DNA from: an uncultured Candidatus Saccharibacteria bacterium
Lineage (GTDB): Bacteria; Patescibacteriota; Minisyncoccia; Phycocordibacterales; UBA9973
Length of the DNA stretch: 64,000 bases
NCBI GenBank assembly: GCA_964563615.1
Contig: CAZLWF010000003.1
Span: 3,237-67,236, forward strand
Direction: 5' to 3'
Shown: positions 1 through 64,000 of the stretch, in pieces
How positions within the stretch are numbered: the first letter of the stretch is position 1
How the letters are laid out: each line of letters starts with the position of its first letter
Notes under the pieces: generated by a model
What the model saw: the letters and a program-made list of their open reading frames with translations, nothing else
Told to the model about the DNA's origin: nothing
Databases searched by the model: none
Made by a program: the position numbers and the translations under genes

Positions 1-2151
1 TGCCAATTTGACGATGTCAGCAGTTGCTGTACCTTGGATTGGCGCATTGATCGCCATTCGTTCTGCCATAGCACGTACAAATGGCATTTTGGATTTCAAT
101 CCCGGGAAATAACGCTTACGACCAAAGAGGGTTTTGGTATAGCCATACTTATACGCATCAGCTTTGACCGTATCTAAGTAGTCCCGAATCGTAGGAAATT
201 GTGCAAAGTAATTATCATAGAATTCCTGGGCAGTTTTCCGATCAGTACCGAGATTCTCCCTCAGTGCGGTAACGCCCATACCATAGAGAATGCCAAAATT
301 AATAACTTTGGCTCGGCGGCGCATTTCATTATCAACTTTATCTTCTGGTACACCGAACACTTTCGATGCAACCGCAGCGTGCACATCTTTGTCTTCTTGA
401 AAGACTTTAATCATAAAAGGATCCTGTGACAAAAGTGCAGCAATACGAAGCTCAATTTGAGAATAATCAAATGCTAAGAGCACACTTCCCTTTTTGGCAA
501 CAAAGGCATTGCGGATATTTCTACCAAGTTCTGTTCGGGTAGGAATATTTTGTAAATTTGGATCTTGGGAGGCAAACCTACCTGTTGTTGTACCTGCCTG
601 TATAAACTTGGCATGCAATCGTTTATCGTCACTAATAAGAAGCGGCAATGTGTCTATATATGTCGAAAGTAATTTCTGCAGTTCTCGGTGCAGTAATATA
701 TCGGCTACGATTGGATGAGCATCACGAAGCTTCACAAGTTCGCTTTCGCGCGTCGAACGGGCTCCGCCTGCTGTTTTCTTGAGTTTTGTGCCCGTACCTT
801 CGTTGATCGCTAGCTCATCGAAGAGTATATCTCCTAATTGCTTTGGCGAATTGATATTAAATTCTCTCCCTGCATGTTTCCATATTTTAGCTTCGAGACT
901 ATCAAGTTCCTTGTGGTAGGTCTTCGAAAGTTTTTCTAAATAAGCCTTGTCGACTTCGATACCTGTCTCATAGATACCGTCAACGATAGGGATAATCGGA
1001 AGCTCTATTTGTTCATATACATACGATAAATCATTGGTTTTGATGTCTTCTAGTATCTTTGCACGCGCAGTATCAAATGTCTCGACATGCGCATAAGCGA
1101 GCATGTCAGCCAGGGTAATGTTAGTTAGTTCTGAATTCAAAAGCCACAGAGCGATTGCAGTTTCATTAAATAGTTTCTGATCAACTTGCTCTTCTGGTAT
1201 TACTGTTTTTTCTTCTGGTGTAATTGCAACATTAAAAATTGTCCCGACTCGAGCAATAAGGCTTCGGAATTCATATTCGCGGAAAAGTGTTTCGATTTTA
1301 GGAACATCGATAGTATCTCGAAATGTTTTCTCTGGTAGTTGAAACGCTATAGCTGCATCACGCCTAATGGTTGCTAGGGTTTTTGAAAAGAGGGCTTCAT
1401 CTTCCCCTTCTTCGAGAAGCGTAATGATGCGGTCAGTTATGCCTGCTTTCTTGAAAGCGGCTTTGTCCTTTTTTAATTTTTTATATATCTCTTCGATGGT
1501 GCCGAATGTTTGAATAAGCGTTGTCGCTGTTTTCTCACCGATGCCTTTGATACCGATAATATTGTCAGATGGATCACCGCGAAGACCTTTATAGTCAACG
1601 AGAAGTTTTGGTTTGAAACCATAGCGAGCCACGACTAAGTCTTCATTATAGAGAATCGTGTCATTGATACCTTTCTTCAAGGTAAAGACTTGGACTTTAT
1701 CATCATCGACAAGTTGCAGTGTATCCATATCGCCTGAGGCAATAATAATATCTATCTCTTTATCTTTTTTCATATTCTCAACAATAGTTCCCAAGACATC
1801 ATCAGCTTCAAATCCTGGTGCATCATACATAGGAATATTGAATGCTTCGAATATGGTCCGAGAACTTTTGATCTGCGTGACGAGATCATCATCGGCTTTC
1901 ATGCGACCAGCTTTGTACGCATCATATGCTTCGTGGCGAAATGTTTTCTGAGGCAAGTCATAGGCGGCAACAATATAGTCAGGCTTCAAATCCGTAATGA
2001 TCTTCATAAGCATTGTCGATAGACCATAGAGTGCGCCGGTCGGTTCACCTTTTGAGCTCATAAAGTCAGGCAAGGCGTGATACGCCCGGTGAATAATTGC
2101 GTGAGAATCAAGTAAAATCAGGCGCTTTTTGGTAATTTTTTCTTTTGCCAT
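1..2151 (-). CDS. polA: DNA polymerase I, partial (C-terminal end runs off window start)
   Basis: Absent from the ORF track because it is open at the window edge. The reverse complement from the ATG at 2151..2149 reads MAKEKITKKRLILLDSHAIIHRAYHALPDF... (5'-3' exonuclease domain). The same frame at position 60..1 reads RMAINAPIQGTATADIVKLA. YSQIELRIAA and RRRAKVINFGILYGMG Pol A motifs appear between them. Confidence 0.9.
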   Translation of the reverse strand, partial: MAKEKITKKRLILLDSHAIIHRAYHALPDFMSSKGEPTGALYGLSTMLMKIITDLKPDYIVAAYDLPQKTFRHEAYDAYKAGRMKADDDLVTQIKSSRTIFEAFNIPMYDAPGFEADDVLGTIVENMKKDKEIDIIIASGDMDTLQLVDDDKVQVFTLKKGINDTILYNEDLVVARYGFKPKLLVDYKGLRGDPSDNIIGIKGIGEKTATTLIQTFGTIEEIYKKLKKDKAAFKKAGITDRIITLLEEGEDEALFSKTLATIRRDAAIAFQLPEKTFRDTIDVPKIETLFREYEFRSLIARVGTIFNVAITPEEKTVIPEEQVDQKLFNETAIALWLLNSELTNITLADMLAYAHVETFDTARAKILEDIKTNDLSYVYEQIELPIIPIVDGIYETGIEVDKAYLEKLSKTYHKELDSLEAKIWKHAGREFNINSPKQLGDILFDELAINEGTGTKLKKTAGGARSTRESELVKLRDAHPIVADILLHRELQKLLSTYIDTLPLLISDDKRLHAKFIQAGTTTGRFASQDPNLQNIPTRTELGRNIRNAFVAKKGSVLLAFDYSQIELRIAALLSQDPFMIKVFQEDKDVHAAVASKVFGVPEDKVDNEMRRRAKVINFGILYGMGVTALRENLGTDRKTAQEFYDNYFAQFPTIRDYLDTVKADAYKYGYTKTLFGRKRYFPGLKSKMPFVRAMAERMAINAPIQGTATADIVKLA

Positions 2152-2203
2152 AGATTGAGTATATCACTTTGTATAGTTTATTAGATTAGTTTTACTTCAA
2201 AAC

Positions 2204-2228
2204 AAAAACCCTCACTTGGAGGGTTTTA
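2204..2228. terminator. bidirectional stem-loop terminator (aaaaccctc / gagggtttt)
   Basis: GC stem flanked by an A-run and a T-run, immediately downstream of the stop of the 2247..3086 gene. Confidence 0.6.
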
Positions 2229-2246
2229 TTAAAAAATTCTTTATGC

Positions 2247-3086
2247 TTACTTGGGTCCTATTGGGGTCAGCAAATTGACTTTATCTAATGCATCGAGGAA
2301 TGTTTTTGACTTATCGACATTAGTCTTTTTTACGATATTTTCTGCCGCCTTTTCTCCGATTAGTTCAAGTTTTAATTGCACTCTGCTACGAACAGTATCG
2401 TCAACAAATTTTCGTTCGTAAATATCTACGTAGTGTTCGTACTCATCTAAATTACAAATAACTTCTGAATCTTTTTTAGAAATCATTTTCATCCTGTCTC
2501 TCATCACAGTTGTAAGTGAAGCAAACTGCACTGAACCTTGCATATACTCAGACAGCATCGTTAATCCAATGGGCCACTTCTGGTCTGACTTCCATGTATA
2601 CATCCCAGGGCTATGTAAATACAAATACAAGTCCCAAAGTTCATCATATGAAGCCACTTTCGCGATATAATCATTGGTAAGTTTCCACATATGCAAATCT
2701 GTTTGAACAATACAGTGTGTGGTAATTAGATTTTTTGTATTCTCAAATTTACTATCCTTTGTATAGTAAACATATGCACGTCGGAATTCTTCGAGGGCAA
2801 ATGCAGCCGTTGTATTAACGACACCATGTACACTGCGAACAACTGCGTTGATTATTTTCTCCCGGAGTATTGTTTCGATATTTTTGCTAATTATTTTATT
2901 TTTATCAAAATGAACTAGGTAAACGTCTTGATATATTGAACCATCAAGATTTTGGAATACCCCCTCTCTGAATCTTGCATTACAGGCAGTGTGGTACTTT
3001 GTCAGTTTCTTATTCTTATAATGTAGTTGAGTAATGAGTATTGAGACTCCTATTACTACAAGCACTAAAAGGATGATTATTCCCAT
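2247..3086 (-). CDS. hypothetical membrane-anchored protein (279 aa)
   Basis: Long ORF with an N-terminal hydrophobic helix (MGIIILLVLVVIGVSILITQL). I recognise no family motif. Confidence 0.7.
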   Translation of the reverse strand: MGIIILLVLVVIGVSILITQLHYKNKKLTKYHTACNARFREGVFQNLDGSIYQDVYLVHFDKNKIISKNIETILREKIINAVVRSVHGVVNTTAAFALEEFRRAYVYYTKDSKFENTKNLITTHCIVQTDLHMWKLTNDYIAKVASYDELWDLYLYLHSPGMYTWKSDQKWPIGLTMLSEYMQGSVQFASLTTVMRDRMKMISKKDSEVICNLDEYEHYVDIYERKFVDDTVRSRVQLKLELIGEKAAENIVKKTNVDKSKTFLDALDKVNLLTPIGPK

Positions 3087-3145
3087 TTTTTATTTTTTAA
3101 AGGTACGATTGAATGTGCAAATAATACTATAATTAGTAAGTTTTG

Positions 3146-3595
3146 TCAATCATGTATTTGTATTGAACGTTGCTTCCCTGTGTGTTCTAGGAGAATCTCA
3201 ATTGCATTTTTCGGTATTAATTTCTTCACGCGCTCTGGCCACTCAATCAAAATCAAATTTTCTGGATCAGCTATTATTTCTTGCCAGCCAAGTTTCTCCA
3301 ATTCCATTTCACTCTCTAATCTATAGGCATCAATATGTACGAGAAATCGAAAGCCGGAAGTCGAAAGTGGCATCTTGTAATTTTTCATAATGACGTACGT
3401 AGGAGAATTGACGTTTTCCTTGATACCAAGCTGTCTGGCAATTTGCTGGGTCAACGTTGTCTTCCCTGCGCCGAGCTCACCAGAGAGTGCAATAATTTGT
3501 GCTTTGCGGTGAGTCGAAAGTCTTAAAGTCAAAAGTTGTTTCAAAATTTCTTTGGCTATACCTGGAAGTTCTTTTTCAGTAAATATCCTTTTCAT
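3146..3595 (-). CDS. tsaE: tRNA t6A37 threonylcarbamoyl-transfer ATPase TsaE
   Basis: 149 aa with the P-loop GELGAGKTTLTQ followed by SPTY and HIDAYRL, typical of the TsaE/YjeE family. Confidence 0.85.
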   Translation of the reverse strand: MKRIFTEKELPGIAKEILKQLLTLRLSTHRKAQIIALSGELGAGKTTLTQQIARQLGIKENVNSPTYVIMKNYKMPLSTSGFRFLVHIDAYRLESEMELEKLGWQEIIADPENLILIEWPERVKKLIPKNAIEILLEHTGKQRSIQIHD

Positions 3596-3632
3596 TCCTG
3601 CACTATATCACAACCTTGTCTTTGAAACGGAG

Positions 3633-3711
3633 TAATCAAATATTTTGAGCCGAACATTGTTTGAGCCCCGCTCATGCGGGGCGAGTTTGAGAGGCAAAAA
3701 ATATTTGATTA
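3633..3711 (-). repeat. intergenic long-hairpin repeat, variant copy G
   Basis: Perfect 14-bp outer stem taatcaaatatttt / aaaatatttgatta. It encloses TGTTTGA-[GCCCCGC tcat GCGGGGC]-GAGTT, the same context as copies C, D and F but with a different apical hairpin. Confidence 0.6.
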
Positions 3712-3736
3712 TGAAGTGCCAGAAAAAATAATGTAC

Positions 3737-3766
3737 AAAAAATCACCCCGTGTGGGGTGATTTTTT
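3737..3766. terminator. intrinsic terminator (atcacccc gtgt ggggtgat) flanked by A6/T6
   Basis: Perfect 8-bp GC-rich stem with U-runs on both strands, 15 nt downstream of the stop of 3781..5940. Confidence 0.8.
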
Positions 3767-3780
3767 GTTGTTGTGTTCTC

Positions 3781-5940
3781 TTAACTAAACATTGGTCCTG
3801 TTGGTCCAGGTCGGCGAGACATATAGAGTCGTCGAGCGAGGTAAACGAGAGCAAGGATGATTAGGAGAAGGAGCAACCAGCCAAATAGTGAGTTTGGAAA
3901 GAATCCAAATCCAGCTAAGAAGGCAAGACCAGCAAGTGCGTTTCTGACATTATTTACATGGTTGATTTCGTATGCTGTTGCTTCTTGCTGAGCACCATTC
4001 GTATTGGTATAGACCAAGTTTGCTGTTGCAACCAAGGTATCACCGTAGCGAGCTACACCAGCAACCTGACCTGAGAGGTAGTATGTGCCTGTCTGATTAG
4101 GGATAAGTGTACCAAGTTCTATCGTCAATGCATTATCTGCATTTGAGAAGAAGCCAGTTGAAGAGTTACGGTAGGAAATATCTTGTGGCAAGATAACACG
4201 TAAGATTGCATTCTGGAGTGTTCGTCCACTGATATTTTTGTAGATAACTGTGTAATCAATGATATCGCCGACATACACGTTTTCATATCGTGAATCGATT
4301 GTAAGCATGATGTCGCCGTTACCATTACCTGTACCAATAACGGTACCTGTATGAATAACAATTGGTGCTGGAGCAACACTAGTTGAAAGTGTTCGGAATG
4401 AAAGTATCTGACCGTACTTTAAGGTGCCATCATTTGCACGAGCAACTGCACGGAAGTAATAGGTAGTATTTGAACTAAGTCCTGTTACTGTATTGAAGAA
4501 GCTAAGTGTACTGTTGGTACCGAGTACTTGCTGCGTTGAGTATTGACCCATTGAAGTCGAAGGGCCATATTCGAACCAGCCAGTGACACTATCATTTGAA
4601 CTGTTAAGGACAAGTGCATTTAGTACTGCGCTTGATTGTGTGATTGATGAAGCAGGAGTTGTGGTAACTGATACATTACTGTATATGATACCGCCTGTCG
4701 TCGTAAAGTTTAGTACTTGTCCGCAAACTGGACCTGAACTAGACACTGTACTCTGTGCACAAGCTTTGTAGTAGTACACATGATTAGGAGATAGACCATA
4801 GAGTGAATAGTTGAAACTACCAGAGTATGATTGTGTACCTGAAGCATAGACAGTGTTACCTAAGTTATATGTACTATTTGATGTACCCCATTCAAACCAT
4901 CGAGTAATATTTGCAGATGATGAATTGTTTGTACTAACGTATCCTTGGAGTATTGCTGATGTATCAGTAATGTTTGTTGGATAGTTTGTGGTAACCGTTA
5001 GACTAGTGTTGTTTGAACCGTTGTAGAGATTTTCTGAATCAGTGTAAGAAACACAATCAGGATCATATGGGTAGTCTACATAGCCGTCACCATCGTTATC
5101 GAGATGGTCGTTACATGTATACACGGTTTGACCATTGAATACGTTTTCAGAATCAGTATATGATGTACAGTCTGGATCAGACGCGTAGCCATTATAACCA
5201 CCGTAGTCTATGTAGCCGTCACCATCGTTATCGAGGTGATCACTACAGGTAGTCAATATTTGACCGTTAAAAACATTTTCTGAATCAGTTAGTGAACTAC
5301 AATCTGGATCAGATGGATAGTCTATATAACTATCACCGTCGTTATCAATATTGTCATTACAAGTAGCAGTCGCAACTGTATCTTTACTGATAAGGTATTG
5401 TACGCGGAGGTAGCCTTGTGTTGACCAACCAGGAGCAATGTTACCAATATTAATACCACTAGTGAAAAGTTCACTATCACCTATAGTCTGTTGCGTAGTC
5501 TGATTTGGAAACCAAACTGCTGAACCAGGAATGTAGGCCATGGTTTGTGGAGATGAGATTGCAATCGTTACTGAATCTGAGATACCGCTGTATCCATCAG
5601 CAGTAATCGTTGCTGTGTAGTTGAAACTCGTGCCTTCAGTAGGGCCAGTTGTTGATGGTGACATTTTGATGCGAGTATTATTCGCAGTTGTCGTACCAGT
5701 GTTGTGGTAGTAGATATCAAAAGATATAGTATCACCGCCATCGGCAGAAACTGTTGTTGAAATCCAGTTTGAACTGTTAGGATACTTTGTCGCATTGATT
5801 GCGCGAAGTGTCGCATAGTCCTGTGGATCATTATTAAAGCTTACAAACGCTTGCGCGCTATGTGTCACACCAAATACTCCAACACTGAAAACAGCGAGGA
5901 AGGCGAACACGGTAGCGACTTTTGTTATATATGTTTTCAT
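3781..5940 (-). CDS. large secreted/cell-surface protein with 3 Cys-flanked Asp-rich (DxDxDG-like) repeats, beta-rich domains and a C-terminal TM anchor
   Basis: 719 aa. Signal peptide MKTYITKVATVFAFLAVFSVGVFGVTHSAQA. Three tandem repeats of C(N/S)D(N/H)(I/L)DNDGD(S/G)Y(I/V)DY...DPDC.S.TDSEN.(F/Y)NG. C-terminal hydrophobic segment LFGWLLLLLIILALVYLARRLY. Confidence 0.8.
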   Translation of the reverse strand: MKTYITKVATVFAFLAVFSVGVFGVTHSAQAFVSFNNDPQDYATLRAINATKYPNSSNWISTTVSADGGDTISFDIYYHNTGTTTANNTRIKMSPSTTGPTEGTSFNYTATITADGYSGISDSVTIAISSPQTMAYIPGSAVWFPNQTTQQTIGDSELFTSGINIGNIAPGWSTQGYLRVQYLISKDTVATATCNDNIDNDGDSYIDYPSDPDCSSLTDSENVFNGQILTTCSDHLDNDGDGYIDYGGYNGYASDPDCTSYTDSENVFNGQTVYTCNDHLDNDGDGYVDYPYDPDCVSYTDSENLYNGSNNTSLTVTTNYPTNITDTSAILQGYVSTNNSSSANITRWFEWGTSNSTYNLGNTVYASGTQSYSGSFNYSLYGLSPNHVYYYKACAQSTVSSSGPVCGQVLNFTTTGGIIYSNVSVTTTPASSITQSSAVLNALVLNSSNDSVTGWFEYGPSTSMGQYSTQQVLGTNSTLSFFNTVTGLSSNTTYYFRAVARANDGTLKYGQILSFRTLSTSVAPAPIVIHTGTVIGTGNGNGDIMLTIDSRYENVYVGDIIDYTVIYKNISGRTLQNAILRVILPQDISYRNSSTGFFSNADNALTIELGTLIPNQTGTYYLSGQVAGVARYGDTLVATANLVYTNTNGAQQEATAYEINHVNNVRNALAGLAFLAGFGFFPNSLFGWLLLLLIILALVYLARRLYMSRRPGPTGPMFS

Positions 5941-6128
5941 ATTTTTATTGTGATTAAGCGCACCTAATAACTTGTTATACTATAATAATAGCATATTTTA
6001 ATAAATAAGTCAATAGTATACTAACTCTAAGTTTTTGGCCTAGTTTTATTACTTTTTACCCTATTAAACTGCTAACTACATCTTTTAGGCCTCAATCAAT
6101 CTATATGACGATTAAGAACTAAAAATGT

Positions 6129-6166
6129 AGTACGATTTGTTTCATAAAAATGAAACAAATCGTACT
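6129..6166. terminator. 17-bp perfect stem-loop downstream of 6188..7147
   Basis: agtacgatttgtttcat aaaa atgaaacaaatcgtact, 22 nt after the stop codon. Confidence 0.7.
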
Positions 6167-6187
6167 TATGCTTAATTTTGCAAGCTA

Positions 6188-7147
6188 TTATTGGGGATAA
6201 TATACCCCGTTTAATACATACCCTCCACCGGACCCACCTGATGTGTTAGTCCAAGGACCATTGGTCCCCGTACTACCACCAGTGTTTGTTCCTGTGCCCG
6301 TACCCGTACTTCCATTATTAAATGGGTATCCGCTTGGGTTGGCATACCCAGGGATAGATCCTACTTGGTTGTTCCCATCTAATATCTCAGTGAGAATCCA
6401 AGCTCCAGCAACTGCGCCAGCACCTACAACATATTTCCAGTTTTTCTTCGGACACTTGTCGCAGGTAGGCTCGACAGGAGTTACTGGAGGAGGAGCAGGT
6501 GGAGTTACTGGAGGAGGCATCAAGTATACAATTTGCGGATTTGGTGGTACCGGAGGATGATAATTCGCACTGGCCAAACGAGCAGTGGTATCTGCATAAT
6601 GGTTGCCGTTGTTATTGCCATTATTATTCCCGGCATTAACAAAGATGTTTGTCACACCACCTGGTGTGGTTGATACAGATGTAACTTTTGTAAAGCCAGT
6701 AGCACGCAACTCTGCCATAAAATTAAAACAATTCACTGATTGAACCAGTTTCCCATTTGATGCGTAAACTCCCCATTCGTTAGTAAGATTACCTCGGAAC
6801 GATTTATACTGGAAGGTACCATCAGGATTCTGGCCAATGGAAATATTTACATCACCTGCATTAAAGCTTAGTGGTGCAACATATGAGCCTTGAATTGCCT
6901 CTAAAAGATCTTCTTTGAAAACAATCGGTATGCCGGCATTTCTGTAACTTTGTGCTAAACCATTTTGATAAGTTATAGCGTTATAGCTAAGAATCCCATC
7001 CGCATCGGAGTCATTTTCAACTATTGTATACATTACGCTTGTGCAGTCTTCGGGTTTAACCGATCCTGCTGTTTTTAATGTCGAAGGTCCTCCATAGGCA
7101 ACCCCGACTCCTTGCAAAATTAAGAAAATTAAGAACATTTTTTTCAT
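6188..7147 (-). CDS. hypothetical secreted protein with Pro-rich linker, TM segment and Gly/Thr/Asn-rich tail
   Basis: 319 aa. Signal peptide MKKMFLIFLILQGVGVAYG, PPVPPNPQ...PPPVTPPAPPPVTP, hydrophobic YVVGAGAVAGAWILTEIL, then low-complexity GSTGTGTGTNTGGSTG. Confidence 0.7.
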   Translation of the reverse strand: MKKMFLIFLILQGVGVAYGGPSTLKTAGSVKPEDCTSVMYTIVENDSDADGILSYNAITYQNGLAQSYRNAGIPIVFKEDLLEAIQGSYVAPLSFNAGDVNISIGQNPDGTFQYKSFRGNLTNEWGVYASNGKLVQSVNCFNFMAELRATGFTKVTSVSTTPGGVTNIFVNAGNNNGNNNGNHYADTTARLASANYHPPVPPNPQIVYLMPPPVTPPAPPPVTPVEPTCDKCPKKNWKYVVGAGAVAGAWILTEILDGNNQVGSIPGYANPSGYPFNNGSTGTGTGTNTGGSTGTNGPWTNTSGGSGGGYVLNGVYYPQ

Positions 7148-7291
7148 AGTCTATCGTTTAAGGTATTATGAATTTTTTGGTTTATTACCTATATCCTATC
7201 ATATTTAACTATATATGTCAATAGCTTATGGTAATCTAAAAAGAGCTCTATTTCCTTCGTTTTTAGCACATTTCCTTGTATTATAAGGACA

Positions 7292-8989
7292 ATGATTCAA
7301 TTCGATGAGGATAAACAAAACAAACGACTCGAAGACCTACACAAACTAGAGGAGGAAGAGTTGGTCAAAGTTCTTGCTGCTGCAAAGTATGATATTCCCT
7401 ATGTTGATCTCTCAAGCGTCACTATCGAAAATGAGGCACTTCGTATGATTAGCGAACCCGAAGCACGCAAGGCCGAAGTTGCAGCATTTAAAATCGCTGG
7501 CAAAACCATCGACGTCGCTGTACGATCTCCTGTCCGTGAAGAGCTCGCTTCGATTCGCGACTCTCTCGAGAAGCAAAACTATAGCGTACAATTTTTCATG
7601 GCATCCCATGCTAGCCTCGAGAAAGCGTGGAGTCGCTATGCTGAGCTTTCTATGGCATCAGCTTCCAAAGCCGGAGGCATCGATATTTCCGGTGAAGCGC
7701 TCGAAGAGATAGCCGAGAAAGTACATTCGATCAAAGATGTTGCACATGTCGTAGAAGAAGTTACCAGCGAAAGCAAGACTCACAAGCTCTCACACATGCT
7801 TGAGATTATTTTAGGCGGCGCGATCGCTATCAAAGCGTCCGACATCCATATCGAACCCGAAGAAGATCATGTGCGTTTGCGCTTCCGACTCGATGGTGTA
7901 CTCGAAGACATATTGACCTTTCCGCACGACACGAATAAGCTATTAAATTCACGTATCAAGCTCATTTCAGGACTTAAGCTCACCATGAAAAGCATTGCTC
8001 AAGACGGACGCTTCAGTATATTTATGAAAGATGGCACTGAGATTAGTATGCGTGTGTCGATCATTCCTGGAGCATATGGCGAGTCAGTTGTTATGCGTAT
8101 TTTGGATCCGAAATCTATTCAAGTAAAACTCGAAGACATAGGCATAGCCAAACGACTCTTTGAACTCATGGATCGTGAAATCAAGAAGCCAAACGGATTG
8201 ATATTACTCACAGGTCCGACTGGTTCCGGTAAAACGACGACACTCTATGCTTTCTTGCGCCGTATATATTCTGCTGAAATAAAAATCATCACTATCGAAG
8301 ATCCTATCGAATATCACCTGCCTGGCATTACACAGACACAAGTTGAGAATAATTATTCGTTCCTCGATGGCTTGCGGGCAGCGCTTCGTCAAGATCCAGA
8401 CGTCATCATGGTTGGTGAAATCCGAGATGCTGAAACAGCCAAAATCGCTGTTGAATCAGCATTGACTGGGCATTTGGTCTTCTCAACACTTCATACGAAT
8501 AACGCCGGTGGTGTTATTCCTCGATTGATCGATCTTGAAGTCAATCCAAAAATTATGGCAGCGGCACTGAGGCTTTCTATCGCACAACGACTCGTCCGCA
8601 AGCTCTGTCCTGTCTGCAAGAAAGAACATGTCCCGACTGACAGTGAATCTACAAAGATTAAAAGTATCCTAACGACAGCAATCGCTAATGGCAAAAACCT
8701 CACTGAGTATGGCATTGATCCAAATGCACCGATCAAGCTCTGGGATCCTGTTGGCTGTGATAAATGTAATACCACAGGTTACAAAGGCCGCATGGGTATA
8801 TACGAAGCCATCTACACTGATGAAGCAGTTGAGAAAATAATTCCCCTTAATCCAAGCGAGCGAGAAATCAAAGCTGCCGCACTTTCCCAGGGCACACTCG
8901 ATATGAAAGAAGACGGTATTGTGAAAGTACTTTTGGGTATCACTTCTTATGATGAAGTCAAAAGTGTCGTTGATTTGGATGAAGAATAA
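7292..8989 (+). CDS. pilB: GspE/PilB-family secretion or type IV pilus assembly ATPase
   Basis: 565 aa. Walker A LLTGPTGSGKTTTLY, Asp/His box region DPDVIMVGEIRD...TGHLVFSTLHTN, and tetracysteine CPVCKK...CDKCNTTGYKGR, typical of PilB/GspE. Confidence 0.85.
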   Translation: MIQFDEDKQNKRLEDLHKLEEEELVKVLAAAKYDIPYVDLSSVTIENEALRMISEPEARKAEVAAFKIAGKTIDVAVRSPVREELASIRDSLEKQNYSVQFFMASHASLEKAWSRYAELSMASASKAGGIDISGEALEEIAEKVHSIKDVAHVVEEVTSESKTHKLSHMLEIILGGAIAIKASDIHIEPEEDHVRLRFRLDGVLEDILTFPHDTNKLLNSRIKLISGLKLTMKSIAQDGRFSIFMKDGTEISMRVSIIPGAYGESVVMRILDPKSIQVKLEDIGIAKRLFELMDREIKKPNGLILLTGPTGSGKTTTLYAFLRRIYSAEIKIITIEDPIEYHLPGITQTQVENNYSFLDGLRAALRQDPDVIMVGEIRDAETAKIAVESALTGHLVFSTLHTNNAGGVIPRLIDLEVNPKIMAAALRLSIAQRLVRKLCPVCKKEHVPTDSESTKIKSILTTAIANGKNLTEYGIDPNAPIKLWDPVGCDKCNTTGYKGRMGIYEAIYTDEAVEKIIPLNPSEREIKAAALSQGTLDMKEDGIVKVLLGITSYDEVKSVVDLDEE

Positions 8990-9110
8990 TTGCTTTGATT
9001 ATATATTTAAAGAGTACGGATATTTTTGTACTCAAAAATTCCTCGAGTTCGCGCCGCCGCACTCGCTAGTCTCTTAAAATATATAATTCAAGCAATGGGG
9101 GTAGTTAGGA

Positions 9111-9196
9111 AAAATAAAAGACACAATTTTTGTAGTGAGGACAAGCGCGACCTATCGTCTGCGCCCCGCAACAAAAAAATTGTGTTTTTTATTTTT
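9111..9196 (-). repeat. intergenic bulged-hairpin repeat, copy A
   Basis: About 21-bp outer stem (aaaataaaagacacaattttt / aaaaattgtgttttttatttt, 1 mismatch) enclosing GTAGTGAGGAC-[GCGCGAC ctatc GTCTGCGC]-CCCGCAAC. Confidence 0.7.
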
Positions 9197-9215
9197 TACT
9201 CAAATTCTTTTATAC

Positions 9216-9385
9216 AAAAGAAAAAACATGAATCTCTAAACAATCCTTATAACGCTAGGCGCCATAAGTAACACAAGTTTGAAGGATGGCCCCAGCGCTC
9301 TTAATAAATTAAGTGCCAAAGCGTCCTACGCACAAGCATAGAGATAAATCTGATTGCTTAGAGATTCATGTCCTCTCAAAGTTTC
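9216..9385 (-). ncRNA. candidate small RNA (~165 nt), unclassified
   Basis: A 14-bp perfect closing stem (9226-9239 with 9358-9371) extends by CAATC/GATTG. On the minus strand it is followed by UUUUUUCUUUU. Minus-strand promoter-like TTGGTG-N16-TATACT lies at 9393-9420. There is no ORF, and the interior is GC-rich in a 585-bp intergenic gap. Confidence 0.45.
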
Positions 9386-9574
9386 TATACAAAGTATACC
9401 GTGGTTGCAAGTACCACCAAGCCTTATTTCTAAAGGTTTTGTGGAAATGCTGTGGAAAAATAAAAATCACTGGAGTTTCTAAATCTCCTTGATTTATATG
9501 GGTAATGGTATACTTGGGAGGTCTTATTAACCTAAAAGGTTTTCACTGAGGAGAGTATAGCATATATAAACTTT

Positions 9575-10591
9575 ATGTCAAGCGATTCGAAACAACCAAT
9601 CAAGTCCGATGATCATTACCTCGATACGACCTTGCGGCCAAATACATGGGATGAATACATCGGGCAAAATCATATTAAAGAAAATCTGCAAATTCTTCTT
9701 CGCGCTGCACATGAGCGCAGTCACACTGCCGAGCATATTTTGTTTTATGGTCCACCAGGTCTCGGCAAAACCACCCTTGCACACTTAATCGCCAAAGAAA
9801 CTGGCAGGCAGATGAAAACCACTTCAGGCCCAGCGATCGAGAAAGTTGGCGACCTTGCATCCATACTCACCAATCTCTCTCCAGGTGACATTCTTTTTAT
9901 CGACGAGATTCACCGGCTCAACAAAATGATCGAGGAAGTACTCTATCCCGCCATGGAGAGCGGCATTCTCGATATCATCATCGGCAAAGGTCCTTCTGCG
10001 CGAACCATCCAACTCGATTTACCACCATTTACCCTCATCGCCGCAACAACACGCATCTCACTCCTGTCGGCTCCTCTTCGATCGAGATTCTCAGGTGGCA
10101 CCTTCCGCCTCGAGTTCTACACTGAGTCTGAAATCACCGAGATTGTGAAGCGTTCAGCAAGCATTTTGGGTGTTACGATCGATGAAGAAGCCATCGGAGA
10201 AATTGCCAAACGTAGCCGCTTTACACCACGTACCGCCAACTATTTCTTGAAACGCTGTCGCGACTATGCACAAGTCCACAAGAAAGATTTGGACAAGAAG
10301 ACTGTATTTTTGGCATTATCCCTTCTGGGCATCGATGAACTTGGTCTTTCTGAAATTGATCGAGCAGTGCTCACTGTCATCATTGAGAAATTCGGTGGTG
10401 GCCCTGTAGGACTCAACACCATCGCAGCAGCGACGAGCGAAGAAGAAGCAACTATCGAAGAAGTCGTTGAGCCATATCTCATCCAGCGAGGATTACTTGA
10501 TCGAACTGCGCGCGGCCGCACAGCAACCAAGAAAGCATATGGACACTTGGGATTTGAGTATAAAGGAGATGCACCAGAGAAATTGATATAA
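9575..10591 (+). CDS. ruvB: Holliday junction branch migration helicase RuvB
   Basis: 338 aa with LRP..WDEYIGQ, Walker A GPPGLGKTTLA, Walker B LFIDEIHRL, and the RuvB C-terminal winged helix. Confidence 0.95.
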   Translation: MSSDSKQPIKSDDHYLDTTLRPNTWDEYIGQNHIKENLQILLRAAHERSHTAEHILFYGPPGLGKTTLAHLIAKETGRQMKTTSGPAIEKVGDLASILTNLSPGDILFIDEIHRLNKMIEEVLYPAMESGILDIIIGKGPSARTIQLDLPPFTLIAATTRISLLSAPLRSRFSGGTFRLEFYTESEITEIVKRSASILGVTIDEEAIGEIAKRSRFTPRTANYFLKRCRDYAQVHKKDLDKKTVFLALSLLGIDELGLSEIDRAVLTVIIEKFGGGPVGLNTIAAATSEEEATIEEVVEPYLIQRGLLDRTARGRTATKKAYGHLGFEYKGDAPEKLI

Positions 10592-10592
10592 G

Positions 10593-10618
10593 AAAACCCG
10601 ATTTAAAATCGGGTTTTT
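10593..10618. terminator. bidirectional terminator (cccgattt a aaatcggg)
   Basis: Stem-loop flanked by an A-run and a T-run, between convergent ruvB and 10620..11168. Confidence 0.7.
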
Positions 10619-10619
10619 G

Positions 10620-11168
10620 TTATCCAATCTTTATTAAAATTCTATACTCCTTTTTGTCGACAGATAAATGAATATACCTTGAAGGCAGGATTCTATATGG
10701 AAGATGCCTCATTCTAAGGTTCATACCCTTAAAAATAGAATTCTTATAGCTAGACAAAAATGGTTTTGCTAGATTCTCATTAGCTGCTTTTCTTACATCA
10801 TATAGTGACAATGAGGCTGATTGTCCTAAAGCTTTCCATATATTATAAACAAAGAGATAAGCATCATTCCCTTTAAGAGCACGGCGAATGCGATTCCAAT
10901 CATTATCAGATAGATCAATATCAAGATATGGTCCGTCTCTCCGATATTTTATTTTATTAACAAGAGCTTGATCCGTTGGATATTTGACAATGAGCCTAGA
11001 TTTGCTTTTTAGCTCAACTTCTAAGTCTTCTCCTTTGTCAATAATTATTTTACTTTTTAAGTTCTGTTTGATTTTCTTTTCAAGAGATGTTTTTTGTTTT
11101 AACAAATTTTCAAGTTCTACCATAAAAAGAATTTGCCTTATAATACGAGAATAATTTCTGTATGTCAA
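10620..11168 (-). CDS. hypothetical protein (182 aa or shorter)
   Basis: Lys-rich ORF with no recognisable motif. It sits antisense to the surrounding ruvB-yebC-ruvC genes. The true start may be the internal MVELENLL. Confidence 0.55.
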   Translation of the reverse strand: MTYRNYSRIIRQILFMVELENLLKQKTSLEKKIKQNLKSKIIIDKGEDLEVELKSKSRLIVKYPTDQALVNKIKYRRDGPYLDIDLSDNDWNRIRRALKGNDAYLFVYNIWKALGQSASLSLYDVRKAANENLAKPFLSSYKNSIFKGMNLRMRHLPYRILPSRYIHLSVDKKEYRILIKIG

Positions 11169-11208
11169 AAAACTTGAACCTATTCGCTAATCCCTATACA
11201 CTGTCTCC

Positions 11209-11733
11209 ATGTCTGGACATTCTAAGTGGTCACAAATCAAACGACAAAAAGGTGCGACTGATGCCAAGAAAAGCCAAATCTTTGGCAAACTTTCACGACT
11301 CATTTCAACAAACGTGAAATTGGCTCACGGCGACAGAAATGCTCCAGCTGTACGAGCTGTTATAGAAAAAGCCCAAATGGCAAATATGCCCAAAGACACT
11401 ATCGAACGTGCAATACAAAAAGCCACTGAGACGAAAGACATGGAGCACATTACCTACGAAGCATATGGTCCAGGCGGTGTTGGGATCATTGTTGAGACAT
11501 TGACCGACAACCGCAATCGCACCGCACAAGAAATCAAGCACATTTTTTCAAATCATACGTTCGCGCTCGCGGGCATCGGATCTGTTACGTGGGCATTTGT
11601 AAAAGAAGATGGAGAACTAAAAGCAACGACGACCATTGCCCTATCTGATGAAGACACCACCAGGCTTGAAACACTTGTTGAGGAGTTAGAAGCTAATGAA
11701 GACGTGCAGCATGTCTACACTAATGCCGAATAA
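11209..11733 (+). CDS. yebC: YebC/PmpR-family transcriptional regulator (short form)
   Basis: Starts MSGHSKWSQIKRQKGATDAKKSQIFGKL, the signature N-terminus of the YebC family. At 174 aa it is shorter than the usual ~240 aa. Confidence 0.85.
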   Translation: MSGHSKWSQIKRQKGATDAKKSQIFGKLSRLISTNVKLAHGDRNAPAVRAVIEKAQMANMPKDTIERAIQKATETKDMEHITYEAYGPGGVGIIVETLTDNRNRTAQEIKHIFSNHTFALAGIGSVTWAFVKEDGELKATTTIALSDEDTTRLETLVEELEANEDVQHVYTNAE

Positions 11734-12214
11734 TAAAATAATTTTAGGCATTGACCCAGGTTACGACAGAATCGGTGTCGCCATACTTGAAGGTAGTAAA
11801 AATCTACTTTATTCAGATTGCATTACGACAAATCCAAAAGATGATTTTTGTGACCGACTAGTTATGCTCGGTAATGATGTTGAGAAACTTATAAAAGAAT
11901 ACAAACCTCAAATACTCTCGATTGAGAAACTTTTCTTTACCACCAATCAAAAAACTGCGATGCAAGTAGCTGAGGCCAGAGGTGCGATCATGTATCTTGC
12001 CCGCCAACATGGCTTGGAAATTATGGAATTTACACCGATGGAGATCAAGGTAGCCGTCACAGGTTATGGCAAGGCAACCAAAGAAAATGTGCACGATATG
12101 GTAAGAAAATTAATCGATATTCCAATAAAAAATACTCTTGATGACGAGATCGATGCTATAGCAATAGCGCTTACCGGCGAGGCATGCCAGCAGTCATACC
12201 AGCGAGGTAAATAG
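11723..12214 (+). CDS. ruvC: crossover junction endodeoxyribonuclease RuvC
   Basis: ILGIDPGYDRIGVAILE catalytic Asp motif, followed by a RuvC-like fold sequence. The start is moved to MPNNK (the ORF-track start at 11696 overlaps yebC further). Confidence 0.85.
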   Translation: MPNNKIILGIDPGYDRIGVAILEGSKNLLYSDCITTNPKDDFCDRLVMLGNDVEKLIKEYKPQILSIEKLFFTTNQKTAMQVAEARGAIMYLARQHGLEIMEFTPMEIKVAVTGYGKATKENVHDMVRKLIDIPIKNTLDDEIDAIAIALTGEACQQSYQRGK

Positions 12215-12320
12215 TTTTCCACAGTATTGGTATTTTTGTCTTGCAAAGCTAAACAACTTTTGTTAAAACTATCGCATACACAAAAGGTGTACTATATTCA
12301 TTTTATTTTTTGTAAAAAAT

Positions 12321-12464
12321 ATGTACGAAGAAGAAGAATTGATTGGTTTGGAATTAGGAGAGGAAGAAGATCCACTAGCAGATGATATTGATTCAGATCT
12401 TGATCCTTTAGCCGACGATGCAGTTGATGTGCCAGAAGAAGAGGAAGAAGAGGCAGGATACTAA
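12321..12464 (+). CDS. candidate small, extremely acidic protein (47 aa)
   Basis: Not in the ORF track (<60 aa). ATG at 12321 gives MYEEEELIGLELGEEEDPLADDIDSDLDPLADDAVDVPEEEEEEAGY, ending in TAA directly before a strong terminator. No obvious SD. Confidence 0.4.
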   Translation: MYEEEELIGLELGEEEDPLADDIDSDLDPLADDAVDVPEEEEEEAGY

Positions 12465-12465
12465 T

Positions 12466-12492
12466 AAAAACACCCCGATACGGGGTGTTTTT
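12466..12492. terminator. bidirectional intrinsic terminator (acaccccg ata cggggtgt)
   Basis: 8-bp GC stem flanked by A5 and T5, between the small acidic ORF (+) and tyrS (-). Confidence 0.8.
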
Positions 12493-12493
12493 A

Positions 12494-13906
12494 TTAGTCT
12501 GTGGCAATCTTTATGAAACGGTGTTTACCGATGCGAATCACGAGACTCTCAACAATTGGCATCTTGGTATCAGTGACAATAGTTTCCTTTTCACCATTGC
12601 CCATCACTATCTTGATTGCATTTTGAGCAATCAGTCTTGCAAACTCTGATTTTGATTCAACGATCCCTTTGTCCAATAGAAAATCAACAAGTGGGGTGCC
12701 GAGCTTTACCGCATGTTCTGGTATATGATCAGGCATTTCTTTTTTCTGGAATGTATTAACGAAAAAAGTTTCAGCACCACTCGCTTTCTGCTCACCGTGA
12801 TAGATAGCCACAATTTCCCGCGCTAGTCGCATTTTAAGATCCTTAGGGTTTACGTTGGCGTCAGTAAGCTTTGCTTTTATTTCATCGATTTCACTAAGTG
12901 GCGTAAAAGTAGCTAGTTCGAAGTAATTTGCGATTGATGCGTCCGGTATCGACATAACTTTGCCGTACATATCTTCTGGTGTATCAGTAATTGCAATATA
13001 ATTATCAAGACTTTTAGACATTTTTTCTTTACCATCGGTGCCGACAAGAAGATCACAAGCAAGAACTGCTTGCTCAGGTTGGGCATTAGCTTTCATAACA
13101 TCACGACCCATAAGCATGTTGAATGTTTGGTCAGTGCCACCAATTTCCAAATCACAGGTAGTATATATTCGCGCAAGCGCAAATGAGTCAATACCCTGTA
13201 GCACCGGGTAGAGCATTTCGTGCATATAGAGTTCCCGGCCATCTTCCATCCTCTTTTGAAACATATCCCGCTCGATAAGACGTGCATGAGTAATATGCTT
13301 GAGAGTCCATAAAAGTCCACGGAGTGTGATGGCAACAATGTTATCTGTATTATGTAGATGGGTAATTTGCATTCGTGTCTTTTCAAATAAAACAGATTTA
13401 CCAATAAATGAATTTGGTGCAAATGGCACACTCATTTTTTTGTGCTCACTATCTTCTATATCAAGCGATATAGCAGTGTCTTCTGATGGAGCAATATCAG
13501 TAATGCCAAAAAACCAATCCGAATTTCTAATCCACGAAAATACTCCGGGATCAATCGTGAGAATATTGCCTACTTGATCCAAATACGTTTGCATATTTAC
13601 TTCAACCTCCTTTTGATCCATTTCTGGCCGTATTTTATCTTTACCAGTTGGATCACCGATTCGTGCAGTAAAATCTCCAATAAGAAAAATAACTTTGCAG
13701 CCCATATCTTGAAATTTTCGCAATTTTCTAAGTACAACAGCATGACCTAAATGTATATCAGGACGTGTAGGATCAACACCAAATTTGATAACAACTTTTT
13801 CTGGAGTTTCTAAAATTTTCTTTTTGAACAATCCGTCAGGATCTATGAAAGAGCCCACACCACGGGAAAGGAGTTCATCTATTTCTTTTTCGGTTGGCTT
13901 TGCCAT
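12494..13906 (-). CDS. tyrS: tyrosine--tRNA ligase
   Basis: 470 aa. HIGH-type motif PDIHLGHAV, GDFTARIGDPTGK, KMSKS motif EKMSKSLDNY, and a C-terminal S4-like RNA-binding region. Confidence 0.85.
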   Translation of the reverse strand: MAKPTEKEIDELLSRGVGSFIDPDGLFKKKILETPEKVVIKFGVDPTRPDIHLGHAVVLRKLRKFQDMGCKVIFLIGDFTARIGDPTGKDKIRPEMDQKEVEVNMQTYLDQVGNILTIDPGVFSWIRNSDWFFGITDIAPSEDTAISLDIEDSEHKKMSVPFAPNSFIGKSVLFEKTRMQITHLHNTDNIVAITLRGLLWTLKHITHARLIERDMFQKRMEDGRELYMHEMLYPVLQGIDSFALARIYTTCDLEIGGTDQTFNMLMGRDVMKANAQPEQAVLACDLLVGTDGKEKMSKSLDNYIAITDTPEDMYGKVMSIPDASIANYFELATFTPLSEIDEIKAKLTDANVNPKDLKMRLAREIVAIYHGEQKASGAETFFVNTFQKKEMPDHIPEHAVKLGTPLVDFLLDKGIVESKSEFARLIAQNAIKIVMGNGEKETIVTDTKMPIVESLVIRIGKHRFIKIATD

Positions 13907-13975
13907 AGTGAGAGCCTAGCATATTTTGACTATTTTGTCCTTATAGAGCCCACTCATATGGTAGAATAAAGCTCT

Positions 13976-16480
13976 ATGAAATTAACGAAAAAAGAGAGAC
14001 ACTTTTTACGAAGCACTGCTCTCGTATCACTTTCTGTAGTAGTACTTATTTTATCAGCTGCTTTTATTTGGGTAGCAACACTACAAGTCCCTGACTTCCG
14101 AGCATTTGAAGACAGAAAAATTTCAAATTCAACAAAAATATATGACAAGACAGGACTCGTACTACTCTATGATGTCCATCATGACTACAAACGGACAGAG
14201 ATTCAACCTGAAGCCATGGGCACTAATATTAAAAATGCTACTGTCGCAATCGAGGATGCTGAATTCTACCAGCATAAAGGCATTCGTATTACTTCCATTA
14301 TACGTGCCGTGCTCATCAACCTTGCCCATGGAGAATTTTCCCAAGGCGGTTCGACGATTACCCAACAAATAGTCAAAAATACACTTCTCACCAAAGAAAA
14401 AACAATTACGCGCAAATTCAAAGAGTGGATTCTCGCGCTTAAACTTGAGCGAACAATGACAAAAGAGGAGATTCTCACCATTTATCTCAATGACAATCCA
14501 TACGGTGGCAGTATTTATGGTATTGAAGAAGCTTCAGTAACATACTTTGGGAAACATCCCTTGGATCTTACGCTCGCTGAAGCAGCATATTTGGCTGCTA
14601 TTCCTAAAGCTCCTAGCTACTATTCTCCTTTTGGAAAAAACCAGGATAAATTAGAGGAAAGAAAAAATCTTGTTTTGAATCGAATGAATGACTTGCATTT
14701 TATTACTCCCGAAGAATATGCCACTGCAAAAGCAGAGGCAGTTGTATTTTTACCGCAAGAACCGACAGGCATTAAAGCGCCACACTTCGTATTTTTTATT
14801 AAAGACTACTTAGTTCAAAAATATGGCGAAGATGTTGTAGAAAATGGAGGACTTAAAGTTATCACCACACTTGATTGGGATTTACAAGCAAAAGCGGAAG
14901 AAATCGTCAAACGAAACGCACTACTTAACGAGAAAAATTGGAACGCAACGAATGCTAGTATGGTTGCTATTGATGCAAAAACCGGGCAAATAATTACTAT
15001 GGTTGGTTCCAGGGATTACTTTGACAAGCAAATCGATGGTAATTTTAATATCGCAACAGCAAAACGTCAGCCTGGATCTTCATTTAAACCGTTTGTTTAT
15101 GCAACTGCATTTAATAAAGGATACACTCCAAATACCGTCGTCTTTGATGTGGCAACAGAATTTCAGAGTAGTTGTGATCCATATGGCAATGCCTATCCTG
15201 GACACTCTCAAAATGACTGCTACAGCCCGTCAAACTATGACAATAAGTATGTCGGCCCTATCAATCTCAGGAACGCACTTGCTCAATCTCGAAATATACC
15301 TGCAGTTAAGTTGTTATATTTAGCGGGAATTAAAGATGCAATAACGGTTGCCAGAAATATGGGTATTAGTACTCTTACTGATGCTTCAGTCTACGGCCTG
15401 ACGCTTGTGCTTGGAGGCGGTGAAGTTAGTTTACTCGATATGACATCCGCTTACAGTACATTTGCTACCGCAGGCATTCATCATGATCCAACAGGTATTA
15501 TAAGCGTCACTGATGAAGATGGTGCAACCCTTGAAACATACACTGACTCTTCAGAAACTGCGATTCCTAAAAACACTGCACTTATGATTTCTGATATCTT
15601 ATCTGATAACACTGCTCGCACACCACTTTTTGGAGCTAATTCATTTTTGTATTTTCCTGGACATGAAGTTGCAGGCAAAACAGGAACAACTAATAACAAC
15701 AAAGATGCTTGGCTTTTGGGATACACACCTGATGTTGCACTTGGTGTATGGTCTGGTAATAACGACAACAAACCAATGAAAAAAGGTTCAGCTATTGATG
15801 GACCTATGTGGAATGAATTCATGAAATTATTACTTGCTAAATATCCAAATTCTTCATTTGAAAAACCACTCATCAATAATGATCCATCGCTAAAACCAAT
15901 ACTACGCGGTGTATGGCAAGGAAATCAAAGCGTTGTTATCGATACTGTTTCTGGAAAACTAGCCACTGAATTGACCCCACCAGAAACGAGAAAAGAACTC
16001 GTCGTTACCGATGTCCATTCAATACTGTATTGGGTAAATAAAAATGACCCATTAGGACCCCCACCCGCTAATCCTGCCAGTGATCCAGAATTTGATCATT
16101 TTGAAACAACAGTACAAAACTGGTGGAATGCCAATAAATTTGCATATCCAAGTATTGTACCCAGCATGATTCCGACACTCGTCGATGATGTCCATACGAT
16201 AGGTCACATACCGACTGCAAAGCTCAATAGTCCTTCAGAAGAAGTAACCTATGGAGCAGCCAACCCTATTACCGTCGCCCTGCTCTATCAGGGTTTCTAC
16301 CCATTTCAAAAAATGGATATTTATGCCAATGATCAATATATAGGTACAACTTCATCACATACGTATACCTTTGTACCAAATGAATTAAATTCAACTAGTT
16401 CTATAAATAATCTAAAAGTTATCGTCTACGATAGCGTCTACAACCAGCAGATACTAAACTCAACCTTTAGTATTAATTAA
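13976..16480 (+). CDS. class A penicillin-binding protein (glycosyltransferase + transpeptidase)
   Basis: 834 aa with an N-terminal TM. GT51 motifs EDAEFYQHKGI, GGSTITQQ, RKFKEWILALKLE. Transpeptidase motifs SSFKP (SxxK), SRN, KTGTT. Confidence 0.9.
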   Translation: MKLTKKERHFLRSTALVSLSVVVLILSAAFIWVATLQVPDFRAFEDRKISNSTKIYDKTGLVLLYDVHHDYKRTEIQPEAMGTNIKNATVAIEDAEFYQHKGIRITSIIRAVLINLAHGEFSQGGSTITQQIVKNTLLTKEKTITRKFKEWILALKLERTMTKEEILTIYLNDNPYGGSIYGIEEASVTYFGKHPLDLTLAEAAYLAAIPKAPSYYSPFGKNQDKLEERKNLVLNRMNDLHFITPEEYATAKAEAVVFLPQEPTGIKAPHFVFFIKDYLVQKYGEDVVENGGLKVITTLDWDLQAKAEEIVKRNALLNEKNWNATNASMVAIDAKTGQIITMVGSRDYFDKQIDGNFNIATAKRQPGSSFKPFVYATAFNKGYTPNTVVFDVATEFQSSCDPYGNAYPGHSQNDCYSPSNYDNKYVGPINLRNALAQSRNIPAVKLLYLAGIKDAITVARNMGISTLTDASVYGLTLVLGGGEVSLLDMTSAYSTFATAGIHHDPTGIISVTDEDGATLETYTDSSETAIPKNTALMISDILSDNTARTPLFGANSFLYFPGHEVAGKTGTTNNNKDAWLLGYTPDVALGVWSGNNDNKPMKKGSAIDGPMWNEFMKLLLAKYPNSSFEKPLINNDPSLKPILRGVWQGNQSVVIDTVSGKLATELTPPETRKELVVTDVHSILYWVNKNDPLGPPPANPASDPEFDHFETTVQNWWNANKFAYPSIVPSMIPTLVDDVHTIGHIPTAKLNSPSEEVTYGAANPITVALLYQGFYPFQKMDIYANDQYIGTTSSHTYTFVPNELNSTSSINNLKVIVYDSVYNQQILNSTFSIN

Positions 16481-16734
16481 CGAATATCAATTATTGGAGA
16501 TGTTTCAAACACTTCATTAATTTCTTTCAGTACTGTATCTTTTTGTAAAAAAAGTTGGCTTTTTATGATTGGTTTTACAGAAAGATATATCACATTATTG
16601 GTGATTGCGATTTGATCAATAGAAATATTTTCCGCTACTGCTTTCGACAGTATAGAAGCTACAGCATCAAACGATTTCTTTTTTTTAAAAGTTTTACCTA
16701 ACGATGTAAGTAGTAATTCTTTGACTGTCTTCAT
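16477..16734 (-). CDS. small protein downstream of dnaN, possibly DUF721/DciA-like
   Basis: 85 aa, 3 nt after dnaN. The position and the pattern NNVIYLSVKPIIKSQLFLQKDTVLKEIN resemble DUF721 proteins. The assignment is tentative. Confidence 0.5.
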   Translation of the reverse strand: MKTVKELLLTSLGKTFKKKKSFDAVASILSKAVAENISIDQIAITNNVIYLSVKPIIKSQLFLQKDTVLKEINEVFETSPIIDIR

Positions 16735-16737
16735 ATA

Positions 16738-17835
16738 CTATCTATTCATAGGCATAATAAGATAACGGAATGTTGCATCTGATCCACCTTTAAGAATTAA
16801 AGGCTTATTTATTCCATTAAAGTTAAGTATTATACTATCTGCATTTATTGACTGGAAACAATCAATAATATACTTATAATTAAAACTAATCGTTATAGGC
16901 TCTCCTTCTAATGTTCCATCAACCATGGTCTTATTTTCGCCTACATCATTGTTTTTTGTCGCTAGGAAAAAGGCTTTTTGTGCTGGATCAATAGTAAAAG
17001 TAATCTGATTAAATTTATCAGAGAAAATATTTGCTATTTTTAAAGCCCGCATAAAATCTTCCTTTAGAACAACAACACTTGTTGTAATTTCTTTGGGAAT
17101 AATTTGTTTATAATCAGGAAAAATTGCATCAATAATGCGCGATGTGAGATATATGCCATCATATGCTATTGCTAGCTGGTTTTTACTTGCAGTAATAGTT
17201 ATATCATCATTTATTTCTTCAAAAATTCTTATTATTTCAATAATATTTTTATAAGGAATAAGAATACCAGGAAATTCAGAGTCATGGGAAATTTTTATTT
17301 TCTTTTCAGCAAGTCTAAATGAATCAGTAGCCACAAAACTAAGTACATCTGCATCAGTATATATATAAATACTTGCAATTTCAGGCTTTATATCTGATGT
17401 TGATGAACTATAATAAACTGATTTGATCCCTTCAATAAATTTCTTACATGAAATATGATGCTGTACCCCCTCAACGATAGGTATAGTTGGAAAATCCTCA
17501 TAGGAGGCAGTCTTTATCCTAGAAAAATTATTTTTACTCGTACAGACTAAACTATCATTTTCAAGAGTTAATGTTATGTTTTTTGTATCTGTTATTGTTG
17601 CTAAAAAGCGTGACAATACATCACCTTTTATTGCAACGACACCTTCTTTTTCAACGATAGCTGGAATTTCAATCTCAATACCTAAACTTAAATTAGTAGA
17701 GCGTAATTTTATTGATTTTCCTGAAGCGATAAGCAATATGCTTCCTAAAATAGGGAGTGATAAATTTTTCCCAGTAATTCTTTCTGCATATAGTATGCCT
17801 CGCAATAATTTTTCAACTGAGCATTCTAGTTTCAT
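16738..17835 (-). CDS. dnaN: DNA polymerase III beta sliding clamp
   Basis: 365 aa, three-domain clamp-like sequence ending LIMPMNR, located directly downstream of dnaA. Confidence 0.9.
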   Translation of the reverse strand: MKLECSVEKLLRGILYAERITGKNLSLPILGSILLIASGKSIKLRSTNLSLGIEIEIPAIVEKEGVVAIKGDVLSRFLATITDTKNITLTLENDSLVCTSKNNFSRIKTASYEDFPTIPIVEGVQHHISCKKFIEGIKSVYYSSSTSDIKPEIASIYIYTDADVLSFVATDSFRLAEKKIKISHDSEFPGILIPYKNIIEIIRIFEEINDDITITASKNQLAIAYDGIYLTSRIIDAIFPDYKQIIPKEITTSVVVLKEDFMRALKIANIFSDKFNQITFTIDPAQKAFFLATKNNDVGENKTMVDGTLEGEPITISFNYKYIIDCFQSINADSIILNFNGINKPLILKGGSDATFRYLIMPMNR

Positions 17836-18044
17836 AGTAGTAGTATTTATTTTATATAAAAATTAATTATTACTATTAGTCCTGTGGATATGTGGATTAC
17901 TATATAGAGTCATACATACCAACCTATTTTTCTGAATACTATTTTTTTGTAACTGCGATTGTATGGTTTTATTTTTCATAGCTATACTTTTTGCTTTTAA
18001 TTTTTTTATTTATACACAGTCTACACATCTCTATCCACACGTTA
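17836..18044. promoter_or_regulatory. probable oriC segment (AT-rich dnaA-dnaN spacer with DnaA boxes)
   Basis: TGTGGATA at 17883-17890 and TGTGGATTA at 17891-17899 are adjacent. TTATACACA is at 18010-18018 and CTATCCACA at 18031-18039. The rest of the spacer is strongly AT-rich. Confidence 0.65.
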
Positions 18045-19394
18045 TTATTTAAACATACCGCGTATTTGTTCAAGTTCTTGGGATAGATTTGGATTTCTTT
18101 TTAAATCCTCCTTAATCTTTAAAAATGAATGGATGACGGTAGTATGATCTTTACCACCTAGTTTCTGTCCTATGAGGGGATATGAAACATTAAAATCCTC
18201 ACGGAGAATATACATAATCATTTGCCTTGCGTGTACGATCTCTTTGCGTCGTGTTTTTTCATATATTGAGGATTCATCGATATTGTAAAATGTGGAAATA
18301 ATGTGTACGACTTCATCAATAGAAACATTTTTCTTTGGTTTGATGTTATTTTTTATAAGTCCTTTAACCTCACTCATTGAAATATCCTTATTTTTCAATC
18401 TCGTTTGGCAAATAATAGCATTTAAACTCCCTTCAAGTTCTCGAATACTACCACTTATAACTGATGCAGTATATTCTAAAACCTCATCAGAAATTTCAAT
18501 TTTCTGCTCTTGTAGTTTTGTTCTTAGTATTGCAAGCCTTGATTCATAATCAGGCTCAGTAATATCTACTATCATGCCCGCAGAAAACCTAGATTTTAGT
18601 CGATCCTCGAGTCCAGGGATATAATTTGGATGTTTATCTGAAGAAAAGATTATTTGTCGGTTACTCTCATAGAAAGTATTAAATGTATGAAATAATTCTT
18701 CTTGTGTTTTCTCCATCTTCCCTACAAATTGGATATCATCAATGATAAGGACGTCATACTTCCTGTATTTTTCTTTAAAATTGTTTGCTTTATTTGTTTG
18801 GAAAGAATTAATCAAGTCCGTTGCAAACTTCTCGAGGGTAATATAATGCACTTTTTTCTCAGGATACTTTGTTTTTATAGCATTACCAACACCCTGGATC
18901 AGGTGGGTCTTTCCTAGTCCTGTTCCACCATAGATGAAAAATGGGTTATAACTAGCGCCAGGTTTGCTAACAATAGCCTGCGCCGCTGCAAATGCTAGTT
19001 CATTGAATGATCCAACAATAAAGCTTTCAAATATATAGCGCGGATTTAAATTATCCTCTTTATTGATATATAAATCTTGGAGAGGTAATTCTTTGTTAAT
19101 AAAAGATTTCTGCTCAGTACTAGTCTCCTCTTTTGGTTTAATATCATAGCGAGTAATAGTATATTCTACAGCTCTGACATTTTCTGAATACTGCATCAAT
19201 GTCTTCAGTATCAGCTTGTGGTATTTATTACAAAGCCAATCTTTAACAAATTCATTTGGTACACCAATACAAGCGGTGCCATTTTCTTGACGAGTAATCG
19301 TCGTATTTTTAAACCATGTACTATAGTTTGCCCGCGAAACTGCTTGCTCTATATCGCCTAAACATTGTTCCCAAAGTTGTTTTGTATCTTGCAT
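18045..19394 (-). CDS. dnaA: chromosomal replication initiator DnaA
   Basis: 449 aa. Walker A GGTGLGKTHL, Walker B VLIIDDIQF, and the C-terminal DNA-binding domain ...HARQMIMYILRE...GGKDHTTVIHS. Confidence 0.95.
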   Translation of the reverse strand: MQDTKQLWEQCLGDIEQAVSRANYSTWFKNTTITRQENGTACIGVPNEFVKDWLCNKYHKLILKTLMQYSENVRAVEYTITRYDIKPKEETSTEQKSFINKELPLQDLYINKEDNLNPRYIFESFIVGSFNELAFAAAQAIVSKPGASYNPFFIYGGTGLGKTHLIQGVGNAIKTKYPEKKVHYITLEKFATDLINSFQTNKANNFKEKYRKYDVLIIDDIQFVGKMEKTQEELFHTFNTFYESNRQIIFSSDKHPNYIPGLEDRLKSRFSAGMIVDITEPDYESRLAILRTKLQEQKIEISDEVLEYTASVISGSIRELEGSLNAIICQTRLKNKDISMSEVKGLIKNNIKPKKNVSIDEVVHIISTFYNIDESSIYEKTRRKEIVHARQMIMYILREDFNVSYPLIGQKLGGKDHTTVIHSFLKIKEDLKRNPNLSQELEQIRGMFK

Positions 19395-19541
19395 AAGGTT
19401 GAAGTTAACCTATTATAGTCCCTTGTGAGGAAATGCCAACAGGGGTCAATTGGGATACCTTTGTTAATATCGTGTTAATAAGTTTTTCATCAATTTTTAG
19501 CTAGATATTGTTTTTTATTCAAATTCGCCTATACTAGCACT

Positions 19542-19688
19542 ATGCAAACCTATAAACCTAAAAAGCGTAAGCGAGCAAAGACTCACGGCTTTCTTGTCCG
19601 AAATAAGACAAAAAATGGCAAAAATGTCCTTCTTAGACGTCGCCGAAAGGGACGAGCGAAGCTTACTGTGTCCAAACCACGTAAATAA
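19542..19688 (+). CDS. rpmH: 50S ribosomal protein L34
   Basis: Not in the ORF track (48 aa). Translates to [48 protein letters not shown], ending in TAA. Confidence 0.9.
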
Positions 19689-19695
19689 GCCTTAC

Positions 19696-20025
19696 ATGTT
19701 AGCCAAACAAAAGCGTATTACCAAACAAAGCTTTCCTAGAAAAGCTGATTTTCGTCTGTCTGACAATACACTATCGGCCACTATTACCCATATAAATCAA
19801 GGTAAAATACGTTTTTCTGTCGTTATCTCAAAAAAGGTCGCTAAAATTGCTGTTACAAGAAACAAAGCCAGACGCCGTATTTATGCCATTCTTGAGTCAT
19901 ATAGCACAACCAATTCCCCAATGCTTATTGTCATATATGTTAAAAAAAGTATAGAAAAGCTTACAAATCAAGAATTAAAAGAAGAAATTAAAAGGTTATT
20001 TCGCCAAACACCCCTAGATATATAA
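19696..20025 (+). CDS. rnpA: RNase P protein component
   Basis: Follows rpmH. Contains the RNR-type motif VTRNKARRRIY. The start is set at MLAKQKR, because the track ORF start at 19594 would overlap rpmH. Confidence 0.8.
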   Translation: MLAKQKRITKQSFPRKADFRLSDNTLSATITHINQGKIRFSVVISKKVAKIAVTRNKARRRIYAILESYSTTNSPMLIVIYVKKSIEKLTNQELKEEIKRLFRQTPLDI

Positions 20026-20032
20026 AGTCTCA

Positions 20033-20284
20033 GTGCATTCTATGGTAAAAAAAATTGTACTCATTGGTATTCGTGTCTATCAGAAGGTATTTTCACTAGA
20101 TACTGGCATATTGTCGTGGTTGGGCTTGGTCAAAACAAAGAGCTGTGTTTTTTATCCAACATGTTCTGAGTATACATACCAAGCAATAGCTAAATATGGC
20201 ATCTGGAAAGGCAGTAACCTTGGCATACGAAGGCTTTCCAAGTGCCACCCTTGGGCAAAACCTACCATTGATCCACTTGTGTAA
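20033..20284 (+). CDS. yidD: membrane protein insertion efficiency factor YidD
   Basis: CVFYPTCSEYTYQAIAKYGIWKG...RRLSKCHPW is the YidD signature. The true start is possibly MVKK at 20042. Confidence 0.85.
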   Translation: MHSMVKKIVLIGIRVYQKVFSLDTGILSWLGLVKTKSCVFYPTCSEYTYQAIAKYGIWKGSNLGIRRLSKCHPWAKPTIDPLV

Positions 20285-20323
20285 TATTCTTTCGTAATCC
20301 TTACTTTCTGCTACAATGGGAGA

Positions 20324-21079
20324 ATGTTACTATTACTTTGGAATTTTTTACTCTATAAACCCCTCCTTAATGCTTTAGTCTTTCTTACAACGATTGCTCC
20401 GGCGCACGATGTCGGTATTGCTGTTGTTCTCCTTACTATTGTCGTTAAATTGATTCTTTTCCCTCTGACACAGAAATCGATTATTAATCAGGCGAAAATG
20501 AAGAATATAGAGGGTGAAGTCGCAAAAATAAAGGCTGAAACACCTGATAAGACCGAACAAGCTAAAAAAACCTTTGAACTATATAAGGCAAATAAGGTTA
20601 ATCCATTTTCAAGTTGCCTCGTTGTGCTTATCCAGTTCCCTATCATTATTGCCCTATACCAGACATTCAAGAATGGACTAGATCAATATCCAGAACTTCT
20701 TTACTCTTTTGTTCATTACCCTGAACATATACGGACATTTTTCCTTGGATTTATTGATATAACCAAACACAGTCTACCGTTAGCAATTTTGGCTGGCGTA
20801 ACACAGTTTATACAAGCTCATCTATCCTTTTCATCAACTGCTTCACGCGTTCCTGTAAGCAAGGATGCATCGTTTAGTGCTCAATTGGGACAAAGCATGC
20901 AATTTCAAATTAAGTATCTCTTGCCGCCATTTATAGCCTTTATTGGCTATACCGTATCAGCAGCTATTGTGCTGTATTGGGTAACCAGTAACATAGTAAG
21001 TATTATTCAGGAAGTTATCATTAGAAAAAAAGCTGGCTTATTGGATACTAAATCGCTTTTTAAGTTTAGAAATAAATGA
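20324..21079 (+). CDS. yidC: YidC/Oxa1-family membrane insertase (short form)
   Basis: 251 aa polytopic protein with KLILFPLTQKS, ELYKANKVNPFSSCL..LIQFPI and LYWVTSNIVSIIQE motifs. Its TGA stop overlaps the jag ATG. Confidence 0.85.
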   Translation: MLLLLWNFLLYKPLLNALVFLTTIAPAHDVGIAVVLLTIVVKLILFPLTQKSIINQAKMKNIEGEVAKIKAETPDKTEQAKKTFELYKANKVNPFSSCLVVLIQFPIIIALYQTFKNGLDQYPELLYSFVHYPEHIRTFFLGFIDITKHSLPLAILAGVTQFIQAHLSFSSTASRVPVSKDASFSAQLGQSMQFQIKYLLPPFIAFIGYTVSAAIVLYWVTSNIVSIIQEVIIRKKAGLLDTKSLFKFRNK

Positions 21080-21537
21080 AAGATGAAACCAAAAAATTAT
21101 TAGATGATCTCATACTGAAAAGTGGTTTTGATGTTGTTAAAACTGAAGTGATTCTTGATGAGACTGGTTCGTACTATTGGTATCACATCGAAACTAGTGA
21201 GCCGAAATACTTGATTGGCCACAATGGAGAGACTCTACAAGCGCTTAACCATATAGCCAGAAGAATGCTTGAAACAACAGAGACCGCAGAAGATAAAACC
21301 ATACTGATCGATGTTAATAACTACCAAAAGACTCGAGTAGATAACTTGAAAACAATAGCCCATATGATGGCTGAGCGAGCGAGATTTTTCAAATCTAGTG
21401 TTGAGATTGACCCAATGACAGCTTTTGAAAGGAAAATCATTCATACTTTTTTAGAAAATAAAAACGACATCAAAACAGAATCAACAGGCATTGGTCGTGA
21501 CCGACGAGTAGTCATTAGATATATAGGGAACATCTAG
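21076..21537 (+). CDS. jag: Jag/KhpB-like RNA-binding protein (KH + R3H)
   Basis: 153 aa. R3H region FERKIIHTFLENKNDIKTESTGIGRDRRVVI. Conserved position after yidC. Confidence 0.8.
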   Translation: MKDETKKLLDDLILKSGFDVVKTEVILDETGSYYWYHIETSEPKYLIGHNGETLQALNHIARRMLETTETAEDKTILIDVNNYQKTRVDNLKTIAHMMAERARFFKSSVEIDPMTAFERKIIHTFLENKNDIKTESTGIGRDRRVVIRYIGNI

Positions 21538-21594
21538 GTAATTACGAATGCATACTCTATTTCAATTCGTCATTAGTAATTTTTAATTACAACT

Positions 21595-21664
21595 AAAATA
21601 AAACGATTATTTTCTTCTTGTAGGATGTAGGTCCTCAGTGCGAAAATAATCGTTTTATTTTTTT
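21595..21664 (+). repeat. intergenic hairpin repeat, degenerate copy B
   Basis: Perfect 19-20 bp outer stem aaaataaaacgattattttc / gaaaataatcgttttatttt enclosing cttgTAGGAtgtagGTCCTCAGTGC. It shares the GTCCTCAxTGC core but has no apical hairpin. Confidence 0.55.
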
Positions 21665-21667
21665 ATT

Positions 21668-23077
21668 TTAGTTGAGTTCATAACTCCAAAGTGATCCGTC
21701 AATTTTGTTGGTGAAATATATAAATTTCTCAGATGGATCAGCAAACAGTTTCGTCATGTCGATCGGGGATTGATTGATTGTGCTTGGATCGACAAGGTTG
21801 GCAAAGATGTTTGTTGTCAGGTTGATTCTCCAAAGTGAATCATCGAAGGCTACTTTGCCTTGGTACCATGCATCGGGGTATGTTTCGACTGGTAATGCCT
21901 TAGGTATACCGCAATATAGCATCTGGCTACCTATTCCCCAGGTGCATTTTTCAGGTAACGTCGCTAGTCCAAGATTTGCTGATACGTGGGTTAATAAATC
22001 ATACGAATAGAGCGAGTAACTGCCTGCAATTGTTGCGCCGTAGATAATTTTTTTTCCGTCAGGACTCATGAGAGTAGTTACCCCAGGAACATTGCCAAGT
22101 ATTTTTGTCATAGTGCCTGTTGTTGCATTGATAGAATACACATAGCCGCCAAGTATACCTGCTGGTTTAGTTGTTGCGATAATCGTTGAGCTATTTGCGT
22201 ATTGGATGAGCCACTCAGTAAATGCTGAATTCCAAAATTGTGATTTTTTAATACCAGTAAAATCCGTACTTGTCCCGAGTAGTCCCCCATCTGTTGGAGA
22301 TGTATAGAATATTTTTGTGCCATCGCTTGATTTTGCCATTTCAGTAATGTTTTCTGGCATAAAAGTGCCTTCGAGTGTATATGGTGTTGTAGCGAGTGGC
22401 ACTTCCTTTATTTGAAGTGACTCTTCTTCCAGGGAATGTGTGTCGAGAGGTAGTTGAGGTATGAGTGTTGCCATGTAGGTCTTGATTTTGCCTGTCGCGT
22501 CATCAAGATAGCGAAGAATAACTGATGTGCCAGACGCATCCCATATTGCCTCATGAATTCTTGGAATAGTTGTATTAGAAATCCTTTTTGTTTGCAAGGA
22601 ATCGGTATATGTTTCGTAGGCATGTGCCGTCTTGGTTTCAATGTACCGGATAGCTGTTGCTGGCTCCGTGGTAATGATTGGAGGTGGAACGATCGACAAT
22701 GATCCAGGTATGCCACCTGAATCCCCTTCAATTGCTGCTGGTGCGACAGGTGTCACTATGGTACGTGTTGTTAGAAATGCAATTGCTCCGGCCACAGGTT
22801 CAGTTGTAATATGGCGAAGTTTAGGCACTAGAGGCTCCTCGACTATTGGTTGAGGTTCACCAGAGACACTATCTGGAGGTATGCCATCATTTGTTGGAGG
22901 TAGTGGTGTAGGATTGTCATTCGTCTTTTGTCCAAACGGGAAAAGGTTTCGTAGGGTTATTTCGATATTGCTTGGATTTTGATTCATATCTGTTTTTTTC
23001 AAGAAAAATCCAATAGTAATGCATACAATGAGCAATATTCCAGCGATTAATAGTACTAATTTAAGTTTCTTATTCAT
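21668..23077 (-). CDS. membrane-anchored protein with PD40/TolB-like beta-propeller repeats (last gene of T4SS-like operon)
   Basis: 469 aa with N-terminal TM LVLLIAGILLIVCITIGFFL. Repeated SSDGTKIFYTS / SPDGKKIIYGA motifs. Confidence 0.7.
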   Translation of the reverse strand: MNKKLKLVLLIAGILLIVCITIGFFLKKTDMNQNPSNIEITLRNLFPFGQKTNDNPTPLPPTNDGIPPDSVSGEPQPIVEEPLVPKLRHITTEPVAGAIAFLTTRTIVTPVAPAAIEGDSGGIPGSLSIVPPPIITTEPATAIRYIETKTAHAYETYTDSLQTKRISNTTIPRIHEAIWDASGTSVILRYLDDATGKIKTYMATLIPQLPLDTHSLEEESLQIKEVPLATTPYTLEGTFMPENITEMAKSSDGTKIFYTSPTDGGLLGTSTDFTGIKKSQFWNSAFTEWLIQYANSSTIIATTKPAGILGGYVYSINATTGTMTKILGNVPGVTTLMSPDGKKIIYGATIAGSYSLYSYDLLTHVSANLGLATLPEKCTWGIGSQMLYCGIPKALPVETYPDAWYQGKVAFDDSLWRINLTTNIFANLVDPSTINQSPIDMTKLFADPSEKFIYFTNKIDGSLWSYELN

Positions 23078-23086
23078 AGATAGCTA

Positions 23087-24523
23087 TTAGCCGTTGCTAA
23101 GGCAAGATTGGTAAATACCGTATGCATTTTGGCCATATGCGCTCGGTGATGTTGCGCTGCACATACTGTTGCCGCCATTGTAGGCTGAGAATGTTTTTGC
23201 GTAGTCACCCGTGCATCCAGGCAGGCCATTAAAGTATTTCCAGATTTTAGCACCTTCAGTCAAATTTTTTGTCATATCTAACATGTCAGCTGGGGTAAAA
23301 CCATCACGAGTTGGGTAGATATTCCTACTCTCCCATGATGGTGGATTTGTGGTGTAGGTTCCAGAATCATACCCATTTGGGAAAAAAGTAACTTGTACGA
23401 GACCTATGCCATTACTAAATCTCCAATCAAGTCCGAGTCCGGGGGTGTTGGTAATCTCATTTTTACTAACATCATTTTTTTTATTTGGATCACTTGCACC
23501 ATTAAAGGTTACTCCTTTGTATGTTTTACCTGAGCTTAAGAAAGCTTTGTTGGATTTTGTACCTTTTACATTTGCGTCCATACCTATTTGTCCTGCTTGC
23601 CCTCCTTTAGTCTCTACTTGCAAAAGTGCGTGTAATACACAATATGGAATGCCAGTGTTTGTGGCAACGGTATGTGCTGCCGCATCAATCGCACCTGGAA
23701 GTGGTACAGCATTGCCAGTAATTGATTGGTAGACGGTATCTGGAATGATAATATCTTCGACAGCAATGCTCTGGGTGCTAATACCAAGGTGTAAGCGAAC
23801 TAAGTTAGGATTAATAGTATTAAGTATGAGGAATGCAGCTAGTGCAAGTAGTAGTCCCCCAATAGCATGCCCAATCATACCTTTGGCGTCTTCTTTTTTA
23901 GTAAATGACTCACTGCCCATGTAGGTAATCCCACCGAGTACTATCATGACAACAGCAAGTACCCCCGCAAAACCTATAGTAAATTTGACCACAATATTGA
24001 GATAATCCCCTAGTCCGGTTGTAGGAGTGACTTTTACAATGTTTGGCAATGGTGCAAGTAGACAATATTCGCCAGCTCCCTCATCGCACTTGATCTCACC
24101 ATTTTGAGTTGGCGCTGCAGGCAAGTTAACATCTGCATCTTGTCCATTTACTGTTCCCTTTGAGGTATCAGGTGTTTTAAACTGGTTTAAATTACTGACT
24201 GGAGCTTGATTGCTCGCATTATATAATTCAAAGTAGTAGGTCGTATTTGGTAGTACACCATCAATTTTCCCAGTAAACGTATTATCACTCAATGGTGTAA
24301 TAGTTTGCCCGGTTTTATCAAGTGACGAGGTACTGGTGCCGTATTTAACCTGCATAACCAAGTTTTGATATTCAAATACTTCCCCATTAAAGCTAAATGA
24401 AGTTGGAGTTGCTTCTGTAATGCTGTAGATGATTACTTGCTGGTCCGCATAGAGCAATCCATGGGGCAGGATTATTACAGCAATGAGTGCGAAAAAAAAT
24501 ATAATTCGTTGTATTTTTTGCAT
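23087..24523 (-). CDS. secreted FN3-like / two-TM hairpin / lytic transglycosylase-like protein (VirB1/PrgK-like role)
   Basis: 478 aa with a signal peptide. Central hydrophobic pair VVKFTIGFAGVLAVVMIVLGGITYM and GHAIGGLLLALAAFLILNTI. The C-terminal region with LLQVETKGG ... GIGLVQVT resembles the SLT catalytic Glu and GLMQ motifs. Confidence 0.6.
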   Translation of the reverse strand: MQKIQRIIFFFALIAVIILPHGLLYADQQVIIYSITEATPTSFSFNGEVFEYQNLVMQVKYGTSTSSLDKTGQTITPLSDNTFTGKIDGVLPNTTYYFELYNASNQAPVSNLNQFKTPDTSKGTVNGQDADVNLPAAPTQNGEIKCDEGAGEYCLLAPLPNIVKVTPTTGLGDYLNIVVKFTIGFAGVLAVVMIVLGGITYMGSESFTKKEDAKGMIGHAIGGLLLALAAFLILNTINPNLVRLHLGISTQSIAVEDIIIPDTVYQSITGNAVPLPGAIDAAAHTVATNTGIPYCVLHALLQVETKGGQAGQIGMDANVKGTKSNKAFLSSGKTYKGVTFNGASDPNKKNDVSKNEITNTPGLGLDWRFSNGIGLVQVTFFPNGYDSGTYTTNPPSWESRNIYPTRDGFTPADMLDMTKNLTEGAKIWKYFNGLPGCTGDYAKTFSAYNGGNSMCSATSPSAYGQNAYGIYQSCLSNG

Positions 24524-24524
24524 A

Positions 24525-25499
24525 TTATTCTAAATTAACGATTACTGATTTTTCTGCTGATTGAAAGAGGCGTGAAATACTTGCAATCGATACAGCGATC
24601 GATGCGCTCCCTGCAATACCTTCGGGTTTTTTGATAACTAACCAGTTCTTTTTGCTTGGTGTTGATATATTCTGACCATTTAATTTCCAACTATATTTCA
24701 AATCACTACTTACTGGATCAAGTGGTGAGAAAAAGTATGGCTCTGCGACAATCGTTGCCTCGCTGCTTTCTAGGCTAAATATGCTGCCTAGCTCATGGTT
24801 GTATAATATGCCTTCGAGTGGATTATAAATATAAAAAAGAATCTGTGGTTTACCGGTTGTGAGCGTGATGGTCTGTGTTCCTGTTGCTCCAGAGCTTACG
24901 TCGGTTGCTTTGACGCTTATTTGCTCTTTGGCATTCAAGTAACTTGTTTGAAACAAAAAGCTATTTTTACTATAGCCAGAAAAATCTGGGTATGCGTTAA
25001 AATTTCTTTGCCAGGCAAACGTCATGCTCGTAGGGTTTGCAATAGTGCCAGCTTTTACTTGTGGCATTGCAACAACTTTGATTACTGACTGGGATGATGG
25101 CATCGCTTTGCCTTTATAAAATGGTGGTACATGCGAATCAACGGCTTGCCAAAGAAGATCGATCGAGGTTGGCACTATCAGAACACTTTTTGTTATTGAT
25201 GAGCCATCAACTGAAATGATTGCTTCAACGGTGACTGATGTTCCGACACTGTCAGTTTTTACTTGATAGCTTATTGCTCCCGTTTTATTGAGTCCAATTT
25301 TGCCATTTACCTTCCAGGTAATGTCTGCGCGGCTTAAATCAATAGCAAAACTAGTTAATTTTATGGTGACAATTTGATCAGGCCCTGGAATTTCTGGCAC
25401 TGTCGATACACTGACATCGCTTTGTACTAGTTCTGCGTATGCGACAATAGTTAATCCGAAATATATCGAAATAATGAGGAGGATAAAAGCTTTTTTCAT
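24525..25499 (-). CDS. secreted hypothetical protein (324 aa)
   Basis: Signal peptide MKKAFILLIISIYFGLTIVAYA followed by beta-rich sequence. There is 1 nt between its start and the stop of the upstream... downstream neighbour is separated by a single base, so it is tightly packed in the operon. Confidence 0.7.
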   Translation of the reverse strand: MKKAFILLIISIYFGLTIVAYAELVQSDVSVSTVPEIPGPDQIVTIKLTSFAIDLSRADITWKVNGKIGLNKTGAISYQVKTDSVGTSVTVEAIISVDGSSITKSVLIVPTSIDLLWQAVDSHVPPFYKGKAMPSSQSVIKVVAMPQVKAGTIANPTSMTFAWQRNFNAYPDFSGYSKNSFLFQTSYLNAKEQISVKATDVSSGATGTQTITLTTGKPQILFYIYNPLEGILYNHELGSIFSLESSEATIVAEPYFFSPLDPVSSDLKYSWKLNGQNISTPSKKNWLVIKKPEGIAGSASIAVSIASISRLFQSAEKSVIVNLE

Positions 25500-25564
25500 T
25501 GCCTAAAGTATAGCATAGGAGCATAAAACGTAAATCACGTTCCTATTGAAATCAGTGTAACTTA

Positions 25565-27400
25565 TTACGCACTACCCTTTTCGCTTGCCTCTAGTTCTTT
25601 TTTTGCTTTTTGTATGGCGAGAACTTGCGAAGGATCAGAGGTAATAATCTGATCTTCGGTATATGAAGCAATCGTCTTAATCGCTACGTGTTTGAGTCCT
25701 GCAAAGAATATGCCTTCGCCAACACCAGATTCGAGGAGTAGGTATTTCTCTTCGTCTGTTAGGTTAAACGTTTTTTGTAGTAAATCGATCGATGATGGGG
25801 ACTGTTTCAAAAGAAATTGGATTGAAGAGTTCGTTACAATTGGTATACCGTAGGGACTTTTCATAAAGTCTGCAACGTCTTGGGTAATCGTAGCAAGTCC
25901 GAGATAGTATTTGCGGCCACGTTTTGCAATCGAGTAAAGAAACGATGCTGTATCTTCTGATTTCATCATCCACCAGGCTTCGTCAACAACCAGAAGGCGT
26001 TTCCTTAAGTTTTTACGGACAGAGTTCCATATATAGTGGGTCACAATATACATAGCAACAGGTTTGAGCTCGTCTTCCATATCACGAACAGAAAAGACAA
26101 CAAATTTCTTGTTGATGTCTACATTTGATGGTTTATTGATAAATCCTGCCCATGAACCGCGGGTATACTTGGTGAGCTTTTGAATGATTGACTCAGTTCC
26201 CTCCATGCCAGAGAGCACCATTTCAAAATCAGACATGAGCGGTGGCTCAATGTTTGAGAAATCAGAATTTGGAGTGATATCTTTGATGCCGTACGTTTCA
26301 GTGATCGCTCGGTCAATAATAGAATCTTCTTCAGGAGTGAGACCACCGAGCATGATGCGGAATAGTCCAACTAAGTTGATCGTATTTGACCTTAATACAT
26401 CAGCTGCTGTCTCGTCATCGTGTGGAATCGGCAAATCAAAAGGATTGATATGGTGATCAGATGATAGTGAAATATTAAAGTATCGTCCTCCGACTGCTTC
26501 AGCTAGGTATTCATACTCGCGCTCCGGATCGATAACGATTACTTCCGTATCAAACATAAGCGTACGAATGATTTCGAGCTTGGTTGCATATGATTTACCA
26601 GAACCTGATTTGGCAAAGGTAATCGAATTGTAGTTTTCGAGAGAAAACCGGTCAAAGATAACTAAGCTTGAATTGTGGCGGTTAATACCATAGAGAATGC
26701 CTTTGTCTGAGGTTAAATCAAAAGAAACAAAGGGAAAAATTGAAGATAGAGGCTCAGAATTAAGCTTCTGGTGCACATTCAAAAGATCGGTGCCAATCGG
26801 TATAACACTCTTGAAGCCTTCTTCTTGCTGGAAAAGTGCTGGTTTCAAATACACGAGCTTAGCATCGAGTATTGATTTGATTTCATTTTCAATTTTAAAA
26901 AGCTCATTTTCATTGTCGGCATACATAGTGAGGTACAGTCCAACATCAAACATTTTCTCCTGTGCTTGTTGTAGATTGTCACGGAGCGTTTCAATATCGC
27001 GATAGGCAGTATCGAGCATTGGGTCGCGCACCAAGCCGCGCGATTCGCGCATGTTGATCTGACTCTGTACCTCGGCAACTTTCTTTTGAAATTGTCTCAG
27101 AATGGTTGCGGTATCAATCGGATGGATGAAAATCGAAACATCAAAAATCTTATCGAGGTTGATAATCGGTGCAAACCAATTGTCAGTCAAATATCTCGGA
27201 TACGAAATCACGAAGAAAGTTCGTGCAATCTTGTCCCCTAGGTGCAATGCTTTGGGTTCAACTTGGAGTGCCGATGGTGCAATAACATCCTGCAGTTCAA
27301 GAGTTGCGGCTTCGTATATTTCCTGGGGTAAAACAGGCAACACTTGCTTGTCGCTCCCGCTTCCTTTTTTTGATTTTCCTAAAAGTCCAAAAAGTGCCAT
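25565..27400 (-). CDS. virB4: VirB4/TraC-like type IV secretion ATPase, C-terminal two thirds
   Basis: 611 aa. Walker A FAKSGSGKSYATK, Walker B RLLVVDEAWWMM, and the middle-domain pattern ARTFFVISYPRYL typical of Gram-positive-type VirB4 (PrgJ/TcpF-like). Confidence 0.85.
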   Translation of the reverse strand: MALFGLLGKSKKGSGSDKQVLPVLPQEIYEAATLELQDVIAPSALQVEPKALHLGDKIARTFFVISYPRYLTDNWFAPIINLDKIFDVSIFIHPIDTATILRQFQKKVAEVQSQINMRESRGLVRDPMLDTAYRDIETLRDNLQQAQEKMFDVGLYLTMYADNENELFKIENEIKSILDAKLVYLKPALFQQEEGFKSVIPIGTDLLNVHQKLNSEPLSSIFPFVSFDLTSDKGILYGINRHNSSLVIFDRFSLENYNSITFAKSGSGKSYATKLEIIRTLMFDTEVIVIDPEREYEYLAEAVGGRYFNISLSSDHHINPFDLPIPHDDETAADVLRSNTINLVGLFRIMLGGLTPEEDSIIDRAITETYGIKDITPNSDFSNIEPPLMSDFEMVLSGMEGTESIIQKLTKYTRGSWAGFINKPSNVDINKKFVVFSVRDMEDELKPVAMYIVTHYIWNSVRKNLRKRLLVVDEAWWMMKSEDTASFLYSIAKRGRKYYLGLATITQDVADFMKSPYGIPIVTNSSIQFLLKQSPSSIDLLQKTFNLTDEEKYLLLESGVGEGIFFAGLKHVAIKTIASYTEDQIITSDPSQVLAIQKAKKELEASEKGSA

Positions 27401-27403
27401 ATA

Positions 27404-28045
27404 TTATTCTAATTTAATATTTTGCTCTGTCTCGCCTGGATTAAATATCTTATAAAAAAGCTCAATGATTTCTTCAGTGCCAAGCTGAGTGCTTCGAATA
27501 CCGCATCGGTTAAGTCCTTGCTGGATGACAGTAATACGCTCTTCGAGTTGTGACCGTTTTTCTTCAAAAGCCGCTAATGCATCTTCTTTGGCTTCTTTTG
27601 ATGATTTATTGAAGCCAGTGAACATTTGGGTAATGCCGCCAGTATTACCTATGGTAGTTGCCGAATACGGGATAACGATAAAGAAATTCTTCGTCATGAT
27701 GTTTACCTGCTCGGTAAAGCTTTTGATGAATTCAATGTATTCTTTGGTCTGTACTTTGAGAAGTGGCTCTAACTGCTCCTTCATTCTGTTTTCAAGAGTT
27801 ACGAGATACGGCTGAATATTTAACCGGCGTGATTGGATAATAATCTGAGTTGAAAATTCAATCGAATTCAAGAAATTTTGAAATTGCAGAAGAATCGCAT
27901 GTTGTTCATCAGCTGACTTGAGCGACAGATTGATCGATGAAGCTATAACAACAGCTCGTAAGCCGCCATCTTTAAGTACGATGATGCCGTCGCGAACTTC
28001 TTTGATTGGCACAAACCCTTGGGTGGCCTTCGCATTGATTGCCAT
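27404..28045 (-). CDS. VirB4 N-terminal domain encoded as a separate ORF
   Basis: FVPIKEVRDGIIVLKDGGLRAVVIASSINLSLKSADEQHAILLQFQNFLN matches the N-terminal domain pattern of Gram-positive VirB4 homologues. It ends in TAA, in frame with the ATPase ORF, which starts 3 nt later. Confidence 0.7.
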   Translation of the reverse strand: MAINAKATQGFVPIKEVRDGIIVLKDGGLRAVVIASSINLSLKSADEQHAILLQFQNFLNSIEFSTQIIIQSRRLNIQPYLVTLENRMKEQLEPLLKVQTKEYIEFIKSFTEQVNIMTKNFFIVIPYSATTIGNTGGITQMFTGFNKSSKEAKEDALAAFEEKRSQLEERITVIQQGLNRCGIRSTQLGTEEIIELFYKIFNPGETEQNIKLE

Positions 28046-28081
28046 ATAGGGACAGTATACCATCCCTGAGCATGGTTATTG

Positions 28082-28483
28082 TTATTTTTTGTTGATATCA
28101 AGCACATCCAAGCTCCAAGAAATCTCTTTGAGCTTGCTGCCGGAGAGTCGTGGGATAACTGAGGCTGGCAATTCAGTGTCTTTTTTCTCGACAATTTTCT
28201 TTTTAGGTTCGCGTTTCCAAATGTAGAGCTTTGACTGGAAAAAATATCGTAAACTATTTTCAAGTACGAATATAAATGGCTTATTATTTACTTTATAGAA
28301 TGCAAGCGCGAGGGCAAGTCCCCCAATCGGTGCAATAAAAAGTACAGCAAAGAAAAAAGGCAGTAATCTATATGCAATAAAGCAAAGTCCTGCTCCACCT
28401 GCGAGGTAGACGAATTGTTTGAAGGTAAATGGTCCGAATATCTTGTCTTCAATGTCAATAAATTGTGGAACTTGGAATCGCAT
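28082..28483 (-). CDS. PrgI-family (VirB3-like) two-TM protein
   Basis: MRFQVPQFIDIEDKIFGPFTFKQFVYLAGGAGLCFIAY... then a second TM. This is the classic PrgI-family N-terminus, in the expected position directly upstream of VirB4. The start is moved to M17 of the track ORF. Confidence 0.7.
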   Translation of the reverse strand: MRFQVPQFIDIEDKIFGPFTFKQFVYLAGGAGLCFIAYRLLPFFFAVLFIAPIGGLALALAFYKVNNKPFIFVLENSLRYFFQSKLYIWKREPKKKIVEKKDTELPASVIPRLSGSKLKEISWSLDVLDINKK

Positions 28484-28490
28484 GTATGTA

Positions 28491-29357
28491 TTATATAGCT
28501 TCTCGATATAAATCTTTTTGTTTATCTGCACTACCTGTCACTTGAGGTAATGTGTAATTGCTTTCTTGTTTTGGAATCTTAAATGTCGTCTGTAATTTTT
28601 GAGCGACAACATTACCTTGAGGTGCTGGAGCTTGTGTTGGAGTAGGTGTTGATGGTGCAGTAGATTCTGGTTGATTTTTAGGCATGCCGACAAATTGCTG
28701 TGGCACTGGCATGTCTTGGAGTTTTACTGTAGGTGGGATGATTTTTGGTGTTTGGACAGCACTTGCTATGCCAACATTAGCAGGCTTTTGTATTTGTAGA
28801 TGAGGCATCGATGTGTCGTTTCTGGTTGGATTCTCGAGTGACTTTATGAGAGCATCTCGGGTTAACGCTTGAGCGTCTGTAGTATCTAATGCATCACTAA
28901 TAGTGGTCTCTCTCGGTTTGATGAGTTCGATCTTTGCATCCTTTAGAATATTTATGGTGTTTTTCTCTTGAGTTGGACTGTTGAGATCAACAGAAATTAT
29001 TTCATCCTTATGGATTACTGGAGTATCTTCTGATGAAAGTGTTTGACCTTCAATCATTCTCTGTCGCAAGGCACCAAAAATAAGTTCATTAACGTTATCT
29101 ATAAATTTTTGGCTATCCTCTCTCTCAAGCCCTAATTCGTCTATGACCATTGCTGAAAATGCGTCAGCACTTATAAGTCCAACTATAAACATAGTCACTG
29201 AATTGATAAATATACCAGCTTTGTCCGTATGTAGTTTATATTTTTCAATCAAGAAATGCTCTCGATCGTCAATATCAAGTTCAAGCATTGCAGTGGTTAC
29301 TTCAGGTGGTAATACATTGAAAGCACTATCGATTTCTTCAGGGGTAAATGTCCTCAT
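28491..29357 (-). CDS. hypothetical protein with one hydrophobic segment and a Pro/Gln/Thr-rich C-terminal half
   Basis: 288 aa. GIFINSVTMFIVGLISADAFSAMV. C-terminal PQQFVGMPKNQPESTAPSTPTPTQAPAPQ. Confidence 0.65.
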   Translation of the reverse strand: MRTFTPEEIDSAFNVLPPEVTTAMLELDIDDREHFLIEKYKLHTDKAGIFINSVTMFIVGLISADAFSAMVIDELGLEREDSQKFIDNVNELIFGALRQRMIEGQTLSSEDTPVIHKDEIISVDLNSPTQEKNTINILKDAKIELIKPRETTISDALDTTDAQALTRDALIKSLENPTRNDTSMPHLQIQKPANVGIASAVQTPKIIPPTVKLQDMPVPQQFVGMPKNQPESTAPSTPTPTQAPAPQGNVVAQKLQTTFKIPKQESNYTLPQVTGSADKQKDLYREAI

Positions 29358-29362
29358 ATGTA

Positions 29363-29851
29363 CTATAGTTTTTTAGTAATACTTGATTCTTTTAGGGTTT
29401 TTTTCAACATATCGATTTGGTGCATTCCTACTTTTTGATCAATTGATGTTGCTTCATGCATGCCATGGGTAGTTTGCTTATATTCGTCTAAAATATTTAT
29501 TGCATTCTCATGATTTTCTTCCTTAGTAAGTTCAAAGGCTTTTGCAAGACTAGGTTTGATATTCTTGAGCACTTGCTCTTCAATGGCAAATGCTACTGCG
29601 CCTGCTTTTTCACCAGTAATTTGTGTCCGTGTCATGATTTGGTAGGTAAATTTACTTGGATCAGCAAGACCAAGAAGGACCAAAATAGTTTCTTGCAGTG
29701 TCAAACTTGATTCTGTTTCTTTTAGTTCATATTTCTTCATTATAGTTGCCACTTGATCTTGCCAATTCGAATTTGCTAAGAATATTTGAATTTCTTTGGG
29801 AAGTTTTGTCCATCTGTCTGCAACTATTTTTTTAATTTTTTCTTCGTTCAT
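29363..29851 (-). CDS. hypothetical protein (162 aa)
   Basis: ORF packed between operon neighbours (gaps of 5 and 25 nt). No recognisable motif. Confidence 0.65.
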   Translation of the reverse strand: MNEEKIKKIVADRWTKLPKEIQIFLANSNWQDQVATIMKKYELKETESSLTLQETILVLLGLADPSKFTYQIMTRTQITGEKAGAVAFAIEEQVLKNIKPSLAKAFELTKEENHENAINILDEYKQTTHGMHEATSIDQKVGMHQIDMLKKTLKESSITKKL

Positions 29852-29876
29852 AATACTACTTCTATATTAGCTTAAA

Positions 29877-32800
29877 CTAAGGGGTTCCTGGTGGTGGATT
29901 AGCCGGAGGATTGTTCGGTGGTGGAGTATTGCCAGATGGAGGAGGGTTATTAGGTGGGTTTGGTGGAGGTGGAGGCGGTGTGTTATTTGGTGGAGGTGGT
30001 GTCACGATGGGAGGAGTTCCTGGTGGTATATTTGGCGGAATGGTGGTGGTACCGCCTTGTTGCGGACTAGCTGTTCCCCCGCCTCCACTATTTGCTAGGC
30101 CCTGAATGGCTGCTAGAATAGCCTGGTTTGTAGCTACGATCTGTTGGTTAGAGTTTAATGTTGCCTGGTTGACTTGTTGTTGATTCGTTGGGTCAGTTGT
30201 AGCAGGGCCACGAATATCATTTGCTGTTCTTTCGTTGTAAATATCAACCGGTCCTCTTTGGATGGCACTAATATCGGTTTGTGCTTGGCCAATAGTTGTA
30301 AGTGTAGCATTAACTGCATTTTGAGCTTGAGTAACTACTTGAGTTTGATTTTGTACGGCAGGGTCATTTGCAGGAAGAGTTCGTCTTAATGTAGTCAGTC
30401 TAGCTTGTTCTGCCTGGAGTGCGGCATTTTGTCCAGCTAATGCTTGCTGTGCAGTGGTTAATTGTTGATTGAGTACTCCAAGTTGTGGTGCTTGAGTTGC
30501 TCGGTTTGCAGCTGCACCTAGGCGATTGATAATGTAGTCAAGTCCAGCTCCTTGTTCGGTAACATTTGCTGCGCCTTGTCGGCGTTGGTTATTTCTTGCA
30601 GTAATTGCAGCGGTTGCAGTTGCTGATGCTTGTCTTGCTCCATCAATTTGTGTTTGACTGACTCTGTTTCCTGTTCTTGGGTCAACATTTCCCACGCCAA
30701 TTCCTCCAAGTCTACGTTCTTCGTTTTGTAATTGTGTAGCACGAGCTTGCTCTCTTGGTCCTGCTCTAAGTGAGTCAGCGTATGCTTTATCTTTTGCAGC
30801 TTGAGCTGATTTGTCTTTAATAAATCCACCAGATTTGACAGCTCCAACTTTCCAACCAGTTTCAGAAGCAAAACTTTTACCCGCAACAGATATGTTCCGA
30901 GCATCATAGGAAGCATTACTTGCTGCAACGCTCGTGTTAAGTGCTCTCCTTGCCAAGAATCCCCGAACCCCAGTTTCAGAAGCTGCATCTTTAAGTGCTC
31001 CACTTTCAGCAAGTCGTGCTGCTCCCGCTCCAATTACTCTGCGACCTGCATATGCTACCCCGCCTGTTGCAACACCAACTGCGGCTCCGCCAACTTTGTT
31101 CATAACAGATAATGATGCGGCGCCAATATCACCGGATAGCTTTACAGCCATATCAACCGCTGTTTTTATCAAGAAATATATAATCGCAAACGGTATGATG
31201 AGGCCGATAAGCCCTTGGATGTTACTCTCGAGGCTACCGCCAGTTGGACTGTTACTTGCTGCGATTGGTAATAGCTTAAGATCAGTCGCCATAATAATGA
31301 TGTAGAGGAAAAAGAGGAATACTGGCGCCATGAATGCTTGCGCTACTAGCTCGCTCCACCAATTAGTCCAGCCAATTTTCATCCAGCTTTTCATCGACGG
31401 TACAATCCATGATACGAAGGCAAAAGGTGAAAGTATCATCGATACCATCAGTCCTATGACGCGGCCGAGAAACAGTACAGCAACCTTGAGAAACATGAGG
31501 AACATGAATATATTGATTGCAATAGCAATGAGGAGCACAAAGAAGAACCAGCCAGTATTTTCATTGGCATCAATGTCACTCGTCTTGAATATTTTTTGTG
31601 GATTGAATTTAGAAACAAGTCCAAGGGTGATGCTCTTCTCACCGCTAGTTGACGCAGAGCTTTGCCCTGTCACACTTACTGAGTCATACATGATCCGAGC
31701 AAGGATGTTTGAGGTGTCGATAATGATTTTAGTAAAAAAGAGACTGAAGTTGATAAGGAGTGCCACGACGACAAGCGAGGCAATCATTTTTTTGGCATCG
31801 ACGCCATTGAGTCTCAAAATAGTACCGATAGCGATATACAGGAGTACGAATATGAAAAGAATATTTGAAATATCACGAACGATGCGCCAGCCTTGGGGCA
31901 CAAATTCTGTTGCAGTGTAGCTTGAGCTTTGCAAAGAAAAGTGTAAGAACCAATCGAGGAACCCAGCAGCAAGTCTCGCAAGTGCAGCAGTTGGAATGTA
32001 TAAGACGTAATATACAAGCTGAGTAAAACAACCGAGCATGTTGATTGCTGCCCTACCAGATGTCAGACTGAAATCTAAACAATATGGCAAGTTGCCAGGA
32101 TTGCCTGTATCTGTTGAGCCTTCGACAGTATTTTGACCTGCTGTTGGATTTGTCGTTACCTCAGGAGAGCCAGCTGGTAATGTTTTAAAGGATGCAATTT
32201 TCTCTTCGTCGTCACTAAGTGCGCTTAGAGTGTCATTGCTGAGTTCGCCCACACAATTACGAATTAGTGGGATAACCGAACAAGTTTCTTCGAGTCTCCC
32301 TTGGCTCACATATGGAGTATTTGGCTTTAAACCTGTAACAGTAATATTGATTGTTTGGGTACCAAGAAAAAGGTCTGGAATAACAACAATGCTCTGTCCA
32401 GTATTTTGATCGAAGGCAATTCCTGGAATAGGTTTGCCTGCGCGATCTAAAATTTTGCCGTTGATGACTTCTTCATCAGAAGGTGTTGTTGCTTCCTTTT
32501 TAGCTATGGTGCTCAAGTTGTCGGTACTTGTAGCGATATCTAAATAGACGCCGCAGCCATACCCATTACATTCGAGTGGATCATAGGATCCTAGTGCCCC
32601 ACCATTGCCTGGGATTTCTTCATTGCCTTGAGACGAATTGGATTGTCCAGAAAGTACTTCGTAAATAGGATTGCCGTCTTGCCCTTCGATGTATGTCCAC
32701 CCAGTAATTCCATTGGTGCTTCCGTTAGGAGCAATTCTTCCTTTATAAATATCATGACCAATATTGCCATCATTACCGCCATTAACTTGTAAATGGAATT

Positions 32801-32957
32801 GAAGTACTGCAGTTGTTGCTCCGATACTTATGACCTTAACCTCAGGTATATTAAAATTATCATCCAAATAAGCTTCAGCTTTGTGCGAGGTAAAAATCGG
32901 CAAAAAGCTTCCTGACAGGATAGTGATGAAGAGCACATAGAGCAGGAATTTTTTCAT
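29877..32957 (-). CDS. VirB6/TrbL-like polytopic membrane protein with a large N-terminal exodomain and a Gln/Ala-rich + polyproline C-terminal tail
   Basis: 1026 aa. Signal peptide, ~300-aa extracytoplasmic region, at least 6 hydrophobic helices (residues ~320-620), then repetitive Q/A/N-rich sequence ending TPPIVTPPPPNNTPPPPPPNPPNNPPPSGNTPPPNNPPANPPPGTP. Confidence 0.7.
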   Translation of the reverse strand: MKKFLLYVLFITILSGSFLPIFTSHKAEAYLDDNFNIPEVKVISIGATTAVLQFHLQVNGGNDGNIGHDIYKGRIAPNGSTNGITGWTYIEGQDGNPIYEVLSGQSNSSQGNEEIPGNGGALGSYDPLECNGYGCGVYLDIATSTDNLSTIAKKEATTPSDEEVINGKILDRAGKPIPGIAFDQNTGQSIVVIPDLFLGTQTINITVTGLKPNTPYVSQGRLEETCSVIPLIRNCVGELSNDTLSALSDDEEKIASFKTLPAGSPEVTTNPTAGQNTVEGSTDTGNPGNLPYCLDFSLTSGRAAINMLGCFTQLVYYVLYIPTAALARLAAGFLDWFLHFSLQSSSYTATEFVPQGWRIVRDISNILFIFVLLYIAIGTILRLNGVDAKKMIASLVVVALLINFSLFFTKIIIDTSNILARIMYDSVSVTGQSSASTSGEKSITLGLVSKFNPQKIFKTSDIDANENTGWFFFVLLIAIAINIFMFLMFLKVAVLFLGRVIGLMVSMILSPFAFVSWIVPSMKSWMKIGWTNWWSELVAQAFMAPVFLFFLYIIIMATDLKLLPIAASNSPTGGSLESNIQGLIGLIIPFAIIYFLIKTAVDMAVKLSGDIGAASLSVMNKVGGAAVGVATGGVAYAGRRVIGAGAARLAESGALKDAASETGVRGFLARRALNTSVAASNASYDARNISVAGKSFASETGWKVGAVKSGGFIKDKSAQAAKDKAYADSLRAGPREQARATQLQNEERRLGGIGVGNVDPRTGNRVSQTQIDGARQASATATAAITARNNQRRQGAANVTEQGAGLDYIINRLGAAANRATQAPQLGVLNQQLTTAQQALAGQNAALQAEQARLTTLRRTLPANDPAVQNQTQVVTQAQNAVNATLTTIGQAQTDISAIQRGPVDIYNERTANDIRGPATTDPTNQQQVNQATLNSNQQIVATNQAILAAIQGLANSGGGGTASPQQGGTTTIPPNIPPGTPPIVTPPPPNNTPPPPPPNPPNNPPPSGNTPPPNNPPANPPPGTP

Positions 32958-33092
32958 TACGTAGGATGAATAAGAAAGCTATAATCTGCCTTACTATTTT
33001 ATCACTAGAGCCTTTGTTTAGATAGCAAAAAACTGTTAATTAAAACAAAATACACTTCGCTAAATTAGGAAGTGCATTTGTAAGAAGATTAT

Positions 33093-35345
33093 TTAGTAAT
33101 TTTGTGGAAGATAATCACTGATTGAGCTGTGGTAGAATTTGTTACATTCCATTTTAAACGGCTCATTATTGTACCCTTTTGTATAGGTATATCCACCTCC
33201 TTCACCTGCATGATAGACAAATGGTATCTCTGAGAAAATCCATTGCCAGCCTGGTTCAGCGAGTGGATCGGCGTCATGATTTGCATCAGTTCCACAAAAT
33301 AGTAACTGTGCAGCATCTTTACCGACTGCTTCTTTTACAATAGGGTTCGTGCTATTTTTTTCGACCATGCAAGCCTGCTGGAGAGATGGTTCACTAATGG
33401 TAGTTCCGGGCGTATAGTGCGCAGGGTCAGATGAGCATTTTTTGTATAATGCATTAACATCTTCGCCATTTACTTTAAATGCGTAGGCTAGATCAGCAAC
33501 ATAGCCGTTACATTCATTTTGGGCATCGCTAATCGTATCACTGCGGCTAATTTTATCTTTTAAAACTACGTATTGTCCTGCGAGTTGGTTTTTGTATTGG
33601 GCAACACTTGCAGAATCAGGGCTGCCATCAGAAGGCTTTGGATGTGCAGCTATGCCCGCAACGATACTCTTTAATAATGCAAGAGATCGTACTTTATCAG
33701 AAATTTTATTCTGTAGATTACTTTGGTCTTGGTTGTACTCTTCTACTTTTTTAACTTGATCAACAATTGCTGCTGCAGAAGTAATATTCTTGATAAGGAT
33801 ATTAGTCTGGAAATTAGCGAGAATATATGACATTGCATTATTCAAATATTTTAGTTGATCCTGGGCTTGTTCCCCATTATTTGTATTATTATCTGATTTT
33901 GATTCCAGCTTCCGTGATTCAGTGGTAAATTCTGATTGCATTCTCGATGCGTATTTATAATCTGGGCCCGGCAAACATTGGTCAAGCTGCATTGTTCTAA
34001 TTGGAAATGTTTTTAATAGATCGCGACTTGCTGTTAGAATCGTAAGCTCTGTTTGAGTTTTATTGATTGCATCAAGTAATTCCGATGATGGTGTTCCAGG
34101 AGCTGTCCCTTCGAGAGGTACTGCATCAGCAACATTCCAGCTGAACGTCCCACTTGTATCTGACACAAATGCACTGTTATCTCCAGGTCCTTCGACGGTT
34201 TCATCGCCACTGCCAGTTGCAATGCTACCAATCAGTTGGCTCAAGCCTTTACTGATAAGTCCTGCAGCTAAATTTGAGACAGCGTCAACAACAGGGCTAC
34301 CACTTGCAGAATCAAGGAGGGCTTTCTCAAGTGGCGCAGTGACAGATTGGTTGAGCTGGTCAGCAACAAGTTTGCCTGGAGTTACAGTTTCATACCTTGA
34401 GCAGTCATCACTAGCGTCAAATTGGATACTACTTCCAAGGCTTAGGCTTAAGCTATTTAGATAATCATTTGCATTTGTGCCACTACTTACGCATTCGCTG
34501 GTTGCGTTTGGATTGCTTGTAGAATCAGATTGGCATTCGGTTTTCGTAGTAAATGGGCCGACAGTGTATGGTTGTAGATTGTCGTTCACTGCTGTGTATG
34601 TCCAATCTGTTGCTGTAATTGCACTTTGACCACTTGAGCCATTTTTGTACTCAACACATTTTTTTGCTGAGAGGAATCCTCCGCTTTGATTGAGTTCGTT
34701 TTGGATTGTGCCCTGTGCCTCTTTTGCCCGATTCTCTAATTCTTCAGCGGTTCGTAGATATGAACCAACAGGGTTGTTCGCGTCATTTTGAGTAAATGCC
34801 ATCCAACCATCCCATCCTCCTACAGCAAAATCGCCGTCAGTAAAGTCTTGCCAATTGGGGCCAATTACTTTGTCTAAAGTGAATTTTGATTTATCTGCGA
34901 ACACACTTGAATTGGTTGCTAAATACGAGGTAATGAGGTTTTTGGCAACCCCCTGGGAATACGGAAACTTGGTTATATCACCAGTGATTTCATTAACGAA
35001 TGATTCAACTTTCTGATCAGCAATGCTTTTAAAAAAGCTTGATTGGTCACGGACAAAAAAAGGATTGCCGTTAAATCCAGTTGACCCCCAGTTGATGATT
35101 TGCTGGGTCATATTGAGTGCAACCTGGGAACTTATACGCTTGAGAGATTTTTGGAGCAAAGTACCAGCTAAAGTTTTGCCGGCACTCGCAGCTGATTGGG
35201 ATCCAAAAATAGTCTGTATAATTTGTTGGGGCAAATTCGGCAAATCTACAACTGGTAGTCCTGCGTGTGCTTGATTAATCTGTACTGTCAGCAATAAGAA
35301 AAGACTAAGAAAAGAAATAATACTATACTGATAGCGCTTTTTCAT
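33093..35345 (-). CDS. large secreted hypothetical protein (750 aa)
   Basis: Signal peptide MKKRYQYSIISFLSLFLLLTVQINQAHA. No recognisable catalytic motif. Confidence 0.75.
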   Translation of the reverse strand: MKKRYQYSIISFLSLFLLLTVQINQAHAGLPVVDLPNLPQQIIQTIFGSQSAASAGKTLAGTLLQKSLKRISSQVALNMTQQIINWGSTGFNGNPFFVRDQSSFFKSIADQKVESFVNEITGDITKFPYSQGVAKNLITSYLATNSSVFADKSKFTLDKVIGPNWQDFTDGDFAVGGWDGWMAFTQNDANNPVGSYLRTAEELENRAKEAQGTIQNELNQSGGFLSAKKCVEYKNGSSGQSAITATDWTYTAVNDNLQPYTVGPFTTKTECQSDSTSNPNATSECVSSGTNANDYLNSLSLSLGSSIQFDASDDCSRYETVTPGKLVADQLNQSVTAPLEKALLDSASGSPVVDAVSNLAAGLISKGLSQLIGSIATGSGDETVEGPGDNSAFVSDTSGTFSWNVADAVPLEGTAPGTPSSELLDAINKTQTELTILTASRDLLKTFPIRTMQLDQCLPGPDYKYASRMQSEFTTESRKLESKSDNNTNNGEQAQDQLKYLNNAMSYILANFQTNILIKNITSAAAIVDQVKKVEEYNQDQSNLQNKISDKVRSLALLKSIVAGIAAHPKPSDGSPDSASVAQYKNQLAGQYVVLKDKISRSDTISDAQNECNGYVADLAYAFKVNGEDVNALYKKCSSDPAHYTPGTTISEPSLQQACMVEKNSTNPIVKEAVGKDAAQLLFCGTDANHDADPLAEPGWQWIFSEIPFVYHAGEGGGYTYTKGYNNEPFKMECNKFYHSSISDYLPQNY

Positions 35346-35369
35346 GTTGTTTTTAGTATAGCACCCGCT

Positions 35370-36314
35370 TTATTGTGAACCAAAGCCTCCTGCAATATAG
35401 ATATCATTTTGAAGTATATTTAAATTTGTCTCGAGTGAAGTCAAAATATCATTTGACTGGTAAATACTAGCAAGCGCTGGGATTGGATCAATGGGATATT
35501 TAGCAATATCAGCAAACATATCAGCTGTTCTGTTGATGCTATTAATGAGAGCAAGATGTGTTGATGCCTCGCTTTCAGGTACAGGTAAAGCGAGAAGTGT
35601 CGTAACTAATGCATGATACTTGTCAGCGATTTTTTGTATATTTGCATCAGGTGTCGTTAAGTCCGGAGTAACAACAATGCTGCCAAGGGTAATAAAATCT
35701 TCTTGTTTAATTGGGTATTTGAGTAATGCATTACCAAAACCTGTAATATATGCCGATGAGTTAGTGCTCGTATTGGCATTACTTTTAATATCACTAATTG
35801 TGTAAGTTTTGCCTGGAGGTTTAGTTTTTATAAACGTGATTATTTCAGCAGTAATACTTGCTGATGATTCATCAGTTAGTTTTCCATTTTCTTGTAATGC
35901 TGCAATCGTTGAGAAAAGCTCTCTGGTAAATGTATCTGTTTGGCTTAAAATTTCAGGGGCCAGTTCATTTGGTGTTGCTGTTGATGCATTGATCGATGTG
36001 CGTAGACTGGCAACTTCTTCACCATCGCTTATTCCATTGCCATTTGTGTCTGGGTTTTTCGGGTCCATATCCCATAGTGGCTCTTCCCAATCTGCTAATC
36101 CATCGTTGTCTGTATCTGTTTCGACAAGCGTACCTAATGCGACAGTAGGTCCTGCGGGAATACGAGTATCTTTGATCTCATTTGTTTTGTTAAAAACAAT
36201 GCGAGTACGTATATATGATATGCAAACACCGACAATGATAACAATGCCGATAATCAAAAGCACGCGAAGCATCTTTTTGCTAGGTAAATATGAGATGACT
36301 TTAGGTGGTTCCAC
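35370..36314 (-). CDS. membrane-anchored protein with thrombospondin-type-3-like Asp-rich repeats (first gene of T4SS-like operon)
   Basis: 314 aa. TM VLLIIGIVIIVGVCISYI. ETDTDNDGLADWEEPLWDMDPKNPDTNGNGISDGEE. Confidence 0.7.
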   Translation of the reverse strand: MEPPKVISYLPSKKMLRVLLIIGIVIIVGVCISYIRTRIVFNKTNEIKDTRIPAGPTVALGTLVETDTDNDGLADWEEPLWDMDPKNPDTNGNGISDGEEVASLRTSINASTATPNELAPEILSQTDTFTRELFSTIAALQENGKLTDESSASITAEIITFIKTKPPGKTYTISDIKSNANTSTNSSAYITGFGNALLKYPIKQEDFITLGSIVVTPDLTTPDANIQKIADKYHALVTTLLALPVPESEASTHLALINSINRTADMFADIAKYPIDPIPALASIYQSNDILTSLETNLNILQNDIYIAGGFGSQ

Positions 36315-36347
36315 AGAGTACAGTATACACGTTTTAGATTTCTTTTT

Positions 36348-37154
36348 CTAAAGAGTTTTGCAGTAGCTTTTTGCAATACGAAACCAGGTTTCTAAATCTA
36401 TGTCCTCTGCACGTATTTGTTCTGATAAAGTTTCTGCTTGCCAAATATGGGTCAGTGCATCATATGGCATAGGTAATGATGTGAGATTTCTGATGAGTAC
36501 TTTGCGTTTATGAGCAAACCCTGTGCGAAGGACATTGAAAAAATGTTTTTCTGATACAGCATACTTTGTAAAAAGGGTTTTAGATATTTTTTCAATGGAA
36601 AGTATGGCTGAGTCGACGCGAGGTGGAGGCGTAAAACTGCCGCGCCCTACCTTGGCTATGATCTTTGGATTGCCGTAGGCCTTCACTGCGATTGAGAGTA
36701 TGCTTTCTTTGTTGTCTTTAGCAATAATTCTCTCGGCGACTTCTTTTTGCACCAAGAGAACCATCTGTTCTGGTATACAAGAAGCACTCAAGATATGTTT
36801 TACTATTGCGCCAGTGATATTGTATGGAATATTAGCAATGACTTTGTAAGTAAGATCATGATAAAAGGCAAATACACCTGGATCAAAATCGAGAATATCT
36901 TTTTCAATAAGCTCAAGCTTACCGCTCGCAATTTCTTTTGCAAATGTAGTCGAAAGTTCTTTGACTAATGCACGATCTTTTTCGATTGCGACCACTTTGC
37001 CAGCAAAGAAAAGTAATTTTTTGGTAAGTACACCGTGCCCGGGTCCAATTTCAAGAATAATATCAGTCGGCTGTATATCCCCACTTTCTATGATAGTGTC
37101 GAGTGCATGTTGGTTATGGAGAAAGTGTTGTCCTAAAGATTTTTTGGCAAGCAT
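36348..37154 (-). CDS. rsmA: 16S rRNA (adenine1518/1519-N6)-dimethyltransferase
   Basis: MLAKKSLGQHFLHNQHALDTII, SAM motif ILEIGPGHGVLT, NIPYNIT. The start is set at 37154, because the track ORF extension to 37460 overlaps pcrA. Confidence 0.9.
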   Translation of the reverse strand: MLAKKSLGQHFLHNQHALDTIIESGDIQPTDIILEIGPGHGVLTKKLLFFAGKVVAIEKDRALVKELSTTFAKEIASGKLELIEKDILDFDPGVFAFYHDLTYKVIANIPYNITGAIVKHILSASCIPEQMVLLVQKEVAERIIAKDNKESILSIAVKAYGNPKIIAKVGRGSFTPPPRVDSAILSIEKISKTLFTKYAVSEKHFFNVLRTGFAHKRKVLIRNLTSLPMPYDALTHIWQAETLSEQIRAEDIDLETWFRIAKSYCKTL

Positions 37155-37155
37155 G

Positions 37156-39066
37156 TTATTCAAAGTATAATATTTTTTCACTGTGACCTCTCGGTTGGTA
37201 AAGTTCCTGCTCAACAAGCTCTGGTGGAATGTCATAAATAAATTCTGAAGGTATATTGATTTGGCGCATGCCAAATATAGTTCTCGTTTCTGCATAGGAG
37301 AGATAAAGAAATTCCTTAGCTCGGGTGACAGCGACATAAAACAATCTGCGCTCTTCTTCGGCATCTTCGATTGTCTTACTATCGAGTCTGGCATGAGGGA
37401 AAAGATCTTGCTCCAGGCCAACAATAAAGACAACTTTAAATTCCAGACCCTTCGCCGCATGAACAGTCATGAGTCTAACTCCGCCCCTGTCTTCTTCTAG
37501 ATTATCTTGATCGCTCGCGAGTGCCGCATCAGTTAAAAGCTTATCCATGCCTTCATCAATCCCCCACGCGTCATATTTGGTCGCAAGTGTTACGAGTTCC
37601 TCTAAGTTCATGAGTCGGTCTTCATCATCTGCACCTCCAGCTCGTAATGTCTCATCGATCTTGGCTTCATGAAGAATATATTTAAATACTTCTGATGGCA
37701 GCATAGTTTTTTTACATTCGTTGATACGATCGAGTAGTTCATAGAATGCATTGATTTTTACTTGCATAGGCTTTGGCAATGCTTCTAGCTCTCCAGCAAA
37801 TAATTTTACCAATGTCACTTTGCCAATGCCACGTGTTGGGAAATTGATGATGCGTTTGATGTCAGATAGCGAATTGCGATTGTGTGCTGCTCTCACATAA
37901 GCGAGCATGTCTTTGATTTCTTTACGCTCAAAGAATTTCGTTCCAACAACTTGATATGGAATATTGGCACCAAGCATGGCTTCCTCGAGTACGCGTGATT
38001 GGAAGTTGGCTCGATATAAAACGGCAATATCCTTTGGAGCTGTTCCCTCTCGAATAAAGTTGTCTGCTGTATCAGCGACGAACCCAGCTTCATCATTCTC
38101 GCCAAAGGCAGTGTAGAGCTTGATACTATCGCCGTCTTTACCGGTATGGAGGAGAAGTTTTGGTATTCGTACGGTATTTTTTTTGATAATAGCGTTGGCC
38201 GCATCGAGGATAACTTTTGTCGATCGGTAATTATGTTCAAGAAAGACAATCTTGGCTTCTGGATAGTCCTTTTCAAATCGGAGCATATTTTTCATATTGG
38301 CACCCCGCCAGCTATAAATGTTTTGGTCCATATCACCCACGACGCAGATATGATGGTCACTGCCGACCAATAGCTTAGCGAGCTCATATTGCACGGTATT
38401 GGTGTCTTGGTATTCGTCGATATGGATGTAGCGCCAGCGCGACTGATATTCATCACGTATGGTTTGGTTGCGAAGTGCGATAAGTGCATAGAGCAAGAGA
38501 TCATCGAAATCAACCGAACCCTCCTTCTTTTTCTTCTCTTCATATTTCTGCCAAACGCTGTTAATAAGCTCCTCACTATAGTTTGAAGCTTTAGTGGCAA
38601 ATTGTTCTTGGGTCTCGCCTTCACCCTTGGCCTTTGATATAACATATCGGAATTTGCGAGGTTCTTGGGCTTTAGGATCAAGGCCGAGCTCTTTGATGGA
38701 TTCTTTGATGAGGGATATCGTATCTCCGTCATCTAAAATAGTAAAATACCTTGTTAGATTAAAAAGTTTGGCATGTTCGCGCAGGATAGTCGCTGCCAAT
38801 GCATGAAATGTTGCCACAAATGGCACTTCAGTTATACCTTTTGGCAGTACACTTATCACACGTTCACGCATTTCTTTGGCTGCTTTGTTCGTGAAAGTAA
38901 TAGCAAGAATCTGATTCGGAAGTACACCTTCCTTGATAAGGTGTACAATGCGGTGTGTAATTGTTTTTGTTTTACCTGCACCAGCACCGGCCACAATGAG
39001 AAGTGGTCCATGTATAGAAAGTGCGGCTTCTTTTTGCTTTTCATTGAGTCCATCGAGATATTCCAT
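37156..39066 (-). CDS. pcrA: UvrD/PcrA-family ATP-dependent DNA helicase
   Basis: LNEKQKEAALSIHGPLLIVAGAGAGKTKTITHRI, IHIDEYQDTN, YRS, VHAAKGLEF, RRLFYVAVTRAK. The start is set at MEYLDGLN, because the upstream extension overlaps repeat copy C. Confidence 0.9.
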   Translation of the reverse strand: MEYLDGLNEKQKEAALSIHGPLLIVAGAGAGKTKTITHRIVHLIKEGVLPNQILAITFTNKAAKEMRERVISVLPKGITEVPFVATFHALAATILREHAKLFNLTRYFTILDDGDTISLIKESIKELGLDPKAQEPRKFRYVISKAKGEGETQEQFATKASNYSEELINSVWQKYEEKKKKEGSVDFDDLLLYALIALRNQTIRDEYQSRWRYIHIDEYQDTNTVQYELAKLLVGSDHHICVVGDMDQNIYSWRGANMKNMLRFEKDYPEAKIVFLEHNYRSTKVILDAANAIIKKNTVRIPKLLLHTGKDGDSIKLYTAFGENDEAGFVADTADNFIREGTAPKDIAVLYRANFQSRVLEEAMLGANIPYQVVGTKFFERKEIKDMLAYVRAAHNRNSLSDIKRIINFPTRGIGKVTLVKLFAGELEALPKPMQVKINAFYELLDRINECKKTMLPSEVFKYILHEAKIDETLRAGGADDEDRLMNLEELVTLATKYDAWGIDEGMDKLLTDAALASDQDNLEEDRGGVRLMTVHAAKGLEFKVVFIVGLEQDLFPHARLDSKTIEDAEEERRLFYVAVTRAKEFLYLSYAETRTIFGMRQINIPSEFIYDIPPELVEQELYQPRGHSEKILYFE

Positions 39067-39114
39067 CTGATTACTATAGCATGACGTAGAATTCCTCTTT
39101 CCTTTGTGTTTTTT

Positions 39115-39214
39115 AAGAAAGTTTGGAAGAATATTTTTCTTGTTGCGGAACTCATCCAATTAAAATTGGATTCAAACAGTCCTCACTGCAAAAAATATTT
39201 CCCCAAACTTTCTT
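39115..39214 (+). repeat. intergenic bulged-hairpin repeat, copy C (archetype)
   Basis: Outer stems aagaaagtttgg/ccaaactttctt (12 bp) and aatattttt/aaaaatatt (9 bp) enclose TTGCGGAACTC-[ATCCAATT aaa AATTGGAT]-TCAAACAGTCCTCACTGC. Confidence 0.75.
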
Positions 39215-39276
39215 TGGGTCTGTTCATAAACAATAAAAGTGCCGTAGGATACTACAGCACTTTTATTGTTTATTTT

Positions 39277-39585
39277 TTAGTTCCCAATTTGGCTCATCAC
39301 ATCCATGCTCTCTTGTTGAAATCGCTCTGCCTCTTCTTTGGCCATAGCGTCGAAGTTCTCAACATTGGTTCGTAGGTATTCCATAAGTTCTTCTGGACTT
39401 GCGTCGTTATCGAGCATTTTCTCAAATGCTTTTTGCATTGTGTCATCCATTGTTTCCATTGCTTTGATAAGAACACTTTGGAAGATTAATCCGCCGATTC
39501 GCTCGATAGTATCGTTCTGCTCTGCTTCTGATAATCCACCTAAGTTATAAGCAGCAATAATTGTTTTTCGTAATGTTGGATCCAT
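39277..39585 (-). CDS. small helical hypothetical protein (102 aa)
   Basis: ORF 45 nt downstream of the 1075-aa gene. Acidic, Met-rich, with no motif recognised. Confidence 0.65.
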   Translation of the reverse strand: MDPTLRKTIIAAYNLGGLSEAEQNDTIERIGGLIFQSVLIKAMETMDDTMQKAFEKMLDNDASPEELMEYLRTNVENFDAMAKEEAERFQQESMDVMSQIGN

Positions 39586-39630
39586 ATAGATAGTGTATCG
39601 TATTAATAATTTTTTACAAACTACGTTTTA

Positions 39631-42600
39631 TTATTTTGGTATATTGCCTGTTGGTATGGTAGCTCCTGGTCTGTTGGCAACATTCGGAATTCCCCCATTG
39701 TTTACGCCTGGTCGACTGGTAACATTCTGGAGTCCGCCATTACTCACTCCTGGTCTGTTGGCAAGTTTCTGTAATCCGCCACCAGTTGCTCCCTGTCCGT
39801 CAGTTGCATTACTGAGTCCTGCTGGTCGTGATGGTAGTGGCTGCAAGTTTGGATTATTAGGTAATGGTTTTAGTGCCTGTCCGCCAGTGCCAGGTTTATT
39901 GTTGTAGCCATATTCGTAGCTATCTGGGTTTGATTCAAACGGAGTACTGCCGATGATGTGCATTTCTTTTGGTATGCCATCCATATATTCACGAACAACA
40001 TATCCTCCACCAAAAGGATTTTTCTCAATAGCGTATGATGCATGACCAATACTGCCTGTAGCGAGGCGAACCTCATGTCCGTTTTGGAAGTAGCCAGTTT
40101 TACTTGCAATCTCATGCGCCTGGTGTTGGGCGAATTCATGCAAATCGCCGCTCGTCCAGCCCATTTTTGCAGCTAGTGCGCCGTTGTTGGCTTCAAGTTG
40201 TCGTATGAATACATTTTCAACACCGTCACCCTTTTGTACCAATGCATATTCGCTAAGTGGGGTTGGAGTTTCTACTGTTGGATGGTCAATGGTGCTTGGG
40301 TGGTCTACAGTTCCTGGTGCTTGATTTGCAAAATGCTCAGTGGCGTAGTGTCCTGCCCATAGCCCAAAGCCAATGCTCGATGCACCACGAATACCTGCGT
40401 TCAAGTAACGATCAAGGCTCTCACTCTTTTGCTTTCTTTTGTGGACGCTTTGATAGAGAGCTTCATTTCTCGTGAGCCACTCATTGCCAAATCCCTCACC
40501 GTATTTATTGAGACGCCTCATGCGCTCCATGTCTCTCTCAAAGTCTCTGTCAATTATTTTTTGATTATGGAAAAGATTTTTTATCCCAATACCAACTTCA
40601 CCAGCTGCCGCACCACCGACAACTCTCGCACCTACGCCAGCTGCTGCTGCGCCAAAGGCAGCCAAGCTTCCGCCGCCTGTAAGTGTTGTGATTGCTGCAA
40701 CGCCTGTACCTATGCCGATTGATAGTAGTATGCGTTTCCAACGAGGTTGAATCTTGCCATACCATGCGATGCCTTTTTCCAAAATACCGCGCTCGCGTGT
40801 TGGTAATGCCTCAAGCTTTGCTCGGGCAAGCGTGTCACCTTCATCGAGAATGAGTGTTTTAAAGAGAACCCCATTTTGGAAACTATCGAGAGCCAATTTC
40901 TTTTCTGCTGGGCTCGCATGATTACGGTCAAGCTTATCGTTTTCTTGTTTAAGTAAATGTTTGCCGTAGGCGATTTTGGCGTCCTTGTACGTTTGTTGGG
41001 TACGTTCGTGCGCGAGTCGCACTGGGTCAGTCGCCTGGAGATCTTCTTTGGCGATTTTTTCACCGACAAGTTTGTTCCAAATATTTCTTTGGAACCATGC
41101 ACCGAAACCTTTTTTATTACGAGCTTGATCTTGTCGTTCTTCGAGCATGTCACGGTAGGTTTCGATATAGAGTGCTCGAGCTTCATTGAGTGATTGCTCA
41201 GGAGTTTTTATTTGTTCTTGTTTAGCTGTATCACTCACAGCTTTTGCAAGTACTGCTTCTGGAGTGTCTTTACTTTTTGCTGCCGTTGGCTTTATAGCTT
41301 CTTTAGGATCAAATATTTCTATGCGGTCTGCCCCCTCGTGCTCACGGATATCTTCATCGCTTGCTATTCGTAGCTCGCCGCTTTCAAATTGCCCTAAGAA
41401 CTGTCTTTCAGGTATATATTTTGTTTGATTTGAGACAAAATAGACATTATATTTTATTCCCCTGGCATTAGTTTTTTCTTGGATATCAGTAATAGAAAAT
41501 AGTTCTTTTCCTACTGTATCGAAAATAAAGTCACCCTTTTTCAGTTCGAGAGGTTTTTTAACCTCTGGAGCTTTTGCTGCTGTATCAATTGGTGCTTCGG
41601 TAAGTTCGAGTGCCTTTGATGCAAATCCTTCGGCTAATGTCTCTGCCGATACTTCATCAGGGCTTCCATCGAATACATAGACATTGTATTTTTCACCTTC
41701 AGGACTTGTCTTTTCTCTAATTTCTGAAACGACAGTAATTTTGCCAAACTTTTTACCATCATTGATATTCCATATGCGGCTACCAACGACAAGTTTATTT
41801 ACAATGTCCATACCAGCAGTAATTTCTGGTTTTCCTGGGACTGCCTCCACTTTCTTTACTGGTGGAGTTGTTTTGGTCTCTACTGTTGGTATTTCACTCT
41901 CAGTCATTAATCTAATTTTTCCTGTTGCGAATGCTAAGGCAAGGCCTTTTGCCGATACTCTATTTGTTTTATTGCTAAATGTGTATGAATTAAACTTCTC
42001 GTTTTTATCATTAATTTCCTCTTTTATTTCTAAAACAGTATGTTGTTTCCTCCCTTTAGCATTTTCTGTGGCTTCCCCGACAACACTCCCAACCTTAAGT
42101 GCGTTAACTTTCTCCCATGCTTGAGCCAAGGATTCTGCAGTAACTTTGTCTTCAAATTTTCCAACCTTTTTTTCCCTACCCCCTGTTTTTGCTGGATGTT
42201 TAGATAGTATAGCTACCTTCGGTATACGCTTTGCTTGTGCTGTGTATGTTGTATAATGTTCACCTTTTTTCTTTTTATTTGCCATTGGTCCAAGTAAATT
42301 CTCAATGGCCTTATTCGTATATATTTCTGTAGTTGCATTTGTATTCTTATCTAAGTCTTCTTTACTTGCGAATACACTTACGGTAAAACGATTGATACCT
42401 TTTTCGTCAGCTTCTTCCTTATCGATTCGATAATAGTTAGTATCTTTTTGCCAGGTGTCTCCTTCGTGGAAAGTCTTTAATGGTGACATGTAAAATCCAC
42501 TATTTTCTTTGTACCCTTCTAACTTCACTTTTTGTTCTTTTGAACTAAAAAGATTTACACCTTGTGCAACCATATCTTCATACGGAATAGTTTTCTTATT

Positions 42601-42858
42601 ATTTTTTGAATCTTCAAGTTCGACAGTAGATGCTTTTGGATCTCCAGGAACTATAGTAACTTCACTTATTGTGTAATTTTTTTGATCTCCAGGAAATTTC
42701 CATATCTCACCCTTTTTAAAATTAAAATTCCCCTCTATCGTCCCTACTGGTTCGTTCATAAGTTTATCTAAATTTTCAAACGTGGTGTCTATATCAGCTA
42801 ATCTTTTATTTGAAGCCATCAGTAACAAATCTTTAGTTTTTTTTGAATCGAAAGCCAT
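39631..42858 (-). CDS. giant hypothetical protein (1075 aa): N-terminal array of ~60-aa beta-type repeats, Gly-zipper TM region, C-terminal domain and NRPG-repeat tail
   Basis: At least 5 degenerate repeats of the pattern G(D/S)x(I/V)W...(Y/F)x(I/V)...(I/V). Hydrophobic ILLSIGIGTGVAAITTLTGGGSLAAFGAAAAGVGARVVGGAAAGEVGIGI. Tail LANRPGVSNGGLQNVTSRPGVNNGGIPNVANRPGATIP. Confidence 0.75.
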   Translation of the reverse strand: MAFDSKKTKDLLLMASNKRLADIDTTFENLDKLMNEPVGTIEGNFNFKKGEIWKFPGDQKNYTISEVTIVPGDPKASTVELEDSKNNKKTIPYEDMVAQGVNLFSSKEQKVKLEGYKENSGFYMSPLKTFHEGDTWQKDTNYYRIDKEEADEKGINRFTVSVFASKEDLDKNTNATTEIYTNKAIENLLGPMANKKKKGEHYTTYTAQAKRIPKVAILSKHPAKTGGREKKVGKFEDKVTAESLAQAWEKVNALKVGSVVGEATENAKGRKQHTVLEIKEEINDKNEKFNSYTFSNKTNRVSAKGLALAFATGKIRLMTESEIPTVETKTTPPVKKVEAVPGKPEITAGMDIVNKLVVGSRIWNINDGKKFGKITVVSEIREKTSPEGEKYNVYVFDGSPDEVSAETLAEGFASKALELTEAPIDTAAKAPEVKKPLELKKGDFIFDTVGKELFSITDIQEKTNARGIKYNVYFVSNQTKYIPERQFLGQFESGELRIASDEDIREHEGADRIEIFDPKEAIKPTAAKSKDTPEAVLAKAVSDTAKQEQIKTPEQSLNEARALYIETYRDMLEERQDQARNKKGFGAWFQRNIWNKLVGEKIAKEDLQATDPVRLAHERTQQTYKDAKIAYGKHLLKQENDKLDRNHASPAEKKLALDSFQNGVLFKTLILDEGDTLARAKLEALPTRERGILEKGIAWYGKIQPRWKRILLSIGIGTGVAAITTLTGGGSLAAFGAAAAGVGARVVGGAAAGEVGIGIKNLFHNQKIIDRDFERDMERMRRLNKYGEGFGNEWLTRNEALYQSVHKRKQKSESLDRYLNAGIRGASSIGFGLWAGHYATEHFANQAPGTVDHPSTIDHPTVETPTPLSEYALVQKGDGVENVFIRQLEANNGALAAKMGWTSGDLHEFAQHQAHEIASKTGYFQNGHEVRLATGSIGHASYAIEKNPFGGGYVVREYMDGIPKEMHIIGSTPFESNPDSYEYGYNNKPGTGGQALKPLPNNPNLQPLPSRPAGLSNATDGQGATGGGLQKLANRPGVSNGGLQNVTSRPGVNNGGIPNVANRPGATIPTGNIPK

Positions 42859-42873
42859 GTAATTTTATTTAGA

Positions 42874-44742
42874 TTATTTTTTTGATTCCTCAATCTCAAT
42901 TATTGGTAATTCTGCTATTTTCTTGTTAATTATATCTTCCTTTGTTCTTACTTTTGCGGTAATTAATTTGTATTCTTGACCATTGATTTTTAATGCATGA
43001 ATAACTTTTGCATATTCTGGCTTATCACGTCTACTGAGAATGCTATTCATCCACCCCTCAATAAGTTGCTCGTATTTATTAAGTGTAATTCTATATATAC
43101 GATCTGTATTTTGAGAAGTAAACTCTAGTATATCCTCATTTTTTTCAAGATCGAAGTATGCTCTTTTTACAATAAATGTATCTTTGGATTTAAAAAAATT
43201 TTCGAGTATAAATCGTTGGTAATCCTCAGTAACTGTTTCGCCTGGCTTGTATATTTGTCCAGCAATATTTATTGGCGTTTCTTCAAGTCGTCTTGTCTGA
43301 TCTTTCAATATTTTCAAAACAATCATTCCTTGTGCGACAACAAATTCTCCATTTTGATTTTCCTCAGGAGTAAGTACTAGCATAATATTATTTTTTTCCT
43401 CCTTTATTTCCTTCAGTATGTATTTTGGTGAATTTTGGGTTGTAACTGCATTTATTGCTTCAATAAATAAAGGTTCAGTAATTACATCACCAGGTTTTAT
43501 CATTTTACCCCCAATATATGTACGTGTAATCTCTACATCACTGCCAATTTGGGTTCTGCTTTCAGCAGTATCTTTAGTCCTCTTTTCGTGCTTAATGTTT
43601 CGTAGCTCATAGCCATGCCTATATCTCATTACATTCGTTAATTTTGAAACAGTCATAGCTTGTTCGCCTTTTTTCTCATAGTCGCCTTTTCTGACTTGAA
43701 CTTTCCTTGCTCTTATATCATTTAACCATTCTCTTTTGCCACATAATATATTAATTATTTCATCATCAATTTCTCCCAACTCCTCATATAATTCACTAAG
43801 CTCTCTTTCAAGCGTTTCCATGGTAACTCCCCTTTCACCATTACTGATGCCAGCTTTAAATCGATCAAATTCATCAGGTTTACCTACCTCCTTGTAACGA
43901 TTTGTAATTCCATATTCAATATTTTTTAATTGCACCTCTGCTTCTTGTTTGGCTTTCTTACTTTTTGCATGCGTAAGTTCGTCAAGTTTTTCTACATAAC
44001 GTTTTAATAGTTCTTTTTTTTCATATTCTTTACGCAATGTATCTTGTTCAGCCATCTTTTTCTTATATGCTTTCAGTTCACTTTCACTTAGTGTTTTTTT
44101 GTCTTTTTTTATAAAACCACTATTTGGATCTGGTGGGTTTGTGTCAGTAACTTCAATTACTTGACCCCACATTGCATCATAAATACGATCTCCAGTTTTG
44201 AAAACATCTGGTATTCTTCTATTAATACGCTCCATTTCTTCAGCTGAAAGGTTTAAAATCCCTTTCATTCGTTTTTTAAAAGCTTCTGAAAACTTTCCTA
44301 ATGGTTTCGAGTCGATGTTACTAAGGGGGCCATGGCCATTATCAACATATTCAATAATTTTATCTTTTGACCAGCTCTTTACACCTTCATGCCACCCTCG
44401 TGATTCAAGGATTGCAATACCTGTTTCAATTAGATTCTGGTTTATTTCCTGACGTTCATGCACGCTCATGCCTCCTGATTCTATTTGTTCTCGTAACAAA
44501 TCAAAAAATTTAGATAGAGTTGTCTCTGCTTCATCTGGCTTTTTTACAATATCTTTTGTTTCTAGCTGCGTCTCTTTCTCATTCTTCTTTACTTTTTTCT
44601 TCTGACTAGCTACCTTTTTGGGTATTGTTTTTTCATTTTCTGGTTTAGATTTGAGAACATCCTTAATTTTTGATAGGTCATTAGTTTCTGTAGAAGCCTT
44701 TTCATTCTGATCTTTCTTTGTACCCTCAAATTGTTTCGCCAT
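42874..44742 (-). CDS. large Lys/Glu-rich hypothetical protein (622 aa)
   Basis: Long ORF 15 nt upstream of the 1075-aa gene. It has similar G(D/E)x(I/V)...beta-type modules (GDRIYDAMWGQVIEVTD, PGDVITEPLFIEAINAV, KPGETVTEDYQRFI). No known motif. Confidence 0.75.
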   Translation of the reverse strand: MAKQFEGTKKDQNEKASTETNDLSKIKDVLKSKPENEKTIPKKVASQKKKVKKNEKETQLETKDIVKKPDEAETTLSKFFDLLREQIESGGMSVHERQEINQNLIETGIAILESRGWHEGVKSWSKDKIIEYVDNGHGPLSNIDSKPLGKFSEAFKKRMKGILNLSAEEMERINRRIPDVFKTGDRIYDAMWGQVIEVTDTNPPDPNSGFIKKDKKTLSESELKAYKKKMAEQDTLRKEYEKKELLKRYVEKLDELTHAKSKKAKQEAEVQLKNIEYGITNRYKEVGKPDEFDRFKAGISNGERGVTMETLERELSELYEELGEIDDEIINILCGKREWLNDIRARKVQVRKGDYEKKGEQAMTVSKLTNVMRYRHGYELRNIKHEKRTKDTAESRTQIGSDVEITRTYIGGKMIKPGDVITEPLFIEAINAVTTQNSPKYILKEIKEEKNNIMLVLTPEENQNGEFVVAQGMIVLKILKDQTRRLEETPINIAGQIYKPGETVTEDYQRFILENFFKSKDTFIVKRAYFDLEKNEDILEFTSQNTDRIYRITLNKYEQLIEGWMNSILSRRDKPEYAKVIHALKINGQEYKLITAKVRTKEDIINKKIAELPIIEIEESKK

Positions 44743-44796
44743 AGTCTTTAAATTATGTATAAAATATTAGTTCCTGTCAATTTTTAGCCTTTTTTC

Positions 44797-44820
44797 TTAT
44801 CCACATGTCGGTGTGGATAT
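44797..44820. promoter_or_regulatory. inverted pair of DnaA-box sequences (TTATCCACA tgtcgg TGTGGATAT)
   Basis: Exact DnaA-box consensus at 44797-44805, with a reverse-oriented 8/9 copy at 44812-44820, 55-78 bp upstream of the 622-aa gene start. Confidence 0.5.
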
Positions 44821-45106
44821 CGTGATTGACTCACCCAGTCGGAGGCGGTACCCTTGTATCTGTGGGTGGTATAGAGCTAGTATATATCCTACAAATTTGT
44901 TTACCTAGTAGATATCCCCATTTTCAAGCAATTTCCTCATATTTCTGAACTGATCGTAACGACTGTCTAAGCTTGTGTAATCCTTGCAGCCTTCTTATGT
45001 AGCCATAAGGTCGTTCTGTGAGAGAGCTTTGCAGTTATTTTTTTAGTATATAAAACCCTTTTTAAAAGATTCTTCAAGCGACAACGCTGTCTCAGATCGC
45101 TCAAAG

Positions 45107-46204
45107 ATGATAAAACCTTTATTTTACAAGCACGGAGCATCCGGGGTTGTTTTTATGTTGTTGGCTATCGGTTTGCTGCTCTACCCACTCGAGTCATATG
45201 CCAATTTTTTCTCAACCGCTTTATTTCAAAAGCCTGAAAAAGCCTATGCTCAAAACGTGCCAATGGCTAAAAATTCACAGACATTACCAATTTTGCAGGC
45301 AGAAAATACGACAGTAGCCATAAAAGCGACTGAAAGTGCTGATATTATTATCTCAGATGATACTGCCTTAGTGCCGCAAGCAGGACCTTCAGGCACTGTT
45401 GCTGATCTATCAGAAGATGTAACGAGTGGTCAGATTAGCACGTATGTTGTTAGGTCGGGCGATTCCCTGTCAGTTATAGCTGACATGTTTAATGTTTCTA
45501 TTAATACGATTCTTTGGGCAAATGATTTAAAGAAAGGCCAAGCGCTCCAAACTGGTGATACGCTTATTATTTTGCCTGTGACAGGACTAAAATACACAGT
45601 AAAGAAAGGCGATACAGTAAACTCAATTGCTAAAAAGTTTAGCCTTGATTCATCAGAAGACATTATTTCATACAATAACTTAGAAACAGCCACTGTTTCG
45701 GTTGGCGATGTACTCATTATCCCTGGCGCAGAATTGCCTGCTGAAGTTCCAGTAGCACCAAAGAAAACCCCAGTCAAACAAGGCGGTAGCAGTAGTGTCT
45801 TTGCCAAGAATCAATCTGCAGGAAGCAAAATCGCTGGTTACTTTATAAAGCCAATACCGTGTGGTCTTACCCAAAACAAGCATGACAAATATGCTGTCGA
45901 TATGAGTTGCGGCGGTTCTGGTATGTCAGTTAAAGCTGCAGCCAGTGGTACCGTCAAATTTGCAAAGACTGGCTGGAATGGTGGTTTCGGTAATCTCATT
46001 GTTATTGCTCATGCCAATGGTACTCAAACATTCTATGCCCATCTATCTAAGATTAATGTTTCCATAGGTGCGACAGTCGAACAAGGTACTGTCATCGGTA
46101 ATGTCGGCTCGACAGGACGCTCGACTGGACCACACCTTCACTTTGAAGTTCGCGGTGCATATAATCCTGGCTTCGACACATCAGGTCAGCTTTGGAAAAG
46201 ATAG
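45107..46204 (+). CDS. LysM-domain M23 family metallopeptidase
   Basis: 365 aa. N-terminal TM/signal. Two LysM repeats (YVVRSGDSLSVIADMFNVSINTILWAN; YTVKKGDTVNSIAKKF). M23 motifs HDKYAVDM and GSTGRSTGPHLHFEVR. Confidence 0.9.
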   Translation: MIKPLFYKHGASGVVFMLLAIGLLLYPLESYANFFSTALFQKPEKAYAQNVPMAKNSQTLPILQAENTTVAIKATESADIIISDDTALVPQAGPSGTVADLSEDVTSGQISTYVVRSGDSLSVIADMFNVSINTILWANDLKKGQALQTGDTLIILPVTGLKYTVKKGDTVNSIAKKFSLDSSEDIISYNNLETATVSVGDVLIIPGAELPAEVPVAPKKTPVKQGGSSSVFAKNQSAGSKIAGYFIKPIPCGLTQNKHDKYAVDMSCGGSGMSVKAAASGTVKFAKTGWNGGFGNLIVIAHANGTQTFYAHLSKINVSIGATVEQGTVIGNVGSTGRSTGPHLHFEVRGAYNPGFDTSGQLWKR

Positions 46205-46211
46205 TATATAT

Positions 46212-46307
46212 ACAAAAAACAGAAGAAGTTTTTCTTATTGCGGGACTCATCCAATTAAAATTGGATTCAAACAATCCTCATCGCGAAAAACTTCTTCTGT
46301 TTTTTGT
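46212..46307 (+). repeat. intergenic bulged-hairpin repeat, copy D
   Basis: 22-bp perfect outer stem acaaaaaacagaagaagttttt / aaaaacttcttctgttttttgt enclosing TTGCGGGACTC-[ATCCAATT aaa AATTGGAT]-TCAAACAATCCTCATCGC. Confidence 0.75.
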
Positions 46308-46440
46308 ATTTTTTATGCCATACCAGCGTGCAAACTTATTTCTCTCCTCTCAAACTTGCATACTATTTTTATTGATACGAGGAATGCTCAAACAGTGTTC
46401 GGTTCGAAATAAGTTTGCACGCTGGTATACACTGATATTT

Positions 46441-47976
46441 CTATAATGCTTTCGGTCGATACTGTAGTGCTTCTAGTATATGTGGCGTACTGACAGTTTC
46501 ATCTCCATTAACATCAGCGATAGTTCTCGCTAGTTTTAACACTCGGTGATACGCACGTGGTGAGAGGTTGAGTTTGGTTGCACTTTGATTGAAGAATGCC
46601 TGGGTTTTAGGATCTAGTGTAATCAGCGCACTAATATCTTTGGCATTCATATCGCTATTGGTGGTGTGGGGTCGATTTGCATTTTCGAAACGTGTGCGTT
46701 GTTTGGCTCTTGCTACTTGAACTCTATCCCGAATGGTTTCTGTTTTCTCGCCGATCGGAGCGTCACTGCCTAATTTCTCATAACCGATCGCGCCGACTTC
46801 AACCCAGATATCGACACGGTCCATGATGGGTCCTGAGAGTTTGCGATTATATCTCGCTATGTCGCCTGCGGTGCAAGTACATTCTTTTGCCCTCGTGCCG
46901 CGATAGCCGCAAGGACATGGATTCATAGCAGCGATCAATATAAAATGCGACGGAAACAGTGCAGTGCCTTTAGCCCTAGAAATAGATACTATCTTATCTT
47001 CGAGTGGTTGTCGCAGAGATTCGATAACTCGTTTGTCGAATTCTGGAAATTCATCCATAAATAATACTCCTCGGTGGGCGAGTGTTATTTCTCCAGGCTT
47101 TGGCGTGCTGCCGCCGCCGATAATCGATACATAGGATGATGTGTGATGCGGTGCACGAAATGGTGGCAGTGTAATCACATCAGCATTGAGATTGCCAGCA
47201 ACAGAATGAATACTCGTGATCTCGAGTGCTTCAGTAAGTGTGAGTGATGGCAAAAGTGTTGCAAATGCTCTCGCGAGCATGGTTTTGCCTGTGCCTGGTG
47301 GGCCATACATAGCGATATTGTGACCGCCAGCTGCTGCTATTTCGAGTCCGCGCTTTGCGCCTTCTTGTCCGCGTATATCTGAGAAATCAATATCACTGAT
47401 ATGTCTAGAAACATCGATTGGTGTTTTTTCTTTGGGTTGTATTTTAGCAGCCTCTTCTGTTGCAGTAAGATGAGTAATCAATTCACTCAGTGTGTGTACG
47501 CCAAATACTTTAATACCATCAACCAGTGCTGCTTCACGTGCATTTGCTTCTGGTACATAGAGTTCTCCAAATCCATCGCGTTTGGCCTTCTCAGCAAGCG
47601 GTAGTGTTCCTTTGATTGGTAGTATTTCCCCATTGAGTGCGAGTTCTCCCAAGAACAACTTTTTTTGAATATCAAACGTAATTTCTTCGGCGGCCAACAA
47701 ATAACCGAGTGCAATACCAATATCAAATGTTGAGCCTTCTTTTTTCGTTTCAGCCGGAGAGAGTGAGACTATGATTTTCTCGTTTTTGCTTTTTGGTGAC
47801 GTATAGCCGGAATTTTTAATTGCAGAGCTTACGCGATCGCGCGCTTCCTCGACCGCTTTATCAGGTAACCCAACAATAGAGAATGTGTGGAGTCCCTTTG
47901 AGAGGTCTACTTCAATAGTAATAAGTTCTCCTCGAAGGAGTGATGTTTGTGCCGAATATAATCTGGCAAAAGACAT
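46441..47976 (-). CDS. comM: YifB/ComM-family Mg-chelatase-like AAA+ protein
   Basis: 511 aa. Lon-protease-like N-domain, Walker A MYGPPGTGKTML, Walker B GVLFMDEFPEF, and the NPCPCGY zinc motif. Confidence 0.9.
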   Translation of the reverse strand: MSFARLYSAQTSLLRGELITIEVDLSKGLHTFSIVGLPDKAVEEARDRVSSAIKNSGYTSPKSKNEKIIVSLSPAETKKEGSTFDIGIALGYLLAAEEITFDIQKKLFLGELALNGEILPIKGTLPLAEKAKRDGFGELYVPEANAREAALVDGIKVFGVHTLSELITHLTATEEAAKIQPKEKTPIDVSRHISDIDFSDIRGQEGAKRGLEIAAAGGHNIAMYGPPGTGKTMLARAFATLLPSLTLTEALEITSIHSVAGNLNADVITLPPFRAPHHTSSYVSIIGGGSTPKPGEITLAHRGVLFMDEFPEFDKRVIESLRQPLEDKIVSISRAKGTALFPSHFILIAAMNPCPCGYRGTRAKECTCTAGDIARYNRKLSGPIMDRVDIWVEVGAIGYEKLGSDAPIGEKTETIRDRVQVARAKQRTRFENANRPHTTNSDMNAKDISALITLDPKTQAFFNQSATKLNLSPRAYHRVLKLARTIADVNGDETVSTPHILEALQYRPKAL

Positions 47977-48044
47977 GCTAGTAATTTAAATTACAATACG
48001 TAATATAATAATCTAAGCGCACGCAGTCTCCAGTCTAGGTTTGA

Positions 48045-48395
48045 TTATATGTGCTTCATGCACGTACGAGCAGCAGGGTTGGCCTCGAGTCGTTCTTCTT
48101 CGATTTTCTCCCCGCCTATTTCGCATGTTCCATATGCATTGTCTTTGATTTTCTGAAGTGCATCTTGAATATCTTTGAGTCGGCTCGTGAGAGTTCTAAC
48201 AAGTCCAGTTTTCTCTTCATAATCTTCTGCGCGATCTGCACGATCATTTTCATCAGCTTCAGCCATGCCTTCGAGTGGTCTCGCGTCCCAAAGTCCGGTT
48301 TCAGGGTTAAGTAATGCGCCTTCTGATTCAAGTTGTGACAAAAGCATTTTCTGCTCTTCTTCAAGTTTTTGTTTGTATTGGTCTGTTGATTTCAT
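48045..48395 (-). CDS. DksA/TraR-family C4-type zinc finger protein
   Basis: 116 aa. Coiled-coil N-terminal part, then C-terminal CEIGGEKIEEERLEANPAARTCMKH. Confidence 0.75.
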   Translation of the reverse strand: MKSTDQYKQKLEEEQKMLLSQLESEGALLNPETGLWDARPLEGMAEADENDRADRAEDYEEKTGLVRTLTSRLKDIQDALQKIKDNAYGTCEIGGEKIEEERLEANPAARTCMKHI

Positions 48396-48433
48396 GTGCT
48401 TATGATAGCAGTCAGGCCAGTCATGTGCAAATG

Positions 48434-49351
48434 TTACAGTGGCGTTTGCAATCGTACGAGTATTTCTTTGACTGTATCAATCGTAGTGGTGATGAGAATA
48501 GTTTCTGTATCCAAAAATACGTATACCATCACAATATTCCCTGCACCGTCTCGTAATACGCGACCATCGCGATTCTCAACAATAATATCCTCAAATTTTT
48601 TCTGAAAGAGTGCTGCATTATCACCTTCGATAGACAGACCAAAGAGTTCATACATATTATCAAAGAGTTTGCGCTCCCAGATGAGCATGCCTGAGAAGGC
48701 TGTGTCGTAGGAATTTGTTTTAAATATGAGAAACGGTGCATTGGCTATCTCCATATGCGTTCCGAACATGTACTCTTCATCAAATGATCGTATAAGTGTT
48801 GGGTTGGCATCACTTTCGAGCTTTTTCAAAAATTCTTCTGTCGTAAGCATTCGCGCACCCGGATAGGTTGGTGCAGTTAAAAGCATTGCAGTAATCTTCC
48901 CTGCATCTTGCGGTAGTGTCAATTTCTCTCGTATAGCATCTATAAGCTGTTTTTTCGTCAGGAGACTACCAGTATCGACGCTTTGATGTGCGTCTGCAAA
49001 GATGAGTGTCTCTATGGTCGGTTTTTTCTCGACGACGATTGGGTCACTATTGTGAAAGAAATACAAATATCCAAAGATACCACCTGCGATAACGAGGCAG
49101 GCAATCGAACCAACGAGGAATGCAATATTTTTCTTTGCAACTGGAGAAATAAGTTTGGCAGTATCTTCTTTTTTCTTTTGTTCGGCGATGGCGATCTTGA
49201 TCACTGAGCCTTGCTGTTCACGAAGTGCCTCAGCCATGTCGGACTGGTAGGTTCGAAGTGGTTCAATATTTTTTGCAAACAGAGGTTTTACTTCTGGTGT
49301 CGCAGGTTTAGGCTCTTCTGGTATTTTTTGATCTGGAGATAATGGATCCAT
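48434..49351 (-). CDS. hypothetical single-pass membrane protein (305 aa)
   Basis: Central TM IAFLVGSIACLVIAGGIFGYLYFF. No recognised domain. Confidence 0.7.
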   Translation of the reverse strand: MDPLSPDQKIPEEPKPATPEVKPLFAKNIEPLRTYQSDMAEALREQQGSVIKIAIAEQKKKEDTAKLISPVAKKNIAFLVGSIACLVIAGGIFGYLYFFHNSDPIVVEKKPTIETLIFADAHQSVDTGSLLTKKQLIDAIREKLTLPQDAGKITAMLLTAPTYPGARMLTTEEFLKKLESDANPTLIRSFDEEYMFGTHMEIANAPFLIFKTNSYDTAFSGMLIWERKLFDNMYELFGLSIEGDNAALFQKKFEDIIVENRDGRVLRDGAGNIVMVYVFLDTETILITTTIDTVKEILVRLQTPL

Positions 49352-49355
49352 AGCT

Positions 49356-50261
49356 CTATAGTAGCGTATTAGTTGTTTCTTTTCGAGCGTCTTGAGATTT
49401 ACTTTTCTTTATAAAAAAATATTTTCTGAATATTCGTTTAATTTTGTCAGCTTTATGCTTATTGTGGCTTATGGTCAATTTGTTCTTTCCTCGAGTTTTA
49501 ATGATTTCTTTTAATGCTACTTCCACAGCAGGACTCCATTCAGAAGTGGTTTTATAAAATTCATCAATTGCATGTTGAGTTTTCTGATCAAGCCAAGCCT
49601 CAATAAGGAAATCACCAAAAATATTCACATAGTAGTTATTTCTAGGAAACAACTTCTCTTCTGTCATGTAGTAAAAGCTTTTCTTATTATCAAATTCTTT
49701 ACTTGTGTACTTATCAAGTGGTGTTTTTCCTCCCACAATCATATATATATCTTTCCCTCGATCGAGTACTTCATCGAAAAGTACTCTCTCACTCGCATGT
49801 CGTGCGAGGAAGAACCATTCGTGTGGGTCGTACATATAGAGAGGCTCGTGTTCCGTTGTTGCGTTGTTGAGAATTCCAAATGCGTGTCCCCAAAACTGAT
49901 CCGTGAGATCTGAGTTTTTAAATGTGTAGGAAATTTTGTCACCATCTGCAAGTTTCAAGAAGTCTTCACTTGGTGTACTTGTCGACGTGTACATACTCTC
50001 TGCTATGCGAAAATATTCTGCCATTTTATTAATCCAAATATGTGAAAGCGATACGCGCTTAGCGTAGACAATGACCACTTCATCCTTTTTTAACTTACGG
50101 AGTGCTTGGTAGAAACCTTGCTTCGTAGTAGATGGGCGGACTTTGCGAATTTTCTCTTGAAGTTCAATAGTTCCGAATGATCCTTTTTGGAGAGCGTTAA
50201 GGATATGTTCCTCAAGTGTTTTTGGCTCATAAATCATCATATAAGTATAGCAAATAGTCAA
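49356..50261 (-). CDS. wHTH-like hypothetical protein, paralogue 1
   Basis: 301 aa. TTKQGFYQALRKLKKDEVVIVYAKRVSLSHIWI, YTF, HEWF. Clearly homologous to 52471..53334. Confidence 0.7.
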   Translation of the reverse strand: MTICYTYMMIYEPKTLEEHILNALQKGSFGTIELQEKIRKVRPSTTKQGFYQALRKLKKDEVVIVYAKRVSLSHIWINKMAEYFRIAESMYTSTSTPSEDFLKLADGDKISYTFKNSDLTDQFWGHAFGILNNATTEHEPLYMYDPHEWFFLARHASERVLFDEVLDRGKDIYMIVGGKTPLDKYTSKEFDNKKSFYYMTEEKLFPRNNYYVNIFGDFLIEAWLDQKTQHAIDEFYKTTSEWSPAVEVALKEIIKTRGKNKLTISHNKHKADKIKRIFRKYFFIKKSKSQDARKETTNTLL

Positions 50262-50410
50262 ATAAAAGTAAACATATTGATTACTTTAATACCGTAATAA
50301 GCTTATTTATAGACATATATTTATATTTATGTCATAGTATGCACAGATCTGATTTGATTGGTGAAATGGGGCGATTCTAGAGTCCCCTCTCACCAATTAA
50401 ATCTAAACAA

Positions 50411-51211
50411 ATGAAAAAACTAATTATTATCTCGGGAATAACAGGCGCAATTGGAAATGCCCTATTGCCAGCACTTGTGAAAGACTACGTAATTTACGGA
50501 ATAAGTCGTAAGGGCTTACCAATGTCAAAGTTCATTAATGAAAAAACCCAAAAATTCTTCGATGCAACATTTATCTGTTCAATCGATGGTCTGGATGCAT
50601 CTGCGGTTGAGAAATTTACCTCTTCGATTGACTACCACTTATTTTCTAAGGTTATATACATCCATGCAGTAGGCCTGTATCCATTTGAAGTAAATGAACA
50701 TGGTGAACATGTCGTAGAGAATGATATTGACGGTGATGGCATTAATGATGATGTTATGAATTTAACTCATAACTATCTCACCGAAATGATCAGTTCAATA
50801 GGATGGAAGTGTTTAACAAACAATATAAAACCATTTAGTGCAGTTACCTTTGGTGGTATTGCTGATGTACACCAGCCGATTGTTCATGAGTCATGGTGGA
50901 AAACTATGCAAAAAACCAAAATATTTTTGAAGCAAATTGGACAGGGGTCAGCCACTATGCATATTTTGAATCTAAGTTCAGTTATCTGTGCTCATGAGGT
51001 AATGACGCGACCATTTGTATTTATTAACACAAATGCTGAGCCGCAATATTGGCTAACACCTGAAGAGGTCGCACAAAAGGTAAAGAATCTTATTGCTGAT
51101 GATAGACCAGGATTTTTTGAAGAGGACCTTTTCCACTGGAGTCCATATTACAAAGATGGATATTATTCAAACGAAAAATTTACTCCAAGAAAAGTTAAGG
51201 AATTATTTTAA
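50411..51211 (+). CDS. NAD(P)-binding Rossmann-fold (SDR-like) protein
   Basis: 266 aa. N-terminal KLIIISGITGAIGNAL glycine-rich dinucleotide-binding motif. I did not see a classical YxxxK. Confidence 0.65.
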   Translation: MKKLIIISGITGAIGNALLPALVKDYVIYGISRKGLPMSKFINEKTQKFFDATFICSIDGLDASAVEKFTSSIDYHLFSKVIYIHAVGLYPFEVNEHGEHVVENDIDGDGINDDVMNLTHNYLTEMISSIGWKCLTNNIKPFSAVTFGGIADVHQPIVHESWWKTMQKTKIFLKQIGQGSATMHILNLSSVICAHEVMTRPFVFINTNAEPQYWLTPEEVAQKVKNLIADDRPGFFEEDLFHWSPYYKDGYYSNEKFTPRKVKELF

Positions 51212-51214
51212 CGA

Positions 51215-51254
51215 AATGGGATTCTCGTAAATAAAATTTTACGAGAATCCCATT
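51215..51254 (+). terminator. 17-bp perfect stem-loop terminator
   Basis: aatgggattctcgtaaa taaaat tttacgagaatcccatt, immediately after the 50411..51211 stop. Confidence 0.75.
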
Positions 51255-51310
51255 ATTATTCAGCTCATGAAATTTCGTGAGTTGATACTGAAATAAACGA
51301 CGAAACTAAT

Positions 51311-51697
51311 ATGGAAAACTCAAACTGGAGAAATTTAGCTCCCAAACTCTGTCGACAACGTATCATCATTGAAGCCATTACAGATCACTGCGTCACGCCC
51401 GATGAATTCAAAGATTATTTGTTTAAGTTGTCTCAAATTGTTGGGATGCGATTACTCGAGCATGGAAGCGATCCCAATCCTTCTGCATATGATGCAGAGA
51501 ATATGGGTTACGGTGGTTGGATTCACTGGGTGACTTCTGGTGCACACATGTATTCGTATCCTGAAGAGGTAACGAGTGGTGCAGGGCATTTGCTCAGTGT
51601 TGATGCGTATACATGCAAACCATTCTCCGTCGAGAAAGCTGTCGAATTCACTCGAGACTATTTCAAACCAAAAGACATAGTCTGGCGACAATTGTAA
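51311..51697 (+). CDS. S-adenosylmethionine decarboxylase-related protein (SpeH-like fold, divergent processing site)
   Basis: 128 aa. WVTSGAHMYSYPE...SVDAYTCKPF aligns by eye with Bacillus SpeH IISESHLTIHSFPE...SIDVYTCG. Confidence 0.55.
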   Translation: MENSNWRNLAPKLCRQRIIIEAITDHCVTPDEFKDYLFKLSQIVGMRLLEHGSDPNPSAYDAENMGYGGWIHWVTSGAHMYSYPEEVTSGAGHLLSVDAYTCKPFSVEKAVEFTRDYFKPKDIVWRQL

Positions 51698-51861
51698 ATA
51701 CTCTTTATTTTCAAAACGTACTTTATAGAGATAAGGTGCGTATTTTTATTGGCTAGTAAATTTAAAGTTTACTAATGTATAATAACAAACAATAAATTAT
51801 ATATCTGTCAATATTCTTGCTATATTTATCACAGAAATAAGTTCACTAAAATTGAAAAAAA

Positions 51862-52431
51862 ATGAAAGAAAAAAATTCTGTAATAGCACGCATTGCTTTC
51901 TTGTTAGCTTTGGCTACTATTCTGACCTCTGTATCTTCTTGTGGTTTCCACCTAGTGAAATTTGAGTCACAACGCGCTTTCATTATGAAAACTGGGAAAA
52001 TAGTTTCAGTTCGTAGTGTTCCTACTGATAAGGAAATCGGGGATACAATAATTATATTCCACACTAGTGACCAATCAGATACAACATATGTTTGGATAGA
52101 AGATGACTTTGCTCCAACATATGAGCAGGAGGGAATAAAAAATCAAAGCGGTGAGTGTCGATACAGAGCTGTTATTCTTAACCCAGATTTTCAGTCGATT
52201 GTCCCAACGAATACTTTTACCGTTGATGCGTTCGCAAGTTCTTATAATCCAAACACAAATTCTTTTGAAGTTAGTTTTGATATTAATGGTAGAAACACGA
52301 CCGCAAAAGCTGAAATATTTGTAAAGCAAGGTGAAGATTATAGAATAACCAGTTATAAGATTTTTGATAGTTTATTAGTGGTAACCCAGTATGCAGACAT
52401 CTATAGATTTATTTCATTTAAAGAACGTTAG
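51862..52431 (+). CDS. hypothetical lipoprotein
   Basis: 189 aa. Lipobox-like LTSVSSC after a hydrophobic N-terminus. Confidence 0.65.
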   Translation: MKEKNSVIARIAFLLALATILTSVSSCGFHLVKFESQRAFIMKTGKIVSVRSVPTDKEIGDTIIIFHTSDQSDTTYVWIEDDFAPTYEQEGIKNQSGECRYRAVILNPDFQSIVPTNTFTVDAFASSYNPNTNSFEVSFDINGRNTTAKAEIFVKQGEDYRITSYKIFDSLLVVTQYADIYRFISFKER

Positions 52432-52470
52432 AGTTCCAAGTTCCAAAAACCAGGCAAAATGTCTGGTTTT

Positions 52471-53334
52471 TTATATTTTGCCTTGCAGATTTTTAGCAAT
52501 GACAAAATTTTTTGCAAAGCGTTTTTTGAGTATGTGAGCTTTTAATTTATTGTGATCGACAAGTATCTTTGACTTCCTGTGCTTGGATAATATTGCTCGT
52601 AGCCTCATATCAGCTTCCTCGTTGTATACTTTTAGCGCTCTAAATAATACGTCGATTTCACTTGAAATTTTTTCATCATAGCGAGTCGTAATGACATAGT
52701 CCCCCATCACGACAATATTATCTGTGAGGGGGAAAATGAAACTCTCATCGATTGCAACTTGGACAGTATCGGTCTGATATTTTTTCTTAAAGGAAATTGC
52801 CATTGGTGTCTGCACGCCAAGTGTTGTGAAGAGTTGATGTTTTTTCTTTTTGATTAAATCAAATAAGTTATTTTCAGCTTCTGGTCTGTCATACATAAAC
52901 CACTCATGATGGTTATAGAAAAATATCGGTTCACCTCTTAGTTCTTCTGCCAGCAGTAGAAAAAGATGTGCCCAATAAATATCAAGTTCGGCAGTTGATG
53001 TGAACGTATATGACTGGATACGTCCTTCTCGCTTGGAAAGTCTTTTAACAATGCCGTATGCACTCTCCGCTTCTTCAACAAATTTAGCAATTTTTGCAAT
53101 CCAAACAATATTTAACGATACACGTCGCCCATGCTTTATTATCTGTTCTTCTTTAATAAGCTCACGAAGTGCTTTGTAATAGGCTTGCTTCGTTGCATCA
53201 AATGGTCTTACAACCAAATCCATTAGTTCAAGACTATCCTTTTCACCATTAACTAGTTCAAGTATGATTACCTCTTTCAACCCCATAGCACTTCCCGGGA
53301 AAATATTATTGGTAAACTTTTTATTTACTTTCAT
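52471..53334 (-). CDS. wHTH-like hypothetical protein, paralogue 2
   Basis: 287 aa. ATKQAYYKALRELIKEEQIIKHGRRVSLNIVWI, YTF, HHEWF. Homologous to 49356..50261. Confidence 0.7.
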   Translation of the reverse strand: MKVNKKFTNNIFPGSAMGLKEVIILELVNGEKDSLELMDLVVRPFDATKQAYYKALRELIKEEQIIKHGRRVSLNIVWIAKIAKFVEEAESAYGIVKRLSKREGRIQSYTFTSTAELDIYWAHLFLLLAEELRGEPIFFYNHHEWFMYDRPEAENNLFDLIKKKKHQLFTTLGVQTPMAISFKKKYQTDTVQVAIDESFIFPLTDNIVVMGDYVITTRYDEKISSEIDVLFRALKVYNEEADMRLRAILSKHRKSKILVDHNKLKAHILKKRFAKNFVIAKNLQGKI

Positions 53335-53383
53335 ATTTTAATTATTTCATTTTTAAAATTTTTGTCCAACTTTTATACAAAAG

Positions 53384-53412
53384 AAAAACCGACTCCTACG
53401 AGTTGGTTTTTC
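53384..53412 (-). terminator. intrinsic terminator of pnp
   Basis: aaccgactc ctac gagttggtt. On the minus strand it is followed by tttttctttt. Confidence 0.75.
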
Positions 53413-53425
53413 TTTTTGAAATTTA

Positions 53426-55624
53426 TTATTGCGCAGATGGTGGAGTTGGTTTCGGAGGTAGTGGTGCAGTAGGCGGATATGGATTTTTGATGAAGTCTTT
53501 GTCGGCTTCACGAATCGAAAGTGATATACGATTGCGCTCTTTGTCGACACCGACGACTTTGACTGGCACGCGCATGCCTTCTTTCAAAACATCAGTGACG
53601 CGATTCACACGGAAGTTACCGATCTCTGAAATGTGTACGAGACCTTCGGCTTGCATGCCGATTTTGACAATCGCACCGACTTCGATTATTTTTACCACTT
53701 CCCCTTCATATCGTTCGCCCGGTACAAATTCGTGTGTCATTTCTTCGATTATTTTTTTAGCTTTTTCTGCGGCGCCTTCTTTGCCGGTGACATACACGGT
53801 CCCATCATCTTCGATCGTAATCTCTGCACCAGTGTCTTCACGAATAGCGTTGACTGTCTTGCCGCCTGAACCGATGACCATGCCGATCTGGTCAGGTCTA
53901 ATTTTGATGACAAGAATCTTCGGTGCTTTTGGAGAAATATCTGCGCGTGGTTTCGGTAATGTCGTTTCCATGACATCGAGAATTTCGAGACGCGCTTTTT
54001 TTGCTTGGACGAGTGACTCTTTCAATATTTCTGGTGGTATACCATCAACTTTGATATCGAGTTGGAGTGCAGTGACACCAACACGAGTACCTGCAACTTT
54101 GAAATCCATATCACCGTAGTGATCTTCAGGGCCTTGGATATCAGTTAGGATTTTATAATTTTTGTGTGATGTCGTGTCGAGCATGAGTCCCATCGCGATA
54201 CCTGCGACAGGTCGACTAATCGGCACACCGCCATCCATGAGTGCGATCGATGCAGCGCAGATCGATGCTTGTGATGTTGAGCCATTCGACGCCATTGATT
54301 CTGAGACGACACGGATTGTGTATGGGAAGTCGAGCTTGTTTGGCATGACTGGCCAGAGTGCTTTCTCTGCGAGGAAGCCATGTCCCATTTCACGGCGATT
54401 GATGCCACCGAGTCGTCCAGTCTCGCCAGCTGAGTACGGTGGGAAGTTGTAATGGTGCATGAAACGTTTCTCACCTCTGACTTCCATGCCTTCTTGCATG
54501 TACGTATCAGCAGGCCCACCAAGTGTTAACACTGAGAGTACATGTGTTTCGCCGCGATAGAAAATACCTGAACCATGGAGTGATATTGAGAGTCCACCTG
54601 CGATCGCTTCGAGTGATCGAACTTGATCCATTGTGCGCAAGTCCGCACGCTTGTTCTCCTCGAGTGCACCTTTGTGGAGAAATGCATCAACTTCATTACT
54701 GAAGTAATCTTTTGCAGTTGCGAGGAGTTCTTTATTTTTCTCATCAGCGCCATACTTTTCTGCGACGAGTTCGTTCCATTTGTCTTCGAGTCCATGAATC
54801 ATTTTCTTGCTCTCAGTGCCAAAGAGATCTGTCATCATGCTTTTCTCGATATGAGTATGAAACAAGTCTTTGATGTCATCTGTTACGGTCGGGACAGTGA
54901 AGATTTTTTTTGTTTTGCCGATATCGCTCACGATTTGCTTCTGGAATGTCTCTAGGATCGTGATATGTTTCACAGCTAGATCAAATGCATCACCTAATTC
55001 ATTTTCAGGAATTTCAAATGCAAGTGCTTCGATCATATTGATATGCCCTTCCCGTCCGCAGACAGTGAGGTCAAGATCATATTGTGGTTCGCCACCGGGA
55101 GTAGCATAAAGATTGATGCCAGTCTCTGGTGTACCTTTGAGCCGACCAACATGCACAGCACCGACGGGACCATTCCACGGTATGTCAGAAACCGCGATCG
55201 CAAGTGATGCAGCATTGATGCCCAAGATCGTCGGATCACAGTCACCGAGTGCAATGACCGTGACGACGACTTGCACAGCATTTTTAATATGGTGCTCGAA
55301 AAGCGGTCTGATCGTTCGGTCGATGACACGTGATGCGAGAACCGCCTTATCTGAGGGCCTACCCTCTCGACGGTTGTACTGGCTACCCAATATAGAGCCA
55401 GATGCATAAAACTTTTCTAAGTATTCAACCGTGAGGTTAAAAAATCCTGGGTTGTTATTGCCGTCTTTTGACATGACAGCAGTAGCTAGAATGACCGTGT
55501 TGTCACATTTAAGCATGACTGAACCATGTGCCTGATCAGCTAGATCAGAGAACACTGCGGTTATCGTTCGCCCAGCGAGCTCAAGTGTATATTCTTTTAT
55601 TTTCATAGTATTTTTTGAGATCAA
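53426..55624 (-). CDS. pnp: polyribonucleotide nucleotidyltransferase (PNPase)
   Basis: 732 aa. Two RNase PH-like domains, KH (PDQIGMVIGSGGKTVNAIRE) and S1 (GERYEGEVVKIIEVGAIVKI). Pro-rich C-terminal tail. Confidence 0.95.
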   Translation of the reverse strand: MISKNTMKIKEYTLELAGRTITAVFSDLADQAHGSVMLKCDNTVILATAVMSKDGNNNPGFFNLTVEYLEKFYASGSILGSQYNRREGRPSDKAVLASRVIDRTIRPLFEHHIKNAVQVVVTVIALGDCDPTILGINAASLAIAVSDIPWNGPVGAVHVGRLKGTPETGINLYATPGGEPQYDLDLTVCGREGHINMIEALAFEIPENELGDAFDLAVKHITILETFQKQIVSDIGKTKKIFTVPTVTDDIKDLFHTHIEKSMMTDLFGTESKKMIHGLEDKWNELVAEKYGADEKNKELLATAKDYFSNEVDAFLHKGALEENKRADLRTMDQVRSLEAIAGGLSISLHGSGIFYRGETHVLSVLTLGGPADTYMQEGMEVRGEKRFMHHYNFPPYSAGETGRLGGINRREMGHGFLAEKALWPVMPNKLDFPYTIRVVSESMASNGSTSQASICAASIALMDGGVPISRPVAGIAMGLMLDTTSHKNYKILTDIQGPEDHYGDMDFKVAGTRVGVTALQLDIKVDGIPPEILKESLVQAKKARLEILDVMETTLPKPRADISPKAPKILVIKIRPDQIGMVIGSGGKTVNAIREDTGAEITIEDDGTVYVTGKEGAAEKAKKIIEEMTHEFVPGERYEGEVVKIIEVGAIVKIGMQAEGLVHISEIGNFRVNRVTDVLKEGMRVPVKVVGVDKERNRISLSIREADKDFIKNPYPPTAPLPPKPTPPSAQ

Positions 55625-55756
55625 AAAACTTTAGTATTGTTCTTCATTGAACACTACTACCTGTCTTTTGACCTCGATTATTGCTAATAATTTTAGCCTA
55701 GCAGAAAATGAATGATTCTGGAAGGTTATTTGACTATATAAAGGAATTAATGTACT

Positions 55757-56584
55757 GTGGCCAAAAAGATACTTATGAATTTTGAAAAAAGAATAGAAAG
55801 AATCTTTAAGCTCGCCGAACTTGAACTTCCGGCTTTCCTTGAAGCACACAGAGATGAATTAGGAGATAAGATTGGTATTCATATCGATATTGAACCCATA
55901 CATACACCTCCAGGGTTTATGGCGAAGGATAAAATGATTGGACTCATACCTTATGGTAAGCGAGCTGAGAAACAGGGATTTGCCCGAGAGAAAAATTTCC
56001 GACAAAAAAGTCGGATGAAAAAATATCCGAATGAATGTTGCAGTTTTGAAAGCGAGCGTGTTGTCGGGAAAAAATTTGGTGGCGGCATCAAAGCACGAGA
56101 CTTTTTTGCATCAGGCAGCAACTTCCCTCCGCATCTGGATCAGAAATTTCTGACCCATGTCTTTTCTTTGGCTGATGAAATAGATTATCATCAGTGTCAA
56201 AAGATTATGGATGCGTCTTTTCTCAAAAGATTAAAATGGGAAAAAGATGTTATGTTCTACGGACTAGGAATTAATCGTCCTGGCTACGATGGCACTGAAA
56301 ATTTTGTCTGGGGTATTTGCACAGTGAAAAAAGGATCCAAACGGATGGAAGAAGATATTGAGAAAATCTCTGGCGAGAAACCTGCTGGATATGAATTCTT
56401 TAAAAAGATTGAGCCTTTACTTCCAACAGATTGGGAGAAAAGAATTTATTATCCTGGTCAAGGACCAGAGCATACTATTTTTATGATGAAACTTTTAGAG
56501 TTTTCAAATATAAATAAACCCAGATTAAAAGAAATATTGCAAAAACAATTTCCTCTTGCAAATAAAATATTGGAAATATGGTAA
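55757..56584 (+). CDS. hypothetical protein (275 aa)
   Basis: Long ORF with a clean bidirectional terminator downstream. No recognised motif. Confidence 0.65.
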   Translation: MAKKILMNFEKRIERIFKLAELELPAFLEAHRDELGDKIGIHIDIEPIHTPPGFMAKDKMIGLIPYGKRAEKQGFAREKNFRQKSRMKKYPNECCSFESERVVGKKFGGGIKARDFFASGSNFPPHLDQKFLTHVFSLADEIDYHQCQKIMDASFLKRLKWEKDVMFYGLGINRPGYDGTENFVWGICTVKKGSKRMEEDIEKISGEKPAGYEFFKKIEPLLPTDWEKRIYYPGQGPEHTIFMMKLLEFSNINKPRLKEILQKQFPLANKILEIW

Positions 56585-56587
56585 ACA

Positions 56588-56620
56588 AAAATTCCCCGAA
56601 CTAATTAGTTCAGGGAATTT
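56588..56620. terminator. bidirectional terminator (aaattccccgaac / gttcagggaattt)
   Basis: Imperfect 13-bp stem with A- and T-runs, between convergent genes. Confidence 0.7.
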
Positions 56621-56625
56621 TTTTG

Positions 56626-57144
56626 TTATCGTCGACCTTGGCCGAGTAAATATTTTCTTGGATTTTCTGATAGGTCCATGAAGTCATCGGCGACTTCTTT
56701 GAGTTTCATTGATGATGATTTGCCGAATGATACGACTTCGACTTGGATACCTGAATGGATCTGCAAGTACTCGACGAGCGGGATGAAGTCTCCATCACCT
56801 GCGACGAGTATGATTGCATCGAGTTTCGGAGCCATGGTGATTGCATCAACAGCGAGTCCCACATCCCAGTCGCCTTTCTTAGCACCACCCATAAATATTT
56901 GGAGGTCTTTGGTTTTGGTTTCGATGCCCATTTTCGTCAAGGCTTCGAAAAATGCTTTCTCATCACCAGCTTCAGTGTTGATGACGTAGGCGATCGCTCG
57001 TACGAGCTGACGACCTGCGACAGCGTCTTTGACGATGGCGCCGAAGTTCACTCTCGCTTTGTATAAATTGCGCGCGCTGTGATAGAGATTTTGTGTATCG
57101 ATAAATACGGCGACGCGTTGTTCTTTGTGTTTAATAATGCTCAT
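56626..57144 (-). CDS. NYN-domain (LabA-like) putative ribonuclease
   Basis: 172 aa. VAVFIDTQNLYHSARNLY ... ILVAGDGDFIPLVEYLQ, the hallmark acidic motifs of NYN/LabA proteins. Confidence 0.8.
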   Translation of the reverse strand: MSIIKHKEQRVAVFIDTQNLYHSARNLYKARVNFGAIVKDAVAGRQLVRAIAYVINTEAGDEKAFFEALTKMGIETKTKDLQIFMGGAKKGDWDVGLAVDAITMAPKLDAIILVAGDGDFIPLVEYLQIHSGIQVEVVSFGKSSSMKLKEVADDFMDLSENPRKYLLGQGRR

Positions 57145-57185
57145 ATAAAAATGTATTACTTAGTATTAAAATTATAGCTAGTGAA

Positions 57186-57258
57186 ATAGTATTTTTTTTC
57201 GAAATGAGGACGAGCGTGTCTTATCTTGTCAGCGCCCTGCAGTGAGAAAAAATACTAT
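57186..57258 (-). repeat. intergenic bulged-hairpin repeat, copy E
   Basis: Outer stem atagtatttttt / aaaaaatactat enclosing GAAATGAGGAC-[GAGCGTGTC ttatc TTGTCAGCGC]-CCTGCAGTGAG. Same subfamily as copy A. Confidence 0.65.
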
Positions 57259-57274
57259 GAACTGGCTGCTTCTC

Positions 57275-57358
57275 CATGAGAAAGAATTTTCTTACTGCGG
57301 AACTCACCTTGTTGTACCAAGGTTCAGACAGTCCTCGTTGCGGAAATTCTTTCTCATG
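57275..57358 (+). repeat. intergenic bulged-hairpin repeat, copy F
   Basis: 15-bp perfect outer stem catgagaaagaattt / aaattctttctcatg enclosing CTGCGGAACTC-[ACCTTG ttgtac CAAGGT]-TCAGACAGTCCTCGTTGC. The apical hairpin differs from C/D but remains complementary. Confidence 0.75.
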
Positions 57359-57430
57359 AAGAATATAACTACTGAAACTATAAATTGATTATAACACCCA
57401 CACGAATGATTGTTCAGTTAGTAACAGAAA

Positions 57431-57448
57431 ACCGGCGAGATGCCGGAT
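57431..57448 (-). terminator. intrinsic terminator of rpsO
   Basis: Minus strand reads ccggc atctc gccgg ttttctg, directly after the rpsO stop. Confidence 0.7.
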
Positions 57449-57454
57449 TTCTCA

Positions 57455-57715
57455 TTACTCTTTGATTTTTTTGAGGGCTTTGGCGTAGCGAGTCTTGTCT
57501 TTCTTCTCGAGGTATTTCAAATGTGTTCGGCGATCAGAAACCATTTTGATAAGTCCGCGCCTAGAATGGTTGTCTTTCTTGTGTTTCTTGAGGTGGGTCG
57601 CAAGTTCGCCGATTGAGGCTGAAAGCATAGCAATCTGGACTTCAGGAGAGCCGCTATCTGTAGCGTGCGCCTGGTTTTCCTTGATGATTTTCTGTTTTTT
57701 CTTTGTCGTTAACAT
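57455..57715 (-). CDS. rpsO: 30S ribosomal protein S15
   Basis: 86 aa. [30 protein letters not shown]...V..RR..L.YL is the S15 signature. Confidence 0.95.
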
Positions 57716-57772
57716 GGGGAAATAGTAGCATATTTAAAGGAAAAATGCAAGCCCCCATGCTATACTGACCAT

Positions 57773-58693
57773 ATGAGCGCCTCTATTGATACCTTAAAGC
57801 GTCAATTCCTCGAATATATGGAAATCGAGCGCGGTTCGAGTCTCAAAACCGTCGCCAACTACTCGCACTACCTCACCAAATTCTTTGCCTTTGCCAAAAT
57901 CTCCGATGTTAGCGAGATTAGCGATGATACGATCCGAGAATTTCGACTTCACTTGAACCGTCAGGCTGGTTCGCGTACTCGCGGTCAGCGTAGTGGCACC
58001 ATGAAGAAAAATACGCAGAACTATTACTTGATTGCCGTCAGGAGATTTCTCAAATACTTGATGAAGCGAGGCATTACATCACTTTCCCCTGAACGGATAG
58101 AGCTTGCCAAAGTCGGCGCACGAGAACTTGATCTCATCGGCGGTGATGAACTTACTCGGCTCCTCGATGCACCTGCCAAAACTGATATCCAAGGGCTTCG
58201 TGATCGAGCAATCCTCGAATTATTTTTCTCCACAGGGCTACGTCTCTCTGAGCTTTGCTCGCTCAATCGAGATTTGGATTTATCAAAAGATGAGTTCTCA
58301 ATTCGCGGTAAAGGAGAGAAAGTCCGTGTGGTTTTTCTATCAGACGAAGCCAAAGATGCTATTCGTGTGTATTTAAAATTACGGAAAGACATGGATGAGC
58401 CACTTTTTACCCAGACTTCCAAGAAAAAAAGCATGGATGGTAGCACTCGCCTCTCTCCTCGATCTATCGAACGAATGGTTAGACACTATGCGATCAAAGC
58501 TGGTATATCAAAAAAGGTAACGCCCCACATCATCCGTCACTCATTCGCGACGGACCTACTATCGAATGGCGCAGACATCCGAAGTGTGCAGATGATGCTC
58601 GGTCATGCGAACATTGCAACGACGCAAGTATATACGCATGTTACAGACAGGCAACTAAAAGAAATACACAAAAAGTATCACTCAAAAAAATAA
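57773..58693 (+). CDS. XerC/XerD-family tyrosine recombinase
   Basis: 306 aa. N-terminal SAM-like core-binding domain. Catalytic residues appear in RDRAILELFFSTGLRLSEL, HIIRHSFAT, LGHANIATTQVYTHV. Confidence 0.9.
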   Translation: MSASIDTLKRQFLEYMEIERGSSLKTVANYSHYLTKFFAFAKISDVSEISDDTIREFRLHLNRQAGSRTRGQRSGTMKKNTQNYYLIAVRRFLKYLMKRGITSLSPERIELAKVGARELDLIGGDELTRLLDAPAKTDIQGLRDRAILELFFSTGLRLSELCSLNRDLDLSKDEFSIRGKGEKVRVVFLSDEAKDAIRVYLKLRKDMDEPLFTQTSKKKSMDGSTRLSPRSIERMVRHYAIKAGISKKVTPHIIRHSFATDLLSNGADIRSVQMMLGHANIATTQVYTHVTDRQLKEIHKKYHSKK

Positions 58694-58702
58694 AAAACTT
58701 TG

Positions 58703-58739
58703 TCCCGTACCATCTTGCGAATGCGAGATTGGTTCGGGA
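58703..58739 (+). terminator. long stem-loop after the recombinase gene
   Basis: tcccgtaccatcttgc gaat gcgagattggttcggga (imperfect ~16 bp) followed by tttaat. Confidence 0.6.
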
Positions 58740-58764
58740 TTTAATAGTAAGAAATAAAAAATAC

Positions 58765-59108
58765 CCCCAAATGAATGGGGGCATTAAATAATTAACTCCA
58801 GATCAGATCATTTTTTTGCGGTAGTCCCGGGTTTTCCGGTGCGGGATATGCCGCGCAGCGAGTGTACAATTTTCTGCTTACTCCTACATTATTACGTTGG
58901 TACGTACGTTAGGCTCGCCTAGGCCACGGAGAGACGGTTAGATTTTTAAACCTGTTTTTCTGCTTGCATGGCCGGGTTTATCCGGTGGCAGCAGTGCCGG
59001 CGATGTGATTTACGAACATGAACATTTTTTGCTGAAGGATGCGTCCGCCATCCTTGGGGCCAGCGCGGCCCGGTGCCGAATTGAACTGTTTCATAGGCTT
59101 TATGATTT
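58765..59108 (-). ncRNA. candidate ~345-nt GC-rich structured RNA, unclassified (weak RNase P RNA-like features)
   Basis: Minus-strand promoter TTGACA-N17-TATGAT (59115-59143). Many local GC helices, e.g. AAGGAUG..CAUCCUU, GGGCC..GGCCC, UCCCG..CGGGA, CUGCU..AGCAG. Minus-strand terminator GCCCCC auucauuu GGGGGU + UUUUUU at 58765-58790. The only overlapping ORF (80 aa) looks non-coding. Confidence 0.6.
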
Positions 59109-59114
59109 GTAAGT

Positions 59115-59143
59115 ATCATATACCAAACAAGTTGATTTGTCAA
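59115..59143 (-). promoter_or_regulatory. sigma-70-type promoter TTGACA-17-TATGAT
   Basis: Perfect -35 hexamer at 59138-59143 and -10 at 59115-59120 (minus strand). Confidence 0.6.
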
Positions 59144-59531
59144 GTGCCTGACAATCTGCAAAAAAATAGACTTATTTTGTAAGGCCATCTGGCAGTTTTG
59201 ACTTAGATAGACATTAACATGCCGTCATACTTATGGATGCAGAAGGTTTTCCTTCTGTCGCCGTAGTGCCGTCTTGTGCGCCACTTTTTGAACGTCTCTT
59301 TTTTCTGGGTTTTATATCTGGATCAAACTCTTGTTTAAATATTTTGAACTTCTTTTTGCCTGGCATTAAATCAGCCACCATAAATGATTCAGTTTGATTT
59401 TGCATAGAGTATTTTTTAAGAACGATGAAAAATGTCTAGGAACGAGTATACCTCTTTTATATAAAATGAAAAGTCTCCTCTGTGCATATATGCACTTCAT
59501 CTAATGTATGTCATGCGCTATACTAGTAGTA

Positions 59532-60179
59532 ATGGATTATTCTTCTGCGAAAAAATATTTTCAACGAGCGTATCGTACGGGTAGTGATTTCTGGACATTG
59601 ATGCCGTACAAATTAAAAGGCCGCGATTTGCTTCGCTACTTACCTGCCGGATCAATGCTACTCGATGTTGGTTCGGGTCGTGGCAGATTCCCGCTTGAGC
59701 TAGCACGCTTGGGCTACAAAGTGATTGGACTCGACTACGTGAAGAAAATAGTTACTGACAATAATGAAGAAGTGCGTGTGAATGACATGGCAAGCTCTCT
59801 TCGTTTTGTCGAAGGCAATGCACTCGATATTCCCTTTACTGATGCGTCGTTTGATGGAGTCTTGGACTTTGGACTCATGCAGCATTTCTATCCGCCTGAC
59901 CGCATAACCTATGTTCGAGAAATCAATCGTGTACTCAAGCCTGGTGGCTATGCACTCCTCGTGCTTCTCTCTCGCGAGACAACGTCATATCTTACCTGGA
60001 CTCCGAAGGCACACGCAGATGCTGAGTATGACTATGAAGATGTGCATTATCACTTCTTTACGCCAGAAGAAATCATGGAACTCTTTGGTGAGGAATATGC
60101 GCTCATGAGTAAACGTATCGAATATATTGAAGGTCGCGAAAGTCTCGCCTACCTCGTCATGCTACTTAGGAAAAAATAA
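59532..60179 (+). CDS. class I SAM-dependent methyltransferase
   Basis: Motif I LLDVGSGRGRFPLELARLGYKVIGLD and post-I/II motifs. The start is probably MDYSSAKKYF (59532), only ~8 nt after a TATACT -10-like hexamer. The track start is 59508. Confidence 0.8.
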   Translation: MDYSSAKKYFQRAYRTGSDFWTLMPYKLKGRDLLRYLPAGSMLLDVGSGRGRFPLELARLGYKVIGLDYVKKIVTDNNEEVRVNDMASSLRFVEGNALDIPFTDASFDGVLDFGLMQHFYPPDRITYVREINRVLKPGGYALLVLLSRETTSYLTWTPKAHADAEYDYEDVHYHFFTPEEIMELFGEEYALMSKRIEYIEGRESLAYLVMLLRKK

Positions 60180-60180
60180 A

Positions 60181-60203
60181 AACCCGAACATGTTGTTCGG
60201 GTT
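60181..60203 (+). terminator. intrinsic terminator (acccgaaca tgt tgttcgggt)
   Basis: 9-bp stem immediately after the methyltransferase stop, followed by ttt. Confidence 0.7.
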
Positions 60204-60484
60204 TCGCACATTATAATTTTTACTTCACTGATATGTCTAGTTAGTTGCCTAGACATTCCATAGAGGGTTGGATATGTACTCCTCGTTAGAGTTTTCATAC
60301 TACTAGTCACTGACTAAGTATTGTATAGATATAAATCAATACAACAACCAATAACTGCTATGGCCCTATATGCGAACTTTGCGTCGGGTCTTTCTTTGCT
60401 TCCTTTAGAACTTTATTTACTGTTGGTACAAGTGTATCATAGAATAAATATTCTGTCAAGTTACTTATATTTCTTTGAGGGAAT

Positions 60485-60856
60485 AAAAAAGGGTCACGGT
60501 ACATTTGTCCGGACCCCATTACGCAACTCGGATACGAAGCATGTGCTTCAGTCGGAGTTGCAAGTTGTAGGAGGATTGCTCTTCACCCCTCCATTTTTCA
60601 TAATTGCTAACCAAACCCCCACCGTCCTTTTGGGAAATTCCCTCAAACGAAAGAGTGTCGTACTTGCTGCAAATCTTTTGGTTGCAATGTTTTGCCGGGA
60701 TTTAACCACGGCTCTCGTAGTGCGTGCTCACCCATTACATCTTTTGATGCGGTAGGCTGCTACGCTTGTAGATTACTGCCGAAGATCGATCGTTCGGCAA
60801 ACTGCTGAATGCGCCACTAGCTGCTTCAATAGCGGCTGCGCGTGCTAAGAACTATT
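60485..60856 (-). ncRNA. candidate ~370-nt structured RNA, unclassified
   Basis: Minus-strand promoter TTGACA-N16-TAAGAT (60863-60890). GC-rich helices, e.g. GCAACUCCGACUGAAGC acau GCUUCGUAUCCGAGUUGC, GGAGG..CCUCC, GCCGAACGAUCGAUCUUCGGC. Terminator GGGUCCGG..CCGUGACCC + U6 at 60485-60516. Confidence 0.55.
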
Positions 60857-60862
60857 TGCTAT

Positions 60863-60890
60863 ATCTTAGCATATGATAATATATTGTCAA
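60863..60890 (-). promoter_or_regulatory. sigma-70-type promoter TTGACA-16-TAAGAT
   Basis: Perfect -35 at 60885-60890 (minus strand). Confidence 0.55.
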
Positions 60891-60899
60891 GTTTTCTGA

Positions 60900-61027
60900 A
60901 TAATAAAAGCCCCCTTCGTGTAGAAGGGGGCTTTAGTAATCAGTAATCAAGTCCGGTAATGCTGGGCGGGCGTGTATATAAGCGCTAGGTAGCATAATAT
61001 CCGACAGGTGGTAATGAACTAATGAAC
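60900..61027 (-). ncRNA. candidate ~130-nt small RNA, unclassified
   Basis: Minus-strand promoter TTGACA-N16-TATATT (61034-61061). 9-bp GC terminator AGCCCCCUU..AAGGGGGCU + UUUUAUU at 60902-60932. No ORF. Confidence 0.5.
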
Positions 61028-61033
61028 CCAAGA

Positions 61034-61061
61034 AATATAGCATACTATAATATTTTGTCAA
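61034..61061 (-). promoter_or_regulatory. sigma-70-type promoter TTGACA-16-TATATT
   Basis: Perfect -35 at 61056-61061 (minus strand). Confidence 0.55.
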
Positions 61062-61138
61062 TGACCATGTGCTAAAATGAAACCGAGCTTTATTTGCTAT
61101 ACTGTTTTCATAATTTTTAATTATTAATTTTTTACCAA

Positions 61139-61921
61139 ATGAGAATTATTTCCTGGAACACCAATGGTATACGTGGGACACACAAAGCGGGACTTTTCTT
61201 GCTACTTTTTGCCAAATACAAGCCTGATATGGTTTGTATACAAGAAACCAAAGCTGAGGCAGAACAATTGCCTGATGAAATTAGAAATATCCCTTCCTAC
61301 CAAGCATTCTTCTCTCACTCCAAAGGTCGCAAAGGTTACAGTGGTGTTGGAACGTATGCAAAAATAAAAACCACGAGCACGCATGTCGGATTTACGGTAA
61401 AAGATCTCGATGATGAAGGTCGGACGATGGTGACTTATTTTGATTCACCCGTAGGTGAAGTTGCGCTCATCAATTGTTACTTCCCTAACGGTGGTGGTGG
61501 TCCAGTACGACTTGAATTCAAGCTCAAGTTCTATGATGAATTTCTTAAATTTATCGATCGACTTCGCAAAGAAGGTAAGAAAGTTATTTTCTGTGGTGAT
61601 GTCAATACGGCTCATGAAGAGATCGATCTCGCGAGGCCAAAAGCCAATGAAGAGAATACTGGCTTCCTCCCTATCGAGCGCGCCTGGATCGATGAAGTGA
61701 TAGCTCATGGCTATGTCGATGTCTTTCGTCATAAATATCCAACCAAGGCCGATGCCTATACCTACTGGGACCAAAAGACTGCAGCTCGTGACCGCAATGT
61801 CGGCTGGCGGATTGATTACTTCTTCGTTTCTCCGGAACTCGTCAAAGATATCAAGGCAACGAGTATTCTCTCGGATTACTATGGCAGTGATCACTGCCCG
61901 ATACTGCTTGACATATTTTAG
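61139..61921 (+). CDS. xth: exodeoxyribonuclease III
   Basis: 260 aa. MRIISWNTNGIR, CIQETK, GDVNTAHEEIDL, SDHCPILLDI, the EEP-family Xth motifs. Confidence 0.9.
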   Translation: MRIISWNTNGIRGTHKAGLFLLLFAKYKPDMVCIQETKAEAEQLPDEIRNIPSYQAFFSHSKGRKGYSGVGTYAKIKTTSTHVGFTVKDLDDEGRTMVTYFDSPVGEVALINCYFPNGGGGPVRLEFKLKFYDEFLKFIDRLRKEGKKVIFCGDVNTAHEEIDLARPKANEENTGFLPIERAWIDEVIAHGYVDVFRHKYPTKADAYTYWDQKTAARDRNVGWRIDYFFVSPELVKDIKATSILSDYYGSDHCPILLDIF

Positions 61922-61958
61922 CCAGTTGGGGTTTGGTGTTTACCCCAGCTGGTTTTTT
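61922..61958 (+). terminator. intrinsic terminator of xth
   Basis: ccagttgggg tttggtgttta ccccagctgg followed by tttttt. Confidence 0.8.
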
Positions 61959-62110
61959 ATTACCTCAGGATGTTTGACTACCCAAGAGCTTCTCTTAATG
62001 GCCCGAGGACTTCTGTTGCAAGACGGGAATTATTAGAAAGACGGCCGAATTTGTTAGAAGTCTTCGAAATTATAGAAGCAGAAATATCTTCAGTTACAGT
62101 TTAATAACAA

Positions 62111-62138
62111 AACCCCGAAGCAGTGATGCTTCGGGGTT
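62111..62138 (+). terminator. second stem-loop terminator (aaccccgaagc agtgat gcttcggggtt)
   Basis: 11-bp perfect stem followed by tatttg. It closes a ~150-nt unit with no convincing ORF. Confidence 0.6.
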
Positions 62139-62141
62139 TAT

Positions 62142-62170
62142 TTGACAATAAAATTATATCATGCTATGAT
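62142..62170 (+). promoter_or_regulatory. sigma-70-type promoter TTGACA-17-TATGAT for 62232..63014
   Basis: Perfect -35, 17-nt spacer and -10 TATGAT, ~60 nt upstream of the ATG. Confidence 0.65.
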
Positions 62171-62231
62171 GTAAATATTGCTGGATGAGCAGTCATTTTC
62201 TTTCAAATTTAAAAACAAAAACAACTTCTAA

Positions 62232-63014
62232 ATGAAAAAAATCTTTTCTCTTCTGTTGCTTCTTTCTGGGGCATTTTTTTTGGCTCAACCTGTAGTGAAT
62301 GCGCAGGATTGTGGTGCGAATGCTCCAGATCTTCAAATGAAATGGACACATTATGTTGTTCAGCATCCTGTCGATATGACAAATGAGGTGCACGTTTGCC
62401 CTGGAGCCCAATTAGGATTGCAGGTAAACATTGAGCCTGCACAAACCTACCAAACTAATAATGTGGTTTGGTCCACAGGGGTGAACTCCCAATATCTGGA
62501 ACCAGTAATTGAAGAAGGTGCGTATTTTTATACACTAACGAATCCCAATAATGGATGCGTCTACACTTCACAAACAGTGTGGGTATATAAAGATGCAACC
62601 CCCGATGAGCAGGCCTCAGTTACAAATAACAATAATCTGATAACTGTTACAAATGCTTCATCATTTGAAACAATCCGGTGGATGCGAAACGGGTCTTTCT
62701 TAAAGAAACCGGACGGGACTGTAATTACTGGGTCAACATATACCATGAAAAGAGCTGGTACATACTGGGCATTTGCAACATCAGAAGGTTGTGATGTTTC
62801 ATCACAGCAGTTCATGTACCTAAATAATGGTCTGATGCTGCATTCCGTTGCTGAGATTGACCTGACAAAAGATGAAACAATTGTCATGATTGTAGATAGA
62901 ATGGGCGTGCAAATGCGTACCGACGGTAGTAATCTGCAAAACGGTCAGCTTTACTTCGTGATCATTAAAAGCAGCACCGGCGAAATTGACAAGGTTCCTA
63001 TTTTGAAAGAATAG
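62232..63014 (+). CDS. secreted hypothetical protein with a possible T9SS-type C-terminal sorting-domain-like tail
   Basis: 260 aa. Signal peptide MKKIFSLLLLLSGAFFLAQPVVNAQ. C-terminus ...SNLQNGQLYFVIIKSSTGEIDKVPILKE. Confidence 0.7.
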   Translation: MKKIFSLLLLLSGAFFLAQPVVNAQDCGANAPDLQMKWTHYVVQHPVDMTNEVHVCPGAQLGLQVNIEPAQTYQTNNVVWSTGVNSQYLEPVIEEGAYFYTLTNPNNGCVYTSQTVWVYKDATPDEQASVTNNNNLITVTNASSFETIRWMRNGSFLKKPDGTVITGSTYTMKRAGTYWAFATSEGCDVSSQQFMYLNNGLMLHSVAEIDLTKDETIVMIVDRMGVQMRTDGSNLQNGQLYFVIIKSSTGEIDKVPILKE

Positions 63015-63025
63015 TTTTTACTAAG

Positions 63026-63049
63026 CCAGCGCTCATCCGCTGGTTTTTT
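63026..63049 (+). terminator. intrinsic terminator (ccagcg ctcatc cgctgg + T6)
   Basis: Directly downstream of the 62232..63014 stop. Confidence 0.75.
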
Positions 63050-63097
63050 CTTTGCAATTTTTATAAAAAAGCGTAAGGTTGAACCAAATGATTCTCT

Positions 63098-63247
63098 ATG
63101 CAACTACCCGCATTTTTTCTCATGCTTTTCATTGCTGGATACAGTATTGTGCAAATCGATGATATAGGTATTCTCTTGGCTATTATTTGTATAGCAGCGC
63201 CCGTCTATATTGCAATATTTTTAAGTCTAATAGTAGAAAAAGAATAA
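63098..63247 (+). CDS. candidate small two-TM membrane protein (49 aa)
   Basis: Not in the ORF track. MQLPAFFLMLFIAGYSIVQIDDIGILLAIICIAAPVYIAIFLSLIVEKE, stop TAA, immediately followed by the stem-loop aaccactc ttgc gagtggtt. Confidence 0.4.
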   Translation: MQLPAFFLMLFIAGYSIVQIDDIGILLAIICIAAPVYIAIFLSLIVEKE

Positions 63248-63281
63248 ACCACTCTTGCGAGTGGTTTTGTTATTCCCCATT

Positions 63282-64000
63282 TTAATAATTAAACCATTTA
63301 AACAATCCAACTTTGACTGCGGGTGTATTACAGCCGAGAAACTTGTTCAAGAATTTATTAGTGAGTGATGATTTGATGCCTGGAGTAAAACCGCCCGGAT
63401 CGAGCACGTAGCTATGGAATGTTTGTTGGAATTCACTGAGAGAGTTTTTTAGAGTTTCATCGAACATAGCATTCACTGGACCATCGTAGTAGCCGAGTGC
63501 TGTAAGCATACGTTTTGTTTTGAAGACTTCTGCTGAAGTACTATTTCGACTGATGGAATTATATTCCGTAAATGCTGGGCATGCATCGAGTATCGGCATG
63601 CAGGAAATAATGTTGATCTCGTTTTGTGTCAGTGAACCAACGTTTCCAAGTGATAGATTTATACCAGGTAATGAAGGAATACGATCAGTATAGGATATTT
63701 GAAATCGCTTTACTGCGGCAATGTCGTTGACATCAAATATGCCGTCGATACTAAGTTTCTCACCTTCATGTTCATTCAAGAATTTTTCTAGCTTCTTTAC
63801 TTCATCTGGATTGTTGGCTTTCTCAATATATATTGGCTCTTTGAGATATGGGCATACAAGATTTGCTTGCGCGGTTGATGTATCAGTTGATTTGTTTTCG
63901 ATTGGAAGTAAAGGACTGCCGCCAGAAACCGTTCCTCCTCCCCCGCCGCCGCTTGTTGTGCCTGTGGTCTGGTCAACGACCGTTGTCCCGTCTGTTGGTA
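63282..64000 (-). CDS. peptidoglycan-binding-domain protein, partial (N-terminus beyond window end)
   Basis: The reading frame stays open from 64000 down to the stop at 63282; the track shows only the part from an internal TTG. There are two PG_binding_1-like units (VKKLEKFLNEHEGEKLSIDGIFDVNDIAAVKRFQ; VFKTKRMLTALGYYDGPVNAMFDETLKNSLSEFQ) and a Gly-rich linker upstream. Confidence 0.75.
   Translation of the reverse strand, partial: PTDGTTVVDQTTGTTSGGGGGGTVSGGSPLLPIENKSTDTSTAQANLVCPYLKEPIYIEKANNPDEVKKLEKFLNEHEGEKLSIDGIFDVNDIAAVKRFQISYTDRIPSLPGINLSLGNVGSLTQNEINIISCMPILDACPAFTEYNSISRNSTSAEVFKTKRMLTALGYYDGPVNAMFDETLKNSLSEFQQTFHSYVLDPGGFTPGIKSSLTNKFLNKFLGCNTPAVKVGLFKWFNY

Follow-up and report, generated by a model that had tools for sequence, protein, structure and literature searches.

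What is encoded in the 960 bp that separate a methyltransferase gene from the exodeoxyribonuclease III gene (xth) in the DNA of a candidate-phyla-radiation bacterium, a group with very small, tightly packed genomes? In the window, i.e., the whole 64-kb stretch of DNA analysed here, the spacers between ORFs have a median length of 65 bp, and 39 of the 55 measure at most 150 bp, in line with the preliminary description of this DNA, which had put most gaps below 150 bp. The same description had seen in this gap no credible ORF and two tandem RNA candidates on the minus strand. We have found that the gap carries three units of this kind, which, together with a fourth one next door, are probably clade- and strain-specific, independently transcribed structured RNAs.

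Boundaries and coding content of the gap

The gap and its surroundings comprise the following features:

59214..59405, minus strand: neighbouring 63-aa ORF, a small gene that is evolving fast
59508..60179, plus strand: ORF of a class I SAM-dependent methyltransferase (Methyltransf_11, 1.6e-21)
60180-61138: gene-free gap between two genes of the plus strand
60321..60755, plus strand: spurious 144-aa ORF, antisense to the 3' part of U2 and the U3 promoter
61082..61138, plus strand: xth promoter and leader segment, near-identical across close relatives
61139..61921, plus strand: xth, exodeoxyribonuclease III (Exo_endo_phos, 7.7e-30)

The gap is not an assembly artefact, since its sequence does not differ among four independent assemblies. 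As previously noted, it holds no credible ORF: the longest one on the sense strand has 53 aa, and none of nine short ORFs of the gap, this one included, matched Pfam. The 144-aa ORF, reported as a 131-aa hypothetical protein by gene finders, lies antisense to both the terminator of U2 and the promoter of U3; its sole match among 5.8 billion proteins was itself, and it had none in Pfam. Translated in six frames (22 concatenated segments of 60466-61085), U1 and U2 had no homologue among the same 5.8 billion proteins. A decayed protein gene, an outcome that the preliminary description had contemplated, was rejected, as the Pfam, antisense-ORF, and six-frame searches all came back without a trace of it.

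Transcription units of the minus strand

The gap carries three, and not two, promoter-to-terminator units on the minus strand (U1, U2, and U3), and a sister unit (U4) is located in the neighbouring gap:

61034..61061, minus strand: U1 promoter, TTGACA-16-TATATT, TG-extended -10, 11/12 consensus matches
60897..61027, minus strand: predicted U1 RNA, ~128 nt, its start placed from the position of the -10 element
60934..60906, minus strand: U1 terminator, 12-bp G+C-rich hairpin followed by a U-tract
60863..60890, minus strand: U2 promoter, TTGACA-16-TAAGAT, TG-extended -10
60483..60856, minus strand: predicted U2 RNA, ~375 nt, with a multi-helix, multi-branched MFE fold
~60517..60490, minus strand: U2 terminator hairpin, followed by U6
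60431..60459, minus strand: U3 promoter, TTGACA-17-TACACT, TG-extended -10
60170..60424, minus strand: predicted U3 RNA, ~250 nt, with an A/U-rich 5' leader, helices P1 and P2, and interchangeable inner hairpins
60205..60179, minus strand: U3 terminator, abutting the methyltransferase stop codon
58752..59143, minus strand: U4, in the gap 58694-59507, predicted RNA of ~355 nt
59143..59115, minus strand: U4 promoter, TTGACA-17-TATGAT
58785..58760, minus strand: U4 terminator

Both units of the preliminary description are present, with the two promoters that it had reported (61061..61034 and 60890..60863) and a terminator each, but the third unit of the same gap had been overlooked. The promoters of U1-U3 match the consensus at 10-11 of 12 positions, all with a TG-extended -10 element, and those of U1 and U2 are 88% identical over 24 nt. 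The window contains 10 perfect TTGACA-N16-18-TAnnnT motifs when both strands are counted, and four of them, clustered on one strand inside 2.4 kb, are the promoters of U1-U4, whereas we estimate a Poisson expectation of about 0.19 such promoters per 2.45 kb of one strand. The U-tracts 3' of the unit hairpins are found on the minus strand only. Altogether, the four units amount to ~1.1 kb of predicted RNA genes inside ~2.4 kb.

The units are not leaders, since the minus strand has nothing downstream of them, and they are in all likelihood not mRNAs. Like stand-alone sRNAs, they have their own promoter, their own intrinsic terminator on the same strand, and no conserved coding potential. Judging from these promoters and terminators and from the predicted folds, transcription from a near-consensus sigma-70 promoter to an intrinsic terminator would yield in each case a discrete, stable, and strongly expressed RNA, compactly folded into several helices.

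Folding and base composition

The units are predicted to fold into stable structures, as the preliminary description had noted for the longer of its two RNAs. Compared with dinucleotide shuffles, the MFE of U1-U3 had z-scores of -3.2 to -3.9 (-3.17 to -3.7 for U1, -3.38 for U2, and -3.56 for U3) and that of U4 of -2.5 to -2.7, while eight coding controls gave -0.7 to +1.1. The antisense strands of the units scored equally low, and z-scores alone cannot separate RNA structure from palindromes at the DNA level. Thus, the units were assigned to the minus strand from their promoters and U-tracts and not from the folding energies. The G+C content over the units is 0.45-0.53, versus ~0.31-0.33 in ordinary spacers.

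U1 is predicted to fold into a single long irregular hairpin (~94 nt) with the terminator after it. Two short sequences are duplicated in tandem: (GUUCAUUA)x2 lies at the 5' end of the RNA and (GAUUACU)x2 directly ahead of the terminator. The U2 fold (MFE -123.2, G+C 0.47) contains a hairpin at 60522-60562, matching the imperfect hairpin noticed earlier near 60520-60560, together with a 12-bp long-range helix formed by AUUGCAACCAAA and UUUGGUUAGCAAU. The MFE fold of U3 is also multi-branched.

Host clade and the xer-xth locus

The window Xth protein shares 59-70% identity with proteins from MAGs of Nomurabacteria, Yonathbacteria, and other Paceibacteria. A member of its 90% cluster, QQR50622.1, is encoded by CP064958.1, a complete genome of 808 kb ("Candidatus Nomurabacteria bacterium"). 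By this protein sequence, the host is a Nomurabacteria-type Paceibacterium.

The genes xer and xth form a conserved plus-strand pair across 95 related loci. The distance between them is 4-60 bp in about 40 of these loci, and the others contain variable inserted material; in one of them (L019) a methyltransferase gene fits tightly between xer and xth without long spacers. Since the pair is usually near-contiguous, the two long ORF-free spacers of the window are lineage-specific additions at a variable spot. The xer product is 57-79% identical across Paceibacteria, its gene always adjoins xth, and it looks like a conserved housekeeping copy. A strong minus-strand promoter is found 37-78 bp upstream of xth in the window, in L168/L174, in L166, and in L002, with different RNAs behind it. 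The U1 promoter lies back-to-back with the xth promoter region.

The locus of L166, a more distant relative whose Xth is 70% identical to that of the window, has the same arrangement of a methyltransferase gene, an ORF-free spacer (862 bp), and xth. A strong minus-strand promoter stands beside xth in this spacer, whose units fold well (z -2.4 to -4.8) and which showed no sequence similarity to U1-U3.

Conservation of U3 and U4

In seven other contigs of this clade the flanking genes are 84-93% identical at the DNA level. The length of the spacer between the methyltransferase gene and xth varies, from 960 bp in the window to 438 bp in L168, L169, and L170 and 359 bp in L174 and L167. These five relatives have kept the ~57 bp upstream of xth, and the U3-type promoter stands directly beyond them, right after ...GTATAGCAAAT. 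The preliminary description had proposed comparing this spacer in related genomes, and the answer differs between the units: U1 and U2 are missing from close relatives, whereas U3 and, in the adjoining gap, U4 are retained with compensatory base-pair changes.

The U3 promoter is conserved in L168, L174, L167, and L176. We have compared four U3 variants (window, L176, L174, and L168) that are ~65% alike. All of them retain the promoter, the A/U-rich leader, P1, P2, and the terminator around a mosaic interior. P1 occurs as CCC/GGG, CCCC/GGGG, or CUCCC/GGGAG, and the closing helix P2, always at the same place, as CCAUAG/CUAUGG, CCGGG/CCUCGG, or CCGAG/CUCGG; the terminator is CCCGAAC/GUUCGGG or CCCGGAA/UUCCGGG, and the hairpins within P2 are cleanly swapped or deleted.

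U4, for which five variants were compared, has an invariant 9-bp long-range helix spanning ~210 nt. Its hairpins are exchanged at fixed sites: one site holds AAGGAUG..CAUCCUU, GAAAAUG..CAUUUUU, or CUCAG..CUGAG, another CCGG..CCGG or AAAGC..GCUUU, and at a third CGU..ACG is replaced by CGA..UCG. RNAalifold found both sides changed in 7 of 44 predicted pairs, on an imperfect alignment.

Compensatory changes, the signal sought by the covariation analysis that the preliminary description had proposed, were thus observed in both units. They come from 4-5 distinct, related, mosaic sequences in alignments that were partly hand-anchored, and they provide good qualitative evidence, not statistical proof, that the sequence of U3 and U4 changes fast while their helices are kept by selection. 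Profile searches found neither unit outside the clade; within the loci compared, the range of U3 and U4 is limited to a narrow clade of Nomurabacteria.

U1 and U2 as a strain-specific module

U1 and U2 together occupy a discrete segment:

60466..61081, minus strand: U1+U2 module, ~615 bp, an indel with respect to every close relative

The module is missing from every close relative recovered. Searches for U1-U4 near relatives of Xth (blastn, nhmmer, and profile-nhmmer; 80 genome and 80 metagenome loci) found no homologue outside the clade of at least 90% identity; for U1 and U2, none was found in 176 related loci, in phage and plasmid collections (blastn), or in viral contigs (five exact-motif scans). 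By these sequence comparisons, U1 and U2 are a strain-specific accessory module of ~615 bp. As no homologue exists in the collections searched, there is no sign of selection on them, and their identification as putative RNA genes relies on the promoters, the terminators, the folds, the G+C content, the compactness of the genome, and the example of U3 and U4.

A narrow distribution of this kind, with no homologue in anything searched and at a locus where many lineages accumulate insertions, would also fit non-functional remnants of an insertion at the xer-xth variable spot, either a gene in decay or a piece of a mobile element. We consider this explanation of U1 and U2 unlikely, because there is no protein similarity in any frame, and two perfect -35 elements with extended -10 elements, each followed by a strong terminator, would hardly be expected in decaying DNA. 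The z-scores of -3.2 and -3.7, versus about 0 for coding DNA, and the raised G+C content also argue against it, as do the very compact genome and the like design of the sister units U3 and U4, whose structure is conserved.

It is very unlikely that the units are instead miniature mobile DNA elements or recombination cassettes, with folds that reflect DNA palindromes. Such elements would explain the low z-scores of both strands, the presence or absence in different strains, and the adjacent gene of a Xer-type recombinase, and in relatives a distinct structured insert of 106-126 bp does recur at the start of xth. However, no copy of the xth start is present inside the gap of the window, and the units have no paralogue in the 64 kb of the window and no second copy in the 176 loci. 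Neither terminal inverted repeats nor target duplications were found at the borders, and no att- or dif-like site is repeated there.

Small peptides and known RNA families

Every unit contains short ORFs, e.g., one of 20 aa in U1 (MLPSAYIHARPALPDLITDY) whose stop codon abuts the terminator, and the neighbouring 63-aa ORF (59214..59405, minus strand) is also small and fast-evolving. Nevertheless, that the units serve as mRNAs for very small peptides is highly improbable: no suitably spaced Shine-Dalgarno sequence precedes the candidate start codons, the ORFs of U3 are not conserved from one variant to the next and one continues across the terminator, none of the ORFs has a homologue, and for ORFs of this size the predicted RNAs are long and heavily structured.

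Highly diverged housekeeping RNAs (tmRNA, RNase P, 6S, or SRP RNA) or fragments derived from rRNA would have similar sizes (128-375 nt) and strong promoters, and the preliminary description had pointed to strings reminiscent of rRNA or RNase P RNA, but this explanation has been largely refuted and is scarcely credible. Rfam 15 gave no match in the whole window at the gathering threshold, and at E <= 10 only terminator-driven chance matches in 58600-61300, none of them to these four RNAs; ARAGORN found 0 tRNA or tmRNA genes. The same Rfam search does detect a normal tmRNA (134 bits) in the relative L166, and a relative with 90% identity would not be missing a housekeeping RNA.

The signature motifs of these RNAs are also absent from the unit sequences. 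The hallmarks of tmRNA are a tRNA-like acceptor/T-arm ending in CCA and a tag reading frame. The units had no match to the tmRNA model (RF00023) even at E <= 10 and lack a tRNA-like 3' end with CCA; a GGUUAAAUCCCGG hairpin is present mid-molecule, and no acceptor strand plus CCA comes after it. The P4 core strings of RNase P RNA (GGAAAGUCC ... ACAGAA..GGCUUA) are absent from U1-U4, which did not match the corresponding models (RF00010/RF00011). 6S RNA is a rod-like hairpin of ~180-200 nt with a large central bubble, whereas U2 and U3 fold into multi-branched structures and U1 is too short, and its model (RF00013) had no match at E <= 10. SRP RNA is recognized by its helix 8, with a GNAR tetraloop and conserved symmetric and asymmetric loops; its models (RF00169/RF01854) had no match, and the GGAAGCAGC-type motif and the GGAA/AGCAGC motif are absent.

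The strings resembling rRNA or RNase P RNA did not hold up as a signal. Short ungapped matches of U2 to Escherichia coli 16S rRNA (score >= 9) numbered 9, compared with 11.05 +/- 3.4 in 40 shuffles, and the gapped local alignment had a z-score of 0.9. Three strings of U2 seemed colinear with 16S helices, but the shuffles put this at chance level and no SSU model matched, and a 16S-derived fragment was rejected.

The search for CRISPR, TIGR, or type III antitoxin arrays revealed only 7-8-nt repeats in two copies, and a type I toxin-antitoxin locus was not recognized, as there is no hydrophobic short ORF and the units have no mutual antisense overlap. The units belong to no described RNA family, in agreement with the preliminary description, which could not assign one.

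Possible function and turnover

If the units are transcribed RNAs, they most likely act in trans as free-standing structured RNAs, either protein-binding RNAs or riboregulators, since there is nothing downstream for them to regulate and they do not overlap any gene in antisense beyond the shared terminator. RNAduplex, a crude method for this purpose, gave no significant z-score for pairing between units or with neighbouring 5' regions, nor did the analysis reveal a target, a partner protein, or a conserved single-stranded motif.

Set against the flanking genes, the units show extreme sequence turnover and presence/absence variation. Their gain, loss, and exchange probably come about by recombination, for which these conserved genes and the near-identical promoters would serve. 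A bolder proposal, which we regard as quite unlikely, is that the xer-xth junction is a dedicated platform for exchangeable RNA cassettes, strongly expressed from their own promoters and swapped between strains. The interchangeable hairpins on a conserved scaffold would then be specificity modules for an RNA-based strain-specific function, perhaps in defence, interference, or host interaction, and the structured mini-insert at the xth start codon might be a trace of the same recombination machinery.

Should the units be expressed, no clade-specific structured RNAs of Nomurabacteria would have been described before them, and they would illustrate how RNA genes can form part of the accessory content of a strain. 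The locus offers a natural comparison between the conserved architecture with swapped hairpins of U3 and U4 and the strain-specific U1 and U2.

Comparison with known systems

Variable cargo beside a tyrosine-recombinase gene is also found in Xer-dependent modules (IMEX elements and pdif modules) and in integron cassettes. The units of the window resemble them as discrete pieces gained and lost between strains next to a recombinase gene, but no repeated dif-, att-, or attC-like sites bound them, and the putative cargo would consist of RNA genes with their own promoters.

6S RNA is a small, abundant, stand-alone RNA with a poorly conserved sequence, whose homologues are often missed. The units would likewise be stand-alone RNAs made from a strong promoter; unlike 6S RNA, they are not predicted to form a long rod around a central bubble, and they are missing from near relatives.

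The OLE, GOLLD, HEARO, ROOL, and raiA classes are large structured ncRNAs that were found as G+C-rich intergenic regions. The units share with them the absence of ORFs, a G+C content above that of nearby spacers, a size of several hundred nt, numerous predicted helices, and, in U3 and U4, variable peripheral hairpins around a conserved core. They differ from these classes in having no Rfam match, in the thin covariation support, and in being restricted to one narrow clade (U3 and U4) or one strain (U1 and U2) instead of many genera.

The closest likeness is to the orphan bacterial sRNAs of strain-variable intergenic regions. Like the units, such sRNAs have a sigma-70-type promoter and an intrinsic terminator of their own, contain no ORF, and fold stably; their phylogenetic range is narrow, and strains differ in whether they carry them. 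The units differ in being arranged head to tail in a group of four, two of which, at 355-375 nt, are unusually long and have several domains, and they have no known chaperone, target, or seed. The host also sets them apart, being a member of the candidate phyla radiation (Patescibacteria) with a genome of ~0.8 Mb. Full-text searches found almost no literature on ncRNAs of the candidate phyla radiation and no description of such RNAs in Patescibacteria. The units are probably orphan structured small RNA genes in an under-studied phylum.

The interval between xer and xth

The gene of a Xer-type tyrosine recombinase (xer) is followed by the exodeoxyribonuclease III gene (xth) across Paceibacteria, and this pair is conserved in 95 related loci (L001-L166). 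The two genes are separated by only 4-60 bp in about 40 of these 95 loci, and the remaining intervals hold 0.1-3 kb of variable cargo, which includes methyltransferases as well as ORF-free stretches. Such ORF-free stretches carry minus-strand promoters or terminators in L002, L006, L003, L095, and L165.

The window contains an 815-bp gap that separates xer from the methyltransferase gene and is the site of U4, a promoter-to-terminator unit of about 355 nt and the fourth of its kind. A small ORF lies immediately upstream of it:

58752-59143, minus strand: U4, ncRNA candidate
59214-59405, minus strand: small ORF, 63 aa

The G+C content of U4 reaches 0.53. The unit is kept within the clade: its long-range helix is invariant, and its hairpins are replaced in a compensatory manner. 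As for the small ORF, its promoter and 5' region are 85-88% identical in close relatives, but its body, encoding 63-69 aa, is wholly different there. This ORF is a further hypervariable element of the island that comprises U1 to U4.

U1, one of the predicted minus-strand ncRNA units in the gap between the methyltransferase gene and xth, contains two short tandem duplications, both perfect:

61012-61027: (GUUCAUUA)x2, at the U1 5' end
60935-60949: (GAUUACU)x2, directly ahead of the U1 terminator

Insertions at the start of xth

At least nine Paceibacteria loci carry an insert of 106-126 bp at the extreme start of xth. It occurs at the following positions, and also in L169, L170, and L173:

L113:544-776 (two inserts in tandem)
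L094:754-900
L097:4875-5021
L165:1374-1520
L003:5892-6021
L168:3877-4021

The insert is bordered by a second copy of the gene's first 21-24 nt, and its internal order is a hairpin, an AT-rich stretch, and the new xth start. The hairpin covaries, both sides being changed in 7 of 12 pairs, and its loop is CGAAUGC in the long-form inserts. The mini-insert is absent from the window. An Rfam scan of the insert-bearing loci L165 and L168 gave no match to it. A standard tmRNA (L166:8061-8431, minus strand, 134 bits), located about 3 kb from xth in a relative whose Xth is 70% identical, was the positive control that Rfam works in this clade.

Larger ORF-carrying inserts, of 2.1 kb (L035:3899-6001) and 1.07 kb (L089:3935-5001), have a partial copy of the xth 5' end on their upstream side and the intact gene on the other, and this arrangement suggests that insertion or recombination recurs at the start of xth. 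The spacer 3' of xth is likewise variable (window 61981-62103 versus L168:4891-5387), comprising about 124 bp in the window, where the relative genome CP064958.1 has an unrelated sequence of about 500 bp.

A possible fifth ncRNA gene

Another stretch, of about 590 bp, lies behind a consensus promoter and has hairpin and T-run sites:

9581..9554, minus strand: TG-extended promoter, TTGACA-16-TATACT, at the upstream end
8990-9581, minus strand: candidate ncRNA gene

This stretch contains no ORF of at least 90 aa, and it may be a fifth ncRNA gene in the style of U1 to U4.
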